Below are positions 1-64,000 of a stretch of DNA of 64,000 nucleotides, in pieces. The translations under genes and the position numbers were made by a program. The notes beneath the pieces were generated by a model. It worked only from the letters and a program-made list of their open reading frames with translations, had not been told where the DNA came from and made no database searches. The first letter of the stretch is position 1; every line of letters begins with the position of its first letter. The DNA comes from Scyliorhinus canicula. Its lineage: Eukaryota. The stretch spans positions 50,010,033-50,074,032 of the forward strand of contig NC_052151.1 in NCBI RefSeq assembly GCF_902713615.1, given 5' to 3'.

Positions 1-281
1 TCTCACTAATATTATGACAGAGAGGCTCGAGTATTATTTTGTCACAGAGCTGAAATAAAATATTCAATCTTAGAAATGGAACCAGCGACCCTCAGTACTT
101 CAGCCTTGCATGAACATTTTTCAGTTCACAATTTACACAGGGCCATTGTATCGCTGGAAGTGCAAAGAAGCAGAATTTCTGTTGATCAAAAGGTTCCCGC
201 TATTCCTCTGTCCAAAATCCGAGTGTAAAAAGTAACAGAGGTGGCCATCCAACAGGTCATGGCCCAACTGGTTGCCTCGTT

Positions 282-638
282 CATAGAATGCCTACACTGC
301 AGAAGAAGGCCAAGCGGCCCATCGGGACAACACCCACCCTCCGAAAGAGGTCTCTACCTCGGCCCAATCCCCCGCCCTATCCCCTTCATCCCATGCATTG
401 CTCATGGCCAATTCATCTAGCCTACACATATTTGGACATTAAAGGGCAATTTAGCATGAACAATCTACCTAAACAGCAAATCTTTGGACTGCGGGAGGAA
501 GCCAGAGAAAACTCACACAGACTCGGGGAGAATGTGCAGACTCCACATAGACAGTCACCCAAGGCTGGGCTGGAATCGAACCTGGGTCAGTGGTACTGTG
601 AAGCAGCAGTGCTAAGCTTTGAACCAACTTGCCACCCA
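282..638 (-). mobile_element. HE1-type V-SINE (tRNA-derived head, V-domain, CR1-like tail)
   Basis: Minus strand reads a tRNA-like head with B-box GGTTCGATTCC, the V-domain TTCCTCCCGCAGTCCAAAGA, and a tail ending TTCTATG. Confidence 0.85.
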
Positions 639-749
639 TTGGGACAGCAGAAGCTTGGGTCATACAGAGGGGCAGCTCAAACACCTTCCAAAGCTCCACT
701 TCAGAAGGACAAGGGAAGCTGACACATGAGGACACCATCACCTCCAAGC

Positions 750-1275
750 TAACAAGTTATTTTACAGTTATACAAAGTACTAGTTGGACTACACTGCGGA
801 ATGTGGATAGGAAAGATAATTGTCCTTGGAGGGACTCCAACATGGATTTAACAGCTGGACTCCAAGAATCACGGGGGTGGGGGTGGGGGGTTCTGTCTAC
901 AGATGCTGCCAGACCTGCTGAGCATTTCCAACATGTTTTGGTTCTATTTCAGATTTCCAGCATCCGGAGTATTTTGCTTTTAACTCAGGGTTGAATTATA
1001 AAAGGAGGTCACACAAACTAGAATTGCATTCTCTGAACTTCAGATAATTAAGGGGTGACTTGCAAGATATTCAGGGAACTTACAGGATAGAGAGAGAAAA
1101 ACTAATTCTGCTGGTTGGGACTGAGAGGGCATAGTCTAAAAATCAGGAGTGAAATTAGGAAATGATTCGAGACACAAATGATGGTAGAAGTTGGACATTT
1201 TCTGACGCAAATTGTAGTTGATGTTAGATCAATTGATCATTTAAAATCCCTGATTGGTAGATTTCTGTTAAAGGA
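750..1275 (+). mobile_element. Degenerate CR1 LINE 3' fragment, interrupted at ~891-982
   Basis: Resembles the RT C-terminal and 3' region of the better-preserved CR1 copy at 15830-16290. Confidence 0.6.
891..982 (+). mobile_element. Penelope-like element terminal fragment (family 2)
   Basis: ACAGATGCTGCCAGACCTGCTGAG...TTCAGATTTCCAGCATCCGGAGTATTTTGCTTTT matches the right arm and tail at 24478-24560. Confidence 0.6.
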
Positions 1276-1279
1276 AGAC

Positions 1280-1420
1280 GAACATTTATATTGCACCTTT
1301 CATTGCCACAGGATGTCCCAAGGCATTCTGCAGTCAATGACGTACATTTGAAGTGCAGTCACTGTTATAACAGAGGAATTGCTGCAGCTAATTTGCACAC
1401 AAGCTCCGACAAACATCAAT
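1280..1420 (-). mobile_element. Deu-type SINE (SacSINE1/AmnSINE1-like) 3' remnant with L2-like tail
   Basis: Minus strand GTGTGCAAATTAGCTGC...ACAGTGACTGCACTTCAAA...TTGGGACATCCTG...GAAAGGTGCAATATAAATG resembles the Deu-SINE 3' region as I recall it. Confidence 0.6.
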
Positions 1421-1444
1421 GTGAACATTACTGGTTTAATTTGA

Positions 1445-2446
1445 ATAATAATAACAATAATCTTTATTTTCACAAGTAGGCTCACATTAACACAGCAGTG
1501 AAGTTACTGTGAAAAGCCCCTGGTCGCCACATTCCCGCGCCTGTTCGGTTCCACAGAGGGAGATTTCAGAACACTCAATTCATCTAACAGCACATCTTTT
1601 GGGATTTGTGGGAGGAAACTGGAGCACCCAGAGGAATCCCACGCAGACACAGGGGACGGGATTCTCCGACCCCGCGCCGGGTGGGAGAATCGCCGGGGAT
1701 CGGCGTGAATCCCGCCCCTGCCGTCCGCCCAATTCTCCCGCCCCCCAAAAACCGGTCCGGCGTGAGTCACGCCGCCCGCCTCGGAGAATGGCGGGGTCCA
1801 GCATGACTCATTGGGCACCGGGGCCTCCCGAATTCTCCAGCCCACGATGGGCCGAAGTCCTGCTCGTTCTTTGCCAGGCCCGCTGGCGTAAATTAGAATA
1901 GGTCCCTTACCGGCGGGACCTGGCGGCGTGGGCGGGCTTCGGGGTTCCTGGGGGGTCGTGGGGGGATCTGGCCCCGGGAGGTGCCCCCACGGTGGCCTGG
2001 CCCGCGATTGGGGCCCACTGATCCGCGGGCGTGCCTGTGCCATGGGGGCACTCTATTTCTCTGCATCGGCCAATGTGGTCCTCCGCAATGGCTGGTGCGG
2101 AGATGAACCCTCCCACGCATGCGCGGGGATGACGCCAGCATGTGTTGGCGTTCCCGTGCATGCACCGACTCGGGCCGGCAGGCGGAGGCCCTTCGGCCCG
2201 GTGGCGTGGCACCAAGCCCCTGTCCCGCCAGCCAGCGGGGCGCCAACCACTCCGGGGTGGGCGTAATCCCTGAAGGTGCGGAGGATTCCGCACCTTTGGG
2301 GCGGTCCGACGCCGGGACCCCTCGCCCCGCCGGGTATGGGAGAATCCTGCCCAGGGAGAACGTGCAGACTCCACACAGTGACCCAAGCTGGAAATCGAAC
2401 CCGGACCCTGGCGCGGTGAAGCAACAGTACTAACCATTGTGCTACC
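1445..2446 (-). mobile_element. V-SINE with non-CR1 tail, split by a Harbinger-type MITE at 1654-2352
   Basis: The SINE sequence CACGCAGACAC-AGG-GAGAACGTGCAGACTCC is restored exactly when 1654-2352 and one AGG are removed. Its tail is shared with 5596-5690 and 58243-58330. Confidence 0.85.
1654..2352. mobile_element. Non-autonomous PIF/Harbinger-type TIR element (~700 bp, CpG-rich)
   Basis: TIRs GGACGGGATTCTCC and GGAGAATCCTGCCC; 3-bp TSD AGG at 1651-1653 and 2353-2355. Confidence 0.85.
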
Positions 2447-2619
2447 TTGTCACCCAAGGACGTGGGTGTCCAAACCGAGTAAAAATAAGAACAAATTTCT
2501 ATTTACAAACAGCATATATACACTTCCTGGTATACTCCCTACCAGGCACTTCGCATGTAATGCCATACTGCCCGACCTTATATACTCTAGGTAATGGAGA
2601 TACCTCACACCTGCATGTT

Positions 2620-2990
2620 TCAGAGGCCAGTGGCGGGAGCATTAAAGGCAGGCACGAGGAGAGGTGCCTCTAATGGGCAACCGCCCTTCCTGCCTGACAG
2701 CAAGCCGCACAAAAGCTGTTGGGCTACCTGCCTTGTCTCTGTCTTCCCCACCACATGTAAAATAGCAACAGAGGCAGAATGTGATCCTTCAGTGGCCATT
2801 AATTGGCCAATTTAGAGCCTCAATAGGCAAAGGGCAGGTGGGATGCCTAACACCTTCCATCTGCACTATAATATGGGAGACTGGCTGGGGGTGGGGGGGG
2901 GGGGGGGGGGGCATTGGGAATGGAATCCATTTTATTGTAACAGCCCACCTGCCTTGAAATATGCTGGCACAGGGGCCATATATTTCAGCC
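2620..2990. mobile_element. Older Harbinger-like non-autonomous element remnant
   Basis: Right end ATATTTCAGCCC is TIR-like. The internal ATTAATTGGCCA block recurs near 45630, in a segment ending AAATTTCTGCCC at 46040. Confidence 0.45.
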
Positions 2991-3873
2991 CAATGTAACA
3001 ATGATATAAAGTGTGTGGAAGACAGAAGGAACAGCATTGACCCCAGAGAACTTTATGTTGAGTGTACATTCCCCTGTAACCAGAACTACTCCCAAATAAT
3101 GCACACATGGTTGAGCTATTCCTTGGGCCGGGAGTTTTCGCACCTGTTTGCAATGGGGGAGGGGGTTCGGCAAACCCCACCCCTCCTTCAGTCAGCAGCT
3201 AACTGGGTTTCCTGATTAGTACAATAAACTAACCTATCATTTTGGCACATATGCTATCCCCCCCATGTCAGAAAATCCATCCATGGCAGCGTGCTGTCAG
3301 AAAGGCCTGAAGCACAACTGACTTCAAAAGGCATGTGCCTGGCGAGCAGACCTACCGGGGAGCTCAGAGGTGTGTGTGGCACCCAGAGGGGGGAGGGTCA
3401 TGCCAGTCTGGGGTCAGGTTGGTGCCAGCTTTGTGCCAGGAGTGCACATGGGTGAAGATCGTTCCCTCGTTTGATAGCTGTGTGCTCAGGCAGCCTTTAA
3501 AAATGGCAACTGGATCACCAAGTCATTTGATTTGATGGCGGGCTGGGTAAATAAGCGACTGCCCGCCAGTGATACGGTATTGAACGTGACTAAGTTTCTT
3601 TTTTCTAGCTCCCAGATACATGGCGGGGAAAGCCGCCAACACTGCTTTTCCTGCCTGATATCGGCTTAAGTCTTAAATTTAAAGTAATGTTTCTATTATT
3701 TGCAAAATAAGAGAATATTTTCCACTACATACATATTTAATAAGCTATGTCAGTACACACACACAAATATTATACATATGTTGCAAAGGTATGTTGTATA
3801 GAATATATTAATTTATAATATTATCAGCTAAATAGATGTACATTGTGCATTTTTCACTCAGAAAAGGACACTT

Positions 3874-4099
3874 GGGCCAGCACGGTGGCTCAGTGGGTTA
3901 GCACTGCAGTCTCACGGCGCTGAGGTCCCAGGTTCGATCCCGGCTCTGGGTCACTGTCCGTGTGGCGTTTGCACATTCTCCCCGTGTTTGCGTGGGTTTC
4001 GCCCCCACAACCCAAAGGTGTGCAAGGTAGGTGGATTGAACACGCTAAATTGCCCCTTAATTGGAAAAAATTAATTGGGTACTCTAAATTTAAAAAAAA
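3874..4099 (+). mobile_element. Short V-SINE with A-rich tail and 13-bp TSD
   Basis: A-box TGGCTCAGTGG, B-box GGTTCGATCCC, shortened V-domain, oligo(A) end. AGAAAAGGACACT at 3860-3872 and 4100-4112. Confidence 0.9.
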
Positions 4100-4148
4100 A
4101 GAAAAGGACACTCAACAGCTACTCAGCTGCATTTGTGAAGGACACCAG

Positions 4149-4856
4149 GGGTGGGATTCTCCCGTACCTGGATGGGCGGGGGTTCCCGGCGGGACGGAGT
4201 GGTGTGAACCACTCCGGTGTCGGGCCACCCCAAACGTGAGGAATCCTCCACACCTTCAGGGGCTAGGCCCGCCCCGGAGTGGTTGGCACCTCGCCGGCCG
4301 CCTGGTTAGGGGATTGGTGCCACGCCACCGGCGCCGAAGGGTCTCCACCAGCCGGCACGAGTCGGCGCATGTGCGGGAGCGCCAGCGCATGCTGGCGTCA
4401 TCCGCGTGCATGCGCAGGAGGGTTTGTCTCCACATCGGCCATCGTGGAGGACCACAGTGGCCGATACGGAACAATAGAGTGCCCCCACGGAACAGGCCCG
4501 CCTGCGGATTGGTGGGCCTCGACTGCAGGCCAGGCCACCGTGGGGCACCTCCAGGGGCATGATCCCCCCGCGACCCCCTAGGAACCCCAGAGCCCTCCCA
4601 CGGCACCAGGCCCCGCCGGTAAGGGACCTACTCTGATTTACGCCGGCAGGACCAGCTACAGACAGGCAGGACTTCGGCCCATCGTGGGCCAGAGAATTGA
4701 GTCGCGCCGGACCCAGCCATTCTCCGAGGCAGGCGGCGCGACACACGCCGGGCCAGTTTTTGGGGGGCGGGAGAATTGGGAGGACAGCAGGGGCGGGATT
4801 CATGCTGACCCCCGGCGATTCTCCCACCCGGTGGCGGGGGTCGGAGAATCCCGCCC
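4149..4856. mobile_element. Harbinger-type TIR element, same family as 1654-2352 in opposite orientation
   Basis: TIRs GGGTGGGATTCTCC and GGAGAATCCCGCCC; flanks CAG/AAG (one mismatch); its reverse complement matches the 1654 copy. Confidence 0.85.
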
Positions 4857-5210
4857 AAGGTGTTTTTTTGAAAACATGGCGAGCAGGATTGAACAGACCT
4901 ATTAGCTGCGGTTGCAAAACCTGTCATACCCACTAAATCCCGCGATAGGGCCATAACACAATTTGCTGCGGTGAGCTTTGGATGAATTTACATCAATTTA
5001 AATCTAATTAAACGGATTTATTAAAATGAAAACCAGTTATGGTGACTATGTCAGGGGGTGCAGAGTTGCTTGGAGGCCCCAGTGTTGAGGGCCTAGACTT
5101 GGCATTTCCCCCACCACCCTGGCAGTGCCAGGGGAGACTGGGGTGGGAACAACTAAGGAGGTAACTTTCCTCCATTGGAAATGGAGTTCCCCTTTTGTGT
5201 GTGTGTGGGG

Positions 5211-5211
<1 letters not shown>

Positions 5212-5251
<40 letters not shown>

Positions 5252-5266
5252 GGGGGGGGGGGGGGG
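5212..5266. repeat. Poly(G) tract
   Basis: Near-pure G run of about 50 nt; similar G or C runs at ~2886, 10306, 10914, 18543, 21463, 25845 and 56926. Confidence 0.95.
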
Positions 5267-5504
5267 AGAAGAGTGTGCACCGATGACAGCCCGGGTTAGG
5301 AAGTGTGGGGGAGGGGGAGGAAAGAATGCCCCTTAATGCTTCCGTGGGGGGTGGGTGGTCCTTCATGGTTGTGGGGGAGGGAGGGGGAGAAAACAGGGGA
5401 GGTTTTATTTACAGACCAGGTGCACTTTAATGATCTCTGTGGAGCCAACCATGCTGACTCAATCAAGCCCCACCCCACCTCAGTGAAAGTGCAAAGTCCC
5501 CAAA

Positions 5505-5690
5505 GGGGCTGGTTTAGCTCACTGGGTTAAATCACTGGCTTTTAAAGCAGACCAAGCAGGCCAGCAGCACAGTTCGATTCCCGTACCAGCCTCCCCAGAC
5601 AGGCGCCGGAATGTGGCGACTAGGGGCTTTTCACAGTAACTTCATTGAAGTCTACTCGTGACAATAAGCGATTTTCATTTTTTCATTTTT
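5505..5690 (+). mobile_element. Short tRNA-derived SINE without V-domain, carrying the non-CR1 tail
   Basis: A-box TAGCTCACTGG and B-box GTTCGATTCC, then CAGGCGCCGGAATGTGGCGACTAGGGGCTTTTCACAGTAACTTCATTG...GTGACAATAA. Confidence 0.8.
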
Positions 5691-7696
5691 CAATTTTCAA
5701 TTCCTTTTTGACAAAGTGTCAGAAGATCTGGTCAGAAAACTTGGCTTTGTTTCTGGAGAGTAACACATCGGTTTTCAGTCAGAATCTGACACTTTGGAGC
5801 TCTCAGAGACAAGTCACATGGTCCAGTTCAAATGAAATGATACTGCATTTTGCATCTTCAAAGCATCTGCCAGGATGGCCTTAGCCCATTTATATTTCTT
5901 CTGAAACCACTCTCATCAAAGTTGAGCTGCTTGTAATTTGAAAAGCCCACCAGAAGACCTAATTGCTGCAAACCAAGTATTTGTAAAGGAGAATTCAGAA
6001 TCAATCTGCCATTATTTCAGACCAATTGTTCCAATGTGGGAAGGAACCCTTCCGTTCTACACATCAGCTCAGGACAATCCGTGAATATTCTTTCTTCCGA
6101 CGTTACTGTTTGCATGCTTGGAGAGTGAGCGGTGAGGGGTAGGGCAGGGTGGGAAATATGCGTGTGTCTTACATTAGTGAATAAGCTGGACATATTTCTG
6201 CAGATTTAACCTTTTGTTAATAATTTCTGCATCTTTATCTGATTGAGTTTTCGCAACAAAAGTAACTCAAGGAATCTGGCCAACCTATCTCTTGCACAAA
6301 GCTAGAGACAGTTAAATAAATGTTAAATTGAAATGATCACCCCTCTTTTAAATTGAATCTCCATTGGACACTTTTAGACTCCATTAGACAATAAGCGATT
6401 TATTATTATTGTTATAACCAACTCAGGAGTAGGACAAACAGAGGAGTCAATTCACCCCTGATAACCCGGTCATGACGGTATATATGCACACAATGGACAT
6501 CACTCATTATTACAAGAACTCATCAGCAGACCGAAATTTCAAATGCTATGCCTGAAATGACAGCTGCTCCTTCACTGCTCCTCAGCCTGTGTGAGATTGT
6601 TTCAACAAGATATATTGCGATGCCTGTATGCAAATGCACTGCAACCAGTCATCTGCTCAGTCAGCCTTGATGTAACTGCAACAAATAGCTTTTGCTGTGT
6701 TGCTGTAAAGGGGAACAAAAAGCGTCCAAATGACTGATGAGGTCTAACTGTGTCAATCATAGAGGGAATGGAAAAGTGGGAACGACATTGAGAGAGTAGA
6801 CAATTCAAAAAATGAAAATCAGTATTAACTCCACTGCTGTGCAGTGAATAGATCTCTCATTCTGCCACAGGATTGGATCTGTGAGATATTCACTCCTTGG
6901 CATAAAGCGATTTGAATATTGCAGACGATTTCCTGGTCCTCTCCCATCCTCTCCTGAAGAAAAACTCATGGGAGGTTCCTAAGATTTTTGTACTACTGAT
7001 ATTAATCTACAAAAATAAATTTACTGAATAATTCGAAGCTGGTGGATGTAGAAATTGAGACGCAAGATGGGATGGCAATTCAATGCCACCAGTTTTACAG
7101 TATCGGACAAAGTTAAAAATATTAACAAGGCATTGAGATGCTTCAAAAAGAAAATTAGAATGTTATGTCCAACAATCGCTGCAAATCATTTTGCTGTCTG
7201 CCTCAAATGGTTTATCTTGGGTCCAGAGGACATGGAAGTAGCCGTAAAGGATAAAAATGGGGCACAGGCGGCATTTACGTTGTTTGTGGGCTTGGGTAGG
7301 GTGCTCTTTCCAAGGGCTGGTTAAGATTCGATGGGCCGAATGGCCTCCTTCTGCACTGTAAATTCTATTATTCTATGATTCTAAGAACCCTGGAATAGAC
7401 ACAGTAACCCGAGACCCCCAGCGGCATCGAGATTTGCATGACCTCTGTGAAGATTATCAAACTACATGTCTTGGATTACACCTAAGGTGGAGTCCTAATG
7501 CAATCTGCTAAATGACATGTCCCTGAATTCCTGCTAGTACGCAGGTCTCCTGCCAGAACTTTGGAAAATTTGGATCTGGAGAAATTATGTAAATGAGCAT
7601 TTTCAGTAATTTTGTGCCATTTCTCTGGGGATTCAACCAATCTTTTGGCTGAAAAACCTCCACAGAATTCCCGTAATGATGCTGAAACAGTGAAAT

Positions 7697-8013
7697 ATAG
7701 AACAGAGAACATACAATGCAGAAGGAGGCCATTCGGCCCATCGAGTCTGTACCGACCTACTTAAGCCCTCACTTCCACCCTATCCCCGTAATCTAATAAT
7801 CCCTCCTAACCTTTTCTTGGTCACTAAGGGCAATTTATCATGGCCAATCCACTTAACCTGCACGCCTCTGAACTGTGGGAGGAAACTGGAGCACCCTGAG
7901 GAGACCCATGCAGACACGAGGAGAACGTACAGACTCCGAACAGACAGTGACCCAGCAGGGAATCGAACCTGGGACCCTGGAGCTGTGAAGCCACAGTGCT
8001 ACCGTGCTGCCCA
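7697..8013 (-). mobile_element. HE1-type V-SINE
   Basis: V-domain, B-box and CR1-type tail on the minus strand; a tail-only copy lies at ~7285-7385 (+). Confidence 0.85.
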
Positions 8014-8114
8014 AAAATAATTATGTTAGGATTTGCATTGTACAGAATTGAGCGCTATCTTAGGCTGCTACAACAATAAAGTATTGTCTGTGTAGGCCTG
8101 TGCTGCTGATCGTA

Positions 8115-9030
8115 ATTTTTTTTATTCTTTCACTGGATGTGGGCATCGCTGGCTCGGCCAGCATTGGTTGCCCATCCCTAATCGAACCTGGGACCCAAGA
8201 CAAACCACTTGAGGCAGGGAGCAAAAAGATTTGCAGCGATTGTTGGACATAACATGCTAATTTTCTTTTCTGAGAGAGTGGTGGTGAGCTGCCTTCTGGA
8301 ACATCTGCAGTCCACATGGTGCAGGTACACCCACAGTGCTGTTAGGGAGGGAGTTTTCAAGTCTTTTCCCAGTGACAGTGAAGAAACAGCGATATATTTG
8401 CAAGTCAGGATGGTGAGTGACTTGAAGGGCAACTTGCAGGCGGTGGGGTTCCCAAATATTGGCTGTCCTGCTCCTTCTAGATGGTGGAGGTGGTGGGTTT
8501 GGAAGGTGCCGTCAAAGGTGACTTGATGATGCTGCAGTGCACCTTGTATATTGTACACAATGCTGTTGCTGTGCATTGGTGGTGGAGGGTGTAATGGATG
8601 TTTAATGAAGTGGACTGGGATTAATCAAGAGAACTGCTTTGTCCTAGATGGTGTCGAGCTTCCAGAGTGTTGTTGGGACTGCATTTATCTAGGCACATGG
8701 AGAATATTCCATCACACTGCTGACTTGAGTTTTATAGATGGTGGACAGGCTTCAGGGAGTCGGGAGAAGAGCTACATTTTGAAGAATTCCTAGCCTCTGA
8801 ACTACTTTTGTAGCTGCAATATTTATGTGGCCAGTCAGTTATGTTTCTGGTCAATGGTAACCCCCAGGATGTTAACAATATGAGGACTCAGCGATGCAAT
8901 GCTGATGAATGTCAAGTGGAGATGGTTAGATTCTCTTTTGTTGGAGATGGTGATTGTTTGGCACTTATGTGACATGTATGTTACTTGCCACTTATCAACC
9001 TAAACCTGAATCTTATCCAGGTCTTGCTGC
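8115..9030 (-). mobile_element. Non-LTR retrotransposon 3' portion (CR1/L2-group family distinct from HER1)
   Basis: Minus-strand end ...GGATGGGCAACCAATGCTGGCCGAGCCAGCGATGCCCACATCC; same family as 41335-43700, which carries an APE-endonuclease ORF. Confidence 0.7.
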
Positions 9031-9537
9031 CAGTTCCCCTGATGTCTCCTCCCATGTGTCTCTCATCAGCCTGGGATACATCTCATTCAGGCCTGTGGAT
9101 GTTTCCACTTTAATGGTTGCTTAACCTGAGTGTACCTGCGCTCTCTCTATGTTAATTCATTCTAATATTTCACAGTCCTCCACCCTGATGTCTACACTTG
9201 GGTTGTCCTTTTCTATTGTGAAGACCAACACAAAGTATTCATCGAGGATTATACCCAGTGGCAGACTCCGCGCTCACCTTAATTTCTGGGGCCCCTCGCC
9301 CCATGACATCACATCCCTATCAACACTGCCCACCCTTGCAAAGGTGCAAGCCACAAAAATACACAAATTGACCATTGTTTCAGTGCTTTTTACCTTGCGA
9401 AAACATGCCGGTATGAACAGCTGCTGAATTTAAATCCAGGCTTACCTCTTGTCATAATGACAGTACAGATGGTCAACATTGCGAGATGGAAAGATCAGCC
9501 GATGACATCACTGCAGCACAGGCCAGTGCAGGGCAGT

Positions 9538-9872
9538 GGGCAGCACAGTGGCACAGTAGCTAGCACTGCTACCTCAGAGCGGCAAGGACCCAGGTTTGAG
9601 TCTGTCTTTGGGTCACCCTCTGTGTGGAGTTTGCACGTTCTCCCCATGTCTTGATCGGTTTCCTCCGGATGCTCTTGTTTCCTCCCACAGTCCAAAGATG
9701 TGCAGGTCAGGTGGATTGGCCATGCTAAATTGCCCCTTCGTGTCCAGGGTTAGGTGCGGTTACAGGGATAGGGTGGGGGAGTAAGTCGAGGTCGGGTGCT
9801 CTTTCGGAGGGTTGGTGCAAATTCATTGGGCCGAATGGCCCCCTTCTACACTGCATTCTCTGGATTATATAG
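9538..9872 (+). mobile_element. HE1-type V-SINE
   Basis: GGGCAGCACAGTGGCACAGT head, TTTCCTCCCACAGTCCAAAGATGTGCAGG V-domain, GGGCCGAATGGCC tail. Confidence 0.85.
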
Positions 9873-11414
9873 AGAATGAGCCAGTCCAGTATAGGAACAA
9901 ATACTCCAATCAACATGGATGCCATTCAGTTTCAAAAGTTAACTTCCTTCCTTCCTCTCAAAATCAAAGAAGTTATTGCCATTAATTCAGGCGGGTGGAG
10001 TTCCCAGTCAGCTCAAGACAAACATCAGTGGTTCTCCATACTTTTGGTAGATGAAGGTGCTGTTTGTGCAATGTTCAAATACTTCAAATTTTTTGAAGTA
10101 AAATTACAAACTGTTGTTTCATTCTCTTACCTCGCCTTCAATTTTCTGCATTTTAACAGCTAGATTGATAATGCCATTTCATATTGCTAAAGAAACTCTT
10201 GTTTTTAATGAATTTTCTGAAAGAGCTGGTTTTTGCACAGTCAATCCCATCTTTTAAATGTAAACACACACACACCACTCCCCGCAAGTCTACAACCCTG
10301 GCCAACCCCCCCCCCCCCCCCCCCCCCCCCCCTCACATGCACTCTCCTCCACTGGTCCCCCCACACTCTCAGACTCCTCCTCTCCAAACCCCCACAACCT
10401 TATTCCTTCACAATCTCACTAACCTCACTCTCCTAAGCTCTTCTGCTTCACTCGTCATCACCTATGGAATGATTTGGTGCCTCATTCCTCGCTACTGTTG
10501 GCTGACCTGCCCTCATCCCTGCGTGGGCTGATTCACCCCTCGCCCTCTCCCCTCGCTGCTCGACAGTTGCTGACCGGGTAGCCCACCTTGACTTGTGGCT
10601 TTCACCCGGTGCTTCGCACCTCACCTCACTGGCCTGCCTTCAGCCCCGGGGCGAGAAACCTGTTTGGCTGTGCCTTTTTTTTCCAAAAGTAAAACCCAGG
10701 ATCTTCTGCTTCTGCCTCCCTCCCCCTCACCTAGTCACCTCTCGTTCCTCATGCGTGCGGGCCTCAACACTCGGACCAGTTTGTATTGCCCCTCTAAGGG
10801 GACTCGACCAGAGGCTGACATCACTCTGCTTCAATTGCTGATATGCATTTGAGTCCATCAGCAAATGCAGTTATAAGCCTCTGGCAGTTAACAGACACCA
10901 GCTGGCGCGGAGCCCCCCCCCCCCCCCCCCCCCCCATTATAAAGTCTACCTCTGACTGTACCCATGTTTTCTGGCTCCACACACAGATTATCTATATGGT
11001 CGCTAATTGGCTCGACTCTTTCCCTTGTTACTTGCTTGCTCATTACATTTTTTTTTAAATCCTTTGGGTTTTCCTTTATTCTACCTGTCAAAGGTTTTTC
11101 ATGCACTCACTTGGCTTTTCTAATTTCCTTTTGAAGTTCTCCCCTGCACATTTTATACAATATAATTGTCGGTCAAGGTTGCCACACACATTTCAGATCA
11201 ACAATGCTCCAAATCTCCATATTTCTTCTCCTCTGAAGAGCTGTGATTTATCAGATTGCCTCAGAAAGCCGCCATCACATAAACATTTGCGTACACAGCA
11301 AATTTTCTTCCCTTTTCTATGGCAGAGAGTGCTAAATCTCAGCAATCCCAGTGTGCACTGTGCAGAAATTCCAAATGTTTCTCAATTCCCACTGGGAGCC
11401 CAGTCAGAAAACTG

Positions 11415-11608
11415 AGGTGGGATTTTCCGGCCCACCGCCCGAGTATTTCCCGGCAGCAGGAGACGGTGCGCCATTTGCTGGTGGCGGGATTCTCTGCTCA
11501 CGCCGTTGTCAATGGGAATTTCCAATGAAGCCACTCCATGCCACAGGGAAACCCACGGGCAGGAACCAGAGAATCCCGTCACCAGTGAACGGCAGGAGAA
11601 TTCCGGCC
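11415..11608. mobile_element. Short (~190 bp) Harbinger-type MITE
   Basis: Imperfect TIRs AGGTGGGATTTTCC and GGAGAATTCCGGCC; internal CAATGGGA motif shared with 12616-12787, 12831-13020 and 18887-19060. Confidence 0.7.
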
Positions 11609-12615
11609 TATGTTTCACATGCAGTCTCCAGCCACTGGGCGCCATTGAGCAATAATATCTGGTGTTGGTATGCCGTTACAAATAATTATATCCATTCAGT
11701 CAATAATACCACATACCTTGCATAAGACAGGATTTTAGAAAAAAGCTGCTTTTGCTCAGAATAATGCCTCACTCTGACAATATCCTCTCTGGTGCCCAGT
11801 GGCATAAATGTTAAGGGTAGTGGTAATTATCGCTACCACTATTGCTGCAGTGTGGATAGTTAACTGTCCCTTTAAGACTTTTCAGGTGACATATTGTGTA
11901 ATCATGCACGGCTGCTCTGCCATGTCTAAATAATTAGCTCATCGAGGAGGGATCTGTAACATCGCCACTTCCAATTGGGATGTCCTCTGCCCTGACAATA
12001 ATCACTGGAAACAAGCTTCAGCAGAGACAAAAATCAGGCGGATGATTTACTATAGTCCGTCTGCACTACCACCAAAGGCCGATTCACCCCATTCTCTTTC
12101 ATCATTGTGTCACATTCAAAAGGTAGCCTTATATTTTGCATGAAATCCACTGCAAAGAAGCAAATATGACTCATAATTCCAAAAGTTTAAAAGCCAGTTT
12201 AAACATCTTAAATTTCCAATGTTCCAGTATCTTAATTTTTTATAGCAGCTGTCTTTCGGAGGACAGTGTAAAATGTATAAATTGGCATTTCTCAGTTAGA
12301 TAATGTGCACCGTAGCACCAGAACTGAATAGTAGTTTTTACATCCATCCGTCTTCTCTTGCTCCGACAAGACTTATATTTTTAAAATGTAAATTTGCCAT
12401 CATTCAACTGCTACTTGCTCAATTACCTTATCTTCCATCTTACCTTTTCTTACATTATAAAATTGATGCTATTGTCCAGTTTCTCAAAAACAAATGCTTT
12501 AAGACAATAATATTTCAAAGTATTTCCTCAGGTATTTTATGCATGGATATTCCAAATCCAAATGTTAGGGTAGTGCTCTTAAGTGGTAAATCTTCACAGG
12601 GAGGCAACACATATC

Positions 12616-13020
12616 GTCCAGAATTCTCCAGTTCAATTTCCTTGCTGGCAGCACACTGCTGCCCAGCGGCGTGGGGTGATGACAATGGGAAATCCCATTG
12701 GCAATCGGCGGGAAGACGGAATCCCGCCGCCAGTGCATGGCACGCAGGCCGAGAAACCCGCGGTTGGAAGACTAGAGAATCCCGCTCCATCATTGCCTTC
12801 TTGGCCCATTGATTTTAGTTGAAAGGTCTTCAGCGGAATTCTCCATCGGCGGGATCCTTCAGTCTGCCGGCAGCGCACCCATGCCCACGGGTTTCCCTAC
12901 AGCGTGTGGTGGCCACAATGGGAAAGCCCATTGACTGCCTGTGGGAACGGAGAATCCCACTGCTGGCGGGGGAGCACCGTGCCAGAAAACGTTTTTTGCG
13001 GACCGGAGAAAATCACCCCC
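12616..13020. mobile_element. Two adjacent short Harbinger-type MITEs (~12616-12787 and ~12831-13020)
   Basis: Each has GAATTCTCC...GAGAA(A)TC ends and the central CAATGGGAAA..CCCATTG hairpin. Confidence 0.65.
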
Positions 13021-13512
13021 TATGTTTAACATGGTCATTTGCACGTTAGTATAACACAATTCATCACAAATCAAAGCTGAGAGATGCTTAATAATTTACC
13101 AGAATAGTTGTAACAACTAATGATCGGTTGGATAGCGAATCGGTGACGTTAGCTGTCTTGCCTTTGCGATTCTCAGTCATATTCAATCCACTGCTTGTTT
13201 CCCACGTCCCAATCTATAATGGGGAGTAACATATGCAATTATGAAAATGAGCACTTTGTTCGTGAAAACTTAAAAATCTCATTACGAGAAGAGAATCTCT
13301 TTCTTAAATTGAAATTGGCGTTCACCTGCTCCTTGTTACACTGCAAGTAATTTTAGTGAAGGTGGGTTGGCACCCATTCAAGTAAGATGACCATATCATT
13401 GATGGGAATGTCTAGTGACCCTTAACCTAAGGATATAACCATGCCAAACCCAAATAAGAAATCTGTTCTTCTTTCATGAATGCTTAAGCTGCAGCCATTG
13501 AGCTCCAGGTAC

Positions 13513-15042
13513 CATAAGATCATAAGATGTAGGAGCAGAAGTAGGCCCATCAAGTCTGCTCCACCATTCAATGAGTTCATGACTGATCTAAAATGATAAT
13601 CCTCAACTCCACGTTCCCACCTTTTCCATAACCATCAATCCCTTTACTGATTAAAAATCTGTCTTTCTAGCCTTGAACATACCCAATGACCCATCCTCCA
13701 CAGTCTTCTGTGGGGTAAGGAATTCCACAGATTCTTTAACCTCTGAGAGATAAAGTTCCTTCTCATCTCTGACATAAATAGGCACCCATAATGATTATGC
13801 CCTTTGGTCCTGGACTCTCCCACAAGCGGAAACATCCTCTCAGCATCTACCCTGTCAAGCCCCCTGAGAATCCTAGAAATCTCAATGAGGTCACCTCTCA
13901 TTCTGCTAAACTCCAATGCTTACAGGCCCAGCATCAACCTAATGAACCTTCTCTGGACTGTCTCCAATGCCAATATTTATTCTTAGATAAGGGGACCAAA
14001 ACAGTTCACGGTTTACCAGGTGTGGTCTAGCTAATGCCTTGTACAGTATTAGTGAGACTTCCCTGCTTTTATATTCATTCCCTTTGAAATAAAAGCCAAC
14101 ATTCCATTTGTCTTCCCTATTACCTGCTAAGCTTGCATTTTGTGATTTATGCACAAGGATCCCCAAATCCCTCAGTGCTGCAGTCTTTCTGCAGTCTTTC
14201 TCCACTTAAATAATATTCAGATTCTTATTCTTTCTTCCAAACTTCACATATTCCTACATTATATTCCATCTGCTAAGTTTTTGTCCATTCACTACTCATC
14301 TGTTTCCCTCTGTAGACTCTTTGTGACAACCACTTGCCTTCCCATCTATCTTTGTGCCATCCACAAACTTGGCAGCAGTACATTCACATCTCCTGTCTAA
14401 GTCATTAATATATATTGGAAATAGTTGTGGCCTCAGCACTGATCCCTGTGGCACTCTACTAGTTACCAGTTGACATCCTGAAAATGCCACTCATATCCCA
14501 ACTCTCTGTCTTCTATCAGTTAGCCAATCCTCTATCCATGTTAATATGCTACCGCCAACACCATGGGCTCTTATTTTATTAAGTATCGTTTTATGTGTTA
14601 GGTTATTGAATGCTTTTTGGAAATCCTAGTATGTTGCCTCTACTGGTTCCCCTTTATCTATCCTGTTCACTACTACTTCAAAAGAATTCTAATACATTTG
14701 ACAGGCATAATTTTTCTTCAGAAGCCAAGCTGACTCTGCTTGATTATAGCATGCATTTCTACATGCTCTGATATTACAGCCTTTAAAATCGACTCTAACA
14801 TTTCCCCAGTGACAGAAGTTAAGCTAACTGGCCTACAGTTACCTGTTTTTTTTGTCTCCCTTCCATTTTGAATAAGCATGTTAGGTTGGCAGTTTTCCAA
14901 CTATCTGGGACTCTTCTGGAATTTAAGGATTCTTGAAGAAAATTACCAATGTATCCACTGTCTCGGAGTTAGTTTATTAAAACTGCCTCATTACGCATTA
15001 CCAGATCCAAAATAGCCTGATCCCGAGTTGAACCAACAACAT
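13513..15042 (-). mobile_element. CR1 (HER1-like) LINE, degenerate ORF2 RT region plus 3' tail
   Basis: ORF fragments GNCRPVSLTSVTG, VTSRVPQGSVLRPQLFPIYINDLD and RMRGDLIE; TCTTATG tail repeat at the left end. Confidence 0.9.
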
Positions 15043-15047
15043 AGGAT

Positions 15048-16640
15048 GTCACGGTGGCACAGTGGTTAGCACTACTCACAACATCAGGCACCCAATGCAT
15101 GATGAAATAGGACTGAGTCAACATGGCTTCGTCAAGGGGTTGTCATGCCTGCCAAATCTGTTAGATTCTTTGAGGAGGTAACAAGGATGTTAGACAAAGG
15201 AGAACCAGTGGACGTGATTTATTTAGATTTCCAGAAGATCTTTGGCAAGGTGCCACATAGGAGACTGTTAAATAAGTTAAGAGCCCATGGTGTGGTAAGA
15301 TGTTGGCGTGGATAGAGGATTGGCTGACTGGCAGAAGGCAGAGAGTGAGGATAAAGGGGTCTTTTCCAGGATGTCAGCCGGTGACGAGTGGTGTACCTCA
15401 GGGGTCGGTGCTGGCACCACAACTTTTCACAATATACATTAATGATCTGGAAGAAGGAACTGAAGGCACTGTTGCTAAGTTTGCAGGTGATACAAAGATC
15501 TGCAAGAGGTACAGATAGTATTGAGGAAGCAGGCGGGCTGTAGAAGGACTTGGACAGGCTAGGAGAGTGGGCAGTGAAGTGGCAGATGGAATACAATGTT
15601 GTAAAGTGTGAGGTTATGCACTTTGGAAGGAGGTTTGGAGGCATAGACTATTTTCTAAAACTGGAAATGCTTAGGAAATCAGAAGCACAAAGGGACTTGG
15701 GAGTCCTTGTTCATGATTCTCTTAAGGTTAGCATGCAGGTTCAGTCGGCAGTTAGGAAGGCAAATGCAATGTTAGCATTCATCTCGAGAGGGCTAGAATA
15801 CAAGACCAGGGATGTACTTCTGCGGCTGTATAAGGCTCTGGTCCGACTCCATTTGGAGTATTGTGAGCAGTTCTGGGCCCCGTATTTAAGGAAGGATGTG
15901 CTGGCCTTGGAAAGGGTCCAGAGGAGGTTCACAAGAATCATCCCTAGAATGAAGAGCTTGTTGTATGACGATTGCTTGAGGACTCTGGGTCTGTACTCGT
16001 TGGAGTTTATTAGGATGAGGGGGGATGTTATTGAAACTTACAGGATACTGCGAGGCCCAGAGAGAGTGGAGGTGTAGATGATGTTTCCACTTGTAGGAAA
16101 AACTAGAACCAGAAGACACAATCTCAGACTAAAGGGACGATCCTTTAAAACAGAGATGAGGAGGAATTTCTTCAGCCAGAGGGTGGTGAATCTGTGGAAC
16201 ACTTTGACACAGAAGGCTGTGGAGGCGAAATCACTGAGTGTCTTTAAGACAGAGATAGATAGGTTCTTGATTAATAAGGGGATAAAAGGTACTGGGGAGA
16301 AGGCAGGAGAATGGGGATAAGAAAAATATCAGCCATGATTGAATGGCGGAGCAGACTCGATAGGCCGAGTGGCCTAATTCTGCTTCTGTGTCTTATGGTC
16401 TTATGATTTTATGGTAATTCCTGCCTTGAATGATTGTCTGTATGGAGTTTGCACTTTCTCCCGGTGGTCTGCTTGAGTTTCCCACTGGTGCTCCGGTTTC
16501 CTCCCACAATCCAAAGAAGTATAGATTAGGTGGGCGGTTACAGTGATAGGGCAGGACAGGGTAGTGGGGCGATGCTCTTTCAGAGGGTCGGTGCAGACAC
16601 GATGGCTGAATGGCCTACTTTTGCACTGCAGGGATTCTAT
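15048..16640 (+). mobile_element. HE1-type V-SINE split by a CR1 insertion
   Basis: Head CACGGTGGCACAGTGGTTAGCACT at ~15050-15093; body resumes at ~16412 and runs to the tail GGGATTCTAT. Confidence 0.7.
15095..16410 (+). mobile_element. CR1 (HER1-like) LINE, 5'-truncated, RT C-terminal half plus 3' tail
   Basis: VTSGVPQGSVLAPQLFTIYINDL, KFAGDTK (degenerate FADD motif), LYKALVRLHLEYCEQFWAP; ends TCTTATGGTCTTATG; contains stops. Confidence 0.95.
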
Positions 16641-18886
16641 AAATATTGCTAGTTTGGCAATGCCAGAGTGTCAGGGGTAATGCCAGGGCACTTCTCTGCC
16701 ATATCCCACACCACCCAGGTTTACAATGGCCACTGTGTCCCCAGTGTGGAGACCAGTAGTGAGCCCTGTTGGTGTCATGTCGTTCCAGGGGTGGGAACAT
16801 ATGAATGACGTTCCTGGAAGATTCGATGTTAAACTGATTTTGATTATTTAAATGTATTCAAATCCATGGCAATCAGGCTCACGCCCTCGCTGAGCATGAA
16901 CCTGATTACCTCGCTGGCTGGGACGGGAAGGTCTCAATGTCGCAAATCCCATTATGGCCCTCTGGCGAGAGTTTCTGGTCATGACGGGATTTGCGCAGCT
17001 ACAAATGGGCCAGGGAAATAACGGTCACAGAATCTGTGTCTTCATTTAAGCTTTGGTTATGGTAAAGGTACAAATGCAGACACGGGATGAATGTCTATGG
17101 AGGACTCATGCTTACTCCCAGGAACAGAGGAGTAAGTAAGACCAACAATAATTACTCATGACTGAGCGTTTGCACAAATTAAGGATAGAAGCCAAGCTGT
17201 TGAGGTGATATTTGGAGGTGAGACCAGAATTCTGACCAAAAGTTTTTTTTAAGTTACTAAAACAAGGAGAGGGGTCATGAGGCTGGAGGAGCTTCAGATA
17301 GGGCAACATTTTGTGACCCCAGCGTTCAAAGTTGGGTTAAAAGATAATTAATTTTTAATAATGGGCACAAAGCTCCAGCAAGAAAAGAACATCATGAAAA
17401 CGTATTTACCTCAGCATCACTATATACTTCCGGCAAATTCCCAGTGGGTGAGGCCTTGTGGTGCAAACATGCACAATTGCACCTTGTACGTTTACGCTGA
17501 ATATCTGATCTGAATCAAGTTTCATACTTTTAAGTGCGCTTTCATTGACAGACAAATTATTCATGGTAGTCCGAACACGGACACAGAAATGTATGCAGTC
17601 ATCTTGTCAAACACAGAATAAATGTTTTCATTTATTAACTAATGGCACATCCCATGTTTTCTTTCTATTGCCTAATCAATTAAAAAATAACTCATTACCT
17701 TTTCAAGGCCTTCCTCCTTGAGACTAATCACATCCAAATCAAAATCTGTTCTCAAGCCGTTGGAACTATTGAATATAATTCGGCCGGTTAGTCCTTCCCA
17801 GTGGGCCTGGGTAAAGAGACAAGGATAAATAAGCAAAAGCTACAGATTCACATTGGGAAAAGCTGACCAAGTTCATTTGGGTTCACATACATTTACTGCT
17901 GCTTATAACAGTCATATCGGTGTCAACGCAATTTAACCACTGTAAGTGGGGGATGGTAAAAATGATCACCAGTGGGCTGTACTAATCGCTAAAACTGGTG
18001 TTGTTGGATGTAGCGTACACTTAGTTACTGTCCTGTTATGGCCTGTAATAGCAGCAATGGAAAGTGTAAGTCTGCCAGCAAGGAGAGAATCATGAGACAC
18101 ACAGCAATATCGAGGCTTCCTTCATCAGGAAAAGCCATACAGAAGTTAAACGAGGTGCAACGAACTGCCAGCTGGTCCACTTTAATACTTTACAAGCAGT
18201 GCCTTAATAATTGACTCTCATGGTGCTGGCAAATAATGTCATTTGCCTGGTAGAGGTGGCTGCCCGTGATGCGCCTGGATGACACGTAACTAGTAACACT
18301 TGACAAAATCAGTTGTTGTCAATAATCATCCTTGAGCATTTTCTGACTTTAACGTGTCTCTTCAATATTACAAAGGGACATAAAGGCAACATGGACGATT
18401 CCTTTGGCAGATGTGATAATGCTCCTGTTACGTCATACACCGTTGTTCTCCTAATTGTTCTTTTCCACAATAAATAACTTGGCCTGGGATTTTTCACAAG
18501 ATCTTCCAATTCACTCCTGCTGCAACTTGGGCAGGAATACCTGGGGGGGGGGGGGCGGGGGGGGGGGCACGCATTTGTCCCTGGCTGCATGCTGAGAAAA
18601 CATTAATTGAATTCCTACTTCCAGATATCTCTGAACAAAGACCAAGATTTTGAAATGTTATCACAGCAGTGACAGAAGTGAACAACACAAAAGGAACTTC
18701 TTCCTCTTTATCACGTGTCTAAGATCCATTGCCAGGATTCGCGCAAAGCAGCAGCTGGAAGACTAAAGGAGGACTTGAGGCAGAGAGGAAAAAAGGAGGC
18801 TTATGGCTGATAAAATTACTCAGGCAACAGGATTTACTGGAGTCAGCTCCCTGGGGATGTTCAGGGCTACAGCACGAGGAAACCTA

Positions 18887-19061
18887 GGGCGGGATTTACC
18901 GGCTGTTCACGCCAGCGGAAAATTCCGGTCTCACTACGGAGCATGAGTTTCCCGGCGATAGAGGGAGCTGTGACCAGGGAATCCCGTTGACAATGGCGGG
19001 GTCAGTAGATCCCTCTGGCGGGCCGCTTCTGCCACCAAAATACATGTGGCGGGTTGATTGG
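18887..19061. mobile_element. Short Harbinger-type MITE, left part
   Basis: Left TIR GGGCGGGATTTACC; body similar to 11415-11608; interrupted at 19062. Confidence 0.65.
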
Positions 19062-19284
19062 TGTGGTGAATGTATTACTGCTACCATTCACCATCGTATT
19101 ACATTACATTATATTATGTTGATGCTCTTGTGGGCTCCGCCTCTGCCTCCGCCCCCTCGGGGGAGGTATATAGATCTGCAGTCTGTAGGCGGCACTCAGT
19201 ACAGAGCAGTCGCAGGCGGGCACAGTTCTAGCTGATTAAAACCACTGTTCACTTCAACTCGCCGTCTCGTGCGAATTGATGGCC
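19062..19284 (+). mobile_element. Probable LTR-retrotransposon solo LTR, 3' end lost
   Basis: Starts TGTGGTG; GC boxes, TATATAGA at 19167, ATTAAA at 19235; no terminal CA or TSD found. Confidence 0.5.
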
Positions 19285-19299
19285 TTAGATGGGAGGTAA

Positions 19300-20530
19300 T
19301 AGCAGATCGAAGATAACCATAAAGAAAATTGCCACTGGTGGGAGGCAGTGACAGTTATCATAGCCGGGTGCGATCTAACAGAAAGCTTCCTCAGGGCACG
19401 ATCCCTCCCATAGTGTATTTGGGCTGGATGGAGGAGATTGGGTATTGTTTCGGGGGCCTTGGAGACCGGGACATCATTTAAAATGGCAGCCCGATCTCTC
19501 GCTACAATGGGAAGTTCCGTCGAGCAGAGCTCCCCACTGTACAAAACAGGGCTACGTGCAGCACAGGTTCCCCATTCAGGCCCCTTATTCAACATGAGGC
19601 AGGTTGAATAGACATGTGTCTCAACACTGCAAGCGCTGGGAAACACGCAAGTAAACGCGCTCGCTAGGGGACTTTGTTCCCTTTTGGGAGAATCGTGCCC
19701 TAGGTGTCGTTTGGGTGTTTCGCCAGTGAGTTCTCCACCGCTATCTAATCACACAAAGTCACTTTTGAGGGCCCTGGGGAGTTTCTCCCCAGTCAAGCCC
19801 ACACATGGAATTAATTTAATCACTGGGGAGCTGAACCAACTGGCCAGACCGGCTCCTCAGATATAGGGCCATCATGTTGAATGGGCTCCCCGATCTCGAA
19901 GTGGACTTGTGGGTCACCTCCCAACCCCGGACAATGTCACTCTCCACACCACCCCCCTCCAAATGATGGCAACCTGCTCTGGAGTCACTGAGGGCCCCAC
20001 CCTTTCAGGCCTTCCCATATCCCCTTTTGAGCCCCCATACCTCCAGGGCCCCCAAGGGTCAGGGCCTGAGAGGGGCCATACCCATCCTTCCACCCTCCTT
20101 TGATGGGTATGGCCCCCCACAGGCCCTGACCCTTGCAGTACCACCTGGGCATCCAGTGTGGAGAGCCGGAGGCCACCCTGCCCTGTCCCTGACAAACCAA
20201 GTGCCTCCGGTTGCCCAGGAGATCTCCCCAGGTGCTGTTGCACTTGGTCCACATTTGTGTGGACCAGTACTGAAGGGTGCCTAGCTGGGGTATTGCTTGG
20301 GTCGCTGGTAGATGCCAGGAAACTGGTAGATTCTGGTTCAGCATACCTATGTGGGTTTTAAACCTACTTAAGGATGTGAGGTTTGGTCCCTCTCAAGGGC
20401 GGGATCCTGATTGTGTTGTCTTGGAGGATCTGGGTAGATCTCACAAGGCATACTGGCTGTTGGCAAGCCTGCAGTGGGTCTCTCCCTGCATCTACCAGCA
20501 GCGTTGTGCTCCCGTTTGGGTCCACTGCTT
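19300..20530. mobile_element. Older Harbinger-like non-autonomous element remnants
   Basis: TIR-like GGAGAATCGTGCCC at 19687-19700; GC-rich TGGCA/TGCCA-rich interior resembling 16650-17040, 32970-33850 and 62025-62640. Confidence 0.45.
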
Positions 20531-21399
20531 AATTAGGGAAATAACTGAAGTCTTGTATCATCCTGCACCACCTGCATAAACCTCAGCACAAACCCCAACT
20601 TCCTGAAGTTACAGGACTATATTGAACGTCGATGAGGCCACTATCGATCCTACAATGAACCAAAATAAGAAAGAGATATTCTGGAGTTACTTGACTGATA
20701 TTCTTTGACCAGCAGTGTTCTGGGTCAAATCCTGAATTTCCTTTTTAACTTTATTAGGATCTGGTTGCTTGAAATGACCGTTCAACCATTTTGGAAAATC
20801 TCCGTACAATCTGCAGCCAATGCCCAACCTTTACAATGTTTATATTGGTTTAATGTTCTAGTATTGAGGAGTGTTAAAGGATTATCACTGCAGGTGCTTT
20901 GCGACTGGCTAGTATCTTGTTAGATAACAAACTTGCAATCAACAAAACCATGTTGTCTGCAACTTGTAATTAATGGAGAAGAAAGGAGATCATCTTCTTC
21001 ATTTTGTCTAGAGAAGAAACTCGAGCTCAATGTTATTGAACACTGCGTTGAATAGAGTTTTGGCACTTGTGCAGTTAATGATCCATTTCACTGGATTTGC
21101 AAAGAACATAAAGCTGATAGTGGACAGAGTGTAAATAAGTCAGAATTGAAAGGGATACAAAGATTAAAAGCTCCAAACATTAAGTACCTCTTTAATGAAC
21201 TTCATGAAGCGACTCCCAAAACGCCAGGGTTTGTGCCTGTTACACTGTAAGGAGCTGACGGTCATCTGTGGAGATTGTTGGACAGCCACCGAAACAACAT
21301 GAACTGCATCATAAACTAAGGCAGCATTTGTCTGAAATTAGAAACACAAGAAAAAAATCAAATCAGAAAATGCTGCCAGCCAGGGACATTTTCATCAGA

Positions 21400-21632
21400 G
21401 TCCCGAATGTCTCAAATAAGTAACGATGAAAGGTGGGGAAACCACAAGAGACGAGGAAGGGTGGGGGGGGGGGGGGGGGACAAAATGTACATAGAGTTTG
21501 TTAAATGAAGGACAAAATAAACCTCTCTGTAAAATAAAGTAAATTAGCATGGGCAAGTAAAATGCAATGTATATACACAACAACTGTTTACAAATATGAG
21601 AAAACCCAATAAAAAGATTTTTTTTAAAAAAG
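21400..21632 (+). mobile_element. Possible L1/Tx1-like 3' UTR remnant
   Basis: G-tract followed by AT-rich sequence ending CCAATAAAAAGATTTTTTTTAAAAAAG; no ORF support. Confidence 0.35.
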
Positions 21633-22404
21633 AAACACTGAGCAAGTTACATCTCTTTCGACAAAGTAAAATGCCAGTTCGCACCTGAAGGTAAATCATA
21701 AATGTGTCAGATTTTTCGTTTTTTTTAAAACATCGCACCCTTTTGTTAAGATGTCAATGGAAAAAGTAGGAAACTGAAAATCTTAAGGAATCTTTCTTGC
21801 CGGGTCTGATAATCATTTCTTTATTGATAGACTCCGCTGGACAGTCAGTTTCCACCCACCAAGGTCATCTTGTTGTTTCGTTTCTAAGATATAGTACTTG
21901 AGGTGAGGGGCATCAAACTATACGCGGGGGGTGGCGGGAGGAGGCAGGATCAGGCTGTTGAGTTGAATGATCAACTACGATCTTAATGAATGGCGAAGCA
22001 GCCTCGAAGGGTTAAAGGGTCAAATGGCCTCATCCTGCTCCTATTTTCTCTGTTTCTATGAAATGACCTAGAACAGTCTTAGCTCACACTGTGGCTCTAG
22101 GGCCAGCTCTGAGCTATTTTCCTCATCAGCTGTGGGACCCTCACTGGACCTGGCATTCTGTGTCCAGCTATGGGATGCTGCCAGAGCTAGAATTTAACAT
22201 TGCTCTCTGCCAGTGGCATCTGGAGTTTCAATAAGACTGTCAGTGCTCCTGGTGGAATAAGGATGTCTTACGAAAGTTCCGCAATTTTGTGTAAACTCGT
22301 TGATCTATTATTTTAAATGGAAGCATTAAGCCATATATTTAAAAATGGGGTAACACTGGTTAAAATAGCAAGCAGATAGAGGAATTGGATCAGAACTTAT
22401 TGAG

Positions 22405-22840
22405 CATTCACAGGAACAGGAGTAGGTGATTCAGCCCATTGAGCCTTTAGCACATTCAGTTAGATAATGGCTCATAAGCATCATAACTATATCCATCCTC
22501 CTTGGTTTTGTTACCCCACCTGCTGAACAAACATTTCTGGTAATATTGCACCACTTCCCCCAGTGCAAACGGGTGGAAACTCATCCTGCATTCCATCATT
22601 CCATGATGCAGTGTGCTGCGATAGTCCTGGTAGCTCAGCATAAGATAATTCCAGACAAGGAATTTGATTTAGCCCTTCATACAGATAGAAAGACCCATTG
22701 CCCACTAGCAGCCAACTATTTTTCCAGATATCCAGATCCATTCCAACTATATGTGTGAAGGAGGACTTCCTGGTGACAGGCATAAATTTGCCCTTTACCA
22801 CTTTAAGCCCGTGTCCCCTTGTCCAAATTAAATTACCCAT
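22405..22840 (-). mobile_element. Old CR1 3' end
   Basis: ORF 22511..22840 begins MGNLIWTRGHGLKVVKGKF (CR1 C-terminal TRGH motif); CR1-type 3' UTR at the left end. A (+) CR1 tail lies at ~21895-22040. Confidence 0.6.
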
Positions 22841-23224
22841 TCTGCCTCAGTGCTGATAATTGAAAGCACTCCCCAATTTGCAGTCTGGCTAGAGCACCTT
22901 AATATTATATTTTGACTTATGTCATTCAGCTTTCTATTGCCTTTGTCAATTGCTGCTCTGCATTTATCAGACATGCCATGCCTATTAAGATTCCAGTATT
23001 GATATGGTGGATGCCTATCCAGATACTACAGTTTAAGTTGAATCGATGATTTAGTCACTACAGTATGTATTCTCCTAGTGTCAACTGGTTTCAGATTTTT
23101 CAAAAGGATAAGGTACAACATAAATGCAATTCTTATTAGTTTTCCAGCATGATGGGACCATACACAAATTCTTATTGCTATAACGTCCGTTCGAAAAGCT
23201 GAAAATGTTAAATCCAGTGTTCAT

Positions 23225-23850
23225 GGGCTGGATTCTCCACACCCCGACAGCGAAATTGTATTCGGCGATGAGGTGGAGAATCCAATTTCCCACATTAAAT
23301 CAGGACCAGTTCGGCGATTCTCCGCCCCCCCAAAAAGCAGCATACAATAAACAACATCGGAGACCATTGCCAGAGGCCCGCCCCGCTATTCTCCACCCCC
23401 GACCGGCTGAATTCCCAACGGCGTGCACCACTCATGGTCCTGCCGTTTGGGATACTCGCGAGGCGGCTGCGGACTCAGTCCGCGACAGCCACAGTGGGGG
23501 GCGGGGCAATCGGAGGGCAGGGGGCCTCATTCGGGGCTGGGGGCTGTGTGTGCGGACGGTCCGGGTTGGGTGAGCGATTGATCGGGGGCACTATTTCCGC
23601 GCTCCATGTCCTCGGTCTGAGTGCTTCATGGAGCACGGGGCAGGCTGCCGCCGTGTGCATGCGCAGCCTCTGACCTGGAAGTGCAGGGGACCGTATCGGC
23701 AGTGGGAGCTGTGAGCTCCACGACAGCTGCCTGCTAGCCCCCTGAAAGGCTATGAATCTGTGGCCTTTTGACGCCCATTTTTATGGCGTAAAAGACCACA
23801 GTTTTCATGACGGTGTGAGGACATAGTCCTTGAAATGGAGACTACAGCCC
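23225..23850. mobile_element. Harbinger-type TIR element
   Basis: TIRs GGGCTGGATTCTCC and GGAGACTACAGCCC; interior related to 47715-48377; TSD not preserved. Confidence 0.75.
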
Positions 23851-24064
23851 CCGGTATCAGAATATTTCCTGGAGAGTGCCTTTCAAACGACCATAAGTAA
23901 ACTTTGTTTTTCTTCTCGTCACCTCTCAGCAAAACAATGGAAAGCCCTTGACAAAGTATATATTTTCCCTCCACATTTCAGGCATGCGCAACAAAACATC
24001 AGAGAGGGAAAAAGCCTCCTTGGTACAGCTCAATGCCATGTCTCAGAAGTAAAGGTAAATTCTA

Positions 24065-24265
24065 GATAGTCCCAGTTGAGTATAAGCTTCTTTCCCCTTT
24101 GAGAGGGAGAGCTGACGGGTGATAATTTAACCTGAGGATCACCACAACTCAGATGAGGGATGAGGCGGAGAAGGCGGAGCCTTCATGAATAACCTCAGCC
24201 GCTATGGGAATTGAACCCGCATCATTGGCTTCACTCTGCATCACGAACCAGCTGTCTAACCAAAA
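24065..24265 (-). mobile_element. tRNA-derived SINE of a separate family
   Basis: Minus strand GGTTAGACAGCTGGTTCGTGATGCAGAG...GCGGGTTCAATTCCC (B-box) followed by a non-V-domain body. Confidence 0.6.
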
Positions 24266-24352
24266 CAGCCAGGTCTCAGAAGCAAATACTTACCACAGAG
24301 GACAGAGACCGAAGACAACATTCCAAAGAAAAAGAGCATATATGACTGTTTT

Positions 24353-24561
24353 AACAACAACAGAAAATGCTGGAAAAACCCAGCATCAGTGAAGGGAGAA
24401 AATAGAGTTAACATTTTGAGTCCACATGACTCTTCTTTGGAGCGGACACAAAACATTCACTTATTTTCTCTCGCCACCGATGCTGCCAGACTTGCCTCAT
24501 TTTTCCACAATTTTCTGTTATTGTTTCAGATTCAAGCACCTGCAGTATTTTACTTTTTTTT
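24353..24561 (+). mobile_element. Fold-back Penelope-like mini-insertion, family 2 (degenerate)
   Basis: Imperfect inverted arms AACAGAAAATGCTGGAAAAA and TTTTTCCACAATTTTCTGTT, with a ~35-nt unpaired tail. Minus-strand centre AAGAAGAGTCATGTGGACTCAAAATGTT resembles a decayed hammerhead core. Confidence 0.6.
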
Positions 24562-24845
24562 ACGTATGACTACTTGCTCCACATCACAGAACTAGCCCTT
24601 ATTCTATAACTTTCAGGATGTATGGCACTGTAGTTTTGGTGTAACATTGAATTAGGGGTATACTGCAGCATGGACTAACATGGAAGGTTGAGGTCATTGT
24701 CCTGCTGGTCTTGGTGCATTAGGAGTTAATAAAATGACTGTCTCAGCACTTGTCTCCACGTTTCATTCGAACCTCAGTTCCGCATTCAAACTTATTCACG
24801 GTATGAGATGATATTCAGTGAATGTGGAATGGAGTGGAGGACTGG

Positions 24846-25170
24846 GGGCAGTATGGTGGCACAGTGGTTAGTGCTGTTGTCTCACAGAGCCTGGGACCTG
24901 GGTTAAATTCTAGCCTCGGGTGACTGTGTGGAGTTTGCACGTTCTCCCCATGTCTGTGTTGGTTTCCTCTGGATGCTCCGGTTTCTTCCCACTGTCCAAA
25001 GATGTGCAGGTTAGGTGGATTGGCCATGATAAATTGCCCCTTGGTGTCCAAAAGGTTATGTGGGGTTACTAGGTATGGGGATAGGGTGGGTACGGTTGGG
25101 TGCTCTTTCCAAGGGTCAGTGCAGACCTGATGGGCTGAATGGCCTCCTTCTGCATTATAGGAATTCTATG
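24846..25170 (+). mobile_element. HE1-type V-SINE
   Basis: Full head, V-domain and tail ending AATTCTATG. Confidence 0.85.
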
Positions 25171-38150: not shown

Positions 38151-40419
38151 TTGATCAGACTACTAATCTGAAGACATATGTAAATTGTCACCAAAACCTT
38201 CTCAAGGGAAAGTAGCGACAAATGCTGGCCTTGCCGGTAACTTTACATCTAATTCACAAATTTTTTAAAAGGAGTGCAACTTTGCTGAGGCCCATTGTAG
38301 AATTCTCTACTGCCACTACAGTAGAAGACATATCATCCACCATGTGACCACCAGAGATCAAAAGACAAGGCGTTCTTAGTCTGTAATGCTTGGTCTATTG
38401 TATTTATCTACTGAACCATTCCCAGTTCTACCAGAAAAGGCAACATTTTTAAATTGACTGCAAATGATGCAAAAGATTTTGCTAACCTGTAATTAATTTA
38501 CTTGTTTTCTAGGCTGCAGGAAACAAAACACAGCTTGTTAAATAAAAGCCGTTTTATAATCGATATCGTTGGGTAGCTGAACTGCTGCAAACAACAAAAA
38601 ATATTTTTTTTGAAATTGCAAATTAAGGCAGTTGGCTTCCTCGTGCTGTGCCATATACATTTTTGGGGATAACTAGGTGAAAATTATCACGATCCTTCAA
38701 CTGTCGAAAACCAATTTATTTTCAGGGCATTATCTTTTTACTCTGCTCAGAAATCAAGGCATGGGGTCAAGGCCCGTAGTCACAGAAATACTGCAGTTCA
38801 GAAGGAGGCCAGTTGGTAGAGAATAGAATATCATCAAGGAAGATTGTGTAGAACAGGGTGAAGTGTGGATTCTAAAAGCCTGAAGATTGAACGGGGAGGA
38901 AATGCATTTGTATCACACTGCGGTCTGTGAGAGCACACTGGGGAAAAATGGCTACTCCCATTGACGCTCCCCCCGCCCCAAAAAAAAACATTACAGCAGA
39001 ACTGTATTGCACTCAGGACATCTGAGGTAGTGAAAGGAGCTTTCTATATGTCAATCTTTCTTTTCTTCCTTGCAGAGGAAGTGTTGGGAGAAGGATGGGC
39101 AGGCCTCTGCAAAGACGAACGTAAACTGAGTTTCAAACAGAATGCATTAACTTAGTTAAGTTGTAGCAGCAATAGAAATTCCAAAGCACAAGGAGTCACA
39201 CTCAAACAGATTCATGGCCATCAATTGTTTCTCATGTTCTGCCGCACAGGAGGCCCTCTGGTGTCATTTACAATGCCTCACTAGTTGTCCATGAATTATG
39301 AACTATTAATGGTGTTAAGCAACTGCAACTTCAATTAGCAAGCTCTGAAAAGTAACAACATTCAGCTCCACTTAATGCAATCAATCAAACAGAACACTGG
39401 AGTCTTGGGAGACGGGTGGTGTGTTTTTCAGTTGCTGCATGCCAGATGAAAGAATAGCTCTGGTAAAGCCACTGTATTAGGTGACATGCTGATTCTACAA
39501 GCACACCGCAGAGACCAGGCATGTTCCCTTCAGTTTCACAACAGCTAATAGCTTGCAATACGAGATATGAGTCACATCAGAACTGCCAAGTTCTAAAACA
39601 TCCCCATGTTAAGGTGACCACGATAAACCAACACTACTCACTAACCAACCTTCTTTCGAGTGTTCTAATGCTCATTTTCTTGTTCACTTCTGGTTTGAAG
39701 CCACTTGTGTTAACAAGGAATTAAATTTAGTAATGAACAGAATAAATGAGCAAGTATGCAGTCCAATTGTTGCTTAGACAAGATCACAAAAACCAACCTG
39801 TTGTCACTTGGGAAGAATTACCTTTGATTCAGAGAAAGCCCAACAGATGTAAATTACCCTCGTGATGGCCTACAATGAATAATGAAATCCACAGGAGTTA
39901 ATCCAGATGGGATGATGAGGTAGCCAGGCAGAAGAATTCAAAGATTAAGAAAAGGACAATAAGATTGAAGAGGGTAATTTGAATAGCTACAAAAAATCTT
40001 GATTAAATACAATTCTTTAATGTCAGAAGTATCAAATCAAACCAATTACAAGCCGCAAATTATTAACTACCGAACTACTAACGGGCAACATTACTGCAGG
40101 AGAAAGCACTTCAATGTCATAACTCAGCGAAATAATTATTAGATATTTGTTGCAAAAAGGAGAGTTTTCACTCCATTAACTGTAACCTAGTGGTATACCA
40201 GCCTATCAGTTTTTGAAATCCAGGAATCAGTTGGTACAATTCTATCTTGGGGGTATGGGTTTGGACATAAAAACAACATGTATTTATACAGCATCTTTGA
40301 CACAGTAGAATACTCGATTCTCTTCTTTTGAATCCACTTGCATTGCAAGTTTAAAAGTCAGCATTTATTCCCCACTACGTTCAAATGGCCATTGTAGATC
40401 ATCACCCAGAATGAAGAAT

Positions 40420-40620
40420 AGTAAGAAGTCTTACAACACCAGGTTAAAGTCCAACAGGTTTGTTTCAAACACGAGCTTTCGGAGCACGGCTCCTTCTTCA
40501 GGTGAAGGAGCCGTGCTCCGAAAGCTCGTGTTTGAAACAAACCTGTTGGACTTTAACCTGGTGTTGTAAGACTTCTTACTGTGCTCACCCCAGTCCAACG
40601 CCGGCATCTCCACATCATGG
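40420..40620 (+). mobile_element. Fold-back Penelope-like mini-insertion, family 1 (perfect 77-bp palindrome)
   Basis: Arms 40420-40496 and 40504-40580 are exact reverse complements; 40-nt tail 40581-40620; TSD CAGAATGAAGAAT at 40407-40419 and 40621-40633; arm matches 51780-51850 downstream of the GIY-YIG ORF. Confidence 0.92.
40470..40506 (-). ncRNA. Minimal type I hammerhead ribozyme motif (intact core)
   Basis: UUCAC-CUGAAGA-A-GGAGC(CGU)GCUCC-GAAA-GC-U-C-GUG: CUGANGA and GAAA boxes, 5-bp stem II, self-complementary AGCU stem III, CAC:GUG stem I. Predicted cleavage between 40473 and 40472. Confidence 0.75.
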
Positions 40621-42114
40621 CAGAATGAAGAATGGCACTGATCATGGGATAGTCTAGACTTTCCCTTTCTGTCCTATTTCTGACATTAGCTAAGCACTGT
40701 TTCTTTGTTCTTTAAACAATTTCCCCAGAGGCCTGCCGGTAGGATTTTTTAGTCTCTTCATGTGCAAATATTATCATAGCAATAGTGTACAATCACAGAG
40801 CCACTCACTTTATCTTTTATTCATTCTGAGGATGCAGCCGTCCCTGACAAGGCAAGAATTTATTGCCTGTTCATTGAGAGTGTATGGTGAGCTCCCTTCT
40901 TGGACTGTTGCAGCCCACGAGGTGTAGATACACCCACAGTAATGATTAATGAGCCAAAGTTATCTTTTCACCCATAACTACCTCCTCACCAAAGAACATA
41001 TATATATTTTATCACTTTGTTTTTAAAAATTCTCCACACTGGTTCTACCCACCCTGTTCGGCTAAGTCTAACTTCAATATCGGTAATCTTTTCACTTCTT
41101 CCCCATATCACTTAAATAATGGAAATATTTTGGAGTTTGGAGAACAGCTCTTCCTCGAATACCACCATTTCTCAACGGGCAGCCAGGGCCTCGGTGCAGC
41201 ATATCACAGCTGTAAGATGACACTAACATAGAAACATCAAAAATAGTAGCAGGCATAGGCCATTCAGCCCTTCGACTCTTTCCAGATTCAAAGTCTGGGA
41301 GGGGTCCATCTTCCAACCTCTGAATATTTTTAAAATTAATTTACGGGATATAGGCGTTCTGGCTAGGCCAGAACTTTAATTCCCATCCCTAGTTGCCCTT
41401 CAGAAGGTGGTGGTGAGTTACCTCTTGAACCGCTGCAGTCTGTGATGTGTAGGTACACCCACAGTGCTGTTAGGGAGGGAGCTCCAGGATTTTGACCCAG
41501 CGACAGTGAAGGAACGGTGATATATTTCCAAGTTAGGTTGGTGAGTAACTTGGAGGGGAACTTCCTAGTGGTGGGGTTCCCATGTATCTGCTGTTCTTGT
41601 CCTTTTAGATGGTAGTGTTGGTGGGTTTGTAAAGTACTGCCGAAGGAACCTTGGTGAGTTCCTGCAGTGTATCATGTAGGCGGTGCACGTGGCTGCTACG
41701 GTTTGTCAGTAGTGGATGGATGGAATAGCTGATGAATGAGGGGAGACTGGTTGGGCGGTAATTGGCTTGTTTCATTCTGTTTCTTGTGTACAAGGCACAC
41801 CTCTGTAATTTTCCACATTTCTGGAAAGATGCCAGTGTTGTAGTTGTACTGGAACAGCTTGGCTAGGAGCGCACCCCATAGCCTTTGTAGTATCCACCGC
41901 CTTCAGCCATTTCTTGTTTTCATGTGGAGTGAATTGTATTGGCTGAAGACTGACATCTGTGATGCTAGAGACCTCTGGGGAAGGTCAGGATGGATCATCC
42001 ACCCGGCATTTTGCGAATGCTTCAGCCTTGTCTTTTGCACTATATGCTGGGCTCCTTCGTCACTGAGCCTTCTCCTCCAGTGAATTGTTTAATTGTCCAC
42101 CACCATTCACGGAC

Positions 42115-42930
42115 ATACAATGAATACACAATGTATATACATAGACAGAGACATTGGGTAGCAGTAGAGAGGATGCATAGAGAGATCAGGGGCGGGATTC
42201 CCCGACCCCCCTGCCAGGTCAAAGAATCGCCGGGGGGGAGGGTGGCGTGAATCCCGCCCCCATCAGCCACCGAATGCGCCGGTGCTGGAGCATTGGCGGG
42301 GTTCGTAAATCGCGCCGCGCCAGGTGGTGGCCGCTTGTAGCGCCCCCCCCCCCCGGCGATTCTCCGACCCGTGATGGTCCAAAGTCCCGCTTGTTCTATG
42401 CAGGTCTCGCCGCGTAAATTGGCGGGACTTGGCGACACGGGCGGGGTCCGGGGTCCTGCGGGGGGGCGCAAGGCGATCTGGCCCCGGGGGGTGCCCCCAC
42501 GGTGGCCTGGCCCGCGATCGGGGGCCACCGATCCGCGGGTGGGCCTGTGCCATGGCGGCACTCTTTTCCTACACGCCGGCTGTATAGGCCTCCGCAATGG
42601 CCGACACGTAGGTGAACCTCCCCTGCGCATGCGCGGCGATGACGTCAGCAGCCGCTGACGCTCCCGTGCATGCGTGGACCTGCACCAGCCAGCAGAGTCC
42701 CTTCGGCCCCGGCTGGCACGGCGCCAAAGGCCTTCCACGCCGGCCGGCAGGGCGGCAACCACTCCAGGACAGGCCTAGCCCCTAAAGGTGCGGAGGATTC
42801 CTCAGCTTTGGGGCGGCCCGACGCCGGAATGGTTCACGCCACTCCGTCCCGCCGGGACCATCCCGCCCCAGTTCAGTCCATAAGAGGGCCATTCAGGAGT
42901 CTGGTAATAGCAGGCAAGAAGCTGTTTTAC
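42115..42930 (-). mobile_element. Rex1/Babar-like LINE 3' fragment, split by a MITE
   Basis: Minus strand of 42890-42928 encodes NSFLPAITRLLN, a Rex1-type C-terminal motif; 3' UTR at 42115-42189. Confidence 0.55.
42190..42868. mobile_element. Harbinger-type TIR element
   Basis: TIRs GGGCGGGATTCCCC and GGACCATCCCGCCC; perfect TSD CAG at 42187-42189 and 42869-42871. Confidence 0.9.
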
Positions 42931-43959
42931 AATTCTGCTGATGTCCCATTGCGGCTCATGGATATCCAGTCTTCAGTTGCTAGATCTTATTTGAAGTCTG
43001 TCCCATTTAGCACGATGGTAGTGCCACACAGAATGATGGAGTATATCGTCAATGTGAAGATGGGACTTTGTCTCCACAAGGACTGTGCGGTGGTTGCTAC
43101 TGATATTGTTATGAACAGATGCATCTGCGGCAGGCAGGTTGGTGAGGATGAGGTCAAGTTTTTCGCTTTTGTTGGTTCCCCCATCACCTCTAGCAGCTAT
43201 GTCCTTTAATACCCAGCTCGCTCAGTCTCTGGCGGTACTAATGAGCCACTCTTGGTGATGGACATTGATATCCCCCATCCAGAGTATATTCTGCCCCCTT
43301 GCCTCCCTCAGTGCTTCCTCCAAGTGGTGTTCAAAATGGAGGAGGACTGATGCATCAGCTGATGGTGGCTGGTAGGTGGTAATCAGCAGGAGGTTTCCTT
43401 GCCCATGTGTAACCTGAAGCCATGAGTCTTCATGGGGCCAATGTTGAAGTCTCCGATGGCAAAACCCTTCCGACTGTAATCTGCTGGCTCTGTCCTGCCG
43501 GTGAGACAGGGCACACCCAACAGTGGTGATGCGAGTGCCTGTGACATTTTCGGTATGGTATGATTCTGTGAGTATGACTAAGTCAGGCTGTTCCTTGACT
43601 AGTCTGTGAGAAAGCTCTCCCAACTTTGGCACAAACCCCAGATGTTAGTAAGGAGGACTTTGCAGGGTCGACAGGGCTGAGTTCGATGTTGTAATTTTTG
43701 GTGCCGAGGCCCATCTCCAATGTGCTCAGAACTGACCCGGCATGTTTCCTGCCTGAGATCAAGTTATCTTCAGAGGTTCTTTTGGTGAGAGTGGGGCTGG
43801 ACCATGTGCTACCCTGTTAACTCCTCTAGCTAACTGCAGTTGACATAACAAGGCCTATCCTCTGCTGTGTTACTTGCGCTCTCTCATCCCTTAATGGCTA
43901 GTCCATGACTCTTCAGTACCTGTGTTATTCTCTATCAAAACATCAAATGGTGTGATCAA

Positions 43960-44288
43960 ATAGAACATAGAACAGTACAGCCCCTTCGGCCCTCGATGTT
44001 GTGCCAAGCAATGATCACCCTACTCAAACCCCAAGTATCCACCCTATACCCGTAACCCAACAACCCTCCCTTAACCTTTTTAGGACACTACGGGCAATTT
44101 AGCATGGCCAATCCATCTAACCCGCACATCTTTGGACTGTGGGAGGAAACCGGAGCACCCGGAGGAAACCCACGCACACACTGGGAGGACGTGCAGACTC
44201 CGCACAGACAGTGACCCAGCCGGGAACCAAACCTGGGACCTTGGAGCTGTGAAGCATTTATGCTAACCACCATGCTACCATGCTGCCC
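43960..44288 (-). mobile_element. HE1-type V-SINE
   Basis: Head, V-domain and TTCTATG/TTCTAT tail repeat. Confidence 0.9.
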
Positions 44289-44899
44289 CCTTGTAACTCG
44301 TAACCCTGTCACCCCAATGTGATTGAAGTATTCCAGCCAAACAGTTCATGTTCAAGCAGCTACCATCCCAGCAGAAACGTGAGATCACACATTAATAAAC
44401 AGCGAGGGTATAAAACGCACACAGTCAGGTCAACCTAAACACAAATTTCAACTCAACCTGCCAGTGCCTGCCTTTTTGTGCACTTTAGTTTGCAGTGTGC
44501 AATGATTTTTTTTTCCAAGGCTAGAAAATAAAGCTTGTTGACAGGTTCAAAAGGACCGGTGAAGGCTACACAGTTACTGGGGATGGCACGTGAATGCCCA
44601 ATGCAAAAAGAAGTATTGCCATAATTATACATTCTGGATTCATTTAATAAGGACTGAAATAAAGTACAGAGAAGATAGGATCAGTTCAAAGTCATGATTA
44701 AACTAAAACCACACTTTGATTTTGAAAGCCTACAGACAGTGGAAGGAAGGAAATAATTGAGGTAGGCAATAAGTTATTGCCTTGAAAGCAATTGAATGAA
44801 GGTAGGAATGGTGATTAGGAGTGGAGAGTCAGTTTAGAAGGGACAGAGCTATTCTATAATTTGCAAATGGAGACGCGCATCACGATGCATACGAACACT

Positions 44900-45290
44900 G
44901 TTAGCTCTTGAGCACACAGAAGGTGGCCATCCTCGTCATGAGCCAAGCTAAGATCCTGCAGAAATGGTGTGAGCACTTTAAGAAATGACTGAAGGATCCA
45001 GTGACCTCCATCAATTAAGTTGAAGTTTTTGACAGAGTCACATAGCAACTGCATCATTTGAGAACGCAGGAGTGCTGCACAACTGCCAAGTTATTTGAAC
45101 CACCAGGGCAATGAAGGACAGACAGGATAGAATCCTGCAGAGATTTACAATGGCAGTTACAGGGCTCCATCAACCTGCTTCCCACAGACTTCAAAATAAT
45201 ACGAAGAAATGGCTCCATTCCACAAAACCTAAAGGGCATGGCAATTCTTCCCATCTACACGGGCAGAAACAAGAGAACCACAGCTGTACA
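44900..45290 (+). mobile_element. Old RTE-clade LINE ORF2 fragment
   Basis: Degenerate peptides ILQKWCEHFK, DRIPAEIY and IPQNLKGMAILPIY, typical of the region just upstream of an RTE RT domain. Confidence 0.5.
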
Positions 45291-46049
45291 ACAAGTGTGG
45301 ATTTTTTTTTTTGACAGACAATAAAATATTTTTAAAACAAAACAAATTTTCATGTTATGGCGGTGTCGTGGTGGTATAGGGTGGTGAGGCTTACGGATGT
45401 GGGAAGAGAGGAGTGGTGGTCTTAATGCAGAGGCTAGGGGGGAGTCACCCGCGGAAAGCAGTCATTGTTGAGGGAAGGGGAGAGGCGATATACAAAGTAG
45501 GCCATTGAGGGATTTGCACCCTCCCTTCTCACCTGAACATGGTGACTTGAAGAACTAACCAGCTGCCCTTAAACCCCTCCCATCAACCGCAAAATTGAGG
45601 CCAGATGGGAAACAACCATTAAGTGGATATTAATTGGCCACTTTTTTATTCACTCATGGGATTGGCCGTCGCTAGCTAAGCCATCCTTAGTAAGTGTCCA
45701 TCCTTATTTGCCCTTGCCCATTTGAGAGGGCATTTAAGAGTCAACCATATTGTTTTGGATCTAGAGTCACATGTAGATCAAACCAGGTAAGGGTCTCAGA
45801 TTTACATTAGTGAACTAGATGAGTTTTTAACATCAATCGGCAAAGGTTTCATGGTCATCATTAGACTTTTAGCTTTTTTTTATCTTAAGTGCCTGAATTG
45901 AGGGAGGCTGGGCCAGCCTAGATCTCCCCCATGAATTGTAAAATTGAAGTTAGGGTGGGCAGTGCAGTATGGAAGCCATCTGAGGAATTTTACTGGCCCT
46001 GTCTCCAAATGCGTTGGCTGGAGACCATAAATTTCTGCCCAACATTTAG

Positions 46050-47095
46050 TCATGTATTCAAAGAGTCGAAGAGGCCTCTTATCCCATCGAGTCTGTACTG
46101 ACAAAACTATACTAAATCTGTACTAATCCCACTTTCCAGTACTTGGCCTATAGCCTTGAATGCTACAACATTTCAAGTTCTCATCCACATATTTTTTAAA
46201 GGTTGTGAAGTTTCTCACCTCTACTATATTCCCAGGGAGTGGATTCCAAACTCCCACACACTCTGGGTGAAAAACAATTTCTTCAAATCCCCTCTAAACC
46301 TCCCGCCCTTCACCTTAAAGTTATGCCCCCTCGTTACTGAGCCTTCAACTAAGGGGAACAGCTGTTTTCTACCCACCCAGTCCATAACCCTCATAACCTT
46401 ATAACAACTCATTCAAGGCCCCCCTCAACCTTCTCTGCTCTAAAGAAAACAATCAAAGCCTACCCAGCCTCTCCTCATAGCTCAACTGCACCATCCCAGG
46501 CATCATCCTGGTGAATCTCCTCTGCACCTGCTCCAGTGCAATCACATCGTGAGGCGACCAGAACTGCACACAGTACTCCAGCTGTGGCCTAAACATGTTT
46601 TGTACAGCTCCAACGTAACCTCCATGCTCTTATAATCTATTTCATAACTGATAAGGTCAAGTGTCCTGTATGCCTTCTTAACTATCCTATTAACCAGTCC
46701 TGCCACCTTCGGGGGCAAGCACGCCAAGATCCTTCAGTTCTTCTGAGCTAGTGTCCGACCATTCATTGAGTACTTCCCTGTCTTGTTGCTCCTTCCAAAG
46801 TGCATCAGCTCACACTTTTCAGGGTTAAATTCCATCTGCCACGGATTTGCCCATCTGACCAACCCACCTATATCTTCCTGCAACCATCTTGCTCATTACT
46901 GCCACCTTGCCAATCTTCATGTCATCTGCAAACTTACTTATCACCCCCCACACACACGTTCGCATTAATATCATTTATATATATCATGAACAATAAGGGA
47001 CTCAGCACTGATCCCTGTAGTACGCCACTGGACACCACTTCCATTCATACAGATAGCCATCTACCACCACTCTGCGTCTACGACCACTACAGCCA
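46050..47095 (-). mobile_element. CR1 LINE 3' portion
   Basis: YKVMRVMD...TRGHNFKVKGGRFRGD; RT C-terminal sequence. Confidence 0.85.
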
Positions 47096-47202
47096 CTGCT
47101 GTGGAATGTTGGGTGGGTTTAATGAAATAATATGTTTCCTCAAATAAAGGGAGCAAAACTGCGCACAGTATTTGAAGTGGCCTCACCAGTGTGTTGTACA
47201 GA

Positions 47203-47543
47203 TCATAGAATTTACAGTGCAGGAGGAGGCCATTTGGCCCATTGAGTCTGCACTGGCTCTTGGAAAGAGCACCCTACCCAAGGCCACACTTCCACCCTAT
47301 CTCCATAATCCAGTAACCCCACCTAACACTGAGGGCAATTTTGGACACGCAGGGCAATTTATCATGGCCAATCCACCTAACCTGCACATCTTTGGACTGT
47401 GGGAGGAAACCGGAGCACACGGAGGAAACCCACGCACACACAGAGAACGTGCAGACTCCGCACAGCCACTGACCTAAGCCGAGAATCGAACCTGGGACCC
47501 CAGAGTTGTGAAGCAATTGTGCTAACCACTATGCTGCCATGCT
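47203..47543 (-). mobile_element. HE1-type V-SINE inserted in CR1 debris
   Basis: Complete head, V-domain and tail. Confidence 0.9.
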
Positions 47544-47544
47544 G

Positions 47545-48935
47545 CCTTGCATCAAGACATGCAGCAAGACATCCCTACTCTTATACTCGAACCCCCTTGA
47601 AATAAAGGCCGACATTCTATTAGCCTTCCTGATTACCTGCTGCACTTGTGTGCTAGCTTCCTGTCCCTTTATGTTGCAGCTTTCTGCAGTTTTTCTCCAT
47701 TTAAATGATACTCTGGGCGGGATTCTCTCAGCCCAGGGTCGGGCCGGAGAATCCCCGCGACTGGCACGAGTCATGCCACGCCGCCCTGACGCCGGAACGC
47801 GATTCTCCGCAGGGCAGTGAATCGGCGCCATTGGCACCAGCGTGATTGGCACGGCGCCGGTCAGGGCGCCGCTCTACGCGGCCGACCCGCCATTTCCCGG
47901 CCTGGGATGGGCTGAGCGGCCGTCGTAAAAATGCCGAGTCCCGCCAGCGCCGTCCACACCTGCTCTCAGCTGGCGGGAACTCGGGGGTGGGCAGGTTCCG
48001 ACCCCGGAAGGGCCTCCGATGTGGCCTGGCCCGCGATCGGGCCCACCGATAGGCGGGCCAGCCTCTCTGGCTGGCTGCCTCCTTTCTTCCAAGCCGGCCC
48101 CTGTAGTCCTGCGTTATGTTGCGTCGGGGCCGGCGCGTTGAAGGAAGCCACTGCGCATGCATGCTTTGGTGCAGGTGCCACTGCGCATGCGCGGATTCTG
48201 CGGCGCCCAGTTCACGCCGGGATCAGCAGCTGGAGTGGCATGAACCACTCCAGCACTGTGTTGGCCCCCTGTAGGGGCCAGAATTGCTGATCCTGAGGCC
48301 GTGTTGACGCCGTCGTGAAACCCGACGGCGTTTTCAACAGCGTCATCACTTATCCTCAGGATCACAGAATCCCGCCTTCTGTTCTTTTGACCCCCTTTTC
48401 GAAATGAAGAACTTCTCATCAGCCTTCCTGATTACCTGCTGCCCCTGTGCACAAGTTATTTTGTTCTCCCTTCCAAAATGAACCATTTCACATTTTCCCA
48501 CATTATACTCCATTTGCAAGCTTTTACACCACTTACTCAGCCTATCAATATTTCTTCAAACTGTTTTTATCCCTCTCAAAACTTGCTTTTCCACCTATTT
48601 TTGTGTTGTCTGCAAATTTGGCTCTTTTGCTTCCTTCCACCAAACCATTAATATATATTGTAAATGGTTGCGTTCCCAGCACTGATCCTTGTGGAGCGCC
48701 ACTCGTTACAGGTCACCAACCTGATAAAGAACCCCTTAGTCCCACTCACTGTTTCCTGCCCATCAGCCAATTCTCTATCCATGCCAATATACTATCTCCA
48801 ACACCATGGGCTCTTACCTGATGACTCAACCTTTTGTGAGGTGCCTTATTAAATGGTTTCTGGAATTCCAAATACAACACATCTACTGGGTCCCCTCTAT
48901 CTACTCTGGTTGAGACTCCCGTAAATTAGTCAGAC
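47545..48935 (-). mobile_element. CR1 RT fragments, split by a MITE at 47715-48377
   Basis: QVQQVIRKANRMSAFISRGFEYKSRDV; PQGSVL-coding sequence near 48680-48700. Confidence 0.8.
47715..48377. mobile_element. Harbinger-type TIR element
   Basis: TIRs GGGCGGGATTCTCT and ACAGAATCCCGCCT; perfect TSD TCT at 47712-47714 and 48378-48380. Confidence 0.9.
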
Positions 48936-48998
48936 ACAATAAGCTGGATTCTCCAACCTCCCAGCCACGCATTTCCCGATGGTGGGAGGTGGCGCACT

Positions 48999-49357
48999 TT
49001 GAGAGGTTTAGATAGAGTAGACATGGAGAAGATGCTTCCACCAGTAGGAGAGACTAGAACCCAAAGGCACAGCATCAGACTGAAGGGACGATCGTTTAAA
49101 ACTGAGATAAGGAGGAATTACTTCAGCAAGAGGGTGGTGAATCTGTGGAACTCTTTGCCGCAGAAGGCTGGGGAGGCCAAATCACTGAGTGTCTTTAAGA
49201 CAGAGATAGATAGGTTCTTGATTAATAAGGGTTTCAGGGGTTATGGGGAGAAGGCAGGAGAATGGGAATGAGAAACACATCAGCCATGATCGAATAGCAG
49301 AGCAGACTCAATGGGCCAAATGGCCTAATTCTGCTCCTATATCTTATGGTCTTATGA
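48999..49357 (+). mobile_element. CR1 (HER1-like) 3' end
   Basis: Close match to 16050-16405; ends TCTTATGGTCTTATG. Confidence 0.9.
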
Positions 49358-49585
49358 TCTTCTCCTATTCCCATATTCAATTAAGCCCCAAGAGTACCAA
49401 GAGGGCCATTTCCGAGTCCGAAGTAGAAAGCATTGGAACACAATTGCAAGCAATCTTTTTGCTGGGAATGAAGATCAGATATAGGAACTGAAATTTCCCA
49501 AGCTCATTTAACATGGCACATCTTATAGTTGCCAAGGAGGCTTTCATAATTCTGCATGCTAAAACCCTTTAGAAACATAGAATCA

Positions 49586-49998
49586 CTTCTTGGGCAGTCC
49601 CTCAGGGTCGAGGAGGACTTGCTTCCACTCCGGGGAGGTGGGTTCTGCGGTGGCTGAATAGTCCAATCCTGGGTCCGCAGACTCTGCCACAGGTTTGGTA
49701 GGTGGTGTTTGATGAGATGGGTGGGTGGGATGCTCAGGATTCTGTGCTCTCTTTCTGTTGTTTACACTTGGCCTCCACCTTTTCCACCCTGTGATGCTCG
49801 AGATGTTTGGGGTCCTCGCAGATGCTTTTTCTCCAGTTTGTGCGTTCTAAGGCAAGCAATTCCTAGGTGTCGATTGGGGATGTTGCATTTATTTAGGGAG
49901 GCTTTCAGAGTGTCCTTGTAGCAGTTGCTCGGCCCTCCTAGTGATCGCTTACCATTGCGGAGCTCAGAGTACTTGTTTCAGGAGTCTAGTGTCGGTCA
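49586..49998 (-). mobile_element. RTE-clade LINE 3' end
   Basis: Minus strand encodes SELRNGKRSLGG...YKDTLKASL and ends GGAAGCAAGTCCTCCTCGACCCTGAGGGACTGCCCAAGAAG. Confidence 0.75.
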
Positions 49999-51208
49999 TT
50001 AATGTGCCTTTCAAGAAATAGAAGATAGCAACCCTTCCTCTGCTCAAAAAGCCAGGTTCCATTAAAATTATTATTTTCCCAGTGATGATCTATGGTTCAA
50101 CTAACACTGATTGAGACTGTATTACTCAAAGATTATCCACTTGCAGGAAATAATTAATTACCACAAAATAAAACTTCCTTTACAGAAGGGTGTCTTATGC
50201 CTCCCTTATCAAGTTCAATGCATTTTATCCAACTAGATCTATCACTTCCACTTGGTATATTCGCAACTCAGGGTGCACTTATCAAATTGTTTTGCCATTG
50301 CGATCAAACTGGCATTCAGGATAAACCAAGGTATGTTTATATTCTAAAACATTTATGCAATAACTCAGTAACCCAATTTTCTCCTTGCCGCTCATGCTGT
50401 TCATAACAATTTGTTTGAAGACAGGATTGTTGCGTTGTGTGTTTTAAATTCAATATGGAAAAGCAATATGTTTTGGAAAGGTGGAATTGACTTTCCTGAG
50501 AGGATTGAGGAAAAGCAGTATCTTTTCTTTATGAGATTTACATGATGAATGGCACTCCATTATTTTCTTCCCATTTACAAGAAATGCAAGAACTTGAGTG
50601 TAATCAGTATTTTAGATTTCTATTTTTCCATTTCTAGGTAGCCAAGTCGGAAAAGAGCTTGTTATATCTCTCAGATGAATATAACATAATGAATATTTCA
50701 CTTCCTTCTGCATCAACTCCTCGAACTCAAAATCTAACTGAACTTGAATCTTAAAGAAGCTATCATTTTTTTTTCCCAGTAGAACCATATCATCTGTAAC
50801 TCTGAGATATTGTTCATGCATGATTCCACACATCATTTTGAACTGCTAATGCATCTGAGTCAGATCGGATTGTGGTATCCATTTTAGGATCCTGTAGTTC
50901 CCGCAGTAATATTATCAAAAGTCCTCCTCCCTCTGATCTCATTGTTACTTCATGCTAATCACAACATCTACCTTCATGTATTAGCATTTCACTTGTTGGT
51001 GACATCTTATTTGTTACCATTTTACCACACTAAAATGCACCTCTCTCCACTCTTCTCCGTCTTTCGTGCCATTTTCTCTTTTTTTTACCTTTTTTTTAAC
51101 CTTGTTAAATTTTTCATTTATCCTGACTTTCTTAACTTTTCATTCACTGTTTCCCATTTTCTTCACTAAAGCTGGTGATTCATGATTAATCTCCACCTTC
51201 AAAATAGT

Positions 51209-51853
51209 TACACCATGACACGTGAGAACACCACCCACCAGGTACGCGGTACATACTCGTGCGACTCGGCCAAGTCGCTGCAGGAAAGGATGTCCCGAAG
51301 CGTGGTACATTGGCGAGACCATGCAGACGCTGCGACAACGAATGAACGGACATCGCGCGACAATCACCAGGCAGGAATGTTCCCTTCCAGTCGGGGAACA
51401 CTTCAGCAGTCGAGCGCATTCAGCCTCTGATCTCCGGGTAAGCGTTCTCCAAGGCGGCCTTCAGGTCGCGCGACAACGCAGAATCGCCGAGCAGAAACTT
51501 AAAGCCAAGTTCCGCACACATGAGTACGGCCTCAACCGGGACCTGGGATTCATGTCGCATTACATTCACCCCCCACGATCTGGCCTGGGCTTGCAAAATC
51601 CTACCAACTATCCTGGCTAGAGACAACTCACACCTCTTTAACCTGGGGTACCCCTCTCTCTGGATGTGTAAAGATTCAATTACCTGCAAATGCTCACATT
51701 CTAAGCATTGTCTGGCATCTTTGAATTTGTGTATATATATATATGTTTCTGGAACATACCTCTTCATTCACCTGAGGATGGAGCAGTGCTCTGAAAACTA
51801 GTGTTTGAAACAAACATGTTGGACTTTAACCTGGTGTAAGACTTCTTACTGTG
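51209..51853 (+). mobile_element. Penelope-like retroelement 3' fragment: GIY-YIG endonuclease C-terminus plus pseudo-LTR
   Basis: TRENTTHQVRGTYSCDS/RCRKGCPEAWYIGETMQTLRQRMNGHR...GEHF...EQKL..KF....GLN: YIG motif plus conserved R, H, E and N; the first motif is lost in a frameshifting deletion. Followed by a 3' UTR and a hammerhead-bearing repeat. Confidence 0.9.
51767..51803 (+). ncRNA. Minimal type I hammerhead ribozyme motif (slightly degenerate)
   Basis: UUCAC-CUGAGGA-U-GGAGC(AGU)GCUCU-GAAA-AC-U-A-GUG; the stem III palindrome is broken (AACU). Confidence 0.6.
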
Positions 51854-51919
51854 TTCAAAAAAGTAGTTGCACTACAGAATCACTAATTTGCTGGTTGGTA
51901 TGTAAGAGACAGAAGTTAC

Positions 51920-52148
51920 CTACAGAGATGTCATAATATATTATACAGGCACAGAGATACCATAAAGACACAGAGATATCATACAGATACAGAAATATCA
52001 TACAGACAGAGAGACAGCATGGAGACACAGGGATATCACACAGACAAAGAGATATCATACAGACAGAAATATCATACAGACAGAGATATCATACAGACAC
52101 AGAGATATCATACAGACACATACATATCATACAGACCCAGAGATATCA
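51920..52148. repeat. Minisatellite (~18-20 bp unit CAGAGATATCATACAGA(CA)), left half
   Basis: Tandem degenerate units; the array continues at 55684-55790 beyond the CR1 insertion. Confidence 0.9.
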
Positions 52149-52793
52149 GGCCAACACAAAGAAGCTGTGCGCAGGTGAAGGAAACACATCCTGAGTGAGT
52201 GAGACACAACCAGAGTGGGAATTGGAACTTGGTAATTTGGCGCAGTGTGGTAATTCGGCGCAGAGTGGGAGGAGGTGCTGTTTCCCTTTTTGTTCTGTTT
52301 CCTTCGTTTGGCTTTGTAACTGGTAATCAGCAGGGAGAGGTCCAGAGTGCATTCTGGGAAGTAGGGAGAAAAACAGGGAGCACCCTGGGAAGGTAGGTGA
52401 TATAAAATCTCACCCCCAGGTTCCAGCGGCCTTCATTTTCGGGAGCGAGGGAGAGAGCCGGGGAGAAGCTTGGGAACAGATAAGTGATAGATATTCTGCT
52501 ATTCTGATGATCCAACTGGGGGGGTGGGAAATGAAAAGTGACATCACAGGGAAGCTGTGACCTGATTTGCTGACAGGGAATCTGCACTAAATTTAAAAAT
52601 TAAACATTGTTAAACTAATTAAACATAATTAATTGCTTAATCATAATTTAGAGGGGTATCTAAGCCAGACATCGGAGAGTACTGTATTTAACATTTATAT
52701 TTATAGTAGAAATCTAGTGCAAGGAAACAAAGAGTTAACAGTAACTTTTTAAAAAATTTATTTTTTAATTTAATTTACTAATTAATTCATGCA

Positions 52794-53713
52794 ATGTCAA
52801 TTAGAGGGGTGCAGTGCTCTGACTGTGAGATGTGACAGGTCCAGGAGGCTTCCAGCGTTCCGGATGGATACATCTGCAGAAAGTGTACCCAACTGGAGCT
52901 CCTCACCGCATGGTTCGGTTGCAGCAGCAGTTGGATGCACTCAGGAGTGTGCAGGTGGCAGAAAGTGTCATAGATAGCAGTTAGATAAATGTGGTCATAC
53001 CCAAGGTACAGGCAGAGAACTGGGTGACCACCAGAATGGGCAGGCAGTCAGTGCAGGAATCGCCTGTGGTTGTCCCCCTCTCGAACAGGTATACCCCTTT
53101 GGATACTGTCGGGGGGAATAGCCTATCAGGGGAAAACAGCAGCAGCCAGAGCAGTGGCACCATGGCTGGCTCTGATGTTCAGCAGGGAGGGTCAAAGCGC
53201 AGAAGAGCAATAGTCATAGGGGACTCTATAGTCAGGGGCACAGATAGGTGCTTCTGTGGACGTAAAAGAGACTCTAAGATGGTATGTTGCCTCCCTGGTG
53301 CCAGAGTCCAGGATGTCTCAGAACGGGTAGTGGGTATCCTGAAGGGGGAGGGAAAACAGGCAGAGGTCTTGCTATATATTGGTACTAACGGCATAGGCAG
53401 GTAGGGGGATGAGGTCCTGCAACAGGAGTTCAGGGAGCTAGGATGAAAGTTAGAAGACAGGTCCTCAAGGGTTGTAATCTCAGGATTACACCCTGTGCCA
53501 TGTGCCATTGATGCTAGAAATAGGAAGATAGAGCAGTTAAACACGTGGCTAAACAGCTGGTGTAGGAGGGAGGGTTTCAGTTATCTGGACCACTGGGAGC
53601 TCTTCCAGGGCAGGTGTGACCTGTAAATGAAGGACGGGTTGCATCTAAACTGGAGAGGCATAAATATCCTGGCCGCAAGGTTTGCTAGTGTCACATGGGA
53701 GGGTTTAAACTAG
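52794..53713 (+). pseudogene. CR1 ORF1 (CxxC...CxxC zinc-finger/leucine-zipper region plus SGNH esterase), disrupted
   Basis: MSIRGVQCSDCEM*...YICRKCTQLELL; VIGDSIVRGTDR...CCLPGARVQDV...IGTN; several in-frame stops. Confidence 0.85.
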
Positions 53714-53847
53714 CAAGGCAGGGGGGTGGGTACCGCAGCAATAGGTCAGAAGGTGAAAAAATTGAGGGAGAACTAGGAAATAGGGCCACTATGGCTCTGA
53801 GGAAGAGCAGAAAGGGAGATGTTGCTGAAAACAGTGGGACTGGTGGC

Positions 53848-55683
53848 CTGAAGTGCATTTGTTTTAATACAAGAAGTATAACAGGCAAGGCAGATGAACT
53901 TAGAGCCTGGATTAGTACTTGGAACTGTGATGTTGTTGCCATTACAGAGACCTGGTTGAGGGAAGGACAGGATTGGCAGCTAAACATTCCAGGATTTAGA
54001 TGTTTCAGGCGGGATAGAGGGGGATGTAAAAGGGGTGGCAGAGTTGCGCTACTGGTTAGGGAGAATATCACAGCTGTACTGCGGGAGGTCACCTCAGAGG
54101 GCAGCGAGGCGATATGGGTAGAGATCAGGAATAAGAAGGGTGCAGTCACAATGTTGGGGGTTTACAACAGGCCTCCCAACAGCCAGCGGGAGATAGAGGA
54201 GCAGATAGGTAGACAGATTTTGGAAAAGAGTACAAAAAAACAGCGTTGTTGTGATGGGAGACTTTAACTTCCCCAATATTGACTGACACTCACTTAGTAC
54301 TAGGGGCTTGGATGGGGCAGAGTTTGTAAGGAGCATCCAGGAAGGCTTCTTAAAACAATATGTAGATAGTTCAACTAGGGAAGGGGCGGCACTGGACCTG
54401 GTATTGAGGAATGAGCCCGGCCAGGTGGTAGAAGTTTCAGTAGGAGAGCATTTTGGGAACAGTGACCACAATTCTGTAAGTTTTAAAGTGCTGGTGGACA
54501 AGGATAAGCGTGGTCCTCGGGTGAATGTGCTAAATTGGGGGAAGGCTAATTATAACAATATTAGGCGGGAACTGAAAAACATAGTTTGGGGTGGATGTTT
54601 GAGGGTAAATCAACATCTGACATGTGAGAGGCTTTCAAATGTGAGTTGAAAGGAATTCAGGACCAGCATGTTCCTGTGAGGAAGAAGGATAAATGTGGCA
54701 AATTTTGCGATCCTTGGATAATGAGGGATATTGGAGGCCTCGTCAAAAACAAAAAGGAGGCATTTGTCAGGGCTAGAAGGCTGGAACAGACAAAGCCTGT
54801 GTGGAATATAAGGAAAGTAGGAAGGAACTTAAGCAAGGAGTCAGGAGTGCTAAAAGGGGTCACGAAAAGTAATTGGCAAACAGGGTTAAGGAAAATCCCA
54901 AGACTTTTTACACGGACAATAAAAGCAAGAGGGTAGCCAGGGAAAGGGTTGGCCCACTGAAGGACAGGCAAGGGAATCTATGTGTGGAGCCAGAGGAAAT
55001 GGGCGAGGTACTGAATGAATACTTTGCATCAGTATTCACCAAAGAGAAGGAATTGGTGGATGTTGAGTCTGGAGAAGGGTGTGTACATAACTTGGGTCAC
55101 ATTGAGATCCAAAAAGACGAGGTGTTGGGTGTCTTGAAAAATATTGAGGTGGATAAATACCCAGGGCCTAACAGGATCGACCCCAGAATACAGAAGGAGG
55201 CTAGAGAGGAAATTGCTGAGGCCTTGACAGAAATCTTTGGATTCTCACTGTCTTCAGGTGATGTCCCGGAGGACTGGAGAATAGCCAATGCTGTTCCTTT
55301 GTTTAAGAAGGGTAACAAGGATAATCCAGGGAACTACAGGCCAGTGAGCCTTACGTCAGTGGTAGTGAAATTACTGGAGAGAATTCTTCAAGACAGGATC
55401 TACTCCCATTAGGAAGCAAGGGGTCGTATTAATGAGAGGCAGCACGGTTTTGTGAAGGGGAGGTCGTGTCTCACTAACTTGATAGAGTTTTTCGAGGCGG
55501 GCACAAAGATGATTGATGCAGGTAGGGCAGTGGATGTTGTCTATATGGACTTCAGTAAGGCCTTTGACAAGGTCCCTCATAGCAGACTGGTACAAAAGGT
55601 GAAGTCACACGGAATCAGAGTTGAGCTGGCAAGATGGATACAGAACTGATGAGGTCATAGAAGGCATAGAGTAGCAATGGAAG
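53848..55683 (+). pseudogene. CR1 ORF2 (APE endonuclease plus N-terminal part of RT), disrupted and truncated
   Basis: CFNTRSI...DVVAITETWL...GVYNRPP...GNSDHN; PGNYRPVSLTSVV; DVVYMDFSKAFDKVPH; frameshifts. Confidence 0.92.
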
Positions 55684-55790
55684 GACCCAGAGATATCATA
55701 CAGACACAGAGATATCACGCAGACACAGACATAGCATGCACACAGAGAGATATCACACAGACACAGAGATATCATGCAGACACAGAGATA
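55684..55790. repeat. Minisatellite, right half
   Basis: Same AGAGATATCA-containing unit as 51920-52148. Confidence 0.85.
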
Positions 55791-55809
55791 TAATTGGTAG
55801 AATACTTGA

Positions 55810-56228
55810 TGGCATGGTGGCACAGTCGTTAGCACTGCTGCCTCACAACACCAGGGACCCGGGTTGGTTTCTGGCCTTGGGTAACTGTCTGTGTGGAGTT
55901 TAAACATTCTCCTAGTGTCTACGTGGGTTCCTCCTGCATGCTCTGATTTCCTCTCTCAGTCCAAAGATATGCAGGTTGGTGAATTTAGTTTAGACGGGCA
56001 GCATAGTCGGCGCAGGCTTGGAGGGCCGAAGGGCCTGTTCCTGTGCTGTACTTTTCTTTGTTCTTTGTTTGGATATATGCATGAAGATATTGATATATGA
56101 TCAATGCGCAGAGTTATGGGGATGGGGCAGGATGGTGAGCCTAGGTAAGGTGCTCTTTTGGAGGGTCAATGCAGGCTCGATGGACCAACTGGCCTCTATC
56201 TGCACTGTTGGGATTCTATGATTCTATG
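55810..56228 (+). mobile_element. HE1-type V-SINE with internal CR1-tail insertion (~55980-56070)
   Basis: Head and V-domain to ~55977; inserted GGGCCGAAGGGCCTGTTCCTGTGCTGTA; SINE tail ends ATTCTATGATTCTATG. Confidence 0.75.
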
Positions 56229-57917
56229 AATAGATAAGAGTGAACCAGGGGATGTGGTGTACTTGGATTTTCAAAAAGCTTTTGGTAAATTCTCACATAA
56301 GCGATTAATTCTCACAGTGGCTGCCCAACCACAGGGAGCGATTCATGTCGGTCAATGCCTGGCATCCTCGAAGCCCTCAGGATGTCTTCATTCTGTGGCA
56401 GTCCACTGTGCTGTCATGTGGGAACAACCATTACCACCAGGTTTTCAGCGAACAGACAGGAAGAAGGAAACAAAGGCAATCGATTTCTGCCCAAGAGTCC
56501 ACATTATGACCCATGCACTTACTTTTGGGAGCTATCCACATCAAAAAGAGTTTCATATTTCCAGTTCAGACAGAGGGAGCGGTGGAAGGAAGATAGTTTC
56601 TTCCATGATAGCTTTAAATTTGAAAGCAGGTTTGTATCAGTTTTATCCCATTCCACGTGTGCGACCTAACACTAATTTAAATTAAATTGAAAATTTTCCT
56701 GAGAAATACTAAAATCAAGGCTTCTGTACCATACGGATTCATTTACACTGAGTGGCAAACATTGAATTGTGGTTTTGAGTTAGGGCAGTTTAATGGGACA
56801 GAGTATAGTTAGCTCCATGCAGCGTCTGCTGTAGCCAACCAGGGAGTGCCTGATACTGATAAAGGGAAACAAAGTCAAAAATTTGATTCATTCCCTAACT
56901 CTCTGTTTCTTTATCTCTTTCTCCACCCCCCCCCCCCCCCCCCCCACCTCCCACCACCACCACCACCACTATCCATTCACTAACTTCTCTTGTATTGCTG
57001 AATATACAAATTCAGCAAATAATTATTTTGTTTCAAAGATAAATTGAGGGAACTCCAGAGATGAAAATGTTTGGCATTCCAAACAATCCTCCTGCCGAGT
57101 CTTATCTTAAATGCAACCTCAAAATTAGACTGAAGGAGGTTGTAAAGTTTTAGTCAATCTATTGTTTGCACAAAAACATATGTAGTGGAAAGTTATTGCA
57201 TCACCATTCATTTGGGTAGAACCCAATGATGAATTTATTTTACAGCTTCGAGAAAGACACAGGATATTACATTTGACTGTCTCTGTCAAGCTTCTTTTGA
57301 AAACCATTCAAAAAATGACTTGAATTATCTGGAGGATTGATGAGGATGAAGCACAGACGCACACGTGGACTGACCTGATAACTTGACGAGAGAGATAAAG
57401 CCATACACTGAATGTGCCCTGTGCAGATTTGGAAGGGACTCAAATGCAATATCTAAAGAGCAGCCTGCCCCGCAGCAGTGAATCAGTTTAATTTGTAAAG
57501 CAATCGTTTTTTATCGGATTGCATCAATGCCAATTAATGCTGAATTGTGGACCATTTTATGGTGCAGACACCATACCATCAGATTCAGCATTCATTTTGG
57601 TCAAAGTCAACAAGTTTCAGGTTCAATGGATTTGAGTTGAATTTGAACATCACCGCCCATGTTTTGGGTATTTATCGTGTTCCTAAAACTTGGCTGGGGT
57701 ACAATAAAAAGGGGTCATTTTAAAATAAAGAAATCTCTGTAAGGAACATCTGTTTCATTGTTCAACCCTTTAGGATCATCAGTAGAACAAGTAAAAAATC
57801 TCCACCTTTGCTGTATTGAAAAACACTCCTCAAGCACAAAGGATTTCAAATTGTTATCTACATTCAGCCAGGAATATTATTGAAAATACTAATAATAATC
57901 TAATAATCTTTATTATT

Positions 57918-58244
57918 GGGCAGAATGGTAGCACAAGTGTATCACACTGTGGCTTCACAGCGCCAGGCTCCCAGGTTCGATTCCTCTCTGGGTCACTGTC
58001 TGTGCAGAGTCTGCACGTTCTCCCCGTGTCCGCATGGGTTTCCTCTGGGTGCTCCGGTTTCGTCCCACAGTCCAAAGACATGCAGGTTAGGTGGATTGGC
58101 TATGATAAATTGCCCTTAGTGACCAAAAAGGTTAGGACGGGTCACTGGGTTACGGGGATAGGGTGGAAGTCAGGGCTTAAGTCGGTCAGTGCAGACTCGA
58201 TGGGCTGAATGGCCTCCTTCTGCACTGTATGCTCTATGTTCTAT
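57918..58244 (+). mobile_element. HE1-type V-SINE
   Basis: Complete copy with CR1-type tail. Confidence 0.9.
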
Positions 58245-58534
58245 TGTCACAAGTAGGCTTATGAACACTGCAATAAAGTTACTGTGAAAAGCCCCTAATT
58301 ACCACACTCCGGCAGCTGTTCAGGTATACAGAGGGGGAATTCAGAATTTCCAATTCACCTAACAGCAAGTCTTTCAGGAATTGTGGGAGGAAACCGGAGC
58401 ACCTGGAGGAAACCAACGCAGACAAAGGGAGAACGTGCAGACTCCGCACAGACAGTGATCCAAGCCAGGAATCGAATCTGGTACCCTGACACTGTTAAGT
58501 ATCAGTGCTAACCACTGTGCTACCATGCTGTCCC
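58243..58534 (-). mobile_element. V-SINE with non-CR1 tail
   Basis: Same structure as 1445-2446; tail read on + as ATTGTCACAAGTAGGC...GTTACTGTGAAAAGCCCCTA. Confidence 0.85.
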
Positions 58535-58797
58535 TATTATTGAGAATATTACTGAAATGATTAGCTTTTCCTACAGGAGCACATGCAAGTGACAGCTGAT
58601 CATGGTGACCTTTGTGCAAATAGGTTCTTGTCATCTAACATCTAAAGTGAGGAGCTCAACAATTCTTTAATTTTCACAATGAAATAGTTCTTAACGAGCA
58701 TGTAAAAATGTCTTGTCTTCCTTTGTGCGTGACGGAAATATTGGTGAAGGAACCTGTCAAACTTTGATCATTGAACAGACTCATTGGTAGGATTTTA

Positions 58798-59138
58798 GGG
58801 ATGGCATGGTGGCACAATGGTTAGCACTGCTGCCTCACAGATCCAGGGACCCGGGTTTGAATCCGACCTTGGGTGACTGTGTGGAGTTTGCACTTTCTCC
58901 CCGTGTCTGTGTGGGTTTCCTCTGGATACTCCGGTTTCCTCCCACAGTCCAAATATGTGCAGGTAAGGTGGATTGGCCTTCATAGAAATTTCTCCCTAGT
59001 GTCCAAACAAAAATGTCAGATGGGGCTACTGGGTCAAGGAGATAAAGTGGAGGTGTCGGCTTAAGTAGGGTGCTCTTTCCAAGGGCCCGTGCAGACTCAA
59101 TGAGCCAAATGGCCTCCTTCTGCACTGTAATTTCTATG
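58798..59138 (+). mobile_element. HE1-type V-SINE
   Basis: Complete copy. Confidence 0.9.
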
Positions 59139-59964
59139 AAAATCTCCTTCCCTAAAGTGCGTTAGTGAGCCAGATGGGTTGCCACGACAATTGACAATGG
59201 TTTCATGGTCATCATTAGACTTTTAATTCCAGATTTGAAATTTACCATCTACAGTGGCAAGATATGAACTTGAGTCTCCAGAACATGACTCTGGGTCTCT
59301 GGTTTACTAGTTCTGTGACAATACCACTATGCCACCACCTCCCCATTTGCTGATGGAAGTACGCCCAGGCATTGTGGCTGGTTCCAACACAGTAAAGCAC
59401 AGAAAGCAACATGCCAACTGAACTCCACAGGCTTTAATTTTTATTTTAATGCTGGTGTTGTAAAATATAACCAATGGGGACAATTCCACACTCCCTGTTA
59501 GGAGTAGCACTCACAGAAAGTGTGTTGTGTGAGAGTGTGTGCCTCAACCCTTGATTTTCTCCCTATTAAAAAGAATGGACAGAAAATGATAGGCTGTGTG
59601 CCTGCAATTTAATGCAGCGTATTCACTGCAAGCTATCTGCTCCCGCTGGCAGCGTGGAATTGGCTCTTCTGTTTCTGAAGCAGATTATTAGGGTTCTTTG
59701 CCAAAAATGTACTCAGCATTGAAAACGATAATTTTACAAATTCAAGAATAATCCAATGCCTTGTCAGTGCAAACATCTCCGCTTTTAACAAAAAGTTTAA
59801 CCAACAGTGGATTGTGTACACTTGGAATTGTTGACATCCAAAGGTATTTTGGGGTGCTTTCTGAATTGCATCCTATTTGACGTAGGCTACTTTTTTACAG
59901 CCAAGTACAGGATTAAGTTTGTATTGTTAAAGGTTGTCTGGTACTGCTGCAATCCTTCTTCGAC

Positions 59965-60192
59965 AAATTCCTCCACAGGCTCATCCCTCACCACCTCAGC
60001 AACCATCTCCGGCCTCACAACCATTTCTACGCTCCCAATTCTGACCTCTTGTGCAATGCCGATTTTCAACGCAGCACCATTGGTGGCCATGCCTTCAGCT
60101 ACCCAGGCTCTCAGCCATTACTTTACCTCTCTCTCCTCCCATGAGACATTCCCTAAAACCTATCACTTTGACCCAGCTTTTGGTCACCAATC
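59965..60192 (+). mobile_element. L2-clade LINE 3' coding fragment
   Basis: CACCATTGGTGGCCATGCCTTCAGC (a G.RAFS-like motif) and CTAAAACCTATCACTTTGACCCAGCTTTT (an LKTYLF..AF-like motif). Confidence 0.6.
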
Positions 60193-62024
60193 CCAATGAT
60201 TTGGCTCAGGGATAGATTTCCACTTTTGAGATGGGTACTTGGTGTCGGGAAAATATCCGTTACTGTACGGGAATGGGATTTAGTCAGGCCCACCAAGAGC
60301 AGATCTAAGGAAGTCAGGGGACCGCCGAGCGTCAAAGTCGGCTGTTTTAAAGACCCCCCTCAGTTCTATGGGACTTCATTTCAGTTGCTTTCTTATATTT
60401 TATGTCCTCTAACCCTCACCCCTCACATTCCCCATGTCAGCTCCATGCCAACGCATGCCTCCTCCACTCACTTTCAATGGTCCCTCATTCCCTCCATATC
60501 AACTCATGATACTACCATGCCCATTCACCCAGTATACACTCTGTACAGAACTAATTAACCCCATAGTAGCAATGGAATGTGTGGAACTGTTTCAAAACCA
60601 TTCATTCATAATTTTCTTTTTTTTTTAAACTGCTATTACTACAACCCTGCAAAAGTGCCTATAAACCAGACCTTGGTAAAGTATCAAGAACCAACGCTAT
60701 AAACAGTTAATACCTTTTTATTAAAATTGAGCCATTGCCAAAACAGATCACAGAAGAAATAGCTTATTAGAACAAGATAAAGCTGTCAATGAGGCAAAGT
60801 TCCCATCTCCCAAGTTGTGTCAACAAAGTGAAATTTTTTATGGGAATCTGAGCTCTCAGTCAAGCCTCATTAAATCTTCCACCAGCTCCCCACATCCGGT
60901 CCGACATGGAAAAGCCTTGGCGGACAATGTTGCTTGAAAAAGGGCCTTGGGACATTTTATTACATTAAGGGCATTGTCATAAATGCAAGTTGTTGCTGCT
61001 GACTGAAACGTAATTTACTTCGGTTATGAATTTTAAATGTGGTCTCTGAACTAATGAGCATAGTTGAGAAATGGAACTCTGTGCTGTCATAATACAACAC
61101 AGCCAAGATTAAAGTACACTTACTAAAACAGATGATAGTTGAGGCAATTAGCGTGGAAAAGCTATGCTAATGAAGCTGTAAGGCTTGTTAGGTCATCTTA
61201 ATTATGCATGCAAAACTCTGACTTCAGGCAAATTAAGTAGTACATTGGGAAAAGGTTCAAACTTGGACCACTTTGTTATATTACTGCGACTTGCCATCCA
61301 GATTAGCTGTTGCCGCTGCCATTTTTACATGAACACAAGTTGCTGCAGCCCAAACAGAAAATTGCTGGTAACCGTGAATAGGCCAGTCACCATCTGTAGG
61401 GAGAGCAGACAAATGAATGCTTCAGGCTGCATGGCACTCTCTGCCAGGAACTGGAAGAGGGTCCAGATAAAAAGCATTTAAAAGGCAGCTGAATAAAGAA
61501 AAGGGGACAGTAGAAAACACTGAGAGAAGAAATAGAATGGCCTGTAATGTGTGTAAGTGGGAAACAGGAGGTGGTTAAATGGCTGAAGTAATATTGACGG
61601 GAGACAACAGGAGGCCGAATGAGAGGAATCAAAGACATATAAATAAATAAAGACAAACTGTTAAATCTCCTGCCACACCTCAATGCTGCCTAGTCTGTTC
61701 TCTCCACTGATGTTAATTGTCCTGCCTATCGCTTCAAGAATTTCTTGCGTTTTTAAATCAGATTATGAGCACCCTCTGCTTTGTGTTTATAAGGTTTCTG
61801 CAGTGCTGGTATTTTAATTGAATAATCCTCTCTTCAGCCAAACTATCGGGCAATTATAGTTTTAGGATTAAGTTCTCTCAGCTACTTATAGCTGCTTAAT
61901 AAGATTCAGGTGAGAAAAATAAGCAAATAACTTCCAATATCCAGACAATGTACCAAAACTATAAAAGTAACTAACATAATACGATGAAATAAAGCCAGAA
62001 TTTTCGAATACAGGATAGAGATTA

Positions 62025-62640
62025 GAGGCACGATTCAACGGTCTTGTCGCGCCTGACTTGGAGTCAGTACATGACGGTTGAATACAAGGAGATGCCAAAA
62101 TAGGCCTTTGCGCCAGCCGGAAAACTTTTCTAGAATTACCAGAATCGAAAGGCCCGACGCGATCCGATCTTGCCCAGCCATTAGGTTTATCTAAATATAT
62201 GTTGACCGGATTCACCCGATGCCCAGGATTCAACGGCCAACGTTACTGGTTCACACAAACATGAACCAGATGTGATGGCACTGTGAGGGATCTTGCAGTC
62301 GATTGGAGGCCCCTGGGTGATCAGGGACAAGGCAGGATGACATCCTAGAATTCTCCCTGCCACTGCCAGTCTCGCTCCCTGGCATTGCCAAGGTGTCCGT
62401 GTGGCACTTCCGGGATGCCAGAGGCAATGCCAGGCTGGCAGCGCCAAGGTGCTTGGGTGCTAAGTTGGCAGAGCCAGGGTTAGGGCCCGGAGAGGGGGGG
62501 AATGCTTATTCATAGAGCAGGGGTAGGGGGTTGAGGGCCCCAGAAAAGCTTGGAAGGGTGAAGGGAGGGGGAACAGAAAGGGGGGGGGGGGTGTAAACAG
62601 ATTGTGGCAGCCTTCCAAAATTGTGCCCCCTTCTGCGGGG
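62025..62640. mobile_element. Older Harbinger-like non-autonomous element, left part
   Basis: TIR-like GAGGCACGATTC; interior resembles 16650-17040 in reverse orientation. Confidence 0.45.
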
Positions 62641-62689
62641 AGCCAGTACTGCTAGCGGCAGTGCAAGACAGCTGCCTAAGTATGGCATT

Positions 62690-63400
62690 GACACTAACCC
62701 ATGACGACTATGGCAGGACCTACACAAGAGCACAGGCTACAAAGCAAGGCCAGGTGGAATATCTGGGGCTGGAACATCCCCACCCAAAGATCTGAACAAG
62801 TTCTATGCCCGCTTTGCGCAGTCAGCCAATGTATCAGTGCCACCCGCCCCAACAGCCCTGGACACACCCATACCCACTATCACAGACTCAGAGGTAAGTC
62901 TGTTTCACTTCTTGAAAGTGAATCCGCGGAAAGCGACGGGCCCTGATGGAGTCCCTGGGTGAGCATTCAGAGCCTGCACAGACCAGCTGGCGAGTGTATT
63001 TGCAGATATCTTCAACACCTCACCTCAAGATATCTTCAAGTCCCCACCTCCTTCAAGAAGACCACCATAATACCAGTACCAAAGTAGAACAAGGTAGCCT
63101 GCCTCAATGACTATGGACGGTGACCCTGACGTCTGTTATCATGAAATGCTTTGAGCGGCTAGTCATGGGACGGATCACTGCCAGCCTCCCAGAAGGTCTC
63201 GACCCACTGAAGTTTGCTATCACCGTAACCGGTCCACAGCAGATGCTATCTCCCTGGCTCTACATTAAACACTCGAACACCTCAACAACAAGGACACCTA
63301 TGTAAGACTGCTGTTCATGAACTACAGTGCCACCTTCAACACCATTATCCCGACAAGACTAAAAACCAAACTCTCCAATCTTGTCTTGACCCCTCCCTGT
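62690..63400 (+). mobile_element. Rex1/Babar-clade LINE RT fragment
   Basis: FKKTTIIPVPK, LTSVIMKCFERLV...[25 protein letters not shown]; stops and frameshifts. Confidence 0.85.
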
Positions 63401-64000
63401 GCAGAATTTGCATCAAATACCATGTTTAATTTCGATCATCACACCAAAGAAATATTATATACCTCAATGGAAAGGGCACAGAAATGAACAATAACTGTAT
63501 CCCATAGATAAAGTATAACTACAGTGAATGATTTTAAGAAAATAACTCTTGAGGTGTAGAAAGATGGAGAGCTGGCGGATCTCACTGAAGTAAATAAAAC
63601 GCTCAGTTATGGCTTGGCTTCAATGGCAATGAGGTTATCAATGCTCACTGCTGTTATGAAGTAAATTGGACAGCAACTTCTGACGTGAGTACCTGCAGAG
63701 TTAAATGTGGGAAACATAAAGTTGCCGTCTGCGTTCACTTGCTCCTCCACAAGCATCAAAAGTACCCCACCGAGAGACTCAACATTCAAACAGATGTATG
63801 TCCTGGTGCTGTGGCACTTCCCAGCAAACTTGCCAGAAAAGGTTAAGCCCTGTCAAAACAAGTGTAAGCGAATTTTTAACACTGCAGTAAGTCTTATATG
63901 CTATCAAAATACCTCGTTGGCATTGAAAATTTACTTTTGCAATGGTGGAGTCACCTCCCTTCAGATTTTAAGTGTGGCCTCAGAATTTTTTAAATTAAAA

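Follow-up and report, generated by a model that had tools for sequence, protein, structure and literature searches.

Results

The 64-kb stretch of Scyliorhinus canicula DNA analyzed here, in the following called the window, carries a fragment of a Penelope-like element (PLE) and two short fold-back insertions. The fragment, which serves as our reference copy, is a simple, 5'-truncated insertion at 51210-51853 (+). It is the sole copy of its family (family 1) with coding sequence in the window, and its truncation lies inside the endonuclease, in an ORF that in canonical EN+ PLEs (Penelope/Poseidon type) also encodes a telomerase-like reverse transcriptase. A GIY-YIG endonuclease remnant (51222-51620, +; ORF containing ...WYIGETMQTLRQRMNGHR...) is followed by the 3' UTR. 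Further downstream come a TATA-like run (51733-51746), the 5' strand of a putative helix I (51762-51771), CUGAGGA (51772-51778), stem II (51780-51792), GAAA (51793-51796), a predicted hammerhead cut between 51800 and 51801 and the arm end (51850/51853), which bears no tail. The flanking TSD is imperfect (TTCAAAATAGTT, 51198-51209; TTCAAAAAAGTAGTT, 51854-51868). The Pfam GIY-YIG score of the ORF at 51222-51620 stayed below the cutoff (E = 0.054), since about 18 nt of the GIY part are missing from this copy. Homologues with 81-86% identity were found in sharks (Mustelus asterias) and in marine metagenomes, one of them with a precomputed PF01541 match.

Copy 1 of the fold-backs (40420-40620, +) consists of an inverted tail-less arm (40420-40503, element sense on the minus strand), a direct arm (40504-40580, +, ending in ...CTTCTTACT) and a 40-nt, AC-rich tail (40581-40620, +; GTGCTCACCCCAGTCC...CATCATGG) that is attached to one arm only. 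Its TSD, CAGAATGAAGAAT, is identical at 13/13 positions on the left (40407-40419) and on the right (40621-40633). Copy 2 (35892-36097, -) repeats this design on the opposite strand, with the tail at 35892-35931 (-), the direct arm from 35932 to about 36015 (-), the inverted tail-less arm at 36016-36097 (+) and the TSD ATAATGAAGGAG at 35880-35891 and 36098-36109 (12/12 identical). The two tails share 90% identity. A first-pass annotation of the window had described this anatomy with 13- and 12-bp TSDs as well as a common end of the tail-less arms, and reading both insertions bears it out: the tail-less arm terminates on the identical base in the two copies (AGTAAGAAG... / ...CTTCTTACT). Both copies thus take the Penelope-type insertion form, a 40-nt tail on one arm within a perfect TSD.

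The fold-backs are the longest closely spaced inverted repeats in the window (82 nt at 98% and 82 nt at 93%). Other inverted-repeat pairs, at 57989-58883, are oppositely oriented tRNA-type SINEs unrelated to the fold-backs. By blastn and nhmmer, the window contains exactly five arms: the four of the fold-backs and one at 51777-51857, which forms the 3' end of the GIY-YIG fragment, in agreement with the earlier proposal that the arms come from a PLE. The arm represents the 3'-terminal module of this 5'-truncated PLE. The tail type of copy 1 also occurs in the ENA contigs L001 and L016 and is the commonest continuation in RNA reads. The ENA metagenome contigs L001 and L014-L017 represent related but distinct PLE families and were used to assess covariation and the TATA-like motif. 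Metagenome contigs scanned for exact patterns, once for the arm and once for the tail, gave no match; of two scans of viral contigs, one was without match and the other returned 11 matches to a short 16-mer pattern, which we take as chance.

Relative to C3 of the CUGANGA box, the fold-back point lies at -5 to +8, the 5' edge of a hammerhead-like core, as seen in the two copies inspected (n = 2 only). The inverted arm of copy 1 reaches -2, or -5 when the shared GAA at 40504-40506 is counted; the 7-nt centre is at 40497-40503, and the direct arm begins within the CUGANGA box (+5 to +8), lacks CUGAA and has its predicted cut between 40527 and 40528. For copy 2, the direct arm, with a decayed core (A9>G), reaches -1, or -4 with the shared TCA, and the inverted arm begins at +1 to +4, without C3. 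Both junctions feature 3-nt overlaps (GAA/TTC and TGA/TCA). Position and overlaps are hence as previously annotated, when the fold-back was placed at the edge of a hammerhead core; a complete minimal-hammerhead core, however, is present in only one of the four fold-back arms, the inverted arm of copy 1 (40477-40501, -). In copy 1 it is the inverted arm that extends furthest 5', in copy 2 the direct arm, and consequently neither copy is derivable from the other. The centres differ as well, and independent formation of the copies, already proposed in the first-pass annotation, appears favoured. In the arm-to-arm comparison that it had raised, the arms of copy 1 are identical to each other at 77/77 positions, those of copy 2 at 72/78, with four shared states that differ from copy 1.

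In its sequence, the arm fits every feature of the minimal hammerhead published for PLEs (min-HHR; Cervera & De la Pena 2014). The inverted arm of copy 1 can be parsed as CUGAAGA-A-GGAGC-CGU-GCUCC-GAA-AGCU-C/GUG, the slash marking the predicted cut. The same parse applies to the reference copy, L001 and L014, and the other three fold-back arms have truncated or mutated cores. Compensatory changes, in a small sample of three families, are found in stem II (GGAGC/GCUCC in family 1, GGUGC/GCAUC in L001, GAAGC/GCUUC in L014) and in helix I (CAC/GUG versus UUUGC/GCGGA). The Rfam models Hammerhead_1, _3, _II, HH9 and HH10 gave no match at the gathering score across the window, nor did Rfam hammerhead models at E <= 10 on 40380-40660 or 51500-51900. 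Motifs that lack an intramolecular helix III are expected to be missed by these models, and assignment to the hammerheads consequently rests on the published minimal-hammerhead descriptor. The junction is located 20-35 nt upstream of the predicted ribozyme cut (51800/51801 in the reference copy) and thus does not correspond to an RNA 5' end left by self-cleavage. Downstream of this cut, it is 93 nt to the tail end and 53 nt to the tail-less end. RNA ends at 51800/51801 were not enriched in RNA reads, which is weak evidence given the polyA-selected library.

Four PLE families have a TATA-like motif 28-40 nt upstream of C3, and the TA run belongs to the family consensus in two species. At the hammerhead 5' edge, sequence depth steps up 4-6 fold in DNA contigs of two species and in RNA reads. 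This step falls where sequence conservation between PLE families ends (L001 versus the window) and hence is no proof of a 5'-end hot spot. A polyA RNA-seq run showed no site at which many molecules begin, with reads about equal on both strands. The strand-changing joints among those listed lay in the ORF region only, with reads placed on the linear reference copy and with contigs as the DNA runs.

Discussion

We interpret the hairpins as the smallest form of the known PLE insertion, in which both nicked target strands prime reverse transcription and the two cDNAs are joined head to head. With a probability of roughly 0.68, they are natural footprints of a mechanism recently seen in vitro and not a new type of element. 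Each hairpin would be one independent, minimal PLE insertion that holds just two copies of an about 80-125-nt terminal module. PLE insertions have been described that combine a 5' copy in inverted orientation with a TSD and, at one end, a tail of 30-40 bp (PMC8557442; PMC3846280). For the Anolis element PAc, in vitro work showed that both target strands are cut and extended as primers (Frangieh et al. 2024, PMC11167929). In PAc, reverse transcription begins at two adjacent internal start sites located 85-92 nt downstream of the hammerhead cut, and the tail corresponds to the stretch that separates them (PMC11167929). Two adjacent starts, with both strands extended, would explain why one end has a tail and the other has none.

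In the shark, the GIY-YIG endonuclease of the element would nick the target with a stagger of 12-13 bp, as given by the TSD lengths. Both 3' ends would then prime within the element RNA, where a distal start site would give the tail end and a proximal one, 40 nt upstream, the tail-less end (...CUUCUUACU); we infer these two sites from the fold-back anatomy together with the behaviour of PAc in vitro. Both cDNAs would halt at the 5' edge of the conserved hammerhead module, at -5 to +8 around C3. Their 3' ends would anneal head to head over the quasi-palindrome TCACCTGA (TCA-CC-TGA; RNA UCA-CC-UGA), followed by fill-in, which would yield the 3-nt overlaps at the junction. Most likely, the cDNA stop reflects run-off at the 5' end of transcripts that would start about 30 nt downstream of the TATA-like motif. 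A TATA-20 bp-Inr arrangement has been described in a rotifer pseudo-LTR (pLTR; PMC3846280). A mini-element would arise by run-off if reverse transcription began at the start sites nearest to the RNA 5' end. Against this scheme, copy 1 fits a symmetric annealing only if the join used 3 nt of microhomology asymmetrically or slipped by 3 nt, and a transcript start near -6 does not explain the match between the TSDs and element positions -11 to -3 that is discussed below.

The position of the junction can also be read as an effect of the ribozyme. Once stem II has been copied, the nascent cDNA or the RNA fold might dislodge the reverse transcriptase, which would switch to the other cDNA. The junction adjoins the hammerhead motif in both copies, and each copy has its shorter arm extend 0-7 nt past the 5' base of stem II; moreover, the compensatory changes in stems I and II between families speak for a real conserved structure. 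We nevertheless consider such a structure-driven template switch unlikely, as at the junction the whole ribozyme has already been copied and no structure is left ahead of the enzyme, the longer arms extend 10-13 nt past stem II, and the cut site is 20-35 nt away. In addition, hammerhead mutants left the insertion products of PAc unchanged in vitro (PMC11167929). The 'ribozyme-centred' origin put forward in the first-pass annotation accordingly finds no backing, with nothing tested showing a structure-driven switch; a transcript 5' end some 30 nt past the TATA-like motif, or annealing over the quasi-palindrome, fits as well or better. Alternatively, the hairpins might be a self-propagating, non-autonomous family or stem from snap-back self-priming of a single cDNA, and palindromes at inverted pLTR junctions were interpreted as self-priming by Arkhipova et al. 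2013 (PMC3846280). Snap-back, however, would add a copy of the tail to the inverted arm or end at variable places, whereas both inverted arms end exactly at the tail-less base. A family would have to bridge two structurally different centres that point mutations do not interconvert, and its RNA is predicted to be locked in a near-perfect 77-bp hairpin (-160 kcal/mol, z = -24.8), which would block ribozyme folding and recognition of the internal start sites. Both variants thus seem very improbable to us, and propagation, an option in the earlier annotation, is disfavoured; the hairpins would rather be dead-end products.

A further possibility is that the target itself guides the stop. The 12-13-nt overhang could pair with the helix-I 5' strand of the RNA (-11 to -3), or the other overhang with its cDNA, and the resulting duplex would set the cDNA end, so that similar targets lead to the same junction. 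Indeed, when reverse-complemented, the two TSDs have stretches in common with the element, one of them TCTTCATTC (9 nt) with positions -11 to -3, the other CTTCATT (7 nt) with positions -10 to -4, lengths that random 13-mers from the window reach in the 31-nt zone at P = 0.0018 and 0.022. In both copies, it is the cDNA primed from the RNA-complementary overhang that reaches the edge of the putative duplex, and microhomology annealing has been described for rotifer PLE 5' junctions (PMC3846280). These are two cases only, though, in which the pattern was spotted post hoc, and the target of the simple insertion at 51210-51853 is AT-rich and unrelated. An endonuclease preference for sequences that resemble its own pLTR boundary would give the same similarity; PAc cuts at ATT in its own ORF-pLTR junction. 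We hence regard a target-guided stop as rather doubtful. For the insertion at 51210, an apparent TSD-element likeness of 8/13 fell to 5/13 in the correct register, and we do not claim it as a third case. In a bolder version, the helix-I 5' strand (CUUCAUUCAC) would serve as a guide that pairs with the target overhang (GAATGAAG-like sites) in the manner of a trans-acting hammerhead on its substrate, and so would select or hold the target, block the reverse transcriptase and fix the fold-back point. This is improbable in our view; if true, the conserved PLE ribozyme would act in integration instead of RNA processing. The TSD match to the helix-I 5' strand beside the junction may be taken as a new lead, seen in two cases only.

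To our knowledge, PLE integration is the least understood of the retrotransposition pathways. A first in vitro system was established in 2024 (PMC11167929). By analogy with it, the mini-insertions may represent clean in vivo products with both predicted signatures, two-strand priming and starts 40 nt apart, and their fold-back signatures suggest that the same integration mechanism is at work in cartilaginous fish. They also offer a simple genomic assay, since junction position, tail presence and TSD sequence are readable from thousands of short copies. Such an assay could settle what stops the cDNA, whether the endonuclease preference is tied to the element's own pLTR boundary and whether the ribozyme takes part in integration. 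On the host side, a copy in a transcribed region would encode the near-perfect 77-bp RNA hairpin, a potential source of small RNAs.

The canonical PLE insertion comprises an inverted pLTR, one or several direct pLTRs, an optional 30-40-bp tail and a TSD (Evgen'ev & Arkhipova 2005; PMC3846280; PMC8557442). The fold-backs share with it the head-to-head inverted copy, the tail at one end, the TSD around the unit, the overlap or palindrome at the junction and the hammerhead in the repeat. In contrast, they have neither ORF nor internal sequence and consist of two terminal modules of about 200 bp in all; their TSDs, at 12-13 bp, slightly exceed those of the rotifer PLE examples (8-10 bp). As in PAc (Poseidon, Anolis carolinensis; PMC11167929), both strands would prime at two adjacent starts with the tail between them, the start region is AC-rich and about 90 nt separate the hammerhead cut from the distal start downstream of it. 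Unlike for PAc, the shark evidence consists of genomic fossils and not of biochemistry, with start sites deduced from insertion ends, and the ORF of the shark family consensus does not begin in stem II.

In Schistosoma mansoni, dual minimal hammerheads on opposite strands, 100-700 bp apart, were read as truncated PLEs (Cervera & De la Pena 2014, PMC4209133). The shark copies likewise have two PLE-type minimal hammerheads in close, opposite orientation, with one of the four motifs intact, and they resolve the TSD, tail and junction anatomy that the Schistosoma report did not give. Animal non-LTR retrozymes (Cervera & De la Pena 2020, PMC7229834; Li et al. 2026, 10.64898/2026.07.22.740005) are, like the fold-backs, small, non-coding and PLE-derived with type-I hammerheads; they are direct tandem repeats that give rise to circular RNAs. 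We reject a retrozyme identity, as the arms are inverted instead of tandem, single and TSD-flanked, with one core intact and a predicted RNA that is a 77-bp hairpin. A MITE or fold-back DNA transposon, for which symmetric terminal inverted repeats and a transposase-determined TSD of constant length would be expected, was discarded in view of the extra 40-nt tail at one end, the TSDs of 12 and 13 bp and the arms, which are a retroelement 3' end.

In twin priming of L1, reportedly put forward by Ostertag and Kazazian in 2001, both target strands are said to prime on the element RNA, and a join by microhomology results in an inverted, 5'-truncated insertion within one TSD. Two-strand priming, microhomology joining and an inverted insertion within a single TSD would thus be common to L1 and the shark fold-backs. 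The second priming site of L1, however, is arbitrary and depends on homology, whereas the fold-backs point to a fixed internal start site, which would make the tail-less end invariant.

Anatomy and independent formation of the fold-back insertions

The first-pass annotation had described two insertions that combine an inverted, tail-less arm with a direct arm and a 40-nt tail. The observation is real, and its anatomy matches the sequence almost base for base. In copy 1 (40420–40620, plus strand), the left target-site duplication (TSD), CAGAATGAAGAAT at 40407–40419, is followed by the inverted arm, which begins AGTAAGAAG at 40420, a 7-nt centre (TTCAGGT, 40497–40503), the direct arm ending CTTCTTACT (40504–40580), the 40-nt tail (40581–40620) and the identical 13-mer as right TSD (40621–40633). 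Copy 2 repeats this design on the opposite strand, with the TSD ATAATGAAGGAG at 35880–35891 and 36098–36109, the tail at 35892–35931, the centre GG at 36014–36015 and the tail-less arm ending at 36097. As had been claimed, the tail-less end is the identical base in both copies. No other close-spaced inverted repeat of the window is as long as these two (82 nt at 98% and 93%), and blastn together with an nhmmer profile found only one further arm in the 64 kb, at 51777–51857. The remaining long inverted repeats arise from three SINEs of tRNA type whose orientation alternates (57989–58883); they are unrelated to the fold-backs.

Within copy 1 the arms are identical (77/77), whereas those of copy 2 agree at 72/78 positions, making copy 2 the older one. 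The kinship of arms within a copy, raised as a question in the first pass, is also evident in copy 2, where both arms share four states that set them off from copy 1: H17 = A, a 1-nt insertion, TTC versus TTT, and GTGCTG versus GTGTTG. In copy 1 it is the inverted arm that extends furthest 5', in copy 2 the direct arm. The two hairpins were hence assembled separately and not from a common master, which supports the independent formation favoured earlier and makes a self-propagating hairpin family an unlikely origin of the two copies.

Source element and ribozyme motif

The third arm forms the 3' terminus of a simple insertion at 51210–51853, which is truncated at its 5' end and flanked by the imperfect TSD TTCAAAATAGTT / TTCAAAAAAGTAGTT, and the arms were rightly assigned to a Penelope-like element (PLE). 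Its ORF (51222–51620) encodes the YIGET...R...H part of a PLE-type GIY-YIG endonuclease. The Pfam score is below threshold (E = 0.054) because this reference copy has lost about 18 nt at 51274–51276; the family consensus from reads (...AACGTTGTCTACCTCATAC...) there encodes ...NVVYLIRC..., of which VVYLIRC is the GIY-equivalent part. A protein search with the ORF returned homologues of 81–86% identity, annotated as uncharacterised, in Mustelus asterias and Chiloscyllium punctatum, and further fragments in marine metagenomes; one of the homologues carries a precomputed GIY-YIG domain. When 51100–51900 was covered with DNA contigs of two species and RNA reads, the family proved very high-copy in both species. 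In the terminal module its consensus is closer to copies 1 and 2 than to the diverged reference copy, from which it differs by 51779 T>A, 51792 T>C, 51797 A>G, 51816 A>C and TGT inserted after 51834.

Rfam searches yielded no hammerhead at gathering score, nor any at E ≤ 10. Despite this, the arm motif, as parsed from sequence, agrees with the published descriptor of minimal PLE hammerheads, which are devoid of an intramolecular helix III and thought to work as dimers (PMC4209133). It features CUGANGA, a G10.1–C11.1 pair, GAAA, a palindromic 15.2–16.2 (AGCU), H17 = C or A, and a helix I of CAUUCAC paired with GUGUUUG. Compensatory changes keep the fold between this family and related families on the ENA metagenome contigs L001 and L014, with stem II being GGAGC/GCUCC, GGUGC/GCAUC and GAAGC/GCUUC, respectively, and helix I changes likewise. 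Only one of the four fold-back arms, the inverted arm of copy 1, holds a complete core (40477–40501, minus strand). The predicted RNA structure of the complete unit is a 77-bp hairpin (−160 kcal/mol) that would keep the ribozyme from folding. The two ends of contig L014:1–972 are identical over 55 nt, which implies that it represents a tandem or circular unit of about 917 nt. Besides a hammerhead arm and a second, partial one, this unit contains a truncated endonuclease ORF and, around AATAAAATAGTA, a 17-nt tail-to-tail palindrome.

Position of the fold-back point

Counted from C3 of the CUGA box (position 0; 51772 of the reference copy), the 5' limits in copy 1 are −2 for the inverted and +8 for the direct arm (−5 and +5 counting the shared GAA/TTC); in copy 2 they are −1 for the direct and +4 for the inverted arm (−4 and +1 counting the shared TCA/TGA). 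The fold-back thus does lie at the 5' edge of the hammerhead core, as first noted, but the ribozyme did not make this end: the predicted cut falls between +28 and +29 (51800/51801), 20–35 nt downstream of the junction, and these RNAs were hence uncleaved at the motif. On the plus strand, the centre of both copies reads TCAGGTGA, the antisense of the element quasi-palindrome TCA-CC-TGA (−4 to +3). Over this stretch, two cDNAs that both stop at −4 or −5 can pair head to head in 6–8 bp with a central GG/GG mismatch. This yields copy 2 exactly; to obtain copy 1, either the pairing must slip by 3 nt in GAAGAAGG or the join must be an ordinary, asymmetric one at a 3-nt microhomology.

Depth over the reference copy was roughly flat for about 540 nt of body, climbed 4–6 fold across a single 27-nt bin by the hammerhead 5' edge, and rose again 1.5–2.3 fold at 51802, by the predicted cut, in DNA contigs and RNA reads alike. 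Over 51721–47, 51748–74, 51775–801 and 51802–28, word depth in the DNA contigs of run X3 was 95k, 385k, 481k and 1127k, and the RNA reads of run X22 gave 76, 198, 438 and 708. A discrete class of mini-copies predicts such a profile. The step is compatible with a hot spot but falls short of proof, because conservation between PLE families (L001) begins at the same boundary. The 51802 step could reflect many copies starting at the cut site or merely better conservation downstream. In X22, 57 RNA reads join ...GGGAATCTGAA to the arm at −4 (51768) and 80 continue with AGACTCCTGCAAACAGC... straight after the tail-less end (51850), each class with its own consensus; neither joined sequence is present in the window. 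Both may derive from one expressed solo arm bounded by −4 and the tail-less end.

Why the cDNAs end at this point

Three explanations for the cDNA end remain. One is that reverse transcription runs off at the 5' end of the transcript. Four PLE families (window copy, 51733–51746; L001, L014 and L016), otherwise diverged in their 3' UTRs, share a TATA-like motif (TATATG or TATG) 28–40 nt upstream of C3 in the CUGA box, and the family consensus of both species has a TA run (loose ends at 51736). TCATTC at −8 to −3 is initiator-like, and a TATA-20 bp-Inr arrangement has been described for a rotifer pseudo-LTR (pLTR; PMC3846280). The conserved motif suggests a pLTR promoter firing at the hammerhead 5' edge. 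If transcripts start at about −6 to −1, initiation at the starts nearest the RNA 5' end would give cDNAs of only 80–125 nt, which would explain the recurrent mini-size. RNA 5' ends were not seen in the sole raw-read library, which is polyA-selected and mostly passive read-through on both strands.

Alternatively, a TSD-like target matched to the helix-I 5' strand may set the end. The TSD reverse complements ATTCTTCATTCTG and CTCCTTCATTAT match the element at −11 to −3 and −10 to −4 (40407–40419 and 35880–35891 versus 51761–51769), over 9 nt (TCTTCATTC) and 7 nt (CTTCATT), directly 5' of the fold-back point; the TSDs are 9/12 identical to each other. Random 13-mers of the window reach at least 9 nt with P = 0.0018 and at least 7 nt with P = 0.022 (31-nt zone). 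In that register the nicks in both targets fall at the same relative places, and of the two cDNAs it is the one primed from the RNA-complementary overhang that extends to the edge of the putative duplex. However, these are two cases spotted post hoc, and the match could just as well stem from an endonuclease that prefers sequences resembling the pLTR boundary of its own element; PAc, the Anolis carolinensis PLE, cuts at an ATT in its own ORF–pLTR junction (PMC11167929). The similarity is nevertheless the single lead that merits a genome-wide test. The third possibility is a structure-induced stop just beyond stem II, the ribozyme-centred cause proposed in the first pass. It gained no support from any test here, and hammerhead mutants left PAc products unchanged in vitro (PMC11167929).

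Comparison with known PLE insertions

The mechanistic pieces are already in the literature. In PLE insertions an inverted 5' copy often adjoins a direct one, with a 30–40-bp tail at one end only (PMC8557442; PMC3846280). Purified PAc cuts and extends both target strands, and reverse transcription (RT) begins at two adjacent internal RNA sites without homology to the target, the tail being the stretch between them (Frangieh et al. 2024, PMC11167929). In the simplest reading, one target strand of the shark insertions would be primed at the distal start and the other at the proximal one. From snap-back of a single cDNA, no precise stop at the tail-less base would be expected. The PAc distal start lies 85–92 nt downstream of the hammerhead cut (the start at 111–118 nt of the ORF, the cut at 26 nt); in the shark insertions, the predicted cut is followed by the tail-less end after 53 nt and by the tail end after 93 nt. 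These mini-insertions are of value as in vivo footprints of priming from both strands at two start sites: they are a minimal version, in a shark, of the known PLE insertion form.
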